From positions 24,732 to 88,731 of the forward strand of contig JBEKML010000002.1 of assembly GCA_050008535.1 (NCBI GenBank): a DNA stretch of 64,000 nt. Reading direction: 5' to 3'. A program made the translations under genes and the position numbers. The notes under the pieces are model-generated. The model made no database searches. It was not told the DNA's origin and was given only the letters and a program-made list of their open reading frames with translations. Below are positions 1-64,000 of the stretch, one piece after another. Each line of letters starts with the position of its first letter. Position 1 is the stretch's first letter. The stretch comes from Minisyncoccia bacterium. Lineage in GTDB: Bacteria; Patescibacteriota; Minisyncoccia; UBA6257; 2-01-FULL-56-20.

Positions 1-567
1 CAAGACGGTGGCATACACAAGCCCCAGCGAAAGATTCAGCGCTATCTTTTTGCGGGCGACGCCGAGCGCCCAATGGTAGCCGACGATCCCCGAGGTAAGG
101 GAATGGAGCAGGGTGGCGCCTACGAAGCGGAGTGAATCCATTTGGAATACGCTTGAAATGAAGGCGGTCCCGGAAAAGGCGGCGGGAAGGTTCGAGATCG
201 CGCCTATGTTCTCGAGCGTGGCAAAACCCAGAGCCGCCACGATCAGGTAGATCATCCGGTCAAGAGGGTCGTTAAGGATCGGACTTTTGCCGACCGCGAA
301 GTACGCCGCACCGAATTTCATCAGTTCCTCAATAAGGGCGAACACGAGAAGAGAGAAAATAGAGAGCTCCGCAATGCCCCACCCGGTTGCGGCGTGGTTG
401 AACATCTGCTCAAGGGCGATCGCGAAGAAGCCGAAGGCAACGCCGGCGAAAAAGGCGAGCACAATAAGACGCTTTGGTTCGGGGTGCGGGTCCTCGCTCA
501 AGTAAAAAATAAGCCACGCGAATCCCGGCAGGAGGCCGAAAACGAGCGCAATTACGAGCAGCGGCAT
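1..567 (-). CDS. membrane protein, PrsW-like intramembrane protease family (5' part only; runs off window start)
   Basis: Minus-strand ORF starting at 567 (MPLLVIALVFGLLPGFAWLIFYLSEDPHPEP...), multiple hydrophobic helices, EELMK (EExxK-like) motif; continues past position 1. Confidence 0.45.
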   Translation of the reverse strand, partial: MPLLVIALVFGLLPGFAWLIFYLSEDPHPEPKRLIVLAFFAGVAFGFFAIALEQMFNHAATGWGIAELSIFSLLVFALIEELMKFGAAYFAVGKSPILNDPLDRMIYLIVAALGFATLENIGAISNLPAAFSGTAFISSVFQMDSLRFVGATLLHSLTSGIVGYHWALGVARKKIALNLSLGLVYATVL

Positions 568-571
568 GTTT

Positions 572-2743
572 TTATTTTACCATTCCATCGCCCCGCCATG
601 CCTCTACCATAAGCATCGTTCCCGGACGGAAGATGCCGTAGATCTCTTCTGTCACGAACGGCATGAAGGGATGGAGCATTTTGAGCGATGCCAAGAGCAG
701 ATATTCAAGAAGAGCGTAGGATCCGGCTTTTTGCGCGGCATCTCCGTCGCGCAAAGCGATCTTTTCCGCTTCTACAATTTTGTCCGCAAGCGTGTGCCAG
801 ATATAGTGGTAGAGCTTTTCCGCGGCAAGATGGAATTCAAACGCCTCAAGATGCGCCGTTACTTCTGTTTTGAGCGCATCAAGCGCTTCTATCTCCATGC
901 GCCTCTCAATGGTGAATTTTTCCGGGTCCACGGGCGCTCCCTCCGCTGGTTTGTTCATATTGATGAACCGCGCGATGTTCCATATCTTTGTTGAGAAGTT
1001 CCGGTAGCCCCGGATGCGGTCTTCGGAAAGCTTAATGTCGCTTCCGGCCGAGGCGCCGATCACGAGCGAGAGCCGCGTAGCATCCGCGCCATATTTCTCC
1101 GCCATTGCGAGGGGGTCAATGCCATTGCCGAGCGACTTGGACATTTTCCGCCCCTTTGCATCGCGCACGAGGCCGTGCAAATATACTTCGCGGAAGGGGA
1201 CCGTGCCCATAAGACACGTGGACATAAGGATCATCCGCGCGACCCAGAAGAAGAGAATGTCATAGCCCGTTTCCAACAGTGAGTTCGGGAAATAAGTTTT
1301 AAGGTCTTTCGTTTTGTCCGGCCAACCGAAGACCGAGAACGGCCAGAGTCCGGAGGAAAACCAGGTGTCCAGAGTGTCGGGGTCCTGTGTCCATTTGTCG
1401 CCACGCGGCGGTTCAGTGCCAACGTAAACTTCTTCGCCCTTGTACCACACCGGGATCCGGTGCCCGAACCAGATCTGGCGCGAGATGCACCAGTCGTGCA
1501 AATGATCTATCCAGTTGAAATAGATCTTCCCGAAGCGGTCGGGGGTGATCTTCACGGCGCCGCTCGCTACGGCTTCACGCATGAGCTCTTTTGGTGTTTT
1601 TTCTTCGCCGTCCGCTGCCTTGAATTTTCTCTCGACTGCCACGAACCACTGTTTCAAGATCTGCGGCTCAATGATGCCTCCGCCGCGGTTGTTCGTCGCA
1701 ACGCGGTGGGCGTAATGCTCATCCACTTTTTCTATAAGCCCCTTCTTTTTTAATTTCTGGACGATGAGCGGCCGCGCTTTTTTGATGTGCATTCCGGCGA
1801 ACTCGCCTGCGATGGGGAGTAGCTTTCCGTTCAGATCAATGATTTGTTCCGTATCAAGATGGTGCCGTTCGGCGATCTCGAAGTCCGTCGTGTCGTGCCA
1901 CGGCGTGATGGTCATCACGCCCGTCCCGAACGCCATGTCAATTGACGGATCTTTCACGATCGTCGCCTTCACGGGGCCATTGATCCACTCAAGATCAATC
2001 ATTGCGCCGTGCTGGTATTTCTCGTACCGCTTGTCGTCGGGATGCATCACAACGTACTTGTCGCCGAATTTCGTCTCCGGCCGCGCCGTGGCGATCGTGA
2101 ACGGGCCGTATTTCAAGTAATAAAAAGGAGCCGTTTCTTCAATCCACTCCACTTCGTCATCCGAGACCGTCGTTTGCAACTGCGGATCCCAGTTCACGAT
2201 CCGGTCGCCGCGGTAGATAAGGCCCGTTTCGTACATCTTCTGGAATGCCGCGCGGACGGCGCGCTCGCGCGTGGCGTCGAGCGTATACGTTTCGCGGCTC
2301 CAATCAAGCGACGCACCCATCCGTTTCACCTGCTTCACGATCGTATCGTGGCTCTTTTTTGCGTACTCATGCACGCGCCGCAAAAATTCCTCCCGGCCGA
2401 GATCGTAGCGGCTTTTCTTTTCTTCTTTTGCGATCATTTTTTCCACGCGCGATTGCGTGGCGATCGCCGCATGGTCCGTGCCTGGGACCCAGAGCGTTCG
2501 CTTGCCGCGCATGCGATTCCATCGGACGAGAATATCTTCGATCACAAGCATCGCCGCATGTCCCATATGCAATTCTCCCGTCACATTCGGCGGGGGAAGT
2601 ATTATAGAGAATGGTTCCGCGTCCGCGGCCGTCACGCCTTTTTCCACGCATACATCCGGATTGAAATATCCCGACCGCTCCCATGCGGCCGCAATGCGGG
2701 ACTCCACTTCTTTTATGTCATAGCGCGGTTCCATGGCTGGCAT
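572..2743 (-). CDS. valS: valyl-tRNA synthetase (short form, 723 aa)
   Basis: PPPNVTGELHMGHA (HIGH-type) and KMSKSLGNGIDP (KMSKS) class I motifs in ValRS-typical context. Confidence 0.88.
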   Translation of the reverse strand: MPAMEPRYDIKEVESRIAAAWERSGYFNPDVCVEKGVTAADAEPFSIILPPPNVTGELHMGHAAMLVIEDILVRWNRMRGKRTLWVPGTDHAAIATQSRVEKMIAKEEKKSRYDLGREEFLRRVHEYAKKSHDTIVKQVKRMGASLDWSRETYTLDATRERAVRAAFQKMYETGLIYRGDRIVNWDPQLQTTVSDDEVEWIEETAPFYYLKYGPFTIATARPETKFGDKYVVMHPDDKRYEKYQHGAMIDLEWINGPVKATIVKDPSIDMAFGTGVMTITPWHDTTDFEIAERHHLDTEQIIDLNGKLLPIAGEFAGMHIKKARPLIVQKLKKKGLIEKVDEHYAHRVATNNRGGGIIEPQILKQWFVAVERKFKAADGEEKTPKELMREAVASGAVKITPDRFGKIYFNWIDHLHDWCISRQIWFGHRIPVWYKGEEVYVGTEPPRGDKWTQDPDTLDTWFSSGLWPFSVFGWPDKTKDLKTYFPNSLLETGYDILFFWVARMILMSTCLMGTVPFREVYLHGLVRDAKGRKMSKSLGNGIDPLAMAEKYGADATRLSLVIGASAGSDIKLSEDRIRGYRNFSTKIWNIARFINMNKPAEGAPVDPEKFTIERRMEIEALDALKTEVTAHLEAFEFHLAAEKLYHYIWHTLADKIVEAEKIALRDGDAAQKAGSYALLEYLLLASLKMLHPFMPFVTEEIYGIFRPGTMLMVEAWRGDGMVK

Positions 2744-2855
2744 CGATAATATCTGGATTATAGGGGATTTTTTTGCGGAAGGGAAACTATTTCGCGCCGG
2801 ACAGCGTATACTATATAATAGGTAAACTACAAAGGTCGTTTTAATTTCTCATTTT

Positions 2856-3164
2856 ATGGAAGAACAAAAAGATAAGAAGGTTTGCGGGTGCGGCGGGTGT
2901 ACCTGTATGAGCGGGTGCGGATGTGGGTGCGGGTGCGGTATGAGCGGGTGCGGCCATCGGCATGGCCGGATCATCCTGCGGATCGTGATTGCGATCATCG
3001 TAGTCGTCGTGGCGTTTTCGATCGGCGTAAAGCTCGGCGAACTCCGAGGGGCGTACAATGGTGGCTACTACGGGGAATACGGCCGTGGCTACCGGATGAT
3101 GGGGTACCCGATGATGAATGGTTACTACGGGGCGCCGACGGCAACGTCGACACCGACGAAGTAG
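2856..3164 (+). CDS. small Cys/Gly-rich membrane protein (N-terminal CGCGGCTC..GCGCGCGCG..GCGH cluster, one TM helix, Gly/Tyr-rich tail)
   Basis: 102-aa ORF; repetitive GC codon tract; followed by clean rho-independent terminator at 3185-3217; upstream TATACT/TATAAT box. Confidence 0.5.
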   Translation: MEEQKDKKVCGCGGCTCMSGCGCGCGCGMSGCGHRHGRIILRIVIAIIVVVVAFSIGVKLGELRGAYNGGYYGEYGRGYRMMGYPMMNGYYGAPTATSTPTK

Positions 3165-3184
3165 GCGGGCGAGCAAGGCAAGCC

Positions 3185-3217
3185 AAAAAACCGGAGCTTC
3201 ACGCTCCGGTTTTTTGT
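3185..3217 (+). terminator. rho-independent terminator (ccggagc-ttcac-gctccgg + T7)
   Basis: Perfect 7-bp GC stem followed by TTTTTTG directly after stop of 2856..3164 ORF. Confidence 0.75.
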
Positions 3218-3245
3218 TGCGCCACTGTGTTATATAATAAAGGCA

Positions 3246-4082
3246 ATGGCAGACGAGGCCCCGAAAGCGGCAAAAATAGCGATGGATCCGGTCGGTGCGC
3301 TCTTTACGGGCGCGTGGCGGCGCTATGGAGAGCGTTTCTGGACGCTCGTGTGGATATTTTTCATACCAAGCATCCTCCTTTTATTAGGACGATTGTTTTT
3401 GGAAGGAGGAACGCCGCCGCGGATACTTGTGGGCGGTATTCTTTCATTGATTGGTTCGCTCGTCTCCATCCCGGCTTCACTTGCACTTGTGAACGCTCTC
3501 GCGCACGGGACGGATTTTACGATGTCGTATCGCGTGGGGCTGAAGCTTTTCTGGCCGGCGGTGTGGATATGCATACTAGACGCTCTCGCGGTCGTCGGCG
3601 GGTTTGCGCTTTTGATCGTTCCCGGTATCATCTTGAGCGTCGCGCTTATGTTCGCGAATTACACGCTCGTCGTTGAAGACAAGCGCGGAATGCATGCGCT
3701 CATGCAAAGCAGGGGATACGTAAAAGGATATTGGTGGGCGATCTTGGGGAGGGGTATCCTCCTCGGCGCGATCTTTTTGGGCGTGCTCCTCCTTGTGTAT
3801 CTGCCGCTCGCCCTGCTTCTCGGCAAAACGATCGGCAACGTGATATACCTCGTCCTCCTTTTATGCTTTACGGCGTTCGGCGTTTGCTACTCCTACGAAA
3901 TGTACGCAAATCTAAGGAGGCTCAAAGCGGGCGCAATGGAGGAGGCAGTAAAAGGCAAAAATGGATTTTTGAAGGTCTGCATGGCGGTCGGTGTTCTTGT
4001 TGTCCTCGTTATTCTTTTTCTCGTCGTCATCGGGGTGTTGTGGACTGGCGTGCCACAATCATCAAACGTCATCAAATCGTAA
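3246..4082 (+). CDS. polytopic membrane protein, unknown function
   Basis: 278-aa ORF with ~6 hydrophobic segments; extended -10 (TGTGTTATATAAT) ending 7 nt before ATG (leaderless-type). Confidence 0.6.
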   Translation: MADEAPKAAKIAMDPVGALFTGAWRRYGERFWTLVWIFFIPSILLLLGRLFLEGGTPPRILVGGILSLIGSLVSIPASLALVNALAHGTDFTMSYRVGLKLFWPAVWICILDALAVVGGFALLIVPGIILSVALMFANYTLVVEDKRGMHALMQSRGYVKGYWWAILGRGILLGAIFLGVLLLVYLPLALLLGKTIGNVIYLVLLLCFTAFGVCYSYEMYANLRRLKAGAMEEAVKGKNGFLKVCMAVGVLVVLVILFLVVIGVLWTGVPQSSNVIKS

Positions 4083-5151
4083 GATCTCCCCGGGCCGCAA
4101 GGCGGAATCGTTTCTTTCTAAGATGCGCCAGGTAGCCGGCGGCGCCGATCATTGCGGCGTTGTCCATGTTGTATTTAAAGTCGGGGACGAAAAATCCGGC
4201 GCCCACGAGGCCTGCCGCGCGGGCAAGGGCTTTTCGAAGGTGCTTGTTCGCCGCCACGCCGCCAGAAAGGAGAATTGATTCCGCTCCGCGTTCCTGCGCG
4301 GCCCTCTTTGTTTTTGCGACCAAGACGTCCACTGCCGCCTGCTCGAATCCCGCGGCCACATCCGCTTTTTCCTTCGCACTCGGTGCGCGCTTCATGTCCC
4401 GGAGATAATAGAGGACCGCGGTTTTCAAGCCGGAGAAACTGAAGTCGTAGTTCTTGTCGGTAAGCATCGGCCGCGGGAAGGTGATGGTAAAAGGATTTCC
4501 CCGCGCGGAAAGCTTCTCTATTTCCGGGCCGCCGGGGTAGGGGAGACCGAGCAGCCGCGCCACTTTATCGAATGCTTCGCCCGCCGCGTCGTCGCGCGTT
4601 TCGCCGAGCCGCCGCCATTTTGCGAGAGATTCCACTTCCAAGAGGATCGTGTGTCCGCCTGAAACGATGAGCGCGACGGCGGGGAAGATCACCTTCTGAA
4701 TAAGGGCCGACGAGTAGGCGGTGGACGATCGGGAGGGCAAGAGGAAGCTATAGAGGTGCCCCTCAAGATGGTTTGCGCCGACAAGCGGTTTCTTATGTTT
4801 TTTTGCGAGTTCTTTTGCAAAGCCGATACCCGTCCAGAGCGCCGGTTCGAGTCCGGGGCCGACGGTCACCGTAATAAGATTTATCGAGCGCCACAGGCGC
4901 GCTTCCTGCGCGGATCCCGGCGCTCCAAACATCTTTTTATAGAGCACGGGAAGATTTTTGAGATGTTCGCGCTTCGCGAGGTTCGGCACCACGCCGCCGA
5001 ACGGCCGGTGGATCTTTATCTGCGACGCGACCAGGTTTTTATCTATTATAAAACGCGGCATGGCACCGCCCCGCGCGTGCAAGCCGCCCGTCGCGCGGAG
5101 GAGCGCAATGCCGGTCTCATCACAAGAAGTTTCGATCGCAAGAATTCTCAT
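4072..5151 (-). CDS. tsaD: tRNA N6-adenosine threonylcarbamoyltransferase TsaD (Kae1/YgjD family)
   Basis: MRILAIETSCDETGIALL N-terminus and SGGVAANKHLR motif typical of TsaD. Confidence 0.9.
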   Translation of the reverse strand: MRILAIETSCDETGIALLRATGGLHARGGAMPRFIIDKNLVASQIKIHRPFGGVVPNLAKREHLKNLPVLYKKMFGAPGSAQEARLWRSINLITVTVGPGLEPALWTGIGFAKELAKKHKKPLVGANHLEGHLYSFLLPSRSSTAYSSALIQKVIFPAVALIVSGGHTILLEVESLAKWRRLGETRDDAAGEAFDKVARLLGLPYPGGPEIEKLSARGNPFTITFPRPMLTDKNYDFSFSGLKTAVLYYLRDMKRAPSAKEKADVAAGFEQAAVDVLVAKTKRAAQERGAESILLSGGVAANKHLRKALARAAGLVGAGFFVPDFKYNMDNAAMIGAAGYLAHLRKKRFRLAARGDLTI

Positions 5152-5280
5152 GGTTCTGTTTTTATATCATGCGGCAGGAGGGGACGGACCGCAACCGGCT
5201 ACTTGACAAAATGGACATTTATATGTTAAAATAACAGTAGCGGTAAGCATTCAAAATCCAACGATTTCCAGTGAGGCGAC

Positions 5281-5910
5281 ATGAAAAACATAGTGATGGT
5301 TCTCTTGTTGGCGGCGGCATCGCTGTCCGCCCAACACACGATTTCGGTGTTCGGGCACACGCCCGGAATCGATCTCCGTATCCTCAACGACACAACAGAC
5401 AAAGCTCCGCTCCAACTCACGGTGAACAGCCGTGATGTCCGTGGGTTCCTGCTTCCCGGCATGGACCCGTGGAGAGGCCACTACGGATCAGGCTACGGGG
5501 ACGTCCCGATCGTGATCCGTGCGTGCGCGGCGATCGCGGAACGCACCGTCAATCTTGCCCCGCCACGGTGGGCAGCGGACGAGGGGTTGGTGGGCGGACT
5601 TGCACTGACCAAGGAGTATCTTGCAGGTCAACCATCCGAACCGGACCTGAAGAAACGGGTTGAGCAACTCGAAAAGAAGCTCAGCAAGCGCCTCGGCCAC
5701 AGGGAGATGATCGCAGAGCTTCACGACTGGTTCAATGCCGTGAAGCATCTCGGCATCAACCGCAGTGTCCAAGTTTGCGGGAACCCCGTGACCCTCACGG
5801 CCTTAGTGCATGTCCAATACAACCTGTACGAGCGTCGCACTGTGATGCTCGTGGTCCGTGGAGATCGCAAGCACGGCTACCGGGTGAATGGACCCAGGGA
5901 CGCCTATTAG
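5281..5910 (+). CDS. secreted hypothetical protein (N-terminal signal peptide)
   Basis: MKNIVMVLLLAAASLSAQ signal-like N-terminus; no recognisable family. Confidence 0.5.
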   Translation: MKNIVMVLLLAAASLSAQHTISVFGHTPGIDLRILNDTTDKAPLQLTVNSRDVRGFLLPGMDPWRGHYGSGYGDVPIVIRACAAIAERTVNLAPPRWAADEGLVGGLALTKEYLAGQPSEPDLKKRVEQLEKKLSKRLGHREMIAELHDWFNAVKHLGINRSVQVCGNPVTLTALVHVQYNLYERRTVMLVVRGDRKHGYRVNGPRDAY

Positions 5911-6040
5911 GCAATACGCGCGATCGACCCCAGAAGGCGATCGCGCGAACACTTGAGTTTAGTACTTGGGTAGTAAACTGAAGTGTTCAAGAGGAAATAT
6001 ATAAATAAATATGTGAATGGGCAGCTCGCGGTGTCCACTA

Positions 6041-6069
6041 TTGACAAGCTTATATATCTATGATAATAT
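6041..6069 (+). promoter_or_regulatory. sigma70-like promoter TTGACA-N17-TAATAT (TG-extended) for 6145 gene
   Basis: Consensus -35 at 6041-6046, 17-nt spacer, -10 at 6064-6069 in an AT-rich intergenic stretch; AGGAG SD at 6134-6138. Confidence 0.55.
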
Positions 6070-6144
6070 TTCAATTAGAACGTATCGCGGGCCGATGGTG
6101 AGTAAAACTTACCACGCTACCCAGCGAACGAACAGGAGACTGAC

Positions 6145-6615
6145 ATGTACATATGGTTGACGGCCAAAGGCGAAGAGACGCTTCGGCAACTCAAGACGGA
6201 AGGCAGAATCGGGGAGCTGAAAATCGAGACTCACAGGAACTCGGGCCTGCGATATGTCCCGGTTTCAGACGAGATCACGGATCCGACCGCTACGCTGATC
6301 CCGCAAAGCGTGATTGATCACGTGACGCTGGACGGAAGAATCCAAGAGGATCTCCGGCCGCAAGGAATCTACGTGCGGGGCGGCGCGACGGCGCAGGTGG
6401 AGACCGTAAGGAACGTTGTTGGGGGCTACGGCAACAATTCGCCTATGGTTGATCGCTACCAGATGGTCCGCGTTGTCGCCAAAACCGTGAGGGCGGCGAG
6501 GGCGATTTATTCGAAGGTCCGCTCCGGAGAACTCAAGCCGAAGCACAACTGGACGGCGGGTGCTGACCGCTCGGGGGTCACCGACGCTGCTGGTGCCGAG
6601 ATCGGCGATCAGTAA
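6145..6615 (+). CDS. hypothetical protein
   Basis: 156-aa ORF with strong promoter and AGGAG Shine-Dalgarno 6 nt upstream of ATG; no family recognised. Confidence 0.55.
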   Translation: MYIWLTAKGEETLRQLKTEGRIGELKIETHRNSGLRYVPVSDEITDPTATLIPQSVIDHVTLDGRIQEDLRPQGIYVRGGATAQVETVRNVVGGYGNNSPMVDRYQMVRVVAKTVRAARAIYSKVRSGELKPKHNWTAGADRSGVTDAAGAEIGDQ

Positions 6616-6796
6616 CCGCAAGCAGAAGGGTTAGCTCAGAGGAGCTAACCCTTCCAAATATGAGTTTATAATTATTTGTAATTTCATATTTGGACTGAAT
6701 GTTGGTGTACTACGTCTCCATCAGATCTTCCGGCGACCAGGTGATCTTCTCGCCGTCGACCCACCCCTCCGTTCGATTCCCCGTGAGCGCCAACGG

Positions 6797-6870
6797 CAAG
6801 AAAAATACAGAGGGGCTTTGAAGAGAGCCCTTCTGAGTACTCGATTCAAAGCCCCTCTGTATTTTTCTTG
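6797..6870. repeat. 26-bp-stem hairpin element with conserved loop (GAGCCCTTCTGAGTACTCG), copy 1; abuts 3' end of tRNA-Glu
   Basis: Perfect inverted repeat caagaaaaatacagaggggctttgaa / ttcaaagcccctctgtatttttcttg; loop nearly identical to copy at 14415-14484. Confidence 0.65.
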
Positions 6871-6945
6871 TGGTAGCCCCACCGGGAATCGAACCCGGAT
6901 TTACGCCGTGAAAGGGCGCCGTCCTAGCCATTAGACGATGAGGCC
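6871..6945 (-). tRNA. tRNA-Glu (UUC), CCA encoded
   Basis: Reverse complement GGCCTCATCGTCTAATGGCTAGGACGGCGCCCTTTCACGGCG...TTCGATTCCCGGTGGGGCTACCA folds as cloverleaf; anticodon loop CTTTCAC. Confidence 0.85.
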
Positions 6946-7008
6946 ATCGCAGCAGAGTGCCGCATCCTTGCTATAATATAATAGAGTCGTATATTTTGAA
7001 AGGTCGGT

Positions 7009-7434
7009 TTGCTTCATTCGTTAAAATCTATGCTTTCTGTCTTCTTTTTTTACGGCGGCTTGGGAGTGCTTGCGTTGCGTCTTGCGCTCGGCGTGATTTT
7101 CCTTGCGCATGGGTGGCCGAAGCTTCGGCATCTGCAACAGACGGCAGTTGAGTTCGACGGGCTGGGCTTCAAGCCGGGCAGGTTCTGGGGGACGCTCGTC
7201 GCGCTCCTTGAATCTTTCGGCGGCATCGCGCTTATCCTTGGATTCTACACACAGACCTTCGCGGTGCTTTTCGCGCTCGAGTTTATCGCGATTGTCGTGC
7301 GGAAGCTTATAAAGAAACAGCCGTTCGTCGGCGGCTGGGAGCTTGACCTCCTTGTCCTTACCGCATTCCTCGTGCTCGCCCTGAACGGCGGCGGCGCCTA
7401 CTCGTTTGACCGGGCTTTCTTCCTTGGATGGTAA
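7009..7434 (+). CDS. DoxX-family membrane protein
   Basis: 4 hydrophobic helices, DoxX-like sequence (GGLGVLALRLALGVIFLAHGWPKL); TTG start at 7009 after GAAAGG, alternative ATG at 7030. Confidence 0.7.
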   Translation: MLHSLKSMLSVFFFYGGLGVLALRLALGVIFLAHGWPKLRHLQQTAVEFDGLGFKPGRFWGTLVALLESFGGIALILGFYTQTFAVLFALEFIAIVVRKLIKKQPFVGGWELDLLVLTAFLVLALNGGGAYSFDRAFFLGW

Positions 7435-8957
7435 AACGGTTTTTTGAGATCCTGCCTGGGGCGCTCGCTTGGGCAACGATCATCTTCATGTTTTTGTTTT
7501 CGTGGCTTCTCCCCGCGTGGGTTTCGATTTTCATCATCCTTTTCGACGTCTACTGGCTTTTGAAGACCATCTATCTTTCGCTCCATCTTCGCGCGACGTT
7601 TTCGCAGATGAAGAAAAACATGGCGGTGGATTGGCTTCTGCGCCTAAACGAATCGAAGGGCGTTCCCCGATGGGAAAATATTTATCACCTCGTGATCCTC
7701 CCGATGTATCACGAACCGTACGAAGTGGTGAAAGAGAGCTTTGCGCGCCTTTTTGAAACGCATTATCCGAAAGAAAAATTATTGGTGGTGCTTGCGCTTG
7801 AGGGGCGCGCGGGCAGGGCGGCGGAGGAGGTGGGAGAGCGGATCAAAAAAGAGTTCGGCGGAAAATTTTTCCGCTTTCTTGTAACGACTCATCCTGCGGA
7901 CCTCCCCGGCGAGATCCCAGGCAAGGGATCCAACGAAACCTGGGCGGCGCTGCGGGCGAAGGAAATCCTGCTTGATCCGTTGCACATTCCCGCGGAAAAC
8001 ATTCTTGTTTCGGTCTTTGACGTGGATACGCAGGTCTTTACTGAATATTTCAGCCGGCTCACCTACGTGTTTCTCACAGCGCAGAATCGCTTGCGCGCCA
8101 TCTATCAGCCGATCCCGCTCTTTACGAACAACATCTATGAGGCGCCGGCATTGGCGCGGGTGGTCGCATTCTCCACGACCTTTTGGCAAATGATGCAGCA
8201 AGCGCGCCCGGAACGCCTGACCTCTTTTTCTTCCCAATCCGTGCCGCTCAAGGTATTGCTTGATATCGGATTTTGGCAGAAGGATATTGTCTCAGAGGAT
8301 TCGCGGGTTTTTTGGCAATGCTATTTGCGCTATCACGGCGACTTCCGCGTGGAGCCGCTCTTATATCCCTTGTCCATGGACGCGAACGTGGCGCCCACCT
8401 TTTGGGCTACCATGAAAAATCTTTACAAGCAGCAGCGGCGGTGGGGATGGGGGTGTGAGAACATTCCGTACATGCTTCAGGGGTTCCGGCGCGATCCGCA
8501 GATCCCGTCCGGGAAGAAACGCTACTGGAGGTTCAACGTACTGGAAGGATTCCATTCGTGGGCGACAAATGCACTTATGATCTTTGCCCTGGGGTGGCTT
8601 CCGCTTTTTCTTGGCGGCCGACATTTTACCGATACGCTTCTTTCTTACAACTTGCCGCGGATCACGCGGTTCATCATATCGCTTTCCATGATCGGTATCG
8701 TGAGCTCCGCGATCTTGGGCATCCTTCTTTTGCCGCCAAAAACAAAAGGGCTGCGCGCCCGCAATTATCTTGTCTATTTTTTACAATGGGCCCTTATGCC
8801 TCTTACGCTCATCATCTTCGGCGCCTTCCCCGGGCTTGAAGCGCAGACGCGGCTCATGCTCGGCGGTCGCTTCCGCCTGGGCTTTTGGGTTACGCCCAAG
8901 GGGCGTAACCCAAAAGGGGAAGAGGGACCGGGGAAACATGATAAAATAAAGCAATGA
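7428..8957 (+). CDS. membrane-embedded processive family-2 glycosyltransferase (cellulose/chitin-synthase-like; DxD, SED, QQRRW motifs)
   Basis: N- and C-terminal TM segments, VFDVDT, VSEDSRVFW and KQQRRWGWG motifs. Confidence 0.8.
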   Translation: MVKRFFEILPGALAWATIIFMFLFSWLLPAWVSIFIILFDVYWLLKTIYLSLHLRATFSQMKKNMAVDWLLRLNESKGVPRWENIYHLVILPMYHEPYEVVKESFARLFETHYPKEKLLVVLALEGRAGRAAEEVGERIKKEFGGKFFRFLVTTHPADLPGEIPGKGSNETWAALRAKEILLDPLHIPAENILVSVFDVDTQVFTEYFSRLTYVFLTAQNRLRAIYQPIPLFTNNIYEAPALARVVAFSTTFWQMMQQARPERLTSFSSQSVPLKVLLDIGFWQKDIVSEDSRVFWQCYLRYHGDFRVEPLLYPLSMDANVAPTFWATMKNLYKQQRRWGWGCENIPYMLQGFRRDPQIPSGKKRYWRFNVLEGFHSWATNALMIFALGWLPLFLGGRHFTDTLLSYNLPRITRFIISLSMIGIVSSAILGILLLPPKTKGLRARNYLVYFLQWALMPLTLIIFGAFPGLEAQTRLMLGGRFRLGFWVTPKGRNPKGEEGPGKHDKIKQ

Positions 8958-10093
8958 AAGTCCGCCGGGGGTTTACTATCATTGAACTTCTGATTTTTGC
9001 CGCTATTTTTTCTTCTATCATGGCGGGGCTTATCACCGTGCTTATTACCATGACGCGCGTGCAGAGCCGCCAATCGTCGGCGACCGACGTGGAAACACAG
9101 GGACAATTCTTGCTCCAGCAATTTCAGTATTACATACAAACGGCACGGCTGGTCGATATGGTGCAGGATGCCGCGGCGGGGACGCTCAAGCTCCGGGAGC
9201 TAACCTTGGCACCCGATCCCACCTTCGTTACGCTTGCCACGGGGACAGTATATCTTCAGCAGGGCCTTGGCGGAGCGCTCCAGCCCTTGACCTCGAACAA
9301 GGTGACGGTATCCAACCTTTCGTTTATAAGGCATTACAATCTCAATAGTTCCTCAACGGCGTACGGCGTCGATTCGGCATCGTACTCTTTCACGGTATCA
9401 GCGAATACTTCAAATACTACTCAGCAATATTTCCAAAAGTTCCAATCGTCTGCGGCGGTTACGGCGCCCGTTCCCAAAATTGCCCTTATGCAGCAGACGA
9501 GCACGCTTGTTTACGGAACGAGTACGAACATGGCGGGGACCTATATAGGCAATAATGCCACGGGGAGTTTGCTCGTTGCGGTCGTTGTGAACACTAATCT
9601 CGTTTCTATTTCGATCGGGGACACCGCGGGCAATGCATGGAGCAACATAGCGAGCACGACGTACGCGGCATACAATCAGAAGATCACTATTTTTGCCGCG
9701 GCCAATGCGCGCAACAGCTCGAACACGGTTACGGCAACCCTCGGGGGAAGCGGCGGGTATAATCCTTCACTTTTTCTCTATGAATATCGCAGTGCGTCGA
9801 CCTCTTCTTTGGTCGATGCTTCCTCTACCCAGACGCAGTCAAACGCGACGGCCATATCGAGCGGTCCGGCGACGCCGACCTCGAATGTCGAGCTTGTCTT
9901 CGGCGTGATGTACCTGAACACGTGGCCGGCAACCCCGCCCGTAGCCGGATCGGGGTTCACCATAAAATCCTCCTCAAGCGCGAGCAATACCTTTATTGAA
10001 GATAAAAATGTTTACGTGACTGGCCCTGTGGTTGCCGACTGGGCGCTCTCGCAGGCGGCAAGTTCGTCCGCGACCGTCGTCACGTTCAAGTAA
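8954..10093 (+). CDS. large type IV pilin/pseudopilin-like protein with Ser/Thr-rich C-terminal domain
   Basis: Class III signal MKVRRG|FTIIELLIFAAIF (G-1, F+1, E+5); start overlaps stop of GT2 gene (ATGA). Confidence 0.8.
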   Translation: MKVRRGFTIIELLIFAAIFSSIMAGLITVLITMTRVQSRQSSATDVETQGQFLLQQFQYYIQTARLVDMVQDAAAGTLKLRELTLAPDPTFVTLATGTVYLQQGLGGALQPLTSNKVTVSNLSFIRHYNLNSSSTAYGVDSASYSFTVSANTSNTTQQYFQKFQSSAAVTAPVPKIALMQQTSTLVYGTSTNMAGTYIGNNATGSLLVAVVVNTNLVSISIGDTAGNAWSNIASTTYAAYNQKITIFAAANARNSSNTVTATLGGSGGYNPSLFLYEYRSASTSSLVDASSTQTQSNATAISSGPATPTSNVELVFGVMYLNTWPATPPVAGSGFTIKSSSSASNTFIEDKNVYVTGPVVADWALSQAASSSATVVTFK

Positions 10094-10098
10094 GGCAA

Positions 10099-10254
10099 GC
10101 GCCAGGCCGCAATGGTCTTTGCGGGTACGGGTGTCGGCGTGCTCCAGCGGCACGCCGCACCCTGCTCTCTCGGCGCGGCGACTCCGCGCAGACGCGGAGA
10201 CCAAGCTCGCCGCGCCTCCGAGAGCCCCCGCCAAGACCATTGCGGCCTGGTGCT
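10099..10254. repeat. GC-rich structured palindromic element (28-bp imperfect outer stem enclosing nested hairpins)
   Basis: gcgccaggccgcaatggtctttgcggg ... cccgccaagaccattgcggcctggtgc outer arms; internal stems ggcgtgc/gcacgcc and ctccgcg/cgcggag. Confidence 0.5.
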
Positions 10255-10288
10255 TGCCCCATGTACGATTCTGTAAGATAATCCCAGC

Positions 10289-11149
10289 ATGAAAGATTAT
10301 TCTAAAAAGTTAAAAGAATACGACAAAGAAAAGATCACGCTCATTAAACATCAGTGGGGTCAAAACGCGACTTCTCTCTATAACCAAGTTGTTCAAGCTT
10401 GGGACCATATTCCTTTTGGCAAAAAAATTGCTATTATTTCCTATAAAAAATTTGGGATGAAAAGTGCCCTAACCTTTTTCAAAAAGAACGGCTTAGTATG
10501 TGAGGTTGTGGGCAAAGGACCCGACGGCCTAAGGCTCGTTGAATGCGAAAAGAAGGAACATAACCATTTAAAACCTATAGAAATATCAAATATAGTGAAG
10601 TTTGATTTTCTCGGGAAAAGTTATAAAGCTGACGTTGGAAGCTCCATCTTTTCTAAAACAGGTCTTGATAAAGGAACAAGATTTCTTCTGGAATCATTCT
10701 TTTCTTGGGATATTGATCTCAATGGAAAAGAAGTCGTCGATATGGGAACGGGGTGGGGCGCAATATCTATAATCATCGCCAATGAATTTCCAAAAGCTCG
10801 AATTACCGCATATGAAAAGGATGATGCATCTTTCGAGGCGGCCAAAGAAAATCTTTCAGGATTTTCGCAAGTAAACGTAAAGCAAGTCGATCTTGCTCAA
10901 AATATCAAACGGCAACGTGGGACATTCGATTATATTTTATCCAACCCTCCGTTTCATGTTACCACCGAAGAGAGGCATAGGATTTTTAAATATGCAGATA
11001 GTTTATTAAAAAAGAAGGGTGAGATGATCTTTGTCGTAGAAAATTCTTTTACTAATCGATTTGCCCTCACCGCAAAATCTTTTTTTGACATCCTGCAAGA
11101 AGAGAAAAACGCTGATTATAGTGTACTCAGATGTAGGAAGTTTGATTAG
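10289..11149 (+). CDS. class I SAM-dependent methyltransferase, RsmC/RlmG-like (rRNA guanine-N2 MTase family)
   Basis: DMGTGWGAISI SAM-binding motif and NPPFH catalytic motif; gene visibly A+T-richer than all neighbours. Confidence 0.75.
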   Translation: MKDYSKKLKEYDKEKITLIKHQWGQNATSLYNQVVQAWDHIPFGKKIAIISYKKFGMKSALTFFKKNGLVCEVVGKGPDGLRLVECEKKEHNHLKPIEISNIVKFDFLGKSYKADVGSSIFSKTGLDKGTRFLLESFFSWDIDLNGKEVVDMGTGWGAISIIIANEFPKARITAYEKDDASFEAAKENLSGFSQVNVKQVDLAQNIKRQRGTFDYILSNPPFHVTTEERHRIFKYADSLLKKKGEMIFVVENSFTNRFALTAKSFFDILQEEKNADYSVLRCRKFD

Positions 11150-11320
11150 TGTCTCCGCTTGTGCTTGCGAAACCACGCGGGAGGGCGAGGGAGAAATCCG
11201 CGAGCGAATAGAAAATCCGCCGGGTACCCGGGAGCGGCGACCAGGGTGGCGGATTTTCGTATATGAGCGAGCTGGATTTCCCGAGTCCGAAGCAGGTTTC
11301 GCAAGCACAAGCGGAGACAC
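11149..11320. repeat. GC-rich palindromic element: perfect 26-bp terminal inverted repeat with nested 11-bp stem
   Basis: gtgtctccgcttgtgcttgcgaaacc ... ggtttcgcaagcacaagcggagacac; inner gaaaatccgcc...ggcggattttc; lies between convergent MTase and recG. Confidence 0.55.
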
Positions 11321-11324
11321 TAAC

Positions 11325-13511
11325 TTACTCCAAGTGGATATCTTTCTGGAACTCGGCGAGTTTTGCTTTGAGCGGGAGATAGGTTTTGAGCGAGGGATCG
11401 CTTTGGACGAGCACAAGGGCGGCTTCGCGGCTCGCCTTCACGAGTTCGGGGTCCTGGAGCGCGCCCATCGCAACATCGGGAAGCCCCGTTTGTATTTCGC
11501 CGAAGAATTGGCCGGGACCGCGGAGCGCAAGGTCTTTTTCGGCCAGTTCAAAACCGTTCTTCGCTTCAAGGATCGCTTTGAGCCGCGCATTCGCCGCCTT
11601 CGCATCAGAATCCGCCATGAGGAAGCAATATGATTGATATTCGCCGCGGCCGACGCGCCCGCGGAACTGGTAGAGCTGGGCAAGCCCGAACCGTTCGGCG
11701 CCCTCGATCATCATAATAGAGGCGTTCGGCACGTCCACGCCGACCTCCACGACCGACGTTGCGACCATGATGTCAAATTCCCGCGCCTTGAACTTTTTCA
11801 TGACATCCTCTTTTTCTTTGCCCTTCATCTGGCCGTGGAGCATGGCAATCTTAAGATCGGGAAAAATTTTCGTACGCAATTTTTCGTATTCTTCTTTCAC
11901 CGATTTCATTTCCAGATTTGCAATGGTCCGCTTGTCTATTTTCGCTACGGTATCTGGTTGGCCGTTATTCTGCGCTTCGCTTTTTTCTATCCGCGGGCAG
12001 ATGACGAACACCTGCCGTCCTTCGCCGATCTCTCGTTTCACGAATGCGTAGGTTGCCTGCCGCCCGATCGGCAGGACGATTTTTGTTTCGATGGGCTTCC
12101 GCCCACCCGGGAGTTCGGTGATGAGCGAAAGGTCGAGGTCGCCGAACACCGTGAGCATAAGCGTGCGCGGAATGGGCGTGGCTGACATGCTCAAGAAGTG
12201 GGGGATGAATCCGCCTTTTTTCTTCGCAAGTTCCGCGCGCTGGCGCACGCCGAAGCGGTGTTGTTCATCAATGATGACCAAGCCGAGATTTTTGAACGCC
12301 ACGGTTTTTTCTATAAGCGCGTGCGTGCCAAAAACGATCGCAATCTCGCCTGCGGCCACTTTTTTGCTCATTTCCGGTTTTGTGACGGGCGCCGCGACAT
12401 CATTTTCATAAAACACCGTGGCACCGCTTCCCGTCACGAGTCCGATCGCTGGCTGGTATTCGGCCGGCATCCGGGCGAGCAGTTCCTTCATCGTTTCAAA
12501 ATGCTGGCGCGCAAGGATCTCGGTCGGCGCCATAAATGCCGTCTGGCAGCCGTTCTCCGCTGTCGTCATCGCGGCCACTGCCGCAACGACCGTTTTCCCC
12601 GATCCCACGTCCCCTTGAAGCAGCCGGTTCATCGGCCGCGGTTTTGCGAGGTCCTTCATGATCTCCCATAGCGATTTCTTTTGCGAAACCGTGAGTTCGA
12701 ACGGCAGCGCGGCAAGGATCGTTTTCACTTTTTCTATGTCCGCCGTGATGACGGGCGCTTTCTCCTCTGCGAGTTTGAGCTTCTGTTTCAGATTCACGAT
12801 CTGGAGAAGGAAGAGGTCTTCAAAAGAAAACCGCTTCTGCGCCGCGGCGGCATCCGCGAGCTGCTTCGGGAAATGGATCGTGCGGATCGCCTGGTTGATC
12901 TCCGGGAAATTGAGCTTTGCGAGCGTGGGCTGCGGGATCCATTCTTTGAGCGGGAGCGCGCGCTTGATAATGGACTGCATAATGAAGCGCAGGCCGCGCG
13001 ACGTGAGGCCGCGCGTTTCGGGATAAACGGGAACGAGCCGCGCCGTGTGGGTGGTTTCCCGGGGAGCCGCAGCTTCGTTCCCGCGGAGCACTTCGTACGC
13101 TGGATGGCTCAAGTACCGCTCACCATCGTCCGCAAGAGAAACTTTTCCGGCAAAATTCGCGCGCCTGCCCACTTTCAAAATATTCGCCACGTACGGCTGG
13201 TTGAACCAAATTGCGCGGATCACACCGCTCTCATCCGCGATCATCGCTTCAACAATGCTCATGTGCCTGCGCCAGCTCTGGCTCGCGTGCACCTCTTCAA
13301 TGATGCCTTGGACGGTCGCCTGTTGGCCGGGTTCCAGATCGGCGATGGAATATATTTTTGAGAAATCCTCGTAGCGGGAAGGGAAGTGCCAAAGGAGATC
13401 GCGGATATTTTTAATGCCGAGCTGTTCAAGCCGCCGCAAGAACGCGGACTTCGCGCCAAGCACTTCATACAACGGGGTATCAAGCGCAACCTGCGGCATA
13501 GTTTTGCCCAT
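11325..13511 (-). CDS. recG: ATP-dependent DNA helicase RecG
   Basis: N-terminal wedge region, GDVGSGKT Walker A, DEQHRFG motif II, helicase C-terminal motifs. Confidence 0.9.
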   Translation of the reverse strand: MGKTMPQVALDTPLYEVLGAKSAFLRRLEQLGIKNIRDLLWHFPSRYEDFSKIYSIADLEPGQQATVQGIIEEVHASQSWRRHMSIVEAMIADESGVIRAIWFNQPYVANILKVGRRANFAGKVSLADDGERYLSHPAYEVLRGNEAAAPRETTHTARLVPVYPETRGLTSRGLRFIMQSIIKRALPLKEWIPQPTLAKLNFPEINQAIRTIHFPKQLADAAAAQKRFSFEDLFLLQIVNLKQKLKLAEEKAPVITADIEKVKTILAALPFELTVSQKKSLWEIMKDLAKPRPMNRLLQGDVGSGKTVVAAVAAMTTAENGCQTAFMAPTEILARQHFETMKELLARMPAEYQPAIGLVTGSGATVFYENDVAAPVTKPEMSKKVAAGEIAIVFGTHALIEKTVAFKNLGLVIIDEQHRFGVRQRAELAKKKGGFIPHFLSMSATPIPRTLMLTVFGDLDLSLITELPGGRKPIETKIVLPIGRQATYAFVKREIGEGRQVFVICPRIEKSEAQNNGQPDTVAKIDKRTIANLEMKSVKEEYEKLRTKIFPDLKIAMLHGQMKGKEKEDVMKKFKAREFDIMVATSVVEVGVDVPNASIMMIEGAERFGLAQLYQFRGRVGRGEYQSYCFLMADSDAKAANARLKAILEAKNGFELAEKDLALRGPGQFFGEIQTGLPDVAMGALQDPELVKASREAALVLVQSDPSLKTYLPLKAKLAEFQKDIHLE

Positions 13512-13553
13512 AGTATACCATGCCGTGTATGATTAGGGAAAACACGACGCACG

Positions 13554-14411
13554 ATGGGCATTCTTCTTGCCATAACGGCGCTCTTCTCCTGGGGCTTGGG
13601 AGATTTTCTGATAGAAAAAAGCACGCGGAAGTTCGGCGATTGGATCGCGCTCTTTTATATCACCGCGTTCGGGGCGGTCATCCTCTTTCCGTTCGTCTAC
13701 CGCGACATTATCCCTGCGTTCACGGCGAACAGTTTTATTCTTTGGATAACCAGCCTTGTCATCTTCCTTGCCGCGCTTTTCAATCTTCACGCGTTGCGGG
13801 TGGGGAAGATATCCGTGGTGGAACCGATATTCGCCTTTGAGGTGCCCGTCGCTGGATTTCTGGCCGCTTTTCTCCTTAATGAGCGATTGAGCTTCGCCCA
13901 GATCTTTTTCATCGCAGCGCTCGTCATCGGCATTATCCTCGTTTCCACGCGCTCGTTCAGCCATTTCAAAAACATCCGCACGGAAAAAGGCGTGGGATAT
14001 GCGGTCGTCGGCACGATCGGCTTGGGCATTTCCGGCTTCCTCTACGGTCTCGGTTCGCGGGAAACAAGTCCGCTCATGATCAACTGGGTGAGCAATGCTT
14101 TCATGGCCGTCATCACTTTCTTTTACCTCACCGCGACCGGGAAACTTGCGGGGATCGCGGGGGACTTCAAAGAGAACAAACGCCTGATCCTGAACGTCAG
14201 TTTTTTTGATAACCTCGCGTGGATCACGTTCTCGTATGCGACGCTTTACATCCCCATTGCGATCGCGATGGGCGTGAGCGAGGGATACATTGCCTTCGCG
14301 GGAGGATTAGGGCTGCTTTTCAATAAAGAGAAACTGAAAGTCCACCAGTGGGTCGGCTTCTGCCTTGCCGCGGTGGCCGTCGTCGTGCTCGCGGTGATTA
14401 CAGACAAATAA
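13554..14411 (+). CDS. EamA/DMT-family transporter (10 TM)
   Basis: Two repeated EamA-like halves with ~10 hydrophobic helices. Confidence 0.75.
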   Translation: MGILLAITALFSWGLGDFLIEKSTRKFGDWIALFYITAFGAVILFPFVYRDIIPAFTANSFILWITSLVIFLAALFNLHALRVGKISVVEPIFAFEVPVAGFLAAFLLNERLSFAQIFFIAALVIGIILVSTRSFSHFKNIRTEKGVGYAVVGTIGLGISGFLYGLGSRETSPLMINWVSNAFMAVITFFYLTATGKLAGIAGDFKENKRLILNVSFFDNLAWITFSYATLYIPIAIAMGVSEGYIAFAGGLGLLFNKEKLKVHQWVGFCLAAVAVVVLAVITDK

Positions 14412-14414
14412 AAC

Positions 14415-14484
14415 GCAGCAACGCCAGAGGGTTTTGAAACGAGCCCTTCTTAGTACTCGTTTCAAAACCCTCTGGCGTTGCTGC
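14415..14484. repeat. 27-bp-stem hairpin element with conserved loop (AGCCCTTCTTAGTACT), copy 2; 8 nt from 3' end of tRNA-Lys and just after EamA stop
   Basis: gcagcaacgccagagggttttgaaacg / cgtttcaaaaccctctggcgttgctgc perfect inverted repeat; loop matches copy 1. Confidence 0.65.
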
Positions 14485-14491
14485 TGTCTTG

Positions 14492-14564
14492 TGCCCCCAC
14501 CAGGACTCGAACCTGGAACCTTCTCCTTAAGAGGGAGCAGCTCTGCCAATTGAGCTATAGGGGC
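14492..14564 (-). tRNA. tRNA-Lys (CUU)
   Basis: Reverse complement GCCCCTATAGCTCAATTGGCAGAGC...CTCTTAA...CCAGGTTCGAGTCCTGGTGGGGGCA; anticodon loop CTCTTAA. Confidence 0.8.
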
Positions 14565-14629
14565 GACAATCACTCCCATTTTATGGGGAGCGCGAAAAAA
14601 ATGCAATTACTGCTTCTTCTTTCTTGCTG

Positions 14630-14703
14630 TGCGCCCGTGAGGAGTTGAACCTCAAACCTCGTGGTTCGAAGCCACGCGCTCTATCCAGTTGAGCTACGGG
14701 CGC
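14630..14703 (-). tRNA. tRNA-Arg (UCG)
   Basis: Reverse complement GCGCCCGTAGCTCAACTGGATAGAGCGCGTGGCTTCGAACCACG...GGTTCAACTCCTCACGGGCGCA; anticodon loop CTTCGAA. Confidence 0.8.
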
Positions 14704-14751
14704 AGAGGGGTGAACCGCCCCGCTTCCACTTCCAATGGTACAATGAGTGTT

Positions 14752-15393
14752 ATGAATGTTGCAATCGTCATTTTTGAATTTATCGTTTTGATCTTTTCCG
14801 CGGTGCTGCATGAGATAGCGCACGGTTACGAGGCCGAACGGCTGGGAGATCCCACGGCGCGGAACGCCGGGCGGCTGACGATCAATCCCTTAGTACATCT
14901 TGATCCTTTTGGCTCTGTCCTCCTGCCGCTCCTTTTGTATCTCGCTTCGGGCGGCGCGTTCTTTTTTGCCGTTGCGAAGCCCGTGCCCTATGATCCGCGC
15001 AATCTGAAAGATCCGCGAAGCGGTTCCGCAAAGATCGCGCTTGCGGGGCCGGGCACGAATTTTCTTCTCGCAATCGTCTTCGGCATCGCGATCCGCATTC
15101 TTGCCTATATCCCCGCCGTGCCGGATGCTTTCCTCTCGCTTCTCGCCGTCATCGTATTTATCAATATTCTTCTCGGTATTTTCAATCTGGTGCCCATTCC
15201 GCCACTCGACGGTTCGCGCGTGCTCTTCGCCGCGCTCCCGCAGACGCAGAGAACGTTCCGCGCGATGTATTTCTTGGAGCGCTGGGGATTGGTGCTTGTA
15301 CTCGTTTTTGTGTTCTTCGGATTCGGCGTGCTGATGCCGATGGTGAATTTTCTCTTTCAGCTTTTTACCGGACAGTCGCTCGGGTTATCTTAG
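14752..15393 (+). CDS. site-2 protease family (peptidase M50) membrane metalloprotease
   Basis: HEIAHG zinc motif in TM helix; TGGTACAAT extended -10 ends 7 nt before ATG at 14752 (alternative ATG 14743). Confidence 0.75.
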   Translation: MNVAIVIFEFIVLIFSAVLHEIAHGYEAERLGDPTARNAGRLTINPLVHLDPFGSVLLPLLLYLASGGAFFFAVAKPVPYDPRNLKDPRSGSAKIALAGPGTNFLLAIVFGIAIRILAYIPAVPDAFLSLLAVIVFINILLGIFNLVPIPPLDGSRVLFAALPQTQRTFRAMYFLERWGLVLVLVFVFFGFGVLMPMVNFLFQLFTGQSLGLS

Positions 15394-15449
15394 AAATTTG
15401 ACAGATATTGGGCGCGTGTAGTAGGAATAATTCAGTTGGAGGGGAAGGC

Positions 15450-15989
15450 ATGATCAACATTCCCAACCTGTTGTCCGGCCTGCGGCTGGTTCTTGCCCCG
15501 TTCATCGTCTACGGTATCGCGACGGGACGGAACGCTCTGGCGCTTGTACTTTTCGCGATTGCCGCCATCACAGATCTTCTGGACGGCATGATCGCACGGA
15601 GGTTCAACCTTGCTACGGTTTTCGGGGAGCGGCTGGACCCGATCGCCGACAAAGCGCTCATGAGTAGCATCATTCTCGCGCTGGGATTTTCCGGCGCGGC
15701 GCCGTGGTGGTTCGTCACGATCGTCCTTGGCCGCGACGTCTTGATACTCATTGCGGTTGGGATATTCCTTGTTTTCGCGCAGGCACAGCGATTCCGGCCG
15801 AGCGTGTGGGGCAAGGCATCAACTCTTTTCCAGATCGTGGTCGTGGCGCTGCTTATGTGCGCGAAAGCTTTTCGGTGGACGGGGCTTTCTTCGTTCGTCG
15901 CTGCGGCAATCGTGGCATCGGCGGCGCTCACGGCGTGGAGCGGCATCCACTACGCGTGGCGTGGCGTTGCCATGATCAAAAAGCGCTAA
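15450..15989 (+). CDS. pgsA: CDP-diacylglycerol--glycerol-3-phosphate 3-phosphatidyltransferase (CDP-alcohol phosphatidyltransferase family)
   Basis: DLLDGMIARR...GERLDPIADK CDP-OH_P_transferase signature; GGAGGGG SD 7 nt upstream of ATG. Confidence 0.8.
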   Translation: MINIPNLLSGLRLVLAPFIVYGIATGRNALALVLFAIAAITDLLDGMIARRFNLATVFGERLDPIADKALMSSIILALGFSGAAPWWFVTIVLGRDVLILIAVGIFLVFAQAQRFRPSVWGKASTLFQIVVVALLMCAKAFRWTGLSSFVAAAIVASAALTAWSGIHYAWRGVAMIKKR

Positions 15990-16113
15990 AACAATCCCCT
16001 GGCCGTCTCGGCGGTCGGGGGATTCGCATTGTAAAACCAAGAGGTTTACATTGGCCGCTCGTCCGCGGAGCCGCTCGGAGGTGTTATAATGGGAACACGA
16101 TTTAATTTCTCAA

Positions 16114-16611
16114 ATGGACGTAGTAAGCCATATCTTAATAGGAACGGTTTTGGGATCGGCCTCGGCAGCATCTCCGGGAGATATCGCGACCATAACACTC
16201 TTCTCTTTATTGCCTGATTTGTTTCAAATACCCTTATATCTGCGCGTTGGGGAAGAATACCACCGCTATTTCTGGATATCTCACGATAAAGATTGGCGGG
16301 GCTTCAGGGGGCATCATCCTTTCTGGTCCGACCTATGGGAAATTCCTCATAGCTTGCTTTTTCTCGTTTTTATAATCACTCCTTTTGTGCTCTATTTCCA
16401 TCTCCCGCGCATGGCGATCGCCGCATATTTTTCGCATATTTTTATGGACATCTGGACCCATAAAGGCGAGTGGCGCATGAAGCCGTTTTATCCGTTCCGT
16501 TGGGAGATCAATGGGCTTACCAATATGTGGGCTTGGTCCTGGAGAAAGATGCTTGTTTCGTGGGCCGTCCTTGTAGCGCTTCTGATGATGGTGAACCGCC
16601 TTATAATATGA
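16114..16611 (+). CDS. membrane-bound metal-dependent hydrolase-like protein (YdjM/DUF457-like)
   Basis: MDVVSHILIG N-terminus, His-rich TM protein; extended -10 TGTTATAAT upstream; visibly lower GC. Confidence 0.55.
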   Translation: MDVVSHILIGTVLGSASAASPGDIATITLFSLLPDLFQIPLYLRVGEEYHRYFWISHDKDWRGFRGHHPFWSDLWEIPHSLLFLVFIITPFVLYFHLPRMAIAAYFSHIFMDIWTHKGEWRMKPFYPFRWEINGLTNMWAWSWRKMLVSWAVLVALLMMVNRLII

Positions 16612-16877
16612 ACGATCAGCATTCGCCGATAATCGACAAGCTCATTTATCTCGGGGGCATATTGGGTCCTCTTATGACCCTGCCGCAGCTTCTAAAAATT
16701 TGGATCGGGAAAAATGCCGTGGGCGTTTCCGCGATTTCGTGGTTCGCTTATGCCGTAGGTTCTTCCTTCTGGATCTGGTATGGATTACACCACAAACAAA
16801 AGCCGATCGTTTTTACCTACACCATTTTTCTTGTGATCGAAGTCCTTATTATCATTGGAACTTTCGTTTACGGCTAG
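16610..16877 (+). CDS. SemiSWEET / PQ-loop sugar transporter (3-TM, 89 aa)
   Basis: LGPLMTLPQLLKIW PQ motif in TM1, three hydrophobic helices, typical SemiSWEET size; start overlaps upstream stop (ATATGA). Confidence 0.65.
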
Positions 16878-16915
16878 GCGAGCAAAATGGGCTTCAAAAC
16901 ATATATCTCTTGCGC

Positions 16916-16988
16916 GGTGGACCTGAGGGGAATCGAACCCCTATCTGCCGGATGCAAACCGGCTGCTCTGCCACTAAGCTACAGGCCC
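16916..16988 (-). tRNA. tRNA-Ala (UGC) with G3:U70 identity pair
   Basis: Reverse complement GGGCCTGTAGCTTAGTGGCAGAGCAGCCGGTTTGCATCCGGC...GGGTTCGATTCCCCTCAGGTCCACC; anticodon loop TTTGCAT. Confidence 0.8.
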
Positions 16989-17013
16989 TATCGCTCCGAT
17001 AATAGCGTTTTAT

Positions 17014-17042
17014 TTGACACAAATCAATCTTTCGTCTACTAT
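17014..17042 (+). promoter_or_regulatory. sigma70-like promoter TTGACA-N17-TACTAT upstream of rpsL
   Basis: Consensus -35 and near-consensus -10 with 17-nt spacing, 10 nt before rpsL ATG. Confidence 0.45.
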
Positions 17043-17052
17043 TCTTTAACGT

Positions 17053-17463
17053 ATGCCGACCATCGGACAGCTTATCAAGCGTGGAAGGAAGTCCCAGAAG
17101 GCGAAGACCAAGTCGCCTGCGTTGTCGTACTATTTTAATTCGATCAAGAATCGGCCGGTGGACTCGGGGTCGCCCTTCAAGCGCGGCGTATGCGTGAAGG
17201 TGTTTACGACGACGCCGAAGAAGCCGAACTCGGCCCTGCGGAAAGTGGCGCGCGTGCGGCTCACGAACGGCATGGAGATCACCGCCTATATTCCAGGCGA
17301 GGGGCATGCGTTGCAGGAGCACTCCATTGTGATGGTGCGTGGCGGGCGCGTGAAGGACCTTCCGGGCGTGCGGTACCATGTGGTGCGCGGCGTACTGGAT
17401 ACGACGGGCGTGGAGAACAGGAAACAGCAGCGGTCGAAGTATGGAGCGAAGAGACCCAAATAA
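17053..17463 (+). CDS. rpsL: 30S ribosomal protein S12 (with ~12-residue N-proximal insertion)
   Basis: ...[67 protein letters not shown]... Confidence 0.92.
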
Positions 17464-17466
17464 TCA

Positions 17467-17933
17467 TGAGAAAAAAGCGCGTATATAAAAAGTATCATAA
17501 AGCAGATGCCATGCATGGCCGTGTTGAGCTCGGCCGGTTCATAAATTATGTAATGAAGGACGGGAAAAAGTCCGTGGCCGAACGCGTGGTCTACGGCGCA
17601 CTGGAGAAAGTGAGGGCGGTGACCAAGGAAGACCCGATCGTGGTTTTTGATAAAGCGATTGAAAATGCATCGCCCTTGCTCGAGGTGGCGTCCAAGCGCG
17701 TGGGCGGCGCGAACTACCAGGTACCCCGCGAGGTGCGTCCCGAACGGAGATTTATTTTGGCCGTACGCTGGATCATCGGCGCCGCCCGTTCAAAAAAGGG
17801 AAAACCGATGGCGGAGAAACTCGCAGATGAACTTATCGCCGCCTCAAAGAACGAAGGCGCCGCGATCAAAAAGAAACAGGACACGCACCGGATGGCCGAG
17901 GCGAACCGCGCCTTTGCGCACTTCGCGAGATAA
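17467..17933 (+). CDS. rpsG: 30S ribosomal protein S7
   Basis: MRKKRVYKKYHKADAMHGRVELGRFINYVMKDGKKSVAERVVYGAL... S7 signature; ATG at 17467 (ORF-track start at 17190 is upstream read-through). Confidence 0.9.
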
Positions 17934-17934
17934 G

Positions 17935-18159
17935 ATGTATATCTTTGAGACTTTTTGGGCAATAAGTATCGTTTTTATCGTTGCGGGGACAATTATTTTC
18001 CGCAGGAATCAGCCCGTGGATGGCAAGATAACGTGGGCCAGAGACGCCGGATCATTTTTAATTGCCGCGGGAATAGTGTTGGGCTTTTATACTAGCCTCT
18101 TGTTTCTGCATGAATGTTGGAATGCGTGGGTGGATTTGCGAGCATTTGAATCAAGTTAA
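17935..18159 (+). CDS. small 2-TM membrane protein inserted between rpsG and fusA (hypothetical)
   Basis: 74-aa ORF starting 1 nt after rpsG stop; two hydrophobic helices; A+T-richer codon usage; no homology recognised. Confidence 0.35.
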   Translation: MYIFETFWAISIVFIVAGTIIFRRNQPVDGKITWARDAGSFLIAAGIVLGFYTSLLFLHECWNAWVDLRAFESS

Positions 18160-18173
18160 ATTATCATTAAATC

Positions 18174-20279
18174 ATGCAGAGAGCTTATCCAATTGAAAAA
18201 GTCAGAAATATTGGCATTATAGCGCATATTGACGCCGGAAAAACCACGGTCTCGGAGCGCGTGCTTTTTTACACGGGCGTGAGCCACAAGATCGGCGAGG
18301 TGCATACGGGCGATACGGTGATGGACTGGATGGAGCAGGAGCGCGAGCGTGGCATTACGATCACCTCGGCTGCGACGACCGCGTTCTGGATCCCAACCGA
18401 AAAGAACCACGACAAAAAATTTGAGCATCAGATCAACTTGATCGACACCCCCGGACATATTGACTTCACTGTTGAGGTGAAGCGGTCGCTCCGCGTTCTG
18501 GACGGCGCCGTTGTCGTCTTTGACGGTGTCGCGGGCGTGGAGCCGCAGTCGGAAACGAACTGGCGCTATGCGGACGAATACAACGTGCCGCGCGTCTGCT
18601 TCATCAATAAACTGGATCGCATGGGCGCGAATTTCACGGGCAGCTTCCAGTCGATCCTCGATCGCCTCACAACGCACGCGCTCCCGGTGCAGCTTCCGAT
18701 AGGCTTGGAAGGGGACTTCAAGGGAGTGGTGGACCTTCTGTTGAACAAGGCGTACGCCTTTGAGGGCGAGCACGGCGAAAAGATCGTGGAAATTCCGGTT
18801 CCCGACGACATGAAGGCGGACGTCGCAAAGCACCGCCACGAATTGATTGAGAAAATTGCGGAGAATGACGATCGCGTGATGGCGGCATATTTGGAGGGGA
18901 AGGAGATCGGCATCGACGATCTGCGGAAGACACTCCGCAAAGCGGTCATCGCGAACAAGATCGTGCCGGTCCTTTGCGGGTCGGCGCTCAAGAACAAGGG
19001 CGTGCAGTTCGTCCTTGATGCGGTTGTCGAATATTTGCCTGCGCCGACGGACCTCCCCGCGGTCAAAGGGCACGATCTGAAAACAGGAGAGGAGGTGGAG
19101 CGGCACGCGACCGACGATGAACCGTTCACCGCGCTCGCGTTCAAGATCGCAACCGATCCTTATGTGGGCACGCTCACCTTTTTCAGGAATTATTCGGGCG
19201 TTCTGAAGCGCGGCTCGTACGTTTTGAATTCAGTGAAAAATTCGCAGGAGCGCATCGGCCGCGTGGTTCGTATGCATGCGAATGACCGCGAGGAAGTGGA
19301 AGAGGTCTACGCCGGCGAGATCGCGGCGATCGTCGGCCTCAAGAACACGACGACGGGGGATACGCTTTGCGATCCGAACGCGGCGATTATTTTGGAAAAG
19401 ATCACTTTCCCCGAACCCGTGATCGGCATCCGCATCGAACCGAAAACGAAAGCCGACCAGGAAAAAATGGGCACGGCCCTGCACCGCCTGGCCGAAGAGG
19501 ACCCGACCTTCCGCGTTGCGGGGGATCCCGATACCGGCGAAACGATTATCTCGGGCATGGGTGAATTACACCTGGAGATCATCGTAGACCGCATGAAGCG
19601 CGAATTCGGCGTTGAGGCGAACGTGGGCCGGCCGCAGGTGGCGTACAAAGAAACCGTGACGGGCGAAGCGGAGGCTGAAGGGAAATACATCCGCCAGTCC
19701 GGCGGCCGCGGTCAGTATGGCCATGTCTGGCTTCGCGTGAAAGCGCTTCCGCGCGGAACCGGTTTTGTATTTTTGGACGAGATCAAGGGAGGCGTGATCC
19801 CGCGCGAGTTTATTCCTGCGACCGAGAAAGGCGTGAAGGAAGCGCTTGATAAGGGTATTCTTGCGCACTATCCCGTGACGGACGTGGAGGTGGCTTTGTA
19901 CGACGGTTCGTTCCACGAGGTGGACTCTTCGGAAGCGGCGTTCAAGATCGCAGGATCTATCGCGTTCCAGGAAGCCGCGAAGCGCGCGAAGCCGGTCATT
20001 TTGGAGCCGATCATGAAATTGCAGATCCTTGTTCCGCCGGATTTTCTGGGCGAGGTGACGGGGCAATTGAATGCCAAACGCGGCCGCATTGAAAACCTCG
20101 GCGACCGGCCGAACCTGAAGGTGATTGATGCGAAAGTGCCTCTTTCTGAAATGTTCGGCTACGCGACCGAGCTCCGCTCCATGTCCCAGGGCCGCGGCAG
20201 TTTCACGATGGAATTTGACCACTACGAGCCGACGCCCGCGAACGTGGCGCAGCTCATCATAGAAGGGAAGAAAAGATAG
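18174..20279 (+). CDS. fusA: elongation factor G
   Basis: [15 protein letters not shown]1 motif, full EF-G domain order. Confidence 0.95.
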
Positions 20280-20350
20280 GCTGATACAGTTGCTTTTTTT
20301 CTGAAGAATCCGCATAATGTTTGCGGTTCGTTAAGGTTTTGGAGGACGCA

Positions 20351-21166
20351 ATGAAGCCCTGTTTAGCGTTGTTTTTTGCAATTTTTTTCTTCACGCCGGG
20401 ACTTCTTGCCGAGAAACGACCGGAAGTTCGGAGTGAAGACGGTATTCTTGTTTTCATGAGGGGGATCGCCCTCTCCTACTCTGGCCGCCACGCGGAAGCA
20501 CAGAAGGAATTCGAGGAATACCGCAGGGCGCACCCCGATGACCTTCTGGTTTATCTGCGGATCGGCTACGACCGCTTTCTCGGTAGGCGCTCCGAGGATA
20601 TTTCCCGCGACGAATACCGACGGCTTGTGGACTTCATGAACGAGGCCATTGGAAAGTACGAAAAGATTGGTTGTTCGGGCACCGATCTGAAGTCGCTTGC
20701 CGGCAGCACGCTCGATTGTCCCTACATCGGCGCGGCGCTCTACTCGCTCCGGATGACGCTTGTGGGTAAGAGCGATTCGTGGCGGAAGGTCGGGAAGGAC
20801 AGGGACAGGTTCCTACAGTGCGCGAAACAATCCAGATCGCACCAGGCCTTGTTCCTTCTCGGCGTCTATGAGTACGAGCCGAGCCGGCAGGTATGGCCCA
20901 TCCGGTTTGCGCTTCAGAGGTTTGCCCACGTGCCGACGGACCACGCGCACGCAGTCGCAACGATCTTCCGGTCACTTGAAGGGGAGCCGAGCCCCTTCGC
21001 AGACGACATTTGGTTTTTCGTCTTCGATGCCGAATGCGCCTGCGATGGGATGAGTGGGAAGGCCGACAATGCCTTTGTGGAGAAGTATCCTCTAAAGCAG
21101 GTGTTCGAGTACCTCCACGCGAGATACCCAGGAAACAACAAACTGAAACAGTTCAGAAATAAGTAG
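20351..21166 (+). CDS. secreted hypothetical protein inserted between fusA and tuf
   Basis: GGAGG SD 6 nt upstream of ATG 20351; MKPCLALFFAIFFFTPGLLA signal peptide; own terminator downstream. Confidence 0.55.
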   Translation: MKPCLALFFAIFFFTPGLLAEKRPEVRSEDGILVFMRGIALSYSGRHAEAQKEFEEYRRAHPDDLLVYLRIGYDRFLGRRSEDISRDEYRRLVDFMNEAIGKYEKIGCSGTDLKSLAGSTLDCPYIGAALYSLRMTLVGKSDSWRKVGKDRDRFLQCAKQSRSHQALFLLGVYEYEPSRQVWPIRFALQRFAHVPTDHAHAVATIFRSLEGEPSPFADDIWFFVFDAECACDGMSGKADNAFVEKYPLKQVFEYLHARYPGNNKLKQFRNK

Positions 21167-21167
21167 C

Positions 21168-21208
21168 CCGCCGAAGGAGAGATCTCCTTCGGCGGCGCTT
21201 TCTTTTCC
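21168..21208 (+). terminator. rho-independent terminator (ccgccgaaggaga/tctccttcggcgg + T-rich tail)
   Basis: 13-bp stem immediately after stop of 20351..21166 followed by cgctttcttttcc. Confidence 0.65.
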
Positions 21209-21212
21209 CCAT

Positions 21213-21242
21213 TTGACAAAAACGGCGAAATTGCCCTACAAT
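21213..21242 (+). promoter_or_regulatory. sigma70-like promoter TTGACA-N18-TACAAT for tuf-rpsJ
   Basis: Consensus hexamers between terminator and tuf. Confidence 0.5.
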
Positions 21243-21370
21243 AGCATGGTACGCATCCCTGACCAAGGGTAAAAAACAGGTCGATTGGTTAAGGTTTTCC
21301 ACAGCTTTACAAGCTGTTTTTATTGGAAGGGGAGGCACAATACAAATAAAAATAAAATAAATAAAAACAA

Positions 21371-22570
21371 ATGGCAGAAAAAGAAAAATTTGACCGGTCC
21401 AAGCCGCACGTCAACGTCGGCACGATCGGGCACGTGGATCACGGAAAGACGACCTTGACCGCCGCGATCACACACATTTTGTTCAAAAAGGGTTTGGCGA
21501 AGAAAGAAGAGGGCGTTGATCAGATCGACAACGCGCCGGAAGAGAAAGCGCGCGGCATTACGATCGCGCTGCACCACTCGGAATATTCTTCCGAGAAGCG
21601 CCACTATGCGCACATTGACGCGCCGGGGCATGCGGACTACATCAAAAATATGATCACGGGTGCCGCCCAGATGGACGGTGCGATCCTCGTGGTCGCCGCG
21701 ACCGACGGCCCGATGCCGCAGACGCGGGAGCACATTCTTTTGGCATACCAGGTGGGTGTGCCGAAGATCGTTGTATTCTTGAACAAGTGCGACCAGGTGG
21801 ACGATCCGGAGCTCATTGACCTCGTGGAATCCGAAGTGCGCGAGCTTTTGAAGAAGTATCACTTTGACGGTGATAACGCCCCCGTGATCCGCGGTTCGGC
21901 GCTGAAAGCATTGAACGTGACTTCCGTCGACGATCCCGATGCAAAGCCGATACTGGACCTCGTGAAGGCGTTGGACGACTATATTCCTACGCCGGTCCGC
22001 GAAGTCGACAAGCCGTTCCTTATGCCGATCGAAGACATCTTCTCGATCGAGGGCCGCGGCACGGTCGTGACCGGCCGCGTGGAGCGTGGAAAGGTGAAAG
22101 TGAACGAAGAAGTGGAGATCGTTGGATTGAAACCGACGACAAAGACGGTCGTTACGGGCATTGAAATGTTCAACAAGCTTTTGGACGAAGGCATTGCGGG
22201 CGACAATATCGGCGCCCTGCTCCGTGGCTTGAAGAAAGAAGACGTGGAGCGCGGCCAGGTGATCGCAAAGCCCGGCACGGTGACGCCCCACTCCGAATTT
22301 TCCGCCGAGGTGTACGTGCTTTCCAAAGAGGAAGGCGGACGCCACTCGCCGTTCTTTACCGGTTACAAGCCGCAGTTCTATATCCGCACGACCGACGTGA
22401 CGGGCGAAGTGACCTTGCCCACGGGAACCGAAATGGTGATGCCTGGCGACACCGTGACGATCACCGTGAAGCTTATCTCACCGGTTGCGCTTGAGGACAA
22501 ACAGCGCTTTGCCATCCGCGAGGGCGGCAAGACCGTTGGTGCGGGTGCGGTTACGAAGATCGTAAAATAA
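21371..22570 (+). CDS. tuf: elongation factor Tu
   Basis: [44 protein letters not shown] motifs. Confidence 0.97.
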
Positions 22571-22572
22571 TC

Positions 22573-22902
22573 ATGGCAAAAAAGGAATCGGAAACACCGC
22601 AAAAAGTCCGGTTGAGGATAAAGTCCTACGACCACAAGTTGATTGATAATTCGGCACGCCAGATCATTGAGGCGGCCGAGCGGAACGATGCGAAGGTGGT
22701 CGGTCCGATTCCCTTGCCGACGGAGATCAAACACTACACCGTGAACCGTTCCACGTTCGTCCATAAGGACTCGCGCGAACAGTTCGAACTCCGGGTGCAC
22801 AAGCGCCTAGTGGAGATCCTGAACCCCAGCCAGAAGATTATTGAATCGCTTTCTAATCTGAATCTTCCGGCAGGCGTGGATGTGGAAGTGAAAATGGTAT
22901 AG
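22573..22902 (+). CDS. rpsJ: 30S ribosomal protein S10
   Basis: [71 protein letters not shown]. Confidence 0.92.
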
Positions 22903-22924
22903 AAGCGGTCTGAAAGAAATTGCA

Positions 22925-22950
22925 AAAACCGCCCGCAAGGGCGGTTTTTG
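22925..22950 (+). terminator. rho-independent terminator after rpsJ (aaaaaccgcccgcaagggcggttttt)
   Basis: Perfect 7-bp GC stem + T5, bidirectional A/T flanks. Confidence 0.75.
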
Positions 22951-22958
22951 ATTTGGCC

Positions 22959-22986
22959 TTGACGCTTCGCCCCGTTTTGCTATACT
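22959..22986 (+). promoter_or_regulatory. sigma70-like promoter TTGACG-N16-TATACT for rplC operon
   Basis: Hexamers at 22959-22964 and 22981-22986. Confidence 0.5.
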
Positions 22987-23152
22987 CTCCTCAAGGTTTC
23001 CTCGGACGTTTTATGCCAATATTTACCTATCTCGGAAGACGAATTTCGTTATTTCTGAGCGATCCCGTGTAAAACACGGGTTCATGGGTTAGATTGCGTA
23101 AGGGTCCGGGGGCAGCCCGGATTTTTTAATCCGCAAGACATTATTCAAAGCG
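22987..23152 (+). promoter_or_regulatory. structured 5' leader of rplC operon with terminator-like hairpin (gggtccgggggcagcccgga + T6): candidate L4-type attenuator
   Basis: ~165-nt untranslated leader with hairpins cccgtgtaaaacacggg and tccgggggcagcccgga followed by TTTTTT 25 nt before rplC ATG. Confidence 0.35.
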
Positions 23153-23710
23153 ATGTCCTTCATTCTTGGAAAAAAAGTGAAAATGACGCAGATCTGGAAG
23201 GATGGGAAAGTGGTCCCCGTGACCGTGGTTCGCGCGGAAGCGAATGCGGTGACGACCATTCGGACCAAAGAGAAGGACGGATACGAAGCCGTCCAGGTTT
23301 CGCTTGGGAAGACAAAGCACGAATTCCGCAATCGCGCGGCGCATCCGATTGAAATGGGGAAGTTCAAAGCAGGGGATGCGGTGACCGTCGATGCGTTCAA
23401 AGAGGGCGAGAAAGTTTTGGTGAGCGGGATCACGAAGGGCCGCGGATTCCAGGGCGTTGTGAAACGGCACGGCTTCAGCGGGGGGCCGAAGACGCACGGC
23501 CAAAAGAACCGTTTCCGCGCGCCGGGGTCCATCGGTTCCACCGCGTTTCAGCGTGTGGTGCCCGGCCGCCGCATGGCGGGGCATATGGGTACGGACCGCG
23601 TGACGATAAAGAATTTGGTCGTTGCCGAGATTGATAAGGAAAAAAATCTGATCTTTTTGCGCGGCGCGGTGCCGGGCGCGCGCGGCGGCCTGCTCGAGAT
23701 CAGAAAATAA
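23153..23710 (+). CDS. rplC: 50S ribosomal protein L3
   Basis: L3 signature (KVKMTQIWKDGKVVPVTVV...GITKGRGFQGVVKRHGF). Confidence 0.92.
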   Translation: MSFILGKKVKMTQIWKDGKVVPVTVVRAEANAVTTIRTKEKDGYEAVQVSLGKTKHEFRNRAAHPIEMGKFKAGDAVTVDAFKEGEKVLVSGITKGRGFQGVVKRHGFSGGPKTHGQKNRFRAPGSIGSTAFQRVVPGRRMAGHMGTDRVTIKNLVVAEIDKEKNLIFLRGAVPGARGGLLEIRK

Positions 23711-23714
23711 GAAA

Positions 23715-24359
23715 ATGAACGCCGACGTCTACAATTTGAAGAACGAAAAAGTGGGGACGGTGGAATTGCCGGAGAGCGTTTTCGGCGCGCGCTGGAACCC
23801 GGTTTTGATAAAACAGGTTTTGGAGGCGCAACAGGCGAATGCGCGCGACCCGTGGGCGCACGCGAAGGATCGCAGCGAAGTGCGTGGCGGCGGCAGAAAG
23901 CCGTGGCGCCAGAAGGGGACCGGCCGCGCGCGGCACGGTTCCATCCGGTCACCCTTGTGGGTGGGCGGCGGTAAGGCGCACGGACCGCGCAAGGAACGCG
24001 ATTATTCCCAAAAAGTGAACAAGAAAATGAAACACTCGGCGCTTTTCTCCGCGCTTTCGCGGAAGATGAAAGACGGCGAGGTGAAGGTATTTGAAAATTT
24101 TGCGCTTTCGGCCCCAAAGACGAAAATACTGGCATCGGTGCTCGCCGCGCTTTTGAATATGAAGAAGACCGCGAAACGGTACGACGTGCTGCTTGTGGAA
24201 AACGCAGCGAACAAGAACTTGTTCCGCGCTTCCTCCAATTTGCAGAAAGCAAAGGCGGTTGACGCCGCATCGCTCAATGTTCTGGATGTGTTGAATTACA
24301 AAAACCTTTTCCTTGATAAAGAAGCGATTGCCCTGATCGAGAAACATTACAAAGGATAA
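23715..24359 (+). CDS. rplD: 50S ribosomal protein L4
   Basis: L4 signature (RGGGRKPWRQKGTGRARHGSIRSPLWVGGGKAHGP). Confidence 0.92.
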   Translation: MNADVYNLKNEKVGTVELPESVFGARWNPVLIKQVLEAQQANARDPWAHAKDRSEVRGGGRKPWRQKGTGRARHGSIRSPLWVGGGKAHGPRKERDYSQKVNKKMKHSALFSALSRKMKDGEVKVFENFALSAPKTKILASVLAALLNMKKTAKRYDVLLVENAANKNLFRASSNLQKAKAVDAASLNVLDVLNYKNLFLDKEAIALIEKHYKG

Positions 24360-24363
24360 AATC

Positions 24364-24642
24364 ATGACCAGCGTCTTTCTTATTAAAAAACCCTGGGTGA
24401 CGGAAAAATCCACCGAACTCTCCGCGCTCGGTAAGTATGTTTTCATTGTGGAGCCCGGAGCGACAAAGCAAGAGATCAAAAAGGCGGTGAAGGCGGTCTA
24501 TAAAGTGGATGCGGTCGCCGTGAATGTCGTGAATCGTCCGGCAAAACGGAAGCGGTTCGGCGCAAACATCAAGGGAGCGCAGAAGGGATACCGGAAAGCG
24601 ATCGTCACCCTGAAGGCCGGCCAAAAAATAGACATCCAATAA
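24364..24642 (+). CDS. rplW: 50S ribosomal protein L23
   Basis: L23 signature (KPWVTEKSTELSALGKYVFIVEPGATKQEIKKAVKAVYKVDAVAVNVVN). Confidence 0.9.
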   Translation: MTSVFLIKKPWVTEKSTELSALGKYVFIVEPGATKQEIKKAVKAVYKVDAVAVNVVNRPAKRKRFGANIKGAQKGYRKAIVTLKAGQKIDIQ

Positions 24643-24643
24643 T

Positions 24644-25468
24644 ATGAAGATATATAAACCAACCACGCCATCGCGGCGCAGTATGACGGGCTCCGATTAT
24701 CGGGGGCTCTCCGGCGTGCGCCCGTGGAAGCCGCTCCTTACACAATTAAAATCCAATGCCGGCCGCAACTCGCAGGGCCGCATCACCGTGCGCCACCAGG
24801 GCGGCGGGAACAAGAAACGGTACCGCATGATTGATTTCAAACAGGATCGTTTGGGCGTAAAGGCGCTTGTGGAGACCCTGGAATACGATCCGTACCGCAC
24901 GGCGTTCATTGCGCGCGTGAAATATGCGGATGGGAACCGCGCCTATGTTTTGGCGCCGGAAGGCATGAAGGTAGGCACGGAGATCATGACGGCGGAATCG
25001 GCGCCGCTCGCGATCGGCAATCGCATGAAATTAAAGAACATTCCGGTTGGCTACCAGGTGCACAATATAGAGCTTTCTCCCGGCCGCGGCGGACAGCTCG
25101 CGCGCTCGGCGGGTTCGTATGCGGAAGTGCTTGCGAATGCCGATGGCTACACCGATCTGAAGCTTTCTTCGGGCGAAGTGCGGCGCGTGCTTTGGAATGG
25201 GCTTGCAACCATTGGCCAGCTCTCGAACGCCGAATGGAACCTGGTTTCGATCGGGAAAGCAGGCCGCTCGCGGTGGCTTGGCATCCGGCCGACCGTCCGC
25301 GGCAAGGCAATGAATCCGGTGGATCACCCGTACGGCGGCGGCGAAGGTAGCCAGCCGCGCGGCACGAGAAAGCCGAAGACCCTGTGGGGGAAGATAACCG
25401 GCGGCCACAAGACCCGCAATCGAAAGAAACGGTCGAGTAAATTCATTCTCCAGCGGAGGAAGAAATAA
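24644..25468 (+). CDS. rplB: 50S ribosomal protein L2
   Basis: L2 signature (GRNSQGRITVRHQGGGNKKRYRMIDF...VDHPYGGGEG). Confidence 0.95.
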   Translation: MKIYKPTTPSRRSMTGSDYRGLSGVRPWKPLLTQLKSNAGRNSQGRITVRHQGGGNKKRYRMIDFKQDRLGVKALVETLEYDPYRTAFIARVKYADGNRAYVLAPEGMKVGTEIMTAESAPLAIGNRMKLKNIPVGYQVHNIELSPGRGGQLARSAGSYAEVLANADGYTDLKLSSGEVRRVLWNGLATIGQLSNAEWNLVSIGKAGRSRWLGIRPTVRGKAMNPVDHPYGGGEGSQPRGTRKPKTLWGKITGGHKTRNRKKRSSKFILQRRKK

Positions 25469-25480
25469 ATCATTACTCTT

Positions 25481-25819
25481 ATGTCACGCTCCCTCAAAAA
25501 AGGCCCTTACGTTGACGCACGGCTTTTGAAGAAAATTGCAAAAATAAAACCGGAGAGCGCGTCGGTCATAAAGACCTGGTCGCGGGCTTCGGAGATAGCG
25601 CCAGAAATGGTAGGCTATACGTTCGGCGTGCACAACGGAAAGATCTTCATTGAAGTGAAGATCGCCGAAGAAATGGTAGGGCACCGTTTGGGCGAATTTT
25701 CGCCGACGCGAAAGTTCACGAGGCACGGCGGCAAGATACAGAAGGAATTGGAGATCAAAGCCGCAGAAACGCAGAAAGCCCAGGCCGCTGCGGCAAAGAC
25801 GGAACCGGCAAAAAAATAA
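25481..25819 (+). CDS. rpsS: 30S ribosomal protein S19 (C-terminal Ala/Lys-rich extension)
   Basis: [19 protein letters not shown]...[12 protein letters not shown]...[18 protein letters not shown]. Confidence 0.92.
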
Positions 25820-25822
25820 ACC

Positions 25823-26344
25823 ATGGAACAACAGATCGCAAAATTGAACTATTTGAAGATCGCGCCGCGGAAAGTGCGAAGCGTGGCAGATCTGGTGAAG
25901 GGGCTTTCGGCGAACGATGCCGAAGCGCAACTTTTAGTGCAGCGTCGCCGCCCGGCAAAGCCGCTTTTGAAACTTTTGCGTTCTGCGGTGGCAAACGCCA
26001 AAAGCAACAAGCGGTGGAATCCCGACCATCTTTTCATTGCGGACCTCCGCGTTGACCAGGGGCCGATGATCAAGCGGTTCCTGCCCCGTGCGCGCGGTTC
26101 GGCATCGCCGATCCAGAAAAAAATGAGCAACGTGACGCTGGTCTTGGGCTTGAACGAGAACCTCACGCCGAAATACAAGATCGTCGTACCGAAGAAGGTG
26201 AAATTGCCGCCGGGCAGCGAGAAACCCGCGAAGAACAAGCGGGTGAAGCCGGAAGTAAAACCCAAAGAAGAGACCAGCGAAAAAAAGAAAGGCGGCGGAT
26301 TCTTCAAGCGGATGTTCAATCCAAAATCAAGAGCATCTAAATAA
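25823..26344 (+). CDS. rplV: 50S ribosomal protein L22 (long Lys-rich C-terminal extension)
   Basis: L22 core (LKIAPRKVRSVADLVKGLSANDAEAQL) plus ~60-aa basic tail. Confidence 0.88.
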   Translation: MEQQIAKLNYLKIAPRKVRSVADLVKGLSANDAEAQLLVQRRRPAKPLLKLLRSAVANAKSNKRWNPDHLFIADLRVDQGPMIKRFLPRARGSASPIQKKMSNVTLVLGLNENLTPKYKIVVPKKVKLPPGSEKPAKNKRVKPEVKPKEETSEKKKGGGFFKRMFNPKSRASK

Positions 26345-26346
26345 CC

Positions 26347-27027
26347 ATGGGACAGAAAATACATCCAATTTCATTTCGGTTGGGGATCACGAAGAACTGG
26401 CCAGTGCGCTGGTTCATTAAGGGCAGCTATGCAAAATATCTGGAGGAGGACGAAGCGATCCGGAAAGTGATCAAGAAAAAGATCGGTCTCGCGGGCATTT
26501 CCGCGGTGGAGATCGAACGCACGCAGAGCACCCTCCGCGTGTTCGTGAAGGCGGCCCGGCCGGGGCTTGTGATCGGCCGCGGCGGGAAGGGGGTGGAAGA
26601 GCTGAACAAGGCGATCGCCGATGCGATCCGGAAGGTGCGCAAGAACAAAGCGCCAGTGGTGCTTTCGGTGAACGTTGAGGAGTTGAAGCGTTCGGAGATC
26701 TCGGCGCCGTACGTGGCCCAGCAGATCGCCTGGGACCTTGAAAAGCGGATGTCCTTCCGCCGCACCATGAAGAAATATCTTGAACAAGTGGCGCAAAACA
26801 AGGACGCGAAAGGGGTAAAAATATTCTTGGGCGGCCGGTTGGACGGGAACGAGATCGCGCGCCACGAATGGCTCTCGCGCGGTTCGCTGCCGCTCCAGAC
26901 CCTGCGCGCCGACATTGATTACGGGAAAGCGACCGCCTACACTACCTATGGCACGATCGGCATCCGCGTCTGGATCTATAAAGGAGAAATATTCAACAAG
27001 AAAAAACAGGACGAGAGCAACCAATAA
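26347..27027 (+). CDS. rpsC: 30S ribosomal protein S3
   Basis: [25 protein letters not shown] domain, [31 protein letters not shown]. Confidence 0.95.
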
Positions 27028-27029
27028 CC

Positions 27030-27440
27030 ATGCTTATCCCTAAAAAAGTCAAACATCGTAAATGGCAAAAGGGGCGCTCGCGGAGCCGCCAAGTCGAAAC
27101 GCGCGGGCTTGGCCTTGCCTACGGCGAGTACGGTATAAAGGCGCTCGAGGCGACGTGGCTCACGTCGCGCCAGATCGAGGCGGCGCGGAAGGCCATCACG
27201 AACTTCATGAAACGCAGTGGACGGGTGTGGATCCGCGTTTTTCCCGACAAGCCGGTCACGCTCCGGCCGCCCGAGACCACGATGGGCGGCGGCAAGGGGA
27301 GCGTGGACCATTATGTATTCCCCGTGCGTCCGGGCCGCGTACTTTTTGAAGTTGACGGCGTTCCAGAGGAGACCGCGCGGGAAGCGCTCCGTCTTGCCTC
27401 TTTCAAATTGCCGGTCAAGACCAGAGTTATCAAAAAATAA
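27030..27440 (+). CDS. rplP: 50S ribosomal protein L16
   Basis: [19 protein letters not shown]...[19 protein letters not shown]. Confidence 0.93.
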
Positions 27441-27442
27441 CC

Positions 27443-27649
27443 ATGAAAAAGAAAGACGTCCAGGAATTAAAACATCGGCCGATCGAAGAACTTGTCCACC
27501 TCATCACGGATGCCAACGAGAAACTGCGGGCGCTCAAATTCGATCTTGCTGCCGGCAAGGTCAAGGACATCACCGAGATCAAGGAGCTCAAGAAAAAAGT
27601 CGCAAGAATAAAAACCTTCATCCATGAACGCGCAAACGAAACAAAATAA
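27443..27649 (+). CDS. rpmC: 50S ribosomal protein L29
   Basis: 68-aa helical protein, [51 protein letters not shown]. Confidence 0.85.
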
Positions 27650-27884
27650 AAAACGAAGGATCGCGGGCGTCGTCGTTTCCGACAAGATGCAGAAGACGCG
27701 CGTCGTTGCCGTTGACCGCCTGAAAAAGCATCCGAAGTACCTTAAATATTACCGCGTGACGACGAAATTCAAGGCGCACGACGAGAACAACGAATATAAA
27801 AAAGGCGACAAGGTGGTGATCGAAGAAACGAGGCCGCTCTCGCGGGAGAAGCGGTGGAAGATCGTCGGAAAAGTTTCAAAATAA
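27624..27884 (+). CDS. rpsQ: 30S ribosomal protein S17
   Basis: [71 protein letters not shown]; overlaps rpmC by 26 nt. Confidence 0.9.
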
Positions 27885-27887
27885 CCC

Positions 27888-28256
27888 ATGATCCAGGAAC
27901 GCTCCATATTAAAAGTGGCAGACAACTCCGGCGCAAAAACGGTCCGTTGTTTTCGGATCCTCGGCGGCACGCGTCACCGCTATGCGGGCGTTGGCGACGT
28001 CATCGTTACGTCCGTGCAGGCGGCGGAGCCGCGGAAGAGCGTGAAGAAAAAGGATGTGGTCAAAGTGCTTGTCGTCCGCACCAAAAATGCGATCCACCGC
28101 CGCGACGGTTCCTATGTCCGCTTTGACGAAAATGCGGTCGTTCTGATCGATGCCAAAAAAGAACCGATTGCGACCCGCATTTTCGGCCCGCTCCCGCGCG
28201 AACTTAAGGAAAAAGGGTACGAAAAATTAATGACGATGGCGGAAGAGATCGTCTAA
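27888..28256 (+). CDS. rplN: 50S ribosomal protein L14
   Basis: MIQERSILKVADNSGAKTVRCFRILGG... Confidence 0.95.
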   Translation: MIQERSILKVADNSGAKTVRCFRILGGTRHRYAGVGDVIVTSVQAAEPRKSVKKKDVVKVLVVRTKNAIHRRDGSYVRFDENAVVLIDAKKEPIATRIFGPLPRELKEKGYEKLMTMAEEIV

Positions 28257-28269
28257 ATTATTTATTGCC

Positions 28270-28575
28270 ATGAACATAAAAAAGGGAGATCAAGTAAAAA
28301 TAATGAGCGGCATGGATCGCGGGAAGATCGGGACCGTTTTACATGCGCTTCCCGACGAAGGACGAGTGGTCATCGAAGGGTTGAACGTGTTCAAGAAGCG
28401 TTCACGCCCGAAAAAGCAGGGACAAAAAGGGGAAACGGTGCTTGTGCCCCGTCCGATGCCGGTCTCGAAGGTGATGCTCGTCTGCTCGAACTGTAAGAAT
28501 CCGACGCGCGCGGGCTTCCATATGGACGGTCCGCGAAAGGTTCGTTACTGCAAGAAATGCAAAGTTAACACCTAA
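28270..28575 (+). CDS. rplX: 50S ribosomal protein L24 (KOW domain + C-terminal Cys4 zinc-ribbon)
   Basis: KKGDQVKIMSGMDRGKIGTV KOW motif; CSNCKN...CKKCK. Confidence 0.9.
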   Translation: MNIKKGDQVKIMSGMDRGKIGTVLHALPDEGRVVIEGLNVFKKRSRPKKQGQKGETVLVPRPMPVSKVMLVCSNCKNPTRAGFHMDGPRKVRYCKKCKVNT

Positions 28576-28577
28576 CC

Positions 28578-29069
28578 ATGGACAAGAAGAAAATTAAAGC
28601 ATTTTTAGAGAAGATCGTGGTTGATGCGGGTGTCGGCCGCTTAAGCCAGACGCCGAATTTTGAGGAAAAAGCGCTGGCGCAGGTTTCGCGCGACCTCGCT
28701 TTGATCACCGGCCAGAAGCCGCAGGTGCGGAAGGCGAAGAAATCCATCGCCGGATTCAAGGTGCGCGAAGGGCAGATCGTGGGGCTTCGGGTAACGCTCC
28801 GCAGCGATAAAATGGTTGATTTTTTTGGGCGATTGATTACCATAGTATTGCCTCGCGTGAGAGACTTCAATGGTCTGGATCTCAGGAACATCGACCAGGG
28901 CGGCGCGCTGAATGCGGGCATTCGGGAACAGTTCGTCTTTCCGGAGATCGCGCCGGAAGAATCGCCGGTTTCCTTCTCTCTCGGGATCGCCCTGGTGCCC
29001 CGGAGGAAGAATCGCGCACAAGCGCTCCAAACTTTTCGAACGCTCGGCGTTCCCTTAAAGAAGCAATAA
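28578..29069 (+). CDS. rplE: 50S ribosomal protein L5
   Basis: L5 signature ([33 protein letters not shown]...FVFPEI). Confidence 0.93.
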
Positions 29070-29070
29070 C

Positions 29071-29256
29071 ATGGCAAAAGAATCCGTCATTGCACGCAGC
29101 AAAAAGCAGCCGAAGTTTTCCTCCCGCATCGTGCGGCGCTGTTTCCGTTGCGGTCGCAAGCGCGGGTATATGCGCACCTTCGGCATCTGCCGGATCTGTT
29201 TTCGCGAGATGGCGACCAACCAGGAAATTCCGGGAATAAAAAAAGCAAGCTGGTAA
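29071..29256 (+). CDS. rpsN: 30S ribosomal protein S14 type Z (zinc-binding)
   Basis: 61 aa, [24 protein letters not shown] Cys4 motif. Confidence 0.93.
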
Positions 29257-29269
29257 CCACAATGTACTA

Positions 29270-29642
29270 CCATTTTTTGTCGGAAATCAAAAATGCAATG
29301 CAGGCGCACAAGGAGAAGCTTGCCCTTCCTTTTTCCAAAATGGATTTTGCGGTCTTGAAATTGCTTGTGGAAGCGGGCTATCTGAAAAGCGTGGAGCGGG
29401 AGACGATCGGCAAAAGGAGCATGGTGGTGGTCCGCTTATCGTACCGCGACAAAAAGAGCGCTATGAACGATTTCAAGATCATAAGCAAGCCAAGCCGGCA
29501 CCAGTATATGGATTATCGCAGTTTGCGCCGCGTGAAACAGGGGTATGGCATTGGCGTCCTCTCGACCTCAAGGGGGATCATGACCGAAAGAGAAGCCAAA
29601 AAGAACAAGGTCGGCGGAGAATATCTGTTCGAGATCTGGTAA
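29270..29642 (+). CDS. rpsH: 30S ribosomal protein S8
   Basis: S8-like (LKLLVEAGYLKSVE...GIGVLSTSRGIMTEREAKKNKVGGEYLFEIW); ATG at 29270. Confidence 0.9.
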
Positions 29643-29644
29643 CT

Positions 29645-30172
29645 ATGAGCAGACTGGTCAAAAAACCGATAAAAATAGTGAGCGGGGTGACCGTGCGCAT
29701 TGACGGCGGTTTTTTGACGGTGAAGGGGCCGAAGGGCGAAGAAAGGGTGAAGATCGCGCCCACGGTCACGGCAAAAATAGAAGGAGAAAATCTTTGGATG
29801 AGCGGGGCCGACGCAGGAACAACCTGGGCGCTCGCAAGGAATGCCGTGCAGGGAGTGACGGAAGGTTTTTTGAAGATATTGGAAGTTGAAGGCGTGGGTT
29901 ATCGCGCGGTGCTTGAGGGGAAAGACCTCATATTTTATCTTGGCTACGCAGAGCCGGTCCGCATGAAAATTCCCGAAGGCGCCTCCGTTACGCTCGAGAA
30001 GAGTACGATTAAGGTAGCGGGTCTTAATAAGGACCTGGTGGGCCGGGTGGCCGCAGAGATCCGTGCCCTGAAGAAGCCGGAACCATATAAGGGGAAAGGT
30101 ATTCATTATCGGGGGGAGGTGATCCAAAGGAAAGTCGGAAAGAAGGCTGCCGCGACAGGGACGGCTGCCTAA
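29645..30172 (+). CDS. rplF: 50S ribosomal protein L6
   Basis: MSRLVKKPIKIVSGVTVRIDGGFLTVKGPKGE... Confidence 0.93.
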   Translation: MSRLVKKPIKIVSGVTVRIDGGFLTVKGPKGEERVKIAPTVTAKIEGENLWMSGADAGTTWALARNAVQGVTEGFLKILEVEGVGYRAVLEGKDLIFYLGYAEPVRMKIPEGASVTLEKSTIKVAGLNKDLVGRVAAEIRALKKPEPYKGKGIHYRGEVIQRKVGKKAAATGTAA

Positions 30173-30186
30173 TTACTACAAAGACC

Positions 30187-30549
30187 ATGAACGCAAGAAA
30201 GAAACTTAATCAAAAGAGAATACGCCGCGCGGCGCGGGTAAGCGCCCGTCTTTACGGCACCGCTTCGGTGCCTCGGTTGGTCGTAAGCCGCAGTAATCGC
30301 TATGTGTACGCCCAGCTTGTTGATGACGTAAAAAATCATACTATTGTGGCCGTTTCAAGCTTTGGCAAGGGTGGGGCGGCAGTGAAGGGGACGAAGAGCG
30401 TGCAGGCGTTCGCCACCGGCGAGGCGCTTGCCAAAAAAGCGCTGGAGAAGGGGATTGCGCGTGTTGTTTTTGACCGCCGATCGTCGAAATTCCATGGGAG
30501 AATACAACAATTTGCCGAAGGGGCGAAAAAAGGAGGGCTGAAGATGTAA
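30187..30549 (+). CDS. rplR: 50S ribosomal protein L18
   Basis: RLVVSRSNRYVYAQLVDDVKNHTIVAVSS... Confidence 0.92.
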   Translation: MNARKKLNQKRIRRAARVSARLYGTASVPRLVVSRSNRYVYAQLVDDVKNHTIVAVSSFGKGGAAVKGTKSVQAFATGEALAKKALEKGIARVVFDRRSSKFHGRIQQFAEGAKKGGLKM

Positions 30550-30556
30550 TACTTTT

Positions 30557-31048
30557 ATGCCACAACCACAACAGCATAACCGGCGGCCGGATCGCGGCCC
30601 AAAGATCGTAAAAAAAGAGGAATTCAAAGAGCGCGTGCTTGACATGCGCCGCGTGACACGCGTCGTGGCCGGAGGCAAACGCTTCCGTTTCCGCTGCACG
30701 ATTGTCCTGGGTGACGAGCGGGGCCGCGTCGGCATCGGCGTTGCAAAGGGATTGGATGTCCAGCAGGCGGTTGCGAAGGCAAAGACCGATGCGAAGAAGA
30801 ATATTATGACGGTCAACTTGAAGGATGGCCGCACTATCGCGCACGAAGTGATCGCGAAATACAGCGCGGCGAAGGTGCTGGTAAAGCCCGCGAGCCCCGG
30901 GCATGGTCTCCGGGCAGGCGGCGCCGTCCGCTTTGTGCTTTCTTTTGCGGGTATCAAGGACGCGACAGCGAAGTGCCTGGGGCGGACACCGAACAAGCTC
31001 ACGAACGCCATGGCGACCATTGAAGCACTCAAAAAACTGAAAGCCTAA
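30557..31048 (+). CDS. rpsE: 30S ribosomal protein S5
   Basis: RVTRVVAGGKRFRFRCTIVLGDERGRVGIGVAKGLDVQQAVAKA... Confidence 0.93.
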   Translation: MPQPQQHNRRPDRGPKIVKKEEFKERVLDMRRVTRVVAGGKRFRFRCTIVLGDERGRVGIGVAKGLDVQQAVAKAKTDAKKNIMTVNLKDGRTIAHEVIAKYSAAKVLVKPASPGHGLRAGGAVRFVLSFAGIKDATAKCLGRTPNKLTNAMATIEALKKLKA

Positions 31049-31049
31049 C

Positions 31050-31487
31050 ATGCAGCTCCACGAAATTCCTTCAATTAAAAAGAAGACACAGCGGATCGGG
31101 CGAAGCGGCAAGCGCGGCAGTTATTCCGGCCGCGGCGTGAAGGGGCAGAAATCCCGCGCCGGGCGGCGGCTCTATCCCGCCGAGCGCGATCTGATCATGC
31201 GGCTGCCGAAGCGCCGCGGTTTCAGGAATATTCCAAAAACCGAGAAGAACACGGTTCTTAATCTGGGAGATCTTTCCCTGAAGATCAAATCGTTTACACG
31301 GGGGAAAGGGCCTCTCTCGCTCAATCAAGAATTACTTAAGGTTGCCGGTCTCGTGGGAAAAAACTTCAAGGGTGAGATAAAGCTGCTTGGCGGCGGGGAG
31401 ATCGCTTTCCCTGTGGACGTGCAGGGCCTTAAGGTTTCCAAAAGCGCGAAAATAAAAATTGAAAAAGCAGGCGGGAGCGTGAAATAA
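31050..31487 (+). CDS. rplO: 50S ribosomal protein L15 (immediately follows rpsE; no rpmD/L30 between)
   Basis: RIGRSGKRGSYSGRGVKGQKSRAG...; 1-nt gap after rpsE. Confidence 0.9.
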   Translation: MQLHEIPSIKKKTQRIGRSGKRGSYSGRGVKGQKSRAGRRLYPAERDLIMRLPKRRGFRNIPKTEKNTVLNLGDLSLKIKSFTRGKGPLSLNQELLKVAGLVGKNFKGEIKLLGGGEIAFPVDVQGLKVSKSAKIKIEKAGGSVK

Positions 31488-31490
31488 TTT

Positions 31491-32768
31491 TTGCCCATGA
31501 ACCGGTTCCTTCAAATCTTCAAAGTCAAAGACCTGCGCAACAAGATATTGATCGTTGCGGGGCTGCTCGTCGCGTACCGCGTGTTCGCGGCGATCCCGAT
31601 CCCGGGCGTGGATGCCGCGCGGCTCGCGACCTATTTCAATTCCAACCAGCTCTTCGGCTTTTTGAACTTCTTTTCCGGCGGCGGCTTGTCCAATCTTTCA
31701 GTGATGATGCTGGGAGTCGGTCCCTATATCACGGCGACGATCATCATGCAGCTTTTGACCATCATCTTTCCGAAGTTCAAAGAAATGTACTACGAAGAGG
31801 GCGCGCGCGGCCAGGCGAAGTTCAACCAATATTCGCGGCTCTTAACGGTGCCGCTCGCTATTGTGAACGGCTACGGTTTTTTGACTCTTCTCATTTCGCA
31901 GGGCGTGATCGACCGGCCGGCCGCGTTCGCGTTCGTGACGAACGTGATCGTGATCGCGTGCGGCTCCATGATCGCACTGTGGCTGGGAGAACTTATTACG
32001 GAACAGAAGGTGGGGAACGGGGTTTCGCTCATCATCTTGGCCGGTATTCTTGCCCGCATACCGTCCTTCGTCGGAACCGCCGTCGTTTCGTACACGCCGA
32101 CGTTGCTCACGACCTATTTGGGCTTCGCGGTGGTAGCCGTGTTCTTGATCGCGGGCATCGTTTATTTGAATGAGGGCGAGCGGAAGATCCCTGTGGCCTA
32201 TGCGCGGCGCGTGCGCGGGAATAAGATGTACGGCGGCGCGCAGAGCTACCTGCCGCTCAAGGTGAACCAGGCGGGCATGATCCCGTTGATCTTCGCGATT
32301 TCGGTCTTGCTTTTTCCGCAGTTCGCGGCCTGGATCGTTTCTATCTTTTCGCCGACGTGGGGATTGAAGGTCAACGCCTTCGCGGCGGCCTTCGTCAGTA
32401 ATCAGCTTTGGTACGGCATCTTCTATTTCTTGCTGGTCTTTGTATTCACGTATTTCTATACCTCTATTACGTTCAATCCCGAGGAAGTGGCGAAAAACTT
32501 GCAGCGGAGCGGCGGGTTCGTGCCGGGCATCCGTCCAGGCGAGAGTACGGAGAAGTTCTTCGGGAGCATCGTGAATCGCATCACGTTCTGGGGAGCGATT
32601 TTCCTCGGTCTTGTGGCGATTTTGCCGATCATCGTGCAGGCCGTTACGGGTGTCGCGGTTTTGACGATCAGCGGCACGGCAATTTTGATCGTGGTCGCGG
32701 TGGCTTTGGAGACGATGAGGCAGGTGGATTCGCAATTGACCGTTCGCGAGTATGAGGGGATAGAATAG
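31491..32768 (+). CDS. secY: preprotein translocase subunit SecY
   Basis: 10-TM protein with SecY signature. Confidence 0.95.
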   Translation: MPMNRFLQIFKVKDLRNKILIVAGLLVAYRVFAAIPIPGVDAARLATYFNSNQLFGFLNFFSGGGLSNLSVMMLGVGPYITATIIMQLLTIIFPKFKEMYYEEGARGQAKFNQYSRLLTVPLAIVNGYGFLTLLISQGVIDRPAAFAFVTNVIVIACGSMIALWLGELITEQKVGNGVSLIILAGILARIPSFVGTAVVSYTPTLLTTYLGFAVVAVFLIAGIVYLNEGERKIPVAYARRVRGNKMYGGAQSYLPLKVNQAGMIPLIFAISVLLFPQFAAWIVSIFSPTWGLKVNAFAAAFVSNQLWYGIFYFLLVFVFTYFYTSITFNPEEVAKNLQRSGGFVPGIRPGESTEKFFGSIVNRITFWGAIFLGLVAILPIIVQAVTGVAVLTISGTAILIVVAVALETMRQVDSQLTVREYEGIE

Positions 32769-32789
32769 GCCTGCGCCATGAGGTTTGCA

Positions 32790-32822
32790 AGACCGCCTCG
32801 CAGGGGGCGGTTTTGAATTTCC
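32790..32822 (+). terminator. rho-independent terminator after secY (ccgcctcgcagggggcgg + TTTTGAATTT)
   Basis: GC stem-loop followed by T-rich tract. Confidence 0.65.
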
Positions 32823-32841
32823 TCCGGTTTTTTGTTACAAT
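32813..32841 (+). promoter_or_regulatory. promoter TTGAAT-N17-TACAAT for leaderless adk mRNA
   Basis: -10 ends 6 nt before adk ATG (32848), so TSS coincides with start codon; -35 overlaps terminator tail. Confidence 0.5.
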
Positions 32842-32847
32842 CACTTC

Positions 32848-33525
32848 ATGAGAAAAATCGTTGTGGTCTTGTATGGGCCGCCGGGGGCGGGGAAGGGGAC
32901 GCAGGCAAATCTTTTGGCTACCAAATTGGGCAGCATTCACTTTGATACGGGGAAATTTTGTGAGTCGGTGGTGCATGATCCGGGGCGCCAAAAAGAAAAG
33001 GTGATTCAGCGGGAGCGGAAGCTGTTTGAAAGCGGGAAGTGGATGACGCCGAGCTTTGTAACACGCGAGGTTGTGAAACAGATCAAGCAGGTGGCTGCGG
33101 CGAACATGGGAATTATTTTCAGTGGTTCGCCGCGGACGATATATGAGGCGGAGCGGGAATTTCCTGCTTTGGAAAAAGCATACGGCAAGAAGAATATCTT
33201 TGTATTTTCTCTTGAAATTCCTGCGGAGTTTTCCTTGCGCAGGAACGGCGGGCGCATGGTGTGCCCCGTCTGCGGTTATTTCCTCCTTGTGGCGTTTTAC
33301 CCTAAAGTAAAGGCAAAGTGGTGCCCCGTTTGTGGAAGTCCTCTTTATCGACGGAGCTTGGATACGCCGGAGACCACCAAGCGCCGTCTTCGTGAGCACA
33401 ACGAGCGGACATTGCCGGTTCTTGATTTTGCGAAAAAGCGTGGCTACAAGATATTTCACATTGACGGCCGTCCCGCACCATACAAAGTGATGGGGCGCAT
33501 CTATGCTCATATTAAAAACGTCTGA
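32848..33525 (+). CDS. adk: adenylate kinase (zinc-ribbon lid type)
   Basis: GPPGAGKGTQ P-loop; CPVCG...CPVCG Cys4 lid. Confidence 0.93.
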   Translation: MRKIVVVLYGPPGAGKGTQANLLATKLGSIHFDTGKFCESVVHDPGRQKEKVIQRERKLFESGKWMTPSFVTREVVKQIKQVAAANMGIIFSGSPRTIYEAEREFPALEKAYGKKNIFVFSLEIPAEFSLRRNGGRMVCPVCGYFLLVAFYPKVKAKWCPVCGSPLYRRSLDTPETTKRRLREHNERTLPVLDFAKKRGYKIFHIDGRPAPYKVMGRIYAHIKNV

Positions 33526-34264
33526 AGAAATAGGGGTTATGGCGGAGGGCGGGCGGCGGCTTGCGGCGGTGCTTGCGCGGCTTGCGGAGGAAACGCGCGC
33601 GGGCGTCACTACGAAATCGCTTGATCGCCTGGCCTATCAATTGATCCATAAATCCGGCGCGAAGCCGGCGTTCTTGCATTATCGCCCTGCGGGCGCGCAG
33701 CGGGCGTATCCCTATTCCTTATGCGCTTCAGTGAACAGCGTTGTTGTGCACGGCCAGCCGTCGGAATACGTGATCAAAGACGGGGATCTTATAAAGCTTG
33801 ACCTCGGCCTTTTGTACAAAGGATTTTATTCGGATGCAGCGCTTACGGTGGGGGTAGGAAAGATCAGCAAGGAAGCGAAGCGACTTATGACAACAACGGA
33901 AGAAGCGCTCCGCGCGGCGATTGCGGAGACCAAGGTTGGAAAAACGCTTGGCGACATTGGATATGTGATTACGAAAGGAGCGAAAAAAAGCGGGTATGTT
34001 GTGGCTGAAGGACTTACGGGACACGGCATCGGCCGCACGCTTCACGAAGACCCGACCGTTTGGAATGTTGGGCAGAAGGGCGGCGGTGAGGAATTGCGCG
34101 AGGGCGTGGTCCTTGCCATAGAGCCGATGTTTGCGGCGGGCAAGCCCGCCCTGCGGCAGCTGCGCGATGAAAGCTGGGCGACGGCCGATGGCTCGCTTTC
34201 GGCGCATTTTGAGCACACCGTGGCGGTCACAAAGAACGGCCCCTTGGTCTTAACCTTTTTATAA
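33503..34264 (+). CDS. map: methionine aminopeptidase type I
   Basis: MetAP pita-bread fold motifs (VVHG, D..K.D.G, HGIG, EPM). Confidence 0.92.
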   Translation: MLILKTSEEIGVMAEGGRRLAAVLARLAEETRAGVTTKSLDRLAYQLIHKSGAKPAFLHYRPAGAQRAYPYSLCASVNSVVVHGQPSEYVIKDGDLIKLDLGLLYKGFYSDAALTVGVGKISKEAKRLMTTTEEALRAAIAETKVGKTLGDIGYVITKGAKKSGYVVAEGLTGHGIGRTLHEDPTVWNVGQKGGGEELREGVVLAIEPMFAAGKPALRQLRDESWATADGSLSAHFEHTVAVTKNGPLVLTFL

Positions 34265-34266
34265 TC

Positions 34267-35010
34267 ATGGCAAAACCATATCTCTCCATCATCATTCCGG
34301 CCTATAACGAGGCGGAACGGGTTCCTGCGACACTTTTAGACATAGATAGGCATTTGGCGAGCGCGCCATATTCCTACGAAATTTTGGTGGTGAACGACGG
34401 CTCAAAAGATAATACGGCAGAGGTCGTGCGGAACATGACGAAAGCAGTGAAGAACTTGAAGCTGATCGATAATGTTGAAAACAAAGGGAAGGGCGGCGTG
34501 GTGCGGCAGGGGATGCTGCTTGCGAATGGCGCGATCCGGCTTTTCACCGACGCCGACAATTCCACGTCAATTGACCAGTTTGACCAGATGATACCCTTCT
34601 TCAAGGAGGGATACGAAGTGGTGATCGGCTCGCGGGCGGTCGCGGGGGCAAAGCTTGATCCGCCGGAGCCGCTCTATAAACAAATCCCCGGGAAAATGGG
34701 GAATCTTTTCATACAGCTTTTACTGCTACCGGGATTATGGGATACGCAGTGCGGATTCAAAGCGTTTACGGAAGAAGCGGCAAGGAAAGTGTTTGAAGGG
34801 TCGCGCATAGCGGGGTGGGGGTTTGATGTGGAGACCCTTTCGCTCGCCAAAAAAGCAGGATACCGGATCAAAGAGGTCCCCGTGCACTGGGTGAACGATA
34901 TCCGTTCCCACGTGAAGGCATCAGCCTATGTGAAGGTACTATGGGAGACCATCGCCATCCGCTGGTGGCTCTGGACAGGAGCATACAAAGAGAGTATCCT
35001 TAGGAACTAA
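34267..35010 (+). CDS. family-2 glycosyltransferase, dolichyl/polyprenyl-phosphate sugar transferase-like (DPM1/GtrB-like)
   Basis: LSIIIPAYNEAERVPATL...VNDGSKDNT...TDADNS motifs. Confidence 0.8.
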   Translation: MAKPYLSIIIPAYNEAERVPATLLDIDRHLASAPYSYEILVVNDGSKDNTAEVVRNMTKAVKNLKLIDNVENKGKGGVVRQGMLLANGAIRLFTDADNSTSIDQFDQMIPFFKEGYEVVIGSRAVAGAKLDPPEPLYKQIPGKMGNLFIQLLLLPGLWDTQCGFKAFTEEAARKVFEGSRIAGWGFDVETLSLAKKAGYRIKEVPVHWVNDIRSHVKASAYVKVLWETIAIRWWLWTGAYKESILRN

Positions 35011-35468
35011 TGGCCAAACAATATCTTACGAAGGAGCGGCTCGAAGAGCTCACAGTGGAACTCGCAACGCTAAAAAATAAAAAGCGGGTTGAGGTGGCGG
35101 AGCGGTTGAAGCAGGCGAAAGAATACGGCGACCTTTCGGAGAATTCCGAATACGTGGAGGCGCGCGAAGAGCAGGCGAGCGTTGAGATGCGGATCGCCGA
35201 GCTCGAAGACCTCTTGAAGGAGGCGGTGACGATCAAAAAATTGGAGGGCGGCGATACGGTTACGGTCGGTTCTACCGTGGTGGTTCGCAAAGGCGAAAAA
35301 ACAATGAGCTACACGATCATGGGTTCGCACGAGGCGAAACCGGAAGAAGGCAAGATATCCGACGAATCGCCGCTCGGAAGGGCGTTTTTGAAGAAAAAGG
35401 CAGGGGAGACGGTTGAGGTTACGACGCCGGCGGGGATTGCGACGTTTGAGATTTTGAAGATAGAATAG
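35010..35468 (+). CDS. greA: transcription elongation factor GreA
   Basis: N-terminal coiled coil with EYGDLSENSEY acidic tip, C-terminal FKBP-like domain. Confidence 0.9.
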   Translation: MAKQYLTKERLEELTVELATLKNKKRVEVAERLKQAKEYGDLSENSEYVEAREEQASVEMRIAELEDLLKEAVTIKKLEGGDTVTVGSTVVVRKGEKTMSYTIMGSHEAKPEEGKISDESPLGRAFLKKKAGETVEVTTPAGIATFEILKIE

Positions 35469-35543
35469 TGCTGATTTTTATGAAAAAGGGGAGCGTGCGT
35501 CGCGCACACGCCCCCCTCCGGCGCGGGACAGGGTTTTCCCCCG

Positions 35544-35930
35544 TCACGCCCCGCTGCCGTTGCTGGGCTGACAGCCACAATACCAGCACTGCACGGTGCC
35601 AGGGGGTGCCTCGGGGTTGACCGACGGCACCATCCACCCGACGTTCAACGCCGGGACGGCCGCGCATTTTCGTGCGCACGGCTCGAGCGAGAGTCGCTCA
35701 CGGATGTGCTGGAACATTCTCACAGCGGCTTTCTCTCCGTTGCCCACCCTGGCGAGCGCATAGAGATTCAACAAGGCATAGCGGTTGTGCGGGCCAATCT
35801 TGGGATCGAGAGGAAACGCCCGCCGACGGAACTCGGTTCTGGGAGTTTCGCCTAGGGGTATCGGAACTAACGCCCCCCTTCTTACTGCAATATCGAACCG
35901 AACATGAGGAATTGATCGCATCCTCATCAC
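35544..35930 (-). CDS. hypothetical protein with C-terminal Cys-rich tail (weak call)
   Basis: 128-aa ORF in 536-nt gap between greA and lysS; ends ...TVQCWYCGCQPSNGSGA; could be a high-GC chance ORF. Confidence 0.3.
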   Translation of the reverse strand: MMRMRSIPHVRFDIAVRRGALVPIPLGETPRTEFRRRAFPLDPKIGPHNRYALLNLYALARVGNGEKAAVRMFQHIRERLSLEPCARKCAAVPALNVGWMVPSVNPEAPPGTVQCWYCGCQPSNGSGA

Positions 35931-36004
35931 CTCCTTTGGCTACCTAAGATATAGAATACGGCGATGAAAATGTCAATTTTCGTAATACTAAACGTGATGG
36001 TATC

Positions 36005-37477
36005 ATGAGGGGGATGCTTGAAGAGATAATCAAGGAGCGGCGGAAAAAATTAGAACTGATCCGTAAGGCGGGGATTGATCCGTATCCGGCGCGGGTGCCG
36101 CGGAGCCATGCGATCGGCGAGGCGTTGGACGGTTTTGCGAAGCTTGCCGAGGCGGGCAAAACGGTTTCGCTTGCGGGGCGGCTGCGGAGCATGCGTGACC
36201 AGGGAAAGATCATCTTCGCGGACCTTGCGGACGAAAGCGGGCAGATCCAGATCGTGCTGAAAGATGATGTCTTGAAGGATGTGAAAGGCCTGGAATTTTG
36301 GCGGTCGGTTTTGGACCTCGGCGATTTTGTTTCGGCGACGGGCGTTCTTTTTGAAACGAAGCGGGGCGAGAAAAGCTTGGAGGTGCGGGGATTGCAAATG
36401 GCGGCGAAAAGCTTGCTCCCGTTGCCGGACAAGTGGGCGGGGCTTGAGGACGAAGATATCCGCCTGCGCAAGCGCTATTTGGATTTGATCGCGACGCCGG
36501 AACTGCGTGAGCTTTTCCATAAAAAAACGATTTTTTGGGAGACATTTCGCGCGGTATTCAAGAAAGAAGGATTTTTGGAAGTGGAAACGCCGGTTTTAGA
36601 AGCTCTACCGGGCGGCGCGGAAGCGGAGCCGTTCAGGACGCACCACAACACACTTGACGAAGATTTTTATCTGCGCATCTCGCTTGAACTGCCATTGAAG
36701 CGCTTGCTTGTGGGTGGTTTTGACAAGGTCTTTGAGATCGGCCGCATCTTCCGCAACGAAGGCATTGACCGCGAGCACCTGCAGGATTACACGCAGCTCG
36801 AGTTCTATGCCGCGTACAGCGACTACAACGACATCATGGACCTTACCGAGCGGGCGTATAAGAAGGTTATCGAGAAAACCTGCGGTGGATTCGTCACGGA
36901 GCGCGATGGGAAAAAGATCGACTGGTCAAAAAAATGGAAAAAGGTGGATTATGTGGAGCTGTGGAAAAAAGCGAACGGCATGGATCCGACGGAGGCGACC
37001 CCTGATGAATTATTTAAGAAGGCGAAGGAGTTGAAATTGGAGCCGGCAAAAAATTTCGGCAAAGGGCGGCTTATCGACCTTATTTATAAAAAGACCGTGC
37101 GGCCGCATTTGGTGGAACCATGTTTCTTGGTAGATCCGCCGGTGGAAGTAGAACCGCTTGCAAAACGGAAGCCCGGGAATCCGAAGGTGGTGGAACGGTT
37201 CCAGGTGATGGCGGCGGGCACGGAGCTCGGCAAAGGCTTTTCGGAATTGAATGACCCGCTTGACCAGCGCGCGCGGTTTGAGGAGCAGATGAAGCTGCGC
37301 GAGGCGGGGGATAAAGAAGCACAATTTCTGGACGAGGATTTTCTGGAAGCGCTTGCCTGCGGCATGCCGCCCGCCGGCGGCTTCGGCGTTTCCGAACGGC
37401 TCTTTGCGGTCCTTATGGACCGCCCCATGCGCGAATGCGTGTTCTTCCCCCTCATGCGGGGAAAGAAGGGGAAGTAA
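36005..37477 (+). CDS. lysS: lysyl-tRNA synthetase (class II)
   Basis: N-terminal OB anticodon-binding domain, class II motifs 1-3 (FRNEG, GGFGVSERL). Confidence 0.93.
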   Translation: MRGMLEEIIKERRKKLELIRKAGIDPYPARVPRSHAIGEALDGFAKLAEAGKTVSLAGRLRSMRDQGKIIFADLADESGQIQIVLKDDVLKDVKGLEFWRSVLDLGDFVSATGVLFETKRGEKSLEVRGLQMAAKSLLPLPDKWAGLEDEDIRLRKRYLDLIATPELRELFHKKTIFWETFRAVFKKEGFLEVETPVLEALPGGAEAEPFRTHHNTLDEDFYLRISLELPLKRLLVGGFDKVFEIGRIFRNEGIDREHLQDYTQLEFYAAYSDYNDIMDLTERAYKKVIEKTCGGFVTERDGKKIDWSKKWKKVDYVELWKKANGMDPTEATPDELFKKAKELKLEPAKNFGKGRLIDLIYKKTVRPHLVEPCFLVDPPVEVEPLAKRKPGNPKVVERFQVMAAGTELGKGFSELNDPLDQRARFEEQMKLREAGDKEAQFLDEDFLEALACGMPPAGGFGVSERLFAVLMDRPMRECVFFPLMRGKKGK

Positions 37478-37480
37478 GGT

Positions 37481-37882
37481 ATGAGAACCGTGATGGTTTT
37501 CGGGACATTCGACGGTATCCACGATGGCCACCGGGCTTTTTTGCGGCAGGCGCGGGAGCACGGCGACCATCTGATCGTGGCGGTCGCGCAAGATGCAGTC
37601 GTGGAACAATTAAAAAAACGCCCGCCGCAGAGGAACATTCAGGAACGGATAGGCGCACTCGCGGACGAGGCGCTTGCAGACCAGGTGGTCGCCGGAGACA
37701 CGGAGATTGGGACATATGCCGTTGTAAAGCGCTATCGGCCGGATGTGATCGCCCTCGGCTACGACCAGACGGCGCTTAAAAAAGACATCGAACAACACCT
37801 CTCTGATTTTGGATGGTATGTGGAAATGGTCACGCTCCGCCCGCACAAGCCGGAAATTCACCACACAAGCCTGCTGAAATAA
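37481..37882 (+). CDS. cytidylyltransferase-like nucleotidyltransferase (TagD / RfaE-domain-II family)
   Basis: FGTFDGIHDGHRAFLRQAREHGDHLIVAV matches (H/T)xGH nucleotidyltransferase signature, ~130 aa like TagD. Confidence 0.7.
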   Translation: MRTVMVFGTFDGIHDGHRAFLRQAREHGDHLIVAVAQDAVVEQLKKRPPQRNIQERIGALADEALADQVVAGDTEIGTYAVVKRYRPDVIALGYDQTALKKDIEQHLSDFGWYVEMVTLRPHKPEIHHTSLLK

Positions 37883-37891
37883 GCATGGCTC

Positions 37892-40800
37892 TTATCCGAG
37901 CCGCTTTGCGGCGTCGCAGATAAACTTGACCTCGCCGTCGCGCGGGGAAATATGGCCCTGCACGATCACGGGCGCGTTTTCGGCCCATACGGACGAGGTT
38001 TTCTCAAGGACGCTATTGAAGACCACGACTTCAAGCGGTTTCTGGGAAGCATCCTCGATGGTCGCAAAGATCATTGGTTGGCCGTTCTTTGTGAGGATCT
38101 TCCGCATTTTCGTCACAACGCCCGCCGCGCGCACGATAAGCCGTTCGTTCGTGACGGACATAAGCTCTGCGATCGGTCGCACGCCGGCATTCTTCAGTTT
38201 TTCCGCAAATGCCGCCAAAGGATGTTCCGAAAGATAGAACCCGATCAGCTCTTTTTCCCAGGCAAGCTTTTCGGCATTCGTCGCCGGCGGCGCGGGTTTG
38301 AGTTTCAAGGACGCCGCGGGCATGGTATCGCCAAAAAGCGATCCGCCATTCTGCATGCCTGTGCCACGCCGCGCCGCATTCGTGAAACGCAGGATGTCAT
38401 CCATGTTCGCGAGCGCTTGATTGCGTTCAATGCCAAGCGATTCAAATGCACCGGCCTTCACCAAACTTTCCAGCGATTTTTTGTTCAGGTCCTTGTGCTG
38501 GATGCGCATCAGGACGTCCTCAAAATTCTTGAACGGCCCGCGCCGTGTCCGTTCTTCAATGATGGCCTTCGTGATCTCCGTGCCGACGTTTTTCACCGCT
38601 TCAAGGCCAAACCGGATCTTTTCGCCTTCCGGCGTGAAGGCGACGAAGCTTTTGTTGATGTCGGGCGGGAGGATATCGATGCCGGATTGCTTCGCTTCTT
38701 GGATAAGGAACGAGATGCGCTCAATATCGCTTACCTCGGCGTTCAGGAGCGCCGCCATGAATTCTTCCGGATAGTGCGCTTTAAGATACGCTGTTTGGTA
38801 GCCGATCAGGGCGTAGCACGCAGCGTGCGATTTATTGAACCCGTAGCGCGCGAAGGGCGGAAAGAGCTCCCAAATGGCTTTTGCGGTGCGTTCCGGGATG
38901 CCGTTTTTGATCATGCCCTGCGTGAGCTTCACGCTTTGTTCGTCAAGCAGGGATTTTATCTTTTTCCCGATCGCTTTGCGGAGCGTATCGGCTTCGGGGA
39001 GCGTATAGCCGCCGAGGTCGCGGGCAATTTGCATCATCTGCTCCTGGTAGACGCCGATGCCATAGGTATTTTTCAAAATCGGCTCGAGCTTCGGATGGAG
39101 ATAGGTGATCTTTTCCTCGCCGTGCTTGCGCTTGATGAAAGAAGGAATAAGTTCCATGGGGCCCGGCCGGAAGAGCGCCACAAGCGCGATCAGGTCTTCA
39201 AGGACCGTAGGGCCGATGTCTTTCATGTAGCGCCGCATGCCGCTTGACTCAAACTGGAATACGCCCGTCGTGTCCGCTTTTTGAAGCAGCGCGAATGTTT
39301 TTTTGTCGTCCAATGGGATCTGGGAAATATTCACTGTTTCACCGTGGAGTTCCTTCACGAGGCGGACAGCATCTTCGATGATGGTCAGATTTTTGAGGCC
39401 CAAGAGGTCGATCTTCAGGAGGCCGAGGTCTTCCACGGCGTGCATTTCAAATTGCGTGATGATGATATCTTTTTCCTGCGGGGCGAATTGCACCGGCACA
39501 CGCTCAGTCAGGAGCTCCTTCGCGATCACGGTGCCGCAGGCGTGGACCGACGCGTGGCGTGCGACGCCCTCCAGGTGCCGCGCGGTGTCTATCAGTTTTT
39601 TTGCGTCGGGGTTCGCATCGTAGAGCGCTTTCAGTTCGGCGACTTTTTTCAGGCATTCATCGAGCCATCCTTCCTTCATGCCTTGCGTAGGATTGAAGGG
39701 GATGAGTTTCGCGATCTGGTCACAGAAAGCGTATGAATACCCCATCGCGCGGCCGGCGTCGCGGATCGCGGCGCGCGCCGCCATCGTCCCGAAGGTGATG
39801 ATGCGCGCTACGTGGTCCTCGCCGTACTTTTCGCGCGCATAGGCAAGCACTTCATCGCGCCGCGTGTCGGCAAAATCAATATCAATATCCGGCATCTGGA
39901 TACGCTCCGGGTTCAGGAACCGCTCGAAGAGCAGGCCATAGGTGAGGGGATTAATGTCCGTGATGCCGAGCACGTACGAGATCAAACTGCCCGCCGCCGA
40001 TCCTCTTCCGGGCCCCACGGCTATGCCATGCATTTTTGCCCAGGTAATAAGGTCCTGGACGATCAGAAAATAATCGGCGAAACCCGTTTTTTCGATGACG
40101 CCGAATTCATATTCCAGCCGATCGCGCACTTCTTTGGTTTGCGCCGCGGGAGGGAACCGTTCTGGCAGTCCCTCCTCCATGAGTTCGCGGAGGTAGGCGT
40201 TCGCGGTTTTCCCGTCGGGCTTCGGAAAGTCCGGCAGGAGCACCTTTCCGAGCTCCAGGTCAACATTGCAGCGTGCGGCGATCTCCGCCGTGCGCTCCAC
40301 GGCTTCGGCGCCGCCCGGGATCGCGGCGAATTTTTCCATCATTGCTTCTGGTGAGAGCACTGAAAAATCATCCTCCTTCATGGTCAGGCGGTCGTCGTCG
40401 GCAAGCCTGTTGCCGGTCTGGACGGCCAGGAGCACGTCGTGATATTCGTTGTCTTCGGAGTGGAGATAGTGGCTGTCTTGCGTTGCGACGAGCGGGATGC
40501 CGGTCGCAACGGAGAGCGCCACAAGCGGCGCTTCTATTTTTTCCGATTCGGGAACGTGCGGATGCTTTTGAATTTCCAAAAAATAATTTTCTTTGCCGAA
40601 AATGGACCGGTATTCCTCCGCGATCTTTTTTGCTTCTTCCGTCCGTCCCGCGGAGAGCGCCTGGCCGATCTCGCCGCCGAGGCATGCTGAAAGTGCGATC
40701 AATCCTTCGTGGTGCTCGCGGAGGAGATCTTTGTCCACGCGCGGGCGGTAATAAAACCCCTCAAGGTGAGCCTTGGAGACGAGCTTGATCAGATTTTTCC

Positions 40801-41089
40801 ATCCCGTTTCGTTCTCGCAGAGGAGGATAAGGTGATAGTATTTTTCGCTGGTCTCTTTTGAGAACCGATCGCGCGGCGCGACGTAGGTTTCCACGCCGAT
40901 GATCGGTCTTATGCCGTTCTTTTTCGCGGATTTATAAAACTCAACGACGCCGTAGAGCACGCCGTGATCGGTCAAGGCGACCGCATCCATGCCGAGCTCT
41001 TTTACGCGCTTTACGAGCGGATCTATCTTTGAAAGGCCGTCAAGGAGGGAATAGTGGGAATGCGTATGAAGGTGGACGAATTTAGGCAT
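37892..41089 (-). CDS. dnaE: DNA polymerase III alpha subunit
   Basis: N-terminal PHP domain (VHLHTHSHYSLLDG), polymerase core, C-terminal OB domain; 1065 aa. Confidence 0.95.
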   Translation of the reverse strand: MPKFVHLHTHSHYSLLDGLSKIDPLVKRVKELGMDAVALTDHGVLYGVVEFYKSAKKNGIRPIIGVETYVAPRDRFSKETSEKYYHLILLCENETGWKNLIKLVSKAHLEGFYYRPRVDKDLLREHHEGLIALSACLGGEIGQALSAGRTEEAKKIAEEYRSIFGKENYFLEIQKHPHVPESEKIEAPLVALSVATGIPLVATQDSHYLHSEDNEYHDVLLAVQTGNRLADDDRLTMKEDDFSVLSPEAMMEKFAAIPGGAEAVERTAEIAARCNVDLELGKVLLPDFPKPDGKTANAYLRELMEEGLPERFPPAAQTKEVRDRLEYEFGVIEKTGFADYFLIVQDLITWAKMHGIAVGPGRGSAAGSLISYVLGITDINPLTYGLLFERFLNPERIQMPDIDIDFADTRRDEVLAYAREKYGEDHVARIITFGTMAARAAIRDAGRAMGYSYAFCDQIAKLIPFNPTQGMKEGWLDECLKKVAELKALYDANPDAKKLIDTARHLEGVARHASVHACGTVIAKELLTERVPVQFAPQEKDIIITQFEMHAVEDLGLLKIDLLGLKNLTIIEDAVRLVKELHGETVNISQIPLDDKKTFALLQKADTTGVFQFESSGMRRYMKDIGPTVLEDLIALVALFRPGPMELIPSFIKRKHGEEKITYLHPKLEPILKNTYGIGVYQEQMMQIARDLGGYTLPEADTLRKAIGKKIKSLLDEQSVKLTQGMIKNGIPERTAKAIWELFPPFARYGFNKSHAACYALIGYQTAYLKAHYPEEFMAALLNAEVSDIERISFLIQEAKQSGIDILPPDINKSFVAFTPEGEKIRFGLEAVKNVGTEITKAIIEERTRRGPFKNFEDVLMRIQHKDLNKKSLESLVKAGAFESLGIERNQALANMDDILRFTNAARRGTGMQNGGSLFGDTMPAASLKLKPAPPATNAEKLAWEKELIGFYLSEHPLAAFAEKLKNAGVRPIAELMSVTNERLIVRAAGVVTKMRKILTKNGQPMIFATIEDASQKPLEVVVFNSVLEKTSSVWAENAPVIVQGHISPRDGEVKFICDAAKRLG

Positions 41090-41256
41090 AGGTGTTCTTT
41101 GTGTTGCCCCCGCAAGCGAGGATGCAGAACATTGAATTGCTCTTAAATGATACTAAAAAATTCATGAAAAAGACAGGGGCTATGTTGCTGCACGGCCCTA
41201 CCGTCATGTTTACAGAATGTTTATCGTCATATAATATAGGGGAGCCGCAAGGGACC

Positions 41257-41328
41257 GCCGGAGTAGCTCAATGGCAGAGCAGCGCTTTTGTAAAGCGAAG
41301 GTTGGAGGTTCGACTCCTCTCTCCGGCT
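41257..41328 (+). tRNA. tRNA-Thr (UGU)
   Basis: GCCGGAGTAGCTCAATGGCAGAGCAGCGCTTTTGTAAAGCGAAGGTTGGAGGTTCGACTCCTCTCTCCGGCT; anticodon loop TTTGTAA; TTTACA-N17-TAATAT promoter upstream. Confidence 0.8.
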
Positions 41329-41337
41329 CAATAAAAA

Positions 41338-41739
41338 TCAGAACCGGTTGCTATCAAGCAGTTCTTTGAAGTAGGCATCCAAGTTTTCCAGTTTTTTGAT
41401 TTCTTCTATTATGAACCAGCCGTATTCTGTGTGGTCGTCGTTCAGTTTTGGCTGTCCGTCAATATTTCCCGAATACGTTAATCTTACAACATGTCTGCCG
41501 GGGACTCGCAAAATGTCTTGGGCGGCCACGAGCTTTGGCGTTTCGGTCAGGTCCAGGTTTACTTCCTCTTTGATCTCGCGTTTTAGATTGAGAAGAAGCG
41601 GCGTACCGGGGATGATCCTGCCGCCAACGATGTCCCATTTTGCTCCGACCTCCGGATATTTTTCCGACGAGCGCCGTACTAAAAGATATTTTCCATCTTT
41701 ATTTTTGAGAAATGCTTTGACGCCGACTTGTAGTTCCAT
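41338..41739 (-). CDS. NUDIX hydrolase
   Basis: MELQVGVKAFL...GGRIIPG...REIKEEVNL Nudix-box-like; start chosen at Met 41739 so as not to overlap tRNA-Thr(GGU). Confidence 0.65.
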   Translation of the reverse strand: MELQVGVKAFLKNKDGKYLLVRRSSEKYPEVGAKWDIVGGRIIPGTPLLLNLKREIKEEVNLDLTETPKLVAAQDILRVPGRHVVRLTYSGNIDGQPKLNDDHTEYGWFIIEEIKKLENLDAYFKELLDSNRF

Positions 41740-41792
41740 GGAACCATTGTACCACTGGACTTTTTGGTTGAAAAACTTACTATATCTATAGT

Positions 41793-41865
41793 GCCGATGT
41801 AGCTCAGCTGGTAGAGCAACTCCATGGTAAGGAGTAGGTCGCCGGTTCAAATCCGGCCATCGGCT
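41793..41865 (+). tRNA. tRNA-Thr (GGU)
   Basis: GCCGATGTAGCTCAGCTGGTAGAGCAACTCCATGGTAAGGAGTAGGTCGCCGGTTCAAATCCGGCCATCGGCT; anticodon loop ATGGTAA. Confidence 0.85.
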
Positions 41866-41920
41866 CAAGAAGGGGAAAGGGCTTGATTAATGCCGTTCGG
41901 CGGGATATACTGTCTTCCAT

Positions 41921-42100
41921 ATGGCAAAAGTTAAATGGGCCGACAAATTGATCACTCTCCGCTGTTCCGTCTGCAAGCGGCGGAATTATTATACGACGAA
42001 GAACAAGAAAACCGTTGAGCGGAAAATAGAATTCAAGAAGTTCTGCAAGTGGTGCCGGAAGGCTACGTTACACAAGGAAGCGCGCATCACCGGGAAATAG
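41921..42100 (+). CDS. rpmG: 50S ribosomal protein L33 (zinc-ribbon)
   Basis: MAKVKWADKLITLRCSVCKRRNYYTTKNKKTVERKIEFKKFCKWCRKATLHKEARITGK; not in ORF track (59 aa); TTGATT-N17-TATACT promoter upstream. Confidence 0.85.
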   Translation: MAKVKWADKLITLRCSVCKRRNYYTTKNKKTVERKIEFKKFCKWCRKATLHKEARITGK

Positions 42101-42115
42101 TACAATATTCGTGAG

Positions 42116-42186
42116 GGGGGCATCGTTCAGTGGCAGGACAGCGGTCTCCAAAACCGCCAACCTGGGTTCGATTCCTAGTGCCCCCG
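42116..42186 (+). tRNA. tRNA-Trp (CCA)
   Basis: GGGGGCATCGTTCAGTGGCAGGACAGCGGTCTCCAAAACCGCCAACCTGGGTTCGATTCCTAGTGCCCCCG; anticodon loop CTCCAAA. Confidence 0.85.
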
Positions 42187-42201
42187 CAGTATACTTAGGT
42201 T

Positions 42202-42894
42202 ATGGGCATAGAAAACTTAGGGAATCTCGGCCATTGGATAAGAGATTATTTGCACGCTATTCATAAACAGAGCCTGGCTTTTATTTACAGAAAGCCGCCC
42301 CGGCATTATCTTGAACACATTATTGATGGCAAAAAGCCGGTTATTCTTATCCCGGGAATATTTGAAAAATGGCACTTTTTGAAAGCCGTCGCCGATCCAT
42401 TGTCTTTGCTGGGACATCCAATTTACGTGTTAGAGCGCATGGGGTACAACACGCGGGAAATTCCCCATTCGGCCAAGCTCATCCGGGAGCTTATTGAAGA
42501 AAGGAATCTGAGGCACGTTGTCATTGTTGCCCACAGCAAAGGCGGCCTCATCGGAAAATATGTTTTGGCGTTTTACAATCAAGACAAAAGAGTCGAGAAA
42601 GTTATTGCCATCGCAACGCCGTTCAAGGGGAGCGCTATGGCAACATTCATTCCCGGAAAAGCGGCGGAAGAACTTTCTCCGCGCAGTAAAATTATCGAAA
42701 CGCTATCCGAAAGGAAGGAGGTGAACCACAAGATCACCTCTGTTTTTGGTGTCTTTGATAATCATGTTTGGCCGGAATCCAGCTGCTCTCTCGAGGGAGC
42801 GAAAAATATTCAAGTCGAAGTACGCGGCCACCACAAAATCCTTTTTGACAAAAAAGTGAGAGAGATTGTGGTGTCCGAAATAGAAACCGCTTAG
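42202..42894 (+). CDS. alpha/beta-hydrolase, lipase/esterase-like (AHSKGG nucleophile elbow)
   Basis: GxSxG-type motif VAHSKGGLIG; visibly A+T-richer than flanks. Confidence 0.7.
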   Translation: MGIENLGNLGHWIRDYLHAIHKQSLAFIYRKPPRHYLEHIIDGKKPVILIPGIFEKWHFLKAVADPLSLLGHPIYVLERMGYNTREIPHSAKLIRELIEERNLRHVVIVAHSKGGLIGKYVLAFYNQDKRVEKVIAIATPFKGSAMATFIPGKAAEELSPRSKIIETLSERKEVNHKITSVFGVFDNHVWPESSCSLEGAKNIQVEVRGHHKILFDKKVREIVVSEIETA

Positions 42895-42897
42895 GGG

Positions 42898-45800
42898 CTA
42901 CGGGATCTCTATCCGATTGGATCCTGATACATTGACGCTCGTCGTGACATTCACGCTATTTAATGGTCCCGCGCCTCCTCCCTGGCACGAAAGATTGTAC
43001 GTCGCGGCTTGCGTCGGGGAGACCGACAAGGTTCCTCCTGCCGGGTTCACTGAAGTGCCGTTTATGGCGCATGAAACAGTGTTTGTGCAGCTCCACGAGA
43101 GTACTGATGATTGCGGCGGGACGATCAGCGTGGGGCTTGCGGAGAAGGTGCAACTCGGCGCAATAACGGTGATCAATACGGAGTCCGAGGCGCCGCAGGC
43201 ATCCGTCGCTGTTAGTTGGTATAAACCTGGCTGGGAATATGAGACGGACCACGAATCACCGGCACCCATAGACCATGATGGGTCCGTAGGCCCCGTCGAG
43301 GTCCATGAAAAGTCCCCACAGCCTCCTGAAGCGGTAGCGGTCACGATGCTGCCCACGGGCACGGTGGTGGCAGGAGTTATGGAAATAGAAGGAGGAGAGG
43401 GTGCGTTTACCGTTATTGGCGTGGCTCCTGATTTTGTCGGGTCCTGAACGCTCGTCGCTTTTATAACGGCCTGCATGGATCCCGCAGCCAGCGCGACCCT
43501 GGCGGGCAGCCACAGTTCTTTCGCGGCGCTTATGCTTGCGGGTGCGGTATAGACGCCGCTTGCGTTAATTGATCCGCCGCCACTCGCGACCGACCAGGTT
43601 ACCGCAGAACTGTAACTGCCAGTGCCGCTAACAGTCGCTGAGCACATCGAGGTTCCTTCGAGCGGGACCGAAGTCGGGCTACAGGAGACGGAGACGGAGC
43701 CTATTGTGGACGCGGGCGGCGCCGAAGAGACGGAAATATTGCACGTTTTCGAGCTCGCGCCGCTTGTCACCGTCGCTGAATAATCGCCGGATGTGTTGTA
43801 GGTCGTCTGGAAGAAAGATCCATTCCAGGTGGAGGGGCTCGCCCCGCTTGAGGTCCAGCTGTAGGTGCCGTTCCCGCCGCCGGCACTGAAGGAAACCATG
43901 TCGCCCGTCGCCGAGGATTGATCCGCAGGGCTGCAGGTGAGTGCCACCGGAGTAGGTGTGACCGAAAGGGTTGCACTGTCCGAGGCGCTCCCGCCGGGGC
44001 CGGTGCAGGTCAGGGTGTAGGTATGCGTGCCGACCGTTGAAGGAGAGATCACTCCTTGCTGGTTTGAACCCACCGATTGCGCACCCGACCAATCGCTCTC
44101 TGCGGGGGAGGCGGAGGCGGTACAAGCGGTTGCGTTCGTGGTGGTCCAGAAAAGCGAGGCCGATTGCCCCACAGTGATGGGAGAAGGAGAGACCGAAAGG
44201 GAAACGGCGGGGGTCGTGCCGGTGCTCACGGTAAAGTCAACGTCGTTGGACTGGACGTTCGGCGAAGAAAATTGCGCCCACTCCGTCCAGGAACCAATGG
44301 TTCGTCCCGAAGCCTAGAGCGGAGCAGTTGGTCGGTCCATTATGAGTGGCGCAGAACGAAAAGGGCGTATTGGGGATATTTGAAGTAAGGTTGAGCGTCC
44401 ATGCCTGTCCGACTGTGAAATTACCGCTTGTGCCGCCGTTGATAGTGAGCGATGCGGTCGCGGCCGGGCTTACTACAAGGGTTGCGTTACTCGAGGCGCT
44501 CCCGCCGGGGCCGGTGCAGGTCAGGGTGTAGGTGTAGCTGCCCGTGGCGGCGGGGGAGACCGAGGTGGAGCCGCTCGTTGATCGCGAACCGGACCAGGCA
44601 TTCGACGCGGTGCAGGCGGTTGTGTTCGCGCTTGACCAGGTGAGCGTTGCCGATTGCCCGGCGTTGATGGAGGAAGGAGAGACCGAAAGGGAAACGGCGG
44701 GTTGTCGTTTCGCCCTTAAAAGCGATGCTGGCAACGTATGTCCCTGCAGTACTGGGAGGAGTTGTAGATATCGTCACATTACTCGATAGCCCCTGGTTAA
44801 TTGGCGAAATATTGGATAAAGAAGTGGACAAAGAAGATTCCTGAATCCATCCGCTCGAGGGCCCGCTTATATAGGTTACGTTCGCGCTTAAGCCGCCCAA
44901 AGTTGATCCTTGTGTGCCGCTATTCGTGATCGTTACCTGCCCGCTTGTATCGGATGGACTCAAAGAAAGTGATTCGGGGCTTACCGCCATTTTTGCTAAG
45001 GGATCCCACGAAATAATAAAATTGGCGGTGAGTTGGGAAGGGGAAAGTGTTAAGGTGTCCGCCGGGGAAATACTTACCGCATTTGCGGTTGGGATCGAGG
45101 AAAGAACATTCTTCAAAAGAGCGAACGAACTTGGCGTGTGGGTATCGTGCAAAGCAACATCCCGGTTTTCTATTGAGTGCAATGTATACTGGGTTTGATC
45201 AGATGGCGTAGCGGCGTTTGCTGGCAGGGTATACTGGTCATTATTTGCCCTCAGGCCAGTGTAAGTTCCTTGATAAGCATTGTCGCAGGAACCACCGTGC
45301 CCGGAACAGGGATCGTTGCCGGTGGGAAAAGCTGTGAAGTGCCAACTTGCAGGTACCGACAGATCGGTTTTGGAGTTCTTCGAAGAAACGGTGATCGTTC
45401 CATTTGTGCCGCCGACCGGGTCACATGTGCCGGGCGTTGAACCGGGGGTGTACGTTATGCCGCCCGTGAGGCCCGTAGCTGCCGTGTAGCAATAGGTTGC
45501 ACTCTGGGCATCTACCCAAGCTGACCCGCCGCCCCATTTCCCCGAACCGTTTGGCTTACATGCATTTATTACCGTAACAACGAGCTGATCGCCGGGATTT
45601 ACAACTGCGCTCCCGCTGCCGCCATTCCCACTGCCCGCCCCTCCGCAGCCGGAACCGGCAACATCGTCCGGGCCGCACGTGCAACCATTATAAGAATAAT
45701 AAAAGGTCCCGATTTGTGCGGATCCATTATCATCAAACGCAGCAACGCCAACATCTGCGGTGGTATTTGGATAAATGCGAATATTTACATAACCGCCTGG

Positions 45801-46085
45801 ATCGAGCCATGTCCCGGCGGGGATGCCTACCTGCGTGGCCGTTTCGGTCCATCCCGCAGGCAATGAATCTCCCCCCGCAGAATGGCACGTTTCCCCGCCC
45901 TTGCTGTATCCTCCCCAGTAGAAAAGTGAACAAGTGGAATTCCACATATTGGCGTGACTTACGAATCCGCACATCGTAGCCCCGTCGGAGCATGTCGCCA
46001 ATGCCGCGAAGGAAATTGACGGCGAAACAAGCGCAAGGGTGAATGACGCGACTGTCAAAATAAAAATGGTTTTCTGTGGTTTCAT
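42898..46085 (-). pseudogene. giant secreted Ig-like-repeat surface protein, fragmented into three consecutive ORFs (46085-44487, 44734-44237, 44229-42898)
   Basis: Signal peptide at 46085 end; frame change between ...AFKGETTT and QPAVSLSVSPSS (~44715) and stop/restart at 44237/44229, both at boundaries of a repeated TTPAVSLSVSPS...YTLTCTGPGGSAS module; Big_2-like segment in last ORF. Confidence 0.5.
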
Positions 46086-46088
46086 TGT

Positions 46089-46910
46089 TTATGAATTGGG
46101 TACTTTTGAACTCACAATAATGTTTGTCTGCCCTTTCGCTTCTCCTTGGATCTGAACGTTTATCTGCTCCTTCGTTGAACTATTTTCCGCGAAGATGGTT
46201 GCAAGCGCGGAGGTGTTCGTCTTGGTCATGATCTGCCATGACGCGCCGGAGAAGAGACCAAGGTATTGGTTATAAAGTGTGCTTACCGATTCGCTGCTTT
46301 GGTATATCGCAGCGGTCGTGTGAACACCACTTGCGGGATCGGGATTGTCGCTTGAACTTAAAATTTTCGCCGAAGGATCAACGACAAGCTTTCTGGGGAA
46401 TCCTGTTACGAGCGTACCTTGCTGAACGGTCAGATGAGCGAATTGAGGCGTCGCGGTTCCCGCAATCCCCGTCCCGTAACTTACGGTGACCTGCGACCCC
46501 GACCCCTGGACGACGATTGCAACGCTCACCACGGAGGAAGCATTCTCCGCGTAGAGGCCCCGGGAGTTTTTATATTCCGTGACTTTGTTTGTGATCGGCC
46601 AGCCATTCGCTGGAAGGTATGCAAGATATTCATTATAGATGTCCGCGACAGAACTGGAGGAATTGAACGAAACGGTATACTGGTTCGTGCTCGTGCTGTA
46701 GTTTATACTATAACTTTGCGAAATGCGCGCGAGGGAATCAAGAACGAGCTCTTTCGGAAATCCGGGCGTGAGTTGGCCGCTCGGCGCAAAAGCGGGCGTG
46801 CCCATTGGCACCGGCCGCGTTGACGAGAAATACCACCAAAAAGCAAGAAGTATGACGATTACGACAGCGATCGCAATAAAGACAATTCGTGCTCGCTTGT
46901 CCATTTCCAT
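46089..46910 (-). CDS. membrane-anchored protein with internally duplicated domain
   Basis: N-terminal TM helix; two homologous halves (FPKELVLD...YNEYLAYL...GWPI / FPRKLVVD...YNQYLGLF...SWQI); 4 nt upstream of adhesin start. Confidence 0.6.
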   Translation of the reverse strand: MEMDKRARIVFIAIAVVIVILLAFWWYFSSTRPVPMGTPAFAPSGQLTPGFPKELVLDSLARISQSYSINYSTSTNQYTVSFNSSSSVADIYNEYLAYLPANGWPITNKVTEYKNSRGLYAENASSVVSVAIVVQGSGSQVTVSYGTGIAGTATPQFAHLTVQQGTLVTGFPRKLVVDPSAKILSSSDNPDPASGVHTTAAIYQSSESVSTLYNQYLGLFSGASWQIMTKTNTSALATIFAENSSTKEQINVQIQGEAKGQTNIIVSSKVPNS

Positions 46911-47024
46911 TAGACTTATTATACCAAATCCTCCAAAAAAGAAATAGTGTGGATAGAAAACGGCCCCAGCAGCGCACAGTGCGCACCGCTGGGGCCGAAG
47001 TTGGTTTGGTTCCCGCCAGGGAAC

Positions 47025-48980
47025 CTAGAAGAGCGTAACGGTCAGCGACACCGGTTGTGAGGTCGTGCCGCCGGGACCCTTGCATTTCAGGGTCCCTTTG
47101 AGGGTCATTGGAGGCGTCCAGAGAGGTACCGCAATCGTCACGGAGTTGTTGACGGGTTGCTTGCCCTCGATGTCGCCCGACGCAACGCAGGAATCTGCAT
47201 CGGTCGTTTTCCACGTGATGGTCGCTGTCTCTCCTGCGCGAACTTTCTCGGGGGAGACGGAAAGGGTGATCGTCGGCTTTGGCGAAGCGGATTCTGATCC
47301 GACATCCGCGGGAGCGTCATCAGTAGGGTTCCTCGCGATGAAGATCATATTCCCATCAGAGCCGGGACGGGGACGACGGGAAACGTTTGCCATCTGCCCG
47401 CTACTGCCGCCACCGCTCATCAGAAGCGCTTGGCACTCGTTCGCCGCACACGCATACATCTGTGTGCCATCGGGCGAGACACCAAACCCAACTGCGAGCA
47501 GGTTGCTCGTTACTGACAGGTTCGTGGCCGTACCGGTCTTCGCGTCCACCGAGATGAACCGCGAGAGGCCGGCGACGGGGTCGGCGATAGCAACAAGAAT
47601 ACTGCCGTGCGTTTCGTCCGCTGCGATCCGGATAGGGGACAGTCCATCCCCCAGGATCGCACGGAGATCCACACGCTTGGTCTCCTTCATCGTCGCGATG
47701 TCAAAGATGACCAGTTGCTTGTCGGGCTGGGCAAGGAACGCCCCAGTGCCGACCGCGGGTCCCGAATTGAAGGCGGCGAGTTGCCATCCGCCAGCAGTCG
47801 CGCTGGCATCGGCTCCTACCTGGGTGATCCCGGGGAGGAACAGAAATCCCTTGGTGCTCATGTCGGGAACCGAGATTCGCCAAAGGGTTGAATCCCCGCG
47901 CGAGTAGACGATAGCATCCAGCTCTTTGCCGAGTTGCGCCATCGTGAGCGACCACGGATAGCTGCCGACCGACGTTGAGATCATCGATGGCGTGTCTTGG
48001 GCTAGATCAAAACTCGATACTAGCCCATCTTTGGGTTGAGTGACGCAGGCATAACCACTTCTGGCCGCTACGGCCATGGTCTGCTTACCATTGTATGCCG
48101 TGTGCACTCCGCTGGCGTTCGTCCAATCAACCACCATACTGCCAGCGCCCGCGCGTACGATTGACTTCGTTGTTTCGTCGTATGCTATGCCGCTGCCCCC
48201 TTCCGTCAAAAACCCATTCGGGGTCACGGTGGTTCCCGGGCCGACCAGGAATTTCCAGATATGCTGTTGCTTGTCGTCGGTGAGTGTTCCCTGTTGCAGT
48301 TGGAATAGCTTTCCTGACGAATCAAGCGCGAGTGTGTTCTGGTTCCCCTGGTAGCCGAAACTCATCGAGTTCGAGGTGCCTGCCGGACACTTCACTGACC
48401 AGCGGTAGAACTGCGGCGGCGACCAGCTAAAACTGAGGGTCACCCAGATTTTGTTGGGGGCCGTTCCTTCCAAGAGGGTCAGATCCACCCATGGATCTGC
48501 CAGGTGCAGCACGCACCCTGCGGCGAACCCAGACCCGTTGATCTGGATATTGCCGATGACCGATCCCCCGTCATCAAGATAGACCACATTCGGCGTGATC
48601 GAACTGATTACTGGGACCGGTGGCGTCACCGTGAGTGTCATTGAGGCGCTCTTTGTCGGGTCTTGCGTGGATGTCGCTGTTACCACGACCGTCATTGACG
48701 TCGTCGTGGACGGGGGGGTGAACAGCCCGCTTCCGGTGATCGTGCCCGCGCTCGCGGACCATGTCACCGCGGAACTGTAATTCCCCGTACCCGTTACTGA
48801 CGCCGAACATTGGGATGTCGCACCGCTTACGATCGTCGCCGGTGAGCACGTGATGCCCACCGATGTGATGGTAATGGGCGTGGGGGTGACTCCGCCGCTG
48901 GAACTTCCACCACCACTGGGGCAACCCGTCCCTGCCACGATGGCAAGGACGAGGATAGTCCAAAGAACACTCGTTTTCAT
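47025..48980 (-). CDS. lipoprotein-like surface protein: Big_2 Ig-like domain + beta-propeller-like region + C-terminal Ig-like domain
   Basis: Signal + LAIVAGTGC lipobox-like Cys; ITCSPATIVSGATSQCSASVTGTGNYSSAVTWSAS Big_2 motif; C-terminal domain resembles adhesin repeat. Confidence 0.65.
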   Translation of the reverse strand: MKTSVLWTILVLAIVAGTGCPSGGGSSSGGVTPTPITITSVGITCSPATIVSGATSQCSASVTGTGNYSSAVTWSASAGTITGSGLFTPPSTTTSMTVVVTATSTQDPTKSASMTLTVTPPVPVISSITPNVVYLDDGGSVIGNIQINGSGFAAGCVLHLADPWVDLTLLEGTAPNKIWVTLSFSWSPPQFYRWSVKCPAGTSNSMSFGYQGNQNTLALDSSGKLFQLQQGTLTDDKQQHIWKFLVGPGTTVTPNGFLTEGGSGIAYDETTKSIVRAGAGSMVVDWTNASGVHTAYNGKQTMAVAARSGYACVTQPKDGLVSSFDLAQDTPSMISTSVGSYPWSLTMAQLGKELDAIVYSRGDSTLWRISVPDMSTKGFLFLPGITQVGADASATAGGWQLAAFNSGPAVGTGAFLAQPDKQLVIFDIATMKETKRVDLRAILGDGLSPIRIAADETHGSILVAIADPVAGLSRFISVDAKTGTATNLSVTSNLLAVGFGVSPDGTQMYACAANECQALLMSGGGSSGQMANVSRRPRPGSDGNMIFIARNPTDDAPADVGSESASPKPTITLSVSPEKVRAGETATITWKTTDADSCVASGDIEGKQPVNNSVTIAVPLWTPPMTLKGTLKCKGPGGTTSQPVSLTVTLF

Positions 48981-49179
48981 TATTTGTCCGTCCTTTCAAG
49001 TGGCAGGGGCTTGATGTCCCTGCTTCTAACCACAATTATACTACATACAACCCTATCTTGTCAAATCGGCAAAAATGTGTGAATATGTGGGCAAAACTTG
49101 AACTCGCAAACGCACGCGCTTCTTTTCAAACCCCGTGGAATCTGCTAGATTTTCATTGGAGCGCAGGCGTTACGGGCGC

Positions 49180-49251
49180 GCCGGAGTAGCTCAATGGCAG
49201 AGCAATGCTTTCGTAAAGCAGAGGTTGGAGGTTCGACTCCTCTCTCCGGCT
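49180..49251 (+). tRNA. tRNA-Thr (CGU)
   Basis: Identical to tRNA-Thr(UGU) at 41257 except anticodon arm (...GAGCAATGCTTTCGTAAAGCAGAGG...); anticodon loop TTCGTAA. Confidence 0.8.
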
Positions 49252-49259
49252 CCACTATA

Positions 49260-49622
49260 ATGAAGATAATGCGAGGAAGAGATGTTTCGAGCGGTAGTCT
49301 TTTTGGCGAATCGGGGCCGGGAGAAGGAGGCCCTTTGGCGCCAGGGTACCACTTCAACGAGGGGGGAGAAATAATTGATGATAAGGGGGATGTCTATAAC
49401 GGTGACTATACGCTGAAGCGCAAGGCGCTCGATCCGTATTTCGAAAAGGCGCTTAACTCGGTTCGCGAGAATCTTCAGAACGAAGGAAGAAATGAGCCGG
49501 AAGAATTTGTGAGACAACTTGCCCGCATAGAAGCGGCGCAAGCGAGGGCGGAAGATAAGAGAAAAGAAAAGGAACAGAAACGCGCGGAAAGGGCAAGAGC
49601 GCGGGAAGCGAAGCAGAATTAA
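49260..49622 (+). CDS. hypothetical protein with Lys/Glu/Arg-rich C-terminal tail
   Basis: 120-aa ORF starting 9 nt after tRNA; ORF-track start 49194 lies inside the tRNA. Confidence 0.45.
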   Translation: MKIMRGRDVSSGSLFGESGPGEGGPLAPGYHFNEGGEIIDDKGDVYNGDYTLKRKALDPYFEKALNSVRENLQNEGRNEPEEFVRQLARIEAAQARAEDKRKEKEQKRAERARAREAKQN

Positions 49623-49630
49623 AGATAACC

Positions 49631-50702
49631 ATGAAAGAAATCGAGAACCTTGAAGCATTGCAGTCCGAAGCCCGCCGGCTGGGCGGGCGTCTTTGACCTT
49701 GCGGCAAAAGAAAAAAGAATAGGGGAGTTGGAGGCGGAGATGGCGTCCACAGTGTTTTGGAAAAATCGCGAGGCGGCGGATGAAAAGATCCGCGAACTCG
49801 GCATTCTCAATGACGTCGTAAAACGCTACCGTGAAATTGAGAGCGGCATCGCCGCGCTTGAACGCGGACGCACGGCGGGCGCGGGCGCCGACTCCGGTGC
49901 CGCCGGCAATCTTGACGAAGGAACATTCTACGAGCTTAAAAAGAAATTCAGGGACTTTGAACTGAAGCAGCTTTTCACGGGACGGTACGATGCGCAAGCG
50001 GCGGTGCTTTCTATCTATCCGGGCGCGGGCGGCGAGGATGCGGAAGATTGGGCGCGGATGCTCGGCCTCATGTATGAAAATTACGCGAAGCGGCGCGGAT
50101 GGAAAATACGGGTGGTCGACGACAATATCCGTTCGCGCACGATCGAAATAAAAGGGGAGCATGCCTATGGGTATCTAAAAAAAGAATCCGGCGTGCACCG
50201 GCTCGTGCGCATCTCCCCGTTCTCGCCGAAAAAACTGCGGCATACTTCATTCGCGCTTATTGAAGTAGTTCCCGACCTGCCGCCGCTTGAAGAGTCAAAA
50301 TTGCAGATCCCCGAAAAGGACCTGAAAGTTGAATTTTATCGTTCGGGCGGTCCCGGCGGACAGAACGTGAACAAGGTGGAAACGGCCGTGCGCGTGGTGC
50401 ATGTGCCGACCGGACTCGCCGTGAGCTCGCAGGCGCAGCGGTCACAGGCCCAGAACCGCGAATATGCGCTGAAACTTCTGAAAGCGAAACTTTTCCACCT
50501 CATGGAAAAAGAAAAAGTGAGCGAGATCAGCGCCCTGCGTGTGAAGGTGAAGCCGGAATGGGGGAACCAGATCCGTTCCTACGTATTAAACCCCTATCAA
50601 TTGGTAAAAGACCACCGCACCGAAGTAGAAACAGCGAAGGTAGAAGGTGTTTTGGCGGGCGATCTGGACCTTTTCATTGAAGCGGAACTGGAAATGTTAT
50701 AG
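49631..50702 (+). CDS. prfB: peptide chain release factor 2 with programmed +1 frameshift (frame 0: 49631-49693, shift at CTT TGA C 49691-49697, frame +1 to 50702)
   Basis: Frame-0 MKEIENLEALQSEARRLGGRL then in-frame TGA at 49694; +1 frame continues DLAAKEKRIGEL...SGGPGGQNVNKVETAVR (GGQ motif); GGGCGGG upstream of CTTTGAC. Confidence 0.9.
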
Positions 50703-50725
50703 AATATGAACAAAAGGCAAATTTC

Positions 50726-51415
50726 ATGATCGTTTTTCAGGGAGTTTCAAAACATTATGGCAACGGGATGCCAAGCGTTGCGCTTGAAGATGTGACGTTC
50801 CAGGTTGATCCCGGGGAGTTTGTGTCCCTCGCGGGGAGATCGGGCGCGGGGAAATCAACCGTCATCAAGCTTCTGATCGGCGAGGAAAAACCTTCCAAGG
50901 GACGGGTGTTTTTCGGCCAATACGAGGTGAACAAGCTTGAAGACAAGGATTTGCCTGCTTTCCGCCGGCACATCGGCGTGGTATTCCAGGATTTCCGGCT
51001 TCTCCCTATGAAAAACGCTTACGAGAACGTAGCATTCGCGCTTGAAGTGGCGGGGCGGCCCCAGCGGGAGATCGCGGAACTCGTTCCCCAAGTTCTGGAT
51101 ATGGTCGGCTTAGGCGATAAAATGAAGAATTTCCCAAGCGAGCTTTCAGGCGGCGAACGGCAACGGGTTGCGATCGCGCGCGCGATGGTCCATCGGCCGG
51201 AGGTTGTGATCGCGGATGAGCCGACGGGCAACCTTGATCCGTTCCATACATTCGAGATCGTAAAGCTTTTGGAGAAGATCAATCAGCTGGGCACGACCGT
51301 TGTCCTTGCGACGCACGACAAGGAAGTAATCAACAGTTTGGAACGGCGGGTGATCACGCTGGACCGCGGCAGGGTCATCCGCGACGAGGCAAAAGGAAAG
51401 TATGTTTTAATATAA
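50726..51415 (+). CDS. ftsE: cell division ATP-binding protein FtsE
   Basis: ABC ATPase with GRSGAGKST Walker [15 protein letters not shown] signature, short FtsE length. Confidence 0.88.
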
Positions 51416-51417
51416 CC

Positions 51418-52329
51418 ATGTTCACCGTTGTCTCGCGCATTTTCCAATTTGGGTTCAAGAATTTCTGGCGGAACGGCTGGCTTTCCACGGCGACCGTGGC
51501 GATCATGACGCTTGCGCTCCTTGTGTTCGTGTCGCTCATCATGTTCGGGGTGGTCACTGACCGGGCGGCGGCCTCCATCCAGGATAAGATAGACATCAGC
51601 GCCTATTTCAGCACGAACACTTCCGAAGACCAGATTTTGAATATCAAGCAGTCGCTTGAAGGATTGCCCGAGGTGCAGAGCGTGCAATACATTTCCCGCG
51701 ACCAGGCGCTCGAGATCTTCAAACAGAACCACGCGAACGATCCGACGGTGAGCCAGGCGATCAACGAATTGAACACGAATCCTCTTGAAGCGTCGCTCAA
51801 TGTCAAGGCAAAAGACCCGAGCCAGTATGCGGCGATCGCCCAACACTTGAGTTCGCCGGACATCGCGCAATATCTTGATGGGCAGCCGAGCTATTACGAC
51901 AATCAGAGCGTCATTGACCGCCTGGCAAAGATCGTGAAAGGGGTGGAAACCGGCGGCTTGGTCGTCACCTTCTTTCTTGCGCTCATCGCCGGACTTGTTG
52001 TTTTCAATACCGTCCGCCTTGCGATCTATTCCAACCGCGACGAGATCGGGGTCATGCGCGTCGTCGGCGCTTCCAATAGTTTGGTGCGGGGACCGTACGT
52101 GGTGGAAGGCATGATCTGCGGCACGATCGCGGCCGTGATCAGTTTGATCATCGCGGCGCCGGTGCTCTATGTCGTTTCGCCTTATCTCAATATTTTCATC
52201 CCCAACCTCAACATTTTTGAATATTTCTCCGCGCACATTGTCCGCCTGTTCGTTTACGAGCTGCTCTTCGGGATAATAATCGGTGCTTTCTCGGGTTTCA
52301 TTGCCGTGAAGCGGTACCTGAAGAACTAA
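51418..52329 (+). CDS. ftsX: cell division permease FtsX
   Basis: 4-TM FtsX topology with large periplasmic loop; follows ftsE. Confidence 0.85.
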   Translation: MFTVVSRIFQFGFKNFWRNGWLSTATVAIMTLALLVFVSLIMFGVVTDRAAASIQDKIDISAYFSTNTSEDQILNIKQSLEGLPEVQSVQYISRDQALEIFKQNHANDPTVSQAINELNTNPLEASLNVKAKDPSQYAAIAQHLSSPDIAQYLDGQPSYYDNQSVIDRLAKIVKGVETGGLVVTFFLALIAGLVVFNTVRLAIYSNRDEIGVMRVVGASNSLVRGPYVVEGMICGTIAAVISLIIAAPVLYVVSPYLNIFIPNLNIFEYFSAHIVRLFVYELLFGIIIGAFSGFIAVKRYLKN

Positions 52330-52332
52330 AGG

Positions 52333-52875
52333 CTAAAACCGCATATCGTACCAATCCAATCCGTAGATTTCTTGGATGAGGATTCTCTCGCCCTTGGCCC
52401 ACGTCCGATTTTTTTCTAGGCCGAGCAGTGTCACGCCCTCTTTTACGTGTTCTTCGCTTTTGCCCTCTATTTCCAAATACGGTGGCATTTTGGGGTAGAG
52501 GTCTATTTCAAAGACCCAATCTTTCAGCGCGAACGACGTTCGTTCTTTGTCCTGGTGCGCATATTTTTCAAGTCCGATCATCAAAAAAAGATCGGCTAGT
52601 TTCTCCGGCTCTGCGACCGTAAAATTTATTTCCTTATGCGTCCGTGCGGTGCCCAGGATGTCCGACTTTCCCTTCCACGTGACCTCATGTTTTCCGGCGC
52701 TATTGGAACGGATGCGCAAAAACCATGGATCTTTTCCCTCCTTCACTCCTATCGTCCGATACCAATCCACCCGCAAAACGGTTTCCTGTGTTTTTTGGGC
52801 CCCAAGCGCCGCGAGTTTTTCCTTTACCGCATCGGCGTCGATGTCCAGAACTGTCGTTTCGGTTTCGTGTGCCAT
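52333..52875 (-). CDS. CYTH-domain protein (triphosphate tunnel metalloenzyme family), paralog 1, degenerate N-terminal ExExK (ETETT)
   Basis: LRIRSNSAGK, YLEIEGKSEE motifs shared with paralogs 2 and 3. Confidence 0.65.
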   Translation of the reverse strand: MAHETETTVLDIDADAVKEKLAALGAQKTQETVLRVDWYRTIGVKEGKDPWFLRIRSNSAGKHEVTWKGKSDILGTARTHKEINFTVAEPEKLADLFLMIGLEKYAHQDKERTSFALKDWVFEIDLYPKMPPYLEIEGKSEEHVKEGVTLLGLEKNRTWAKGERILIQEIYGLDWYDMRF

Positions 52876-52953
52876 TTCGTCTTGTGTTGCTATTTTAACA
52901 AGTTTATACTTGAAGTAAAATCTTTACTTTTGCGGTCGGTATATAATAAATCC

Positions 52954-53469
52954 ATGGAGGAAATTGAATTGACGTATCTTGCGCGGGCGCTGCCTCCGGG
53001 CATTCTAAGTGCTCCGCGCAAAGAAATGCTTGATATTTATATTCCCGCGTCGGCGGAGCATCCTGATCTGCGGATACGGAGGGTCGGCGAAAAGTGCGAG
53101 ATCACCAAAAAGCGGCCGATCAAAGATGGGGATGCCTCCCATCAAATGGAAAACACCATTCCGCTCACGAAAGAAGAATACGAAGAGATGAGCCAGCTGA
53201 AAGGGAAGCGGACCAGAAAAACCCGCTACTATTACGAAGAAGGCGGAGCGCGGTATGAAGTTGATATATTTCGGGACGATCTTGCAGGGCTTGTGCTTGT
53301 TGATATTGAATTTGATTCACTGGAAAAGAAAAAGAGTTTTCATCCGCCAGCATGGTGCCTTGCGGAGGTGACGCAGGAGAAATTCCTTGCGGGCGGGATG
53401 GTTTGCGGGAAGCGGTATGCGGACATTGAGCCGCAGCTCGCCAAGTTCAACTATAAAAAGATCCTGTGA
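52954..53469 (+). CDS. CYTH-domain protein, paralog 2 (EIELT in place of ExExK)
   Basis: LRIRRVGEK, VDIEFDSLEKK; TATAAT ends 6 nt before ATG (leaderless-type). Confidence 0.65.
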   Translation: MEEIELTYLARALPPGILSAPRKEMLDIYIPASAEHPDLRIRRVGEKCEITKKRPIKDGDASHQMENTIPLTKEEYEEMSQLKGKRTRKTRYYYEEGGARYEVDIFRDDLAGLVLVDIEFDSLEKKKSFHPPAWCLAEVTQEKFLAGGMVCGKRYADIEPQLAKFNYKKIL

Positions 53470-53624
53470 AAAATTACGCAAAGGTAGGCAACCGCGCCGG
53501 ACGGCCCGCGTACCGCACCGCCTCGCAATTTCGATACAAGAAACAGGCAACCGTTTTAAAAACCAAAGCGGCAGAACGTAAACGGTTCAAACCCGGCCGC
53601 GGATGAATTTGATATACTCAACGG

Positions 53625-54215
53625 ATGAATATTGAATACGAAGCGAAGTTCTTAGACGTTGACAAGGATGAAATCAGGGGGCGTCTAAGGAATGCGGGAG
53701 CTGACCTCGTGCGGCCTGAATACCTGCAAAAAAGAATCCCGTTTCATCTTCCTAAAAACAAACGCTCAAAAGACGCCTGGCTTCGCGTTCGAGACGAGGG
53801 TGACAAAATAACCCTAAGCCTGAAAGTAGTAGACGGCGAAAAGATAGAAAACCAAAAGGAAATTTGCCTTAATGTCAGCAGTTTTGACGACGCCGTAAAA
53901 CTACTTGAAGCTATCGGTTGTGAACCGAAATCGTATCAGGAAACAAAGCGAGAGCTGTGGAAACTTGACGGAGTTGATATTACTATCGACGAATGGCCTT
54001 TTCTTGAGCCGTTCGTTGAAGTTGAAGGCTCGTCGGAGGAAGTAGTGAAAAGAGTTTCAGAAAAGATCGGATTCAATTATACTGACGCTCTCTTCTGCGC
54101 TGTCGGCAAGCTGTATCAAATGAAATACCATATTCATCCGGACGAAATAAACACTGCGTCAAAAATAGTTTTTGATATGGAAAATCCGTTTAGACGGCCT
54201 TCGGCCGGGTTCTAA
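53625..54215 (+). CDS. CYTH-domain protein, paralog 3 (canonical EYEAKFL ExExK motif)
   Basis: IEYEAKFLDVD, LRVRDEGDK, FVEVEGSSEE; TATACT ends 6 nt before ATG. Confidence 0.7.
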   Translation: MNIEYEAKFLDVDKDEIRGRLRNAGADLVRPEYLQKRIPFHLPKNKRSKDAWLRVRDEGDKITLSLKVVDGEKIENQKEICLNVSSFDDAVKLLEAIGCEPKSYQETKRELWKLDGVDITIDEWPFLEPFVEVEGSSEEVVKRVSEKIGFNYTDALFCAVGKLYQMKYHIHPDEINTASKIVFDMENPFRRPSAGF

Positions 54216-54261
54216 CGTTATCCATACCCGAAAAGGCAATTTCGTGTTATTATCTCCTCGT

Positions 54262-55020
54262 ATGCCGCAAATTTCCCTTCGCGCGGAAGAGATTTTTCAC
54301 ATCGGGAGCTTCCCGGTGACGAACGCAGTCCTTTTATCCACGATCGTACTGGTACTCCTTGCGGTGTTCGCCGTAGCGCTGCGGCGGAAACTTTCCTTCA
54401 TACCGGGCATGGTCCAGAACGTGATGGAGCTTATTATAGAGGGGGCGCTCTCGCTCATGGACTCGGTGCTTGGCAACCGGAAAACCTCCGAAAAATATAT
54501 GCCGATCGTTTTTACGGTATTCCTTTTCGTCCTGTGCTCCAATTGGCTCGGCCTGTTCCCGGGCGTGAGTTCGGTCGTAGTGCGTGAGGGAGCGGAAAGC
54601 GTGCCGCTCCTGCGCTCTCCCGCGAGCGACCTGAACTTCACCTTGGCGCTCGCCTTGATCGTGGTCACCTTCGTGAATGCGTTCGGCGTGGCGGCGGTCG
54701 GCCTGCGGAAGCGCCTCTCGGTATTCTTCAATTTCAAGGGGCCGATAGATTTTTTCATCGGCATCCTTGAACTTATCTCGGAATTTGCTAAAATTATCTC
54801 GTTCTCGTTCCGTCTCTTCGGGAACGTATTCGCGGGCGAGGTGCTCCTGGCCATCATGTCGTTCCTCGTGCCATACCTCGTGCCGCTCCCTTTTATGTTC
54901 CTGGAAATCTTCGTGGGGTTCATTCAGGCATTCATCTTCGGGATGCTCACGCTGGTCTTCGTCGCTATGGCGGTGGCCGAGCATGGCCACGAGGAAATAG
55001 AAACAGCAAAGGTCGGTTAA
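54262..55020 (+). CDS. atpB: ATP synthase F0 subunit a
   Basis: RLFGNVFAGE motif with essential Arg; 5-6 TM; ATG at 54262 (ORF-track start 54172 is upstream extension). Confidence 0.9.
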   Translation: MPQISLRAEEIFHIGSFPVTNAVLLSTIVLVLLAVFAVALRRKLSFIPGMVQNVMELIIEGALSLMDSVLGNRKTSEKYMPIVFTVFLFVLCSNWLGLFPGVSSVVVREGAESVPLLRSPASDLNFTLALALIVVTFVNAFGVAAVGLRKRLSVFFNFKGPIDFFIGILELISEFAKIISFSFRLFGNVFAGEVLLAIMSFLVPYLVPLPFMFLEIFVGFIQAFIFGMLTLVFVAMAVAEHGHEEIETAKVG

Positions 55021-55047
55021 ATCTTTATTAAAAACACATTAAAAGAA

Positions 55048-55278
55048 ATGGATATCAATAGCATTCGGTTACTCGCTACGTTCGGCGCCATCGGCATGGG
55101 CACCGTGGTCCCCGCGCTTGCGATCGGTTTGATCGGTGCGAAGGCGGTGGAAGCGATCGGGCGGAATCCCGAGGCGGCTTCCAAGGTGCAGACGATGGCA
55201 ATTTTGGCCATCGCTTTCGCGGAAGCCATCGCGATCTACGCGCTCGTCATCGCGCTCATCATTAAATTCGTACAATAA
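55048..55278 (+). CDS. atpE: ATP synthase F0 subunit c
   Basis: 76-aa hairpin proteolipid with conserved carboxylate (AFAEAIAIYALVIA). Confidence 0.92.
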   Translation: MDINSIRLLATFGAIGMGTVVPALAIGLIGAKAVEAIGRNPEAASKVQTMAILAIAFAEAIAIYALVIALIIKFVQ

Positions 55279-55289
55279 ATTATTGAGTC

Positions 55290-55793
55290 ATGCAGCAGCT
55301 TTTCGATCAATTGGGCATAGATTGGCACCTGCTTTTGAGCCAGGCGGTCAATTTTTTCTTGCTGCTCGTTGTGCTGCGGATTTTCGTGTATAAACCGCTC
55401 TTGAAGCTTTTGCATGACCGGCGCAGGAGGATTGAAGAGGGACTCGTGAAGGCCGACGAGGCGGACAAACGCCTTCTTGAGGTTGAAGAGATCGGGAAGG
55501 GGAAGATAAAAGAAGCGGAAATGCAGGCGGTGGGTATTCTAAGGAAGACCGAGGGCGACGCGAAGGAGCTTGAGGCGCGGCTGCTCGCGGAGGCGAAACG
55601 GAAGGAGGCGGAGGAACTTGCGAACGCTGCGGTAAGGCTCAAGGCGCAGGAAGCGGACTCGCGGCGGGCAACAGAGAAGGAAGCGGCCGCGATGGTGAAG
55701 CGGGCGATTGCAAAAACGGTAGAGCTTTCGCCGGAAAAAATAGACGACGCCCTGATCGCGAAAGCGGTGAAGGAGGCGGGACAAAGCGCATGA
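55290..55793 (+). CDS. atpF: ATP synthase F0 subunit b
   Basis: N-terminal TM then long charged coiled coil. Confidence 0.88.
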   Translation: MQQLFDQLGIDWHLLLSQAVNFFLLLVVLRIFVYKPLLKLLHDRRRRIEEGLVKADEADKRLLEVEEIGKGKIKEAEMQAVGILRKTEGDAKELEARLLAEAKRKEAEELANAAVRLKAQEADSRRATEKEAAAMVKRAIAKTVELSPEKIDDALIAKAVKEAGQSA

Positions 55794-56176
55794 AGTATCC
55801 AGCGCACATATATGCAAAAGCGCTTGCGGAAGCGATTACGGCGCCCGGAGCGGGCGGCGACGTCATCGCAAAGAACTTTCAGGCGCTCCTTCTGCGGAAC
55901 GGGGACGAAGCTCATGCGCGGAAGATCGTGGAGGAAGCGGCGCGGTTCGTCCGCGGGAAGCACGGAATACGGAAGGTAACGATCGAATCGGCGCGGAAAC
56001 TCGGTGCGGCGCAGCGCAAGATCGTCGCCGTGCTCACGAAGCCGGGCGACATCGTTGAATCGCGGATCGACCCGGAGCTCGTGGCGGGGATCCGGCTCAT
56101 CGTGAACGACGAACTGCAGTTTGATGGATCACTTAAGGGGAAGCTGGACAAGATTTTTGAAATATCTCATCTCTAA
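55790..56176 (+). CDS. atpH: ATP synthase F1 delta subunit (short, 128 aa)
   Basis: Position between atpF and atpA; OSCP-like C-terminal motif. Confidence 0.75.
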
Positions 56177-57702
56177 TGGCATATGAAATCATAGAAAAAT
56201 TAAAAAGGGAGATCGAAGGATACAAAGAAAAGCCCGAATGGGCCGAGGTCGGCCGCGTGCTTGAAGTGGGCGACGGCATCGTGAAGATCACCGGCTTGCG
56301 GAACGCCGTGAGCCAGGAAATTTTGACGATCGAGACGCCGAAAGGCGCCCGCGCGGCGCTGGCGTTGAGCCTTGAAGAAGAATCCATAGGCGCTTTGGTC
56401 CTTGACGATTATTTGGCGATAGAGGTCGGCAATACCGTGAAGCGTACGGGCAAAGTGCTTTCGCTGCCGGTGGGCGAGGAGCTTATCGGCCGTGTCGTTG
56501 ACCCCTTGGGCAATCCGCTGGACGGCAAGGGCCCCATTTTCAAAACCGGCGTGGAGCCGCAACGGAATCCGTTGGAAGCCAAGGCGCCCTCCGTTTTGGA
56601 GCGCGAATCGGTGAATACGCCTTTACACACCGGCCTCAAGGCCATTGATTCCATGATTCCGATTGGCCGCGGCCAGCGCGAACTTATCATCGGCGACCGA
56701 CAGACCGGGAAGACCGCGGTGGCCCTGGACGCCATTTTAAATCAATTGAACGACGGCGGCCGGCGGACGCCTGTCTGTATTTATGTTGCGATCGGGCAGA
56801 AGGAATCCAAGATCGTAAGGATCGCGGAGACGCTCAAAAAGTTTGACGCATTGAAATACAGCATCATTGTTTCGGCATCCGCATCGTCCCCGGCGGCCTT
56901 GTGGTACTTGGCGCCGTATGCCGGCTGCGCGATCGGTGAATATTTCCGCGACAAAGGCAAGGATGCGCTTGTGATCTACGACGATCTTTCGAAGCACGCA
57001 TGGGCTTACCGGCAGATCTCGCTTTTGCTCCGGCGCCCGCCGGGCCGCGAGGCATATCCGGGCGACATTTTCTATCTGCACTCGCGTTTGCTTGAACGCG
57101 CCGCAAAGCTTTCCAAAGAAAAAGGCGGCGGATCCCTGACTGCGCTCCCGATCGTGGAAACGCAGCTCGGCGACGTTACGGCCTATATTCCGACGAACAT
57201 CATCTCCATCACGGACGGGCAGATCTATCTGGAAAGCGACTTGTTCTACCAGGGCCTGCGTCCGGCATTGAACGTCGGTATTTCCGTGTCGCGCGTGGGT
57301 TCCGCCGCACAGACGAAGGCGATGAAAAAAGTGGCAGGCAAGCTGCGCCTTGCGCACGCGCAGTTCCGCGAGCTGCAGGCATTCGTCCAGTTCGCGACGG
57401 ACGTTGACGAAACGACGAAGAAGCGCATCGCGCAGGGGCAGAAGATCAACGAGGTCCTGAAGCAGGACGACCTCGCGCCGCTGCCGGTGGAAAAACAGGT
57501 CTGCATCTTCTACGCGGTCCTTAATAATTATTTTGAAAGCGTGGAAGTGGCCGACATCAAAAAGACCGAGGCCGGGCTTTTGGAATATCTGGGGCGGCTC
57601 CACGAGAAAGATATCCTTGCGCCCATCCGCGAGACGGGGGAGTTCACAGAGGCGGTGGAAAATAAACTAAAAGAGGCCGTCGCCCGATTTTTGGAGAAAT
57701 AA
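56176..57702 (+). CDS. atpA: ATP synthase F1 alpha subunit
   Basis: GDRQTGKTA Walker A, full alpha-subunit domains. Confidence 0.97.
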
Positions 57703-57713
57703 AATGAAATAGC

Positions 57714-58649
57714 ATGGAATCCGCGCAAAATCTCAGGCGACGCATAAAGAGCGTCCAAAATATCGGGCAGATCACAAAGGCGATGGAGCTCGTGGCGGCC
57801 ACAAAGATGCGCCGCGCGCAGGAATCCGCGCTCACTTCGCGGCCGTATTCCTATACCGCGCTTGAACTTTTGGGGATCCTCTCCGATCTGAAAGAGGTGC
57901 CGCTTCCGGAAATTTTGCGTGCGCGGCCCGTCACGAAAAAACTGTTCCTCCTCATGACCTCCGATAAAGGCCTTGCGGGTTCATTCAACAGTGCGGTGAT
58001 CCGCAAATTCGAACAGTATGTGAAAGAGGAACATCTTGACATGCAAGACCCGCGCTATTCGTTCATCGCGGTCGGCCAGAAGGCCAAGAATTATCTTGAA
58101 CGGCGGAAGCTTCCGGTCGTTGCGGCTTTCACGCGCGTTGGCGACTTTATGAAGCCGGCGGAGGCGGAACCTATCGCGAATTTTCTGATCAACGGCTACA
58201 CGAAGCACGAATTTGACGGCGCGGTCGCGTTCTTCACCACGTTCGTCACTGCCCTGCGGCAGGACGCCGTTGCGCGCGAATTTTTGCCGGTGAACTACGA
58301 GATGATCAAGCGTTCCATTGAAGACACCATCCCGCGCGCCGGCCGCTATTCCAATTATGCGAAGGCGGAGTCGTTCTTTGAAACGCGCGAGCGGGATTAT
58401 TTGATAGAACCCTCGCCCGCGGAAGTGCTTGCGGAACTCGCGCCCACGCTTTTGAAGACCCGCATCTATCACATGATCCTTGAGGCGAACGCATCGGAGC
58501 ACTCCGCGCGCCGCGTGGCCATGAAGAACGCTTCGGAGAATGCAAGCGACCTTTCGGGGAATTTGAATATGGAATATAATAAGTCGCGCCAGGCGGCGAT
58601 CACGCGTGAGCTGATCGAGGTCACATCGGGTGCGCAGGCGCTCAATTAA
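57714..58649 (+). CDS. atpG: ATP synthase F1 gamma subunit
   Basis: IKSVQNIGQITKAMELVAATKMRRAQ N-terminus; ITRELIEVTSGAQAL C-terminus. Confidence 0.93.
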   Translation: MESAQNLRRRIKSVQNIGQITKAMELVAATKMRRAQESALTSRPYSYTALELLGILSDLKEVPLPEILRARPVTKKLFLLMTSDKGLAGSFNSAVIRKFEQYVKEEHLDMQDPRYSFIAVGQKAKNYLERRKLPVVAAFTRVGDFMKPAEAEPIANFLINGYTKHEFDGAVAFFTTFVTALRQDAVAREFLPVNYEMIKRSIEDTIPRAGRYSNYAKAESFFETRERDYLIEPSPAEVLAELAPTLLKTRIYHMILEANASEHSARRVAMKNASENASDLSGNLNMEYNKSRQAAITRELIEVTSGAQALN

Positions 58650-58652
58650 TAA

Positions 58653-60041
<1,389 letters not shown>

Positions 60042-60052
60042 TTTTCACTCAC

Positions 60053-60304
60053 ATGACCCTCGGCGTTTACTCATTGCAAAAAGTGCTCTACCAGGGCGAA
60101 GCGTCCCTGGTGAATTGCGCGACAAGGAACGGCGAGATCACGATCCTTGATCATCACCGGCCGCTTATTTCCGTTCTCGCGCGCGGCACGATGAAAATCG
60201 TTGACAAAGAGCAAAAAGAACATTATATTCCGGTAAGCTCCGGGTTTTTAGAAGTGCGGAGCGGGAACGAAGCAAGATTTCTTGTTGAGGAGGAAAAAGC
60301 TTGA
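60053..60304 (+). CDS. atpC: ATP synthase F1 epsilon subunit (short, beta-sandwich only)
   Basis: Position after atpD; epsilon N-domain-like sequence. Confidence 0.8.
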   Translation: MTLGVYSLQKVLYQGEASLVNCATRNGEITILDHHRPLISVLARGTMKIVDKEQKEHYIPVSSGFLEVRSGNEARFLVEEEKA

Positions 60305-60324
60305 CGGCAACTTTAGTTTCGAGC

Positions 60325-60735
60325 ATGACAAAGATTCTGGATTTCCGATCGCCGCAAGAGCATTACCACAACCAAGAAGCATTCCTCTGGTGCCCCGATC
60401 AGCGGTTCGAGGATGTCCGGCATGCATTTGCGAAAGCAGGCAACTTTACCAAGCCGGATCCCATTCTCATACCGGGCGGGGTGAAAGCGCTCGTTGCGCC
60501 GAAGGATCCCCGCGACCGGGAGTTCATCCTGGAACAGATAGAGGTCCTCATGGGGCACGGTTTTACCACGCTCTACGCCATGGCGCACATGAACTGCGCC
60601 GCATGCGGCGGGAACACCGACCGGGCGTTCTACGAAGAGATGCTCAAAACCGCGGGCGAGATCATCCGCGCTCGCATCCCGAACCTCAACGTGCGGCTCA
60701 TCTTCGCCGACTACGACGGGTTATACGAGGTGTAA
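60325..60735 (+). CDS. hypothetical protein with CxDxR ... HxxCxxCGG motifs (beta-carbonic-anhydrase-like metal site?) at end of atp operon
   Basis: LWCPDQRF and HMNCAACGG; ATG 60325 (TTG 60301 would overlap atpC stop); followed by terminator. Confidence 0.35.
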   Translation: MTKILDFRSPQEHYHNQEAFLWCPDQRFEDVRHAFAKAGNFTKPDPILIPGGVKALVAPKDPRDREFILEQIEVLMGHGFTTLYAMAHMNCAACGGNTDRAFYEEMLKTAGEIIRARIPNLNVRLIFADYDGLYEV

Positions 60736-60756
60736 GCAATCACTGCAATTATCGTT

Positions 60757-60796
60757 CACAGGTTGGGGAAATTTTCCCAACCTGTTTCGTTTTTCG
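60757..60796 (+). terminator. rho-independent terminator closing atp operon (acaggttggggaaattttcccaacctgt + TTTCGTTTTT)
   Basis: 11-bp stem, T-rich tail. Confidence 0.75.
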
Positions 60797-60809
60797 GTAT
60801 ACTATAACT

Positions 60810-61319
60810 ATGCCCGCCCAAAAAATCTCTCTTGAACACGCAAAACAAGACAAATTGTTCTATTTTGTTGCGAATGTTTTGGTCTATCGTCCAAGCGACG
60901 GCCGGTGCCTTATTCTGAAGCGGGATGAGCGGGAAAAAGTGCATCCGGGGAAATGGGCGACGCCTGGCGGGAAGCTGGAATGGAACGACATGGACCTTGC
61001 GCGTCCCACGCGCATGAACGGCGACGTGGTCGATTTCGAGAACGCGGTGGAAAATTTGATCGCCCGCGAAACAAAGGAAGAAGCGGGGATTGAGATCCTG
61101 TCGGAACTGAAATACATCAACAGCAATGCCTTTGTGCGGCCGGACGGGATCCCGGTGGTGCTCGTGAAATTCGCGGCGGAATATAAAAGCGGCGAGGTGA
61201 AACCGGAAGAGGGGTCCTTTACGGAATATGCCTGGGTGAATGCGGAGGAAGTGAAAAAATATGATTGCATAGAAGGCATACCGGAGGAGGTTCGCCGCGC
61301 CATAGCATTATTTTCATGA
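60810..61319 (+). CDS. NUDIX hydrolase
   Basis: GGKLEW...ENLIARETKEEAGI Nudix box; TATACT ends 6 nt before ATG; ORF-track N-terminal extension from 60282 discarded. Confidence 0.75.
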   Translation: MPAQKISLEHAKQDKLFYFVANVLVYRPSDGRCLILKRDEREKVHPGKWATPGGKLEWNDMDLARPTRMNGDVVDFENAVENLIARETKEEAGIEILSELKYINSNAFVRPDGIPVVLVKFAAEYKSGEVKPEEGSFTEYAWVNAEEVKKYDCIEGIPEEVRRAIALFS

Positions 61320-61567
61320 AAACATTCATGGAAAAGGTGTACACGGTCGTGGCGAAGATCCCGCGCGGGAAGACGATGACGTACCGCGAGGTCGCGCGGC
61401 GGGCGGGGAATCCGCGCGCCTATCGCGCGGCAGGGAATATTCTCAATAAAAACCGGAGTCCGTTAGTGCCGTGCCATCGCGTGGTGCGCTCGGACGGCGA
61501 TCCGGGCGGCTTTGCGCGGGGACGCAAAAAGAAGATAATGATATTGAAGCGCGAAGGCGCGATCTAA
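61316..61567 (+). CDS. methylated-DNA--protein-cysteine methyltransferase (MGMT/Ogt DNA-binding catalytic domain, stand-alone)
   Basis: IPRGKTMTYREVARRAGNPRAYRAAGNILNKNRSPLVPCHRVV; PCHR active-site Cys present. Confidence 0.8.
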   Translation: MKTFMEKVYTVVAKIPRGKTMTYREVARRAGNPRAYRAAGNILNKNRSPLVPCHRVVRSDGDPGGFARGRKKKIMILKREGAI

Positions 61568-61569
61568 AA

Positions 61570-62028
61570 ATGAACGCACTCAAGCTTTTGAAGATCATCG
61601 TTATAGCATTCGCGATTATCATCGTGGTTCTTTTGGGGGTGTTGATTTTCGTGAAGCCCGTGCAGGGGCCCGGGCCCGACGAATTCCCCGTTGCTGTTTC
61701 TCACGACGGTCGCCTGGTGGTTATGCAACCGCGGCCGGGCACCTTTATCGCTTCGCCCGTCGCCTTGCATGGTTCCGTGACCGGCGGCGGATGGTTTTTT
61801 GAAGCCGTATTCCCCGTGAAAGTTTTGGATGGCGATGGGACGGTGCTCGGGCAGGGCCAGGCGCAGGCAGAGAGCGACTGGATGACGACCGGCACGGTGC
61901 CTTTTTCCGCGAGCATATCGTTCAGTGCGCCGCGCTATGCGACCGGCACCGTCGTGTTCACGCAAGATACCCCTCGCGCTTTGACGCAGAACGGCGAGAA
62001 ACTCAGCGTGCCCGTGAGGTTTAGATAA
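61570..62028 (+). CDS. membrane-anchored protein with Ig-like (Gmad2-like) domain
   Basis: N-terminal TM helix; GSVTGGGWFFEAVFPVKVLDGDGTVLGQGQAQAESDWMTTGTVPFSASISF. Confidence 0.55.
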   Translation: MNALKLLKIIVIAFAIIIVVLLGVLIFVKPVQGPGPDEFPVAVSHDGRLVVMQPRPGTFIASPVALHGSVTGGGWFFEAVFPVKVLDGDGTVLGQGQAQAESDWMTTGTVPFSASISFSAPRYATGTVVFTQDTPRALTQNGEKLSVPVRFR

Positions 62029-62032
62029 AGCC

Positions 62033-62060
62033 GTGCCACCCGGGAGGGGGTGGCACATAA
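62033..62060. terminator. bidirectional terminator hairpin between convergent genes (gtgccaccc-ggga-gggggtggcac)
   Basis: 9-bp GC stem between 61570..62028(+) and 62074..62637(-). Confidence 0.55.
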
Positions 62061-62073
62061 ATGGAGCGAAACT

Positions 62074-62637
62074 TCAGACAAGCACGATTTCCGAAGCGCG
62101 TTGCACGACTTCGGGAATGGAGTTGTAGATGGTGAAAGAGGGCACGCCGAGTGCGCGCTTGAAATTCTCCTGGATCTGGTTCAGTCCGGGGAAGTCCGGC
62201 TCTGCGCCGATGACGAGGCGGATCGCTTTGTCGTGCATCATTCGTCCGCGCCATTCACCGAGCTCGCCACGGGTATCCCTTGCATATGATTGTCCGTCCG
62301 TGCGGGGACACGTCTTGCTTTCACAAGGGAGCCAGAAAATGATACAGCTCCGTAGACATGGAGACTGTGCGGCGACAGCGAGATAGTGCCGTTCCCACAG
62401 CAGCTGCCGCGAGAAGAACTCGCCCCCAGACAACTGACGCGCGACGAGAGGGTGATTGTTTTCGTACCGGCAGGGGATCGCGGCGACGAAATTGTCTTCA
62501 CCGAGGCGCTCCGCGAGCGCTTGATACATGGTATGCTGCCAATCTCCTCCGCCGAGAACCGGGCCAGCGAGGAAGAAGAAAGGTTGCGATACGACCTCAT
62601 CGGATCTAATGAGTGTTTTGGGCAAGATTACACTCAT
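62074..62637 (-). CDS. nucleoside 2-deoxyribosyltransferase-like protein
   Basis: PFFFLAGPVLGGGDW resembles YLAGP(F) motif of NDT/Rcl-type folds. Confidence 0.45.
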   Translation of the reverse strand: MSVILPKTLIRSDEVVSQPFFFLAGPVLGGGDWQHTMYQALAERLGEDNFVAAIPCRYENNHPLVARQLSGGEFFSRQLLWERHYLAVAAQSPCLRSCIIFWLPCESKTCPRTDGQSYARDTRGELGEWRGRMMHDKAIRLVIGAEPDFPGLNQIQENFKRALGVPSFTIYNSIPEVVQRASEIVLV

Positions 62638-62748
62638 GCCTACCTCCCTTTTTGATAGTTGCTGCGGGTAATATACCTATAAGAATGGGAAATGTCCAAT
62701 TGTAGAAGTGTATACTATATAAAAGGCCGAGAGCCGATATTTACCTCC

Positions 62749-62901
62749 ATGAAACATTATATTTGTACCGGGGAATGTGCGGGGGCTTCGGAAAAACCGG
62801 GCGTATGCCAATCGCAGATGTGCTCCAAGCACGGCCAGCCGCTTAGCGAGTGCGAGTGCCCCGACGGGAAGCACGGGAAGAAGGACGAGAAGAAAAAATA
62901 G
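62749..62901 (+). CDS. small Cys-rich protein (7 Cys in 50 aa)
   Basis: MKHYICTGECAGASEKPGVCQSQMCSKHGQPLSECECPDGKHGKKDEKKK; TATACT box upstream; 3' end overlaps 3' end of convergent Mpg ORF by 59 nt. Confidence 0.4.
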   Translation: MKHYICTGECAGASEKPGVCQSQMCSKHGQPLSECECPDGKHGKKDEKKK

Positions 62902-63451
62902 GCAGTCGGAGCGCGAAGTTATATTTTTTGTTTGCCCATAGAGGTCCGGCGTAGTCCACGCCGATGCGCTTCCGGGCGATGATCGCTGAAGGGGGGATTT
63001 TTACGCCTCGGTCCTCAAACCAGAGGCCGTTCTTTTTTAAAGTGTACATGCCATTTTGTGCGCTGCCGATGCGCAAAAATTTCGTGAGGCGCGCGGGGCC
63101 TTGGACGTATTCCGCCTTGCCCGTACGTGGGTCTTTATAGATGCCTGCGCGGAGAAGCACCGCGGCGGGGTAGCCATGCGGCCCCGTCACGATGTTTGCG
63201 AGCCAGTGCATACCGTAGGTGAAATAAACATAGAATTTGCCCGCCCTGCCGAACATCGGCCGGTTCCGCAGCGTGAGCCCGCGGCTCGCGTGGGAGGCCT
63301 TATCGCACGGCCCGTCATAGGCCTCTACTTCGGTGATCATGAGTGCAAGCGTCCGCCCGCGCCACCGCCGCACGAGATATTTCCCAAGAAGCCCGCGCGC
63401 GACCACAACGGTCGGCCGATCAAAGAATGTCATGGCGAATGCCTTTTTCAT
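62843..63451 (-). CDS. DNA-3-methyladenine glycosylase (Mpg/AAG family)
   Basis: EVEAYDGPCDKASHASRGLTLRNRPMFGRAGKFYVYFTYGMHWLANIV signature; start at Met 63451 (or 63433). Confidence 0.8.
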   Translation of the reverse strand: MKKAFAMTFFDRPTVVVARGLLGKYLVRRWRGRTLALMITEVEAYDGPCDKASHASRGLTLRNRPMFGRAGKFYVYFTYGMHWLANIVTGPHGYPAAVLLRAGIYKDPRTGKAEYVQGPARLTKFLRIGSAQNGMYTLKKNGLWFEDRGVKIPPSAIIARKRIGVDYAGPLWANKKYNFALRLPIFSSRPSSRASRRGTRTR

Positions 63452-63487
63452 GTAGTATCTTATACATGGTATTATGGGAGAAACAAA

Positions 63488-64000
63488 ATGAATAATCCAT
63501 TCCAAAACGCGCAGATACAGCTTTCCCGGGCGGCGGCTATAAAGTCTTTCCCCGAGGACTTTCTTGTTCGCTTAAGGTCGCCGGAGCGCGAGATAAAGGT
63601 CTTTATCCCGCTCAAGATGGACGACGGCAGCACAAAAATTTTCGAGGGGTACCGCGTTCAGTACTCAAATGCGCGCGGACCCTACAAGGGCGGCATCCGC
63701 TATCATCCCGCTACGGACGTTGACGAAGTTCGCGCGTTGGCATTTTGGATGACAATAAAGTGCGCGGTCGCGGGAATACCGATGGGCGGCGCAAAAGGAG
63801 GAATAACCGTGGACCCGAAGAAACTTTCAAAGAGCGAGCTCGAACAACTTTCCCGCGGGTGGGTTCGCATGCTCTATCCCGTTTTGGGCCCCCAGGTTGA
63901 TGTTCCTGCGCCGGACGTCAATACGACGCCCGAAATAATGGTGTGGATGGCCGACGAATACGAGCGCCTCACCGGAGATAAAAGTTGGGCGACCTTTACC
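63488..64000 (+). CDS. glutamate dehydrogenase (Glu/Leu/Phe/Val dehydrogenase family), 5' part; continues beyond window
   Basis: KGGIRYHP...KCAVAGIPMGGAKGG signature; open to window end (absent from ORF track). Confidence 0.8.
   Translation, partial: MNNPFQNAQIQLSRAAAIKSFPEDFLVRLRSPEREIKVFIPLKMDDGSTKIFEGYRVQYSNARGPYKGGIRYHPATDVDEVRALAFWMTIKCAVAGIPMGGAKGGITVDPKKLSKSELEQLSRGWVRMLYPVLGPQVDVPAPDVNTTPEIMVWMADEYERLTGDKSWATFT

Follow-up and report, generated by a model that had tools for sequence, protein, structure and literature searches.

Three old, separately conserved CYTH subfamilies lie together by a species-level accident beside the ATP synthase operon of a Minisyncoccia bacterium

The three CYTH genes that lie side by side in the 64,000-nucleotide stretch of DNA analysed here (the window) represent three old, separately conserved CYTH subfamilies that are widespread in Patescibacteria. 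We refer to the genes and their products as P1, P2, and P3 and to the respective families as F1, F2, and F3. Because these old subfamilies sit together only in this species, their side-by-side placement and their adjacency to the atp genes are a species-level accident rather than the mark of a new functional module. The explanation that we favor, and hold with moderate confidence when taken as a whole, is that P1, P2, and P3 are three independent, intact, single-domain triphosphate tunnel metalloenzymes (TTMs) that act as divalent-metal-dependent phosphohydrolases in pool housekeeping and have been juxtaposed by accident. The locus is organized as follows.

51418 to 52329, plus strand: ftsX (Pfam FtsX on the public gene call).
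52333 to 52875, minus strand: P1, CYTH/TTM protein of 180 aa, SaTTM/Pyrococcus type (family F1).
52876 to 52953, no strand: P1-P2 divergent intergenic region, 78 bp, AT-rich (29% GC).
52954 to 53469, plus strand: P2, CYTH/TTM protein of 171 aa, NeuTTM/CthTTM type (family F2).
53483 to 54244, no strand: replaced, lineage-specific segment holding P3, 762 bp, delimited by the break in blastn homology.
53625 to 54215, plus strand: P3, CYTH/TTM protein of 196 aa, family F3 (sister of the family of P1).
54262 to 55020, plus strand: atpB (Pfam ATP-synt_A on the public gene call).

An earlier interpretation of this DNA, made from its letters alone (the sequence-only reading), had listed the three open reading frames with the same coordinates and strands. 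It had called the genes "tandem", which is not correct since P1 is on the opposite strand and divergent from P2. The 3' end of P1 is convergent with ftsX across a 3-bp gap, and ftsX closes a prfB-ftsE-ftsX run upstream of the CYTH cluster. At the other end, 46 bp without a predicted terminator separate P3 from atpB, the gene that opens the F1Fo ATP synthase operon (atpB-E-F-H-A-G-D; public gene calls). P1, P2, and P3 are called at identical lengths of 180, 171, and 196 aa in four independent public assemblies, and both the lengths of homologs and the public gene calls support 52954 as the start of P2. That the three are fragments of one mis-assembled gene, a possibility raised in the sequence-only reading, is ruled out by the same gene order in the four assemblies and by proteins that are full length relative to solved homologs. 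The P1-P2 intergenic region presumably holds the promoters of both genes. One sigma-70-like site was detected within it (minus strand, 52919-52892), with the number of sites not exceeding the shuffled expectation; for promoters and terminators overall, the scan likewise gave counts no higher than that expectation. A search for riboswitches and other RNA elements around the cluster found none, the sole match being a tRNA at 49180-49254, and PADLOC gave no match for an anti-phage defence role.

The sequence-only reading was right that all three are CYTH proteins: P1 and P2 are placed in the CYTH/triphosphate tunnel fold, an eight-stranded β-barrel, by predicted structures, and P3 by Pfam and profile matches. 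P1 (28.5 bits) and P3 (50.3 bits) score above the gathering score of the Pfam CYTH profile PF01928 (23.2 bits). The Pfam check thus succeeded for P1 and P3 but not for P2 itself, which matched nothing in Pfam at E<=1. The case for P2 rests on other evidence: PF01928 is matched by 27 of 107 close members of its family (best E=4.8e-8), and phmmer aligns P2 residues 1-144 to NeuTTM (2FBL/3TYP) with E=4e-12 and ~26% identity. The structure prediction that had been proposed as a further check gave, for both P1 and P2, best PDB matches that are TTM structures. The AlphaFold model of P1 (pLDDT 95.6) best matches SaTTM (7NS9; TM 0.82 over 180 columns), and that of P2 (pLDDT 96.3) best matches NeuTTM (TMt 0.74).

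Within this fold, P1 and P3 are sisters, distantly related to each other (29% identity) and both of the archaeal SaTTM/Pyrococcus type, and comparison of the F3 and F1 family profiles by hhalign gives a probability of 98.75% (E=1.5e-16). P2 belongs to a different branch of the superfamily, that of NeuTTM and CthTTM; its similarity to P1 or P3 is not detectable by BLASTP, and its family profile gives only a weak match to that of P1 (hhalign probability 4.6%). A recent tandem duplication was considered and is excluded by these pairwise and profile comparisons. The proposal that the genes "diverged after duplication" fails because each gene has its own family of orthologs at 60-85% identity, hundreds to thousands per gene, across Patescibacteria.

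We compared gene order across 80 loci from genomes and 80 from metagenomes. Neither atp nor ftsEX showed conserved synteny with the CYTH genes in this sample, and the trio arrangement occurs only in assemblies of this species. F1 genes lack both other families at 75 of 80 loci, and F2 genes do so at 77 of 80. In species other than that of the window, a P1-type or P2-type gene alone, without atp genes, was seen at about 155 loci. F3 genes elsewhere lie in unrelated contexts, and among the loci examined none besides the window holds both F1 and F3. The divergent P1/P2 pair is common to the window species and its nearest relative, but P3 is absent from the site in the latter. When the window is aligned by blastn with two loci (L085 and L005), DNA homology with the nearest relative ends at 53482 and restarts at 54245, and the corresponding position in L085 is occupied by 1416 bp with two unrelated minus-strand ORFs. 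The GC3 of P3 is 0.447, compared with 0.63-0.78 in the flanking genes. P3 was inserted recently, in a replaced segment of foreign base composition.

These observations bear directly on the specialised module that the sequence-only reading had suggested. It is very improbable that the three genes form a dedicated, co-regulated module for (poly)phosphate or NTP handling coupled to the adjacent F1Fo ATP synthase. Their physical adjacency, the short interval without a predicted terminator between P3 and atpB, and the 78-bp divergent promoter region common to P1 and P2 would fit such a module, as would one other locus (L054) in which atpB lies 2.5 kb downstream of an F1 gene. However, the adjacency to the ATP synthase operon, although real in the window, is not conserved elsewhere: the arrangement is limited to this species' assemblies, the many F1 and F2 loci of other species lack both the companion families and atp, and F3 has no fixed context. 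Moreover, P3, the gene next to the operon, is missing from the site in the nearest relative and lies in the replaced 762-bp segment with foreign composition. The synteny analysis, which had itself been suggested as a check, largely refutes the module already. Nor is a CYTH trio exceptional in this phylum: among about 165 other loci of Patescibacteria, 12 have two or three CYTH genes within 10 kb, and one of these (L084) has a trio of another kind.

The sequence motifs of the three proteins are as follows. P1 carries E4-x-E6-x-T8, W51-F52-L-R54-I-R56, and E135-I-E137-G. P2 carries E3-x-E5-L-T7, Y29, R40-x-R42, K52-K53, K89-x-R91, E102-x-D104, and D117-x-E119, followed by AGGMVCGK at residues 146-153. 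P3 carries E4-Y-E6-A-K8, W52-L-R54-V-R56, K67, and E132-V-E134-G. The LR(I/V)R hallmark is present in all three (LRIR in P1 and P2, LRVR in P3), as had been noted from the sequence, and RxR is accompanied by a second acidic strand in each case: R54/R56 with E135/E137 in P1, R40/R42 with D117/E119 in P2, and R54/R56 with E132/E134 in P3. The C-terminal strand E(I/V)EG(K/S)SEE that had been ascribed to all three is found in P1 (LEIEGKSEE) and P3 (VEVEGSSEE) but not in P2, which has VDIEFDSLEKK instead. The residue before the first Leu-Arg is aromatic in P3 (W52; 109 W and 12 F among 121 family members) and P1 (F52), and Asp in P2 (D-L-R-I-R).

At the N-terminal ExExK position, P1 has ETETT, P2 has EIELT, and P3 has EYEAK; as the sequence-only reading stated, P3 alone has the canonical motif. 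Both Glu are present in all three, and Thr takes the place of Lys in P1 and P2. Family alignments indicate that this replacement is a subfamily trait. Thr occupies the position in 121 of 121 close members of F2 (104 of 131 cluster representatives) and in the majority of F3 (94 of 121, with K in 25). The F1 consensus is MAHEIETK; of 121 sequences, 113 have K and 8 have T at position 8, so that T8 of P1 is a minority state. The window (T in F1, K in F3) is the reverse of most other cases (K in F1, T in F3). In the clade of P1 a second basic residue is also gone (K79 to T). Because Thr is common in conserved subfamilies, ExExK is not usable as a criterion of activity. Other residues are invariant or nearly so: E4/E6, R54/R56, and E135/E137 in F1; E4/E6, R54/R56, K67, and E132/E134 in F3; and E3/E5, Y29, R40/R42, K53, K89/R91, and E119 in F2. 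Conservation in F2 was also checked on 150 representatives of 50%-identity clusters, among which Y29 is kept in 127 of 134 and K53 in 143 of 144; the two residues align to Tyr-28 and Lys-52 of NeuTTM.

NeuTTM (Nitrosomonas europaea NE1496, PDB 2FBL/3TYP) and CthTTM are bacterial inorganic triphosphatases of CYTH network cluster 2 (PMC8233210), and Tyr-28/Lys-52 is the catalytic dyad of NeuTTM (PMC3440374). P2 aligns with NeuTTM over its full length, in keeping with the structural match of its model. Besides the dyad (Y29/K53 in P2), the two share E4/E6, R39/R41 (R40/R42 in P2), K85/R87 (K89/R91 in P2), and the C-terminal acidic pair. They differ in the β1 Lys, K8 of NeuTTM, which is Thr in P2 and most of its family, and in the preceding Arg, which is Leu in P2. 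As a result of the K8 difference, the specificity of P2 may differ from the PPPi specificity of NeuTTM. P2 also has an additional conserved Lys (K52), and its family mostly has Asp as the first acidic residue of ExE. At its C terminus, P2 extends for ~25 further residues that bear a conserved AGGxx[AC]GK motif, for which the NeuTTM alignment shows no equivalent. In contrast to NeuTTM and CthTTM, most F2 members fall below the Pfam CYTH threshold.

For P1 and P3, the best sequence and structure matches are SaTTM (Sulfolobus acidocaldarius Saci_0718, PDB 7NS8-7NSF) and the Pyrococcus proteins 1YEM and 2DC4, all in cluster 3. They have in common a size of ~180-200 aa, a closed tunnel, and RxR plus ExE, with ExE at the same numbering (E135/E137). 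Identity is, however, only ~20%; the position of the P1 Phe and the P3 Trp is Ala in SaTTM (PMC8233210); the ExExK Lys of SaTTM is Thr in P1 and most F3 members; and F1 and F3 are bacterial (Patescibacteria), not archaeal. A W/YxRxR motif, whose aromatic residue stacks on the thiazole ring, is said to define thiamine triphosphatases (ThTPases) (PMC8233210). P3 has W-x-R-x-R, and P1 has Phe at the equivalent position, as compared with the mammalian 25-kDa ThTPase (PDB 3BHD, 5A64; cluster 8), and ExE is retained as in hydrolases. The likeness may be convergent because no sequence-level relationship to ThTPase was detected for P1 or P3 by phmmer or PDB profile search. The P1 model fits ThTPase with TM ~0.64, weaker than its fit to SaTTM, and thiamine-related genes or a TPP riboswitch were not found near the cluster.

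On sequence grounds, P1, P2, and P3 are most likely active hydrolases rather than cyclases or dead paralogs, although the activity or substrate of P1 and P2 could differ substantially from those of characterized TTMs because the hallmark Lys is absent. This absence, together with the K79 to T change in the clade of P1, is what would speak for inactive ligand-binding or regulatory paralogs in P1 and P2, with P3 as the only enzyme, much as the sequence-only reading had proposed in its "catalytically dead regulatory paralogs". We regard this as improbable. The Thr is a stable functional state of the families and not a sign of decay (121/121 in F2 and 104/131 of representatives; 94/121 in F3), and the metal-binding Glu, the RxR arginines, and the equivalents of the NeuTTM Tyr/Lys dyad (PMC3440374) are kept under strong purifying selection. 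Loss of the β1 Lys need not abolish catalysis because, apart from the first RxR Arg (catalytic in AtTTM3 and ygiF), the basic residues serve mainly to coordinate the substrate in the unified TTM mechanism (PMC4641920). In the P2 family, the extra conserved K52 and the C-terminal GK motif could compensate for the loss. We give hardly any credence to a reading of the three as CyaB-type (class IV) adenylate or nucleotidyl cyclases that produce a cyclic nucleotide for signaling. CyaB/YpAC-IV (PDB 2FJT, 3N0Y; cluster 10) resembles these proteins in fold and size and is the source of the label "adenylate cyclase class 2" in the JGI automatic annotation; superposition of the P1 model and Yersinia AC-IV reaches TM ~0.77, and NCBIfam TIGR00318 (cyaB) gives scores of 36.5 and 42.6 bits, with no match for P2. 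Both scores are below the curated cut-off of 57.95 bits, and the top structure and sequence matches are TTM phosphatases. Furthermore, all three class IV signatures of Vogt et al. 2021 (HFxxxxExExK, a small residue for the first Arg of RxR, and ExA for ExE; PMC8233210) are lacking: no more than 3 residues precede the first Glu and there is no HF, and both Arg and both acidic residues are kept, which points to hydrolases. The "adenylate cyclase class 2" annotations of these proteins are probably wrong.

Each of the three is most likely a divalent-metal-dependent phosphohydrolase. The triphosphate moiety would be held in the tunnel by the basic patch of RxR and Lys, two metals would be bound by the β1 ExE and the C-terminal (E/D)xE, and hydrolysis of the terminal phosphoanhydride would proceed through a water molecule activated by metal. 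The substrates probably differ among the three. That of P2 may be inorganic tripolyphosphate, short polyphosphate, or a related compound. For P1 and P3, a heterocycle-linked triphosphate (NTP, dNTP, thiamine triphosphate, or the like) is suggested by F52 and W52, which occupy the thiazole-stacking position of thiamine triphosphatase. Their role is probably in housekeeping of nucleotide and phosphate pools.

Elsewhere, CYTH genes of these families have varied neighbors. Directly upstream of F1, HIT occurs in 13, NUDIX in 9, and HD in 5 of the 80 F1 loci, and MazG lies near F2 in 5 loci. F3 is found in a Ham1-Nudix / PPase-CYTH-HIT-HAD island and in a secY-CYTH-adk-map arrangement, and HD-F2, F2-NUDIX, and Tmk-F3 fusions exist. 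Each of these neighbor associations holds for a minority of loci (<=13/80) and constitutes weak guilt-by-association.

P1 and P3 are more strongly conserved than would be expected of mere house-cleaning enzymes, which hints that their role is more central. F1 is flanked by rplB and rpsS within the S10 operon in one locus (L024) and directly follows secY in three (L073, L075, L078), and F3 lies between secY and adk in another (L169). Identity to P1 in L024 is 73%, compared with 74% for EF-Tu and 41-70% for ribosomal proteins, and identity to P3 in L169 is 78%, compared with 54% for SecY and 41-47% for ribosomal proteins; these loci were picked as best matches, so the identities are biased upward. 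RNA triphosphatases belong to the TTM superfamily as well (PMC8233210). With such placements and a conservation that rivals or exceeds that of translation proteins, the F1 and F3 families could have a core role linked to translation or RNA, for example in processing RNA 5'-triphosphate ends or triphosphates of guanine nucleotides or alarmones, instead of general house-cleaning. We consider this unlikely, as placement in ribosomal operons is seen in a minority of loci, the window genes are 20 kb from the ribosomal operon, no RNA-binding features were identified in the proteins, the choice of best matches inflates identity, and horizontal transfer could also give the high identity of F3.

The physiological role of bacterial CYTH/TTM proteins has long been unclear (PMC3440374), and no paper linking CYTH with the candidate phyla radiation was found. 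A broader proposal, which we put forward as tentative and rather doubtful, is that at least three CYTH subfamilies are core genes of Patescibacteria, conserved like EF-Tu, placed repeatedly in ribosomal operons or near adk, and carrying Thr for the ExExK Lys, and that they provide an unrecognized, possibly essential triphosphate-processing activity. That activity could be nucleotide-salvage gating, processing of 5'-triphosphate RNA or alarmones, or that of a bacterial ThTPase-like enzyme with WxRxR. If true, this would supply a physiological role for bacterial CYTH proteins.

Beside the ATP synthase, ordinary CYTH genes happen to lie next to one another, and the trio reveals no new module. In the ultra-small genomes of Patescibacteria, several CYTH subfamilies are retained under very strong purifying selection, in some cases within ribosomal operons, and large conserved subfamilies among them carry Thr for the hallmark Lys. 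The F1, F2, and F3 families are good targets for biochemical characterization.

Three genes of the CYTH, or triphosphate tunnel metalloenzyme (TTM), fold lie side by side in this genome of Minisyncoccia (Patescibacteria, candidate phyla radiation), with prfB-ftsE-ftsX upstream and atpB-E-F-H-A-G downstream. They are named P1, P2, and P3, and their families F1, F2, and F3. The open reading frames are where the sequence-only reading had placed them:

52333-52875, minus strand: P1, 180 aa
52954-53469, plus strand: P2, 171 aa
53625-54215, plus strand: P3, 196 aa

A longer ORF from 52636 was rejected as the P2 gene, since homologs and public gene calls begin MEEIELTYL. Gene order and lengths are identical in four independent assemblies (JGI and ENA), which excludes mis-assembly and the possibility that the three are fragments of one gene.

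The CYTH/TTM fold, proposed earlier for all three, is confirmed. P1 and P3 score 28.5 and 50.3 bits against Pfam PF01928 (cut-off 23.2 bits). P2 has no Pfam or NCBIfam match even at E<=1; it aligns along its full length with NeuTTM, a CYTH triphosphatase of known crystal structure (2FBL/3TYP; E=4e-12), and 27 of 107 members of its family reach PF01928. The AlphaFold model of P2 (pLDDT 96.3) has NeuTTM as its top PDB match, that of P1 (pLDDT 95.6) fits 7NS9, a Sulfolobus TTM, over all 180 residues (TM 0.82), and the P3 family profile matches the P1 family profile with 98.75% probability. The LR(I/V)R motif is found in all three proteins as described; the C-terminal E(I/V)EG(K/S)SEE strand holds for P1 and P3 and fails for P2 (VDIEFDSLEKK).

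It had been proposed that the three genes diverged after a local duplication. P1 and P3 share 29% identity, BLAST finds no similarity of P2 to either, and the P2 and P1 profiles align with a probability of 4.6%. P1 and P3 fall in the SaTTM/Pyrococcus branch, cluster 3 in the CYTH network of Vogt et al. 2021 (PMC8233210), and P2 in the NeuTTM/CthTTM branch, cluster 2. Genomes of the Parcubacteria/Paceibacteria type hold a separate large set of orthologs, 60–85% identical, for each of P1, P2, and P3 (596, 264, and 3302 hits, respectively, in a word-indexed search), and at E<=1e-30 a profile search with the P2 family returns 139 clusters built at 50% identity. Local duplication is thereby ruled out. 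The three are uncharacterised, ordinary-looking TTM proteins, most likely phosphohydrolases, and represent three old subfamilies found across Patescibacteria.

The arrangement itself is not conserved. Among 80 P1-family loci (one genome per species), the order P2-P1-ftsX-ftsE-prfB is kept only in the closest, L005 (87% identity); in all the others the P1-type gene is accompanied by neither P2 nor a true P3, and just one of them has atp genes nearby. P2 stands alone in 77 of 80 metagenome loci scanned for its family, and of the 80 only L085 (80% identity) shows ftsX-P1-P2...atpB, without P3. Window DNA aligns to L085 and L005 at 78% identity up to 53482, breaks off, and resumes homology at 54245, so that where the window has 762 bp with P3, the relative has 1416 bp that hold two unrelated ORFs. 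GC3 is 0.447 in P3, 0.56–0.58 in P1 and P2, and 0.63–0.78 in flanking genes. Taken together, the scans, the DNA break, and GC3 identify the trio as a divergent P1/P2 pair, shared roughly within the genus, to which P3 was added by a recent insertion. The unrelated ORFs at the P3 site make the P2/atpB junction seem a variable insertion spot. In L085, the nearest relative, the equivalent of window 53483-54244 is 1643-3058, with two ORFs on the minus strand (167 and 146 aa); neither has a clear family, a weak LPD3 match (E=9e-4) being the sole hit. The adjacency to ATP synthase carries no functional weight; the trio, for which a specialised module had been suggested, is no ATP-synthase-linked module but a juxtaposition produced by lineage-specific rearrangement and insertion. 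Nor is such a cluster exceptional, as had been thought: two or three CYTH genes occur within 10 kb in 12 of ~165 other loci. A different trio lies on one strand of L084 (7596-10546), with two canonical ExExK proteins (EFEIT/EVEVK types) and one P1-type, and tandem pairs occur in L075, L078, L080, and L083; the phylum thus holds several more CYTH subfamilies.

Other features lie on the prfB side. prfB, the release factor 2 gene, shows the canonical programmed +1 frameshift: the ATG at 49632 starts a short ORF that ends CTT TGA C (49692-49698), after which the reading frame goes on in +1 to 50702; public gene calls instead place the start at an internal TTG, giving 350 aa, or at an ATG, giving 320 aa. 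Just downstream of a tRNA-Thr(CGT) at 49180-49254, itself overlapped by long spurious ORFs on both strands, is an ORF of 120 aa (about 49260-49622) that is rich in Lys, Glu, and Arg and matches no family. The 651-aa protein at 47025-48980 (minus strand) begins with a signal or lipoprotein-like stretch (…GTGC…) and contains linkers rich in Ser, Thr, and Gly as well as several Ig-like segments of the type 'ATSQCSA…VTWSAS'; it is probably a surface protein.

The JGI label 'adenylate cyclase class 2' is probably wrong. The class IV cyclase signature of Vogt et al. (HFxxxxExExK, a small residue replacing the first Arg, and ExA; PMC8233210) is absent from P1, P2, and P3, and NCBIfam cyaB scores below threshold. 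By the rules of the same authors, hydrolases keep ExE, as all three proteins do, and ThTPases have W/YxRxR. P3 reads W52-L-R-V-R here (109 of 121 family members have W, the rest F), P1 has F52 after an invariant W51, and P2 lacks the aromatic. Since no sequence-level link between P1/P3 and ThTPase was found, the aromatic is read not as evidence of membership but as a hint of a ring-bearing triphosphate ligand.

The suggestion of catalytically dead regulatory paralogs turns on the N-terminal ExExK motif. Only P3 keeps the Lys in this genome, as reported; the families, however, give a different picture. All 121 of 121 close members of the P2 family have T, as do 104 of 131 cluster representatives (commonly ExE[RK]T); T also predominates in the P3 family (94 of 121), where the K of the window is the minority state. 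EIETK is the usual form in the P1 family (K in 113 of 121), and T, along with a second change, K79-to-T, is found in the window and a few others. From these counts, Thr is a stable, selected state and no sign of decay. The P1-family change recurs in P0016, P0036, P0056, and P0058, mutually only 70–74% identical, and in L044 1299-1850 (EIEAT); within the group that includes the window's P1, it goes together with K79-to-T, I5-to-T, and A69-to-G. With T in P1 and K in P3, this genome reverses both family majorities, and within-genome complementation between the two is possible. The remaining catalytic elements (both beta1 Glu, both Arg of RxR, the C-terminal acidic pair, and the P2 residues that correspond to the Tyr-28/Lys-52 dyad of NeuTTM) are invariant or nearly so. 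Under the unified two-metal mechanism proposed for TTMs, the critical residues are the acidic ones and the first RxR Arg, and the other basic residues serve mainly to coordinate substrate (PMC4641920), which argues against dead paralogs. In the P2 family, a conserved K52 (Leu in NeuTTM) or the C-terminal AGGxx[AC]GK motif could replace the missing positive charge.

Gene neighbourhoods in other loci are a weak pointer to a role in nucleotide and phosphate housekeeping. Directly upstream of F1 are HIT (13 loci), NUDIX (9), and HD (5) genes; 5 loci have MazG close to F2; F3 genes are found both within a Ham1-Nudix / PPase-CYTH-HIT-HAD island and between secY and adk. Gene calls give putative fusions of HD phosphohydrolase to F2 (P0372), F2 to NUDIX (P0426), and the N-terminal part of thymidylate kinase (Tmk) to F3 (P0247). 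In other Patescibacteria, P1-type genes lie in the S10 operon between rplB and rpsS (L024 9020-12426) or directly after secY (L073, L075, L078), and a P3-type gene between secY and adk-map (L169 3678-7016). Conservation of the P1 and P3 families is very strong, close to or above that of the translation genes beside them.

In loci chosen as best matches, and hence with identities biased upward, P1 is 73% identical in L024 (EF-Tu 74%, EF-G 64%, ribosomal proteins 41–70%) and 67% in L054 (AtpA 55%), and P3 is 78% in L169 (SecY 54%, ribosomal proteins 41–47%). Horizontal transfer is possible for F3. A plateau of ~100 sequences at 71–74% identity to P1 and 43 invariant columns indicate, despite this bias, that the P1 family is under real constraint. 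A literature search found no paper linking CYTH with the candidate phyla radiation. Overall, the sequence-only reading is confirmed in part as an observation and supported in part as an interpretation. The three proteins add to a known superfamily and bring a variant of its hallmark motif; what modest interest they have comes from the conservation and the Lys-to-Thr pattern rather than from the cluster.
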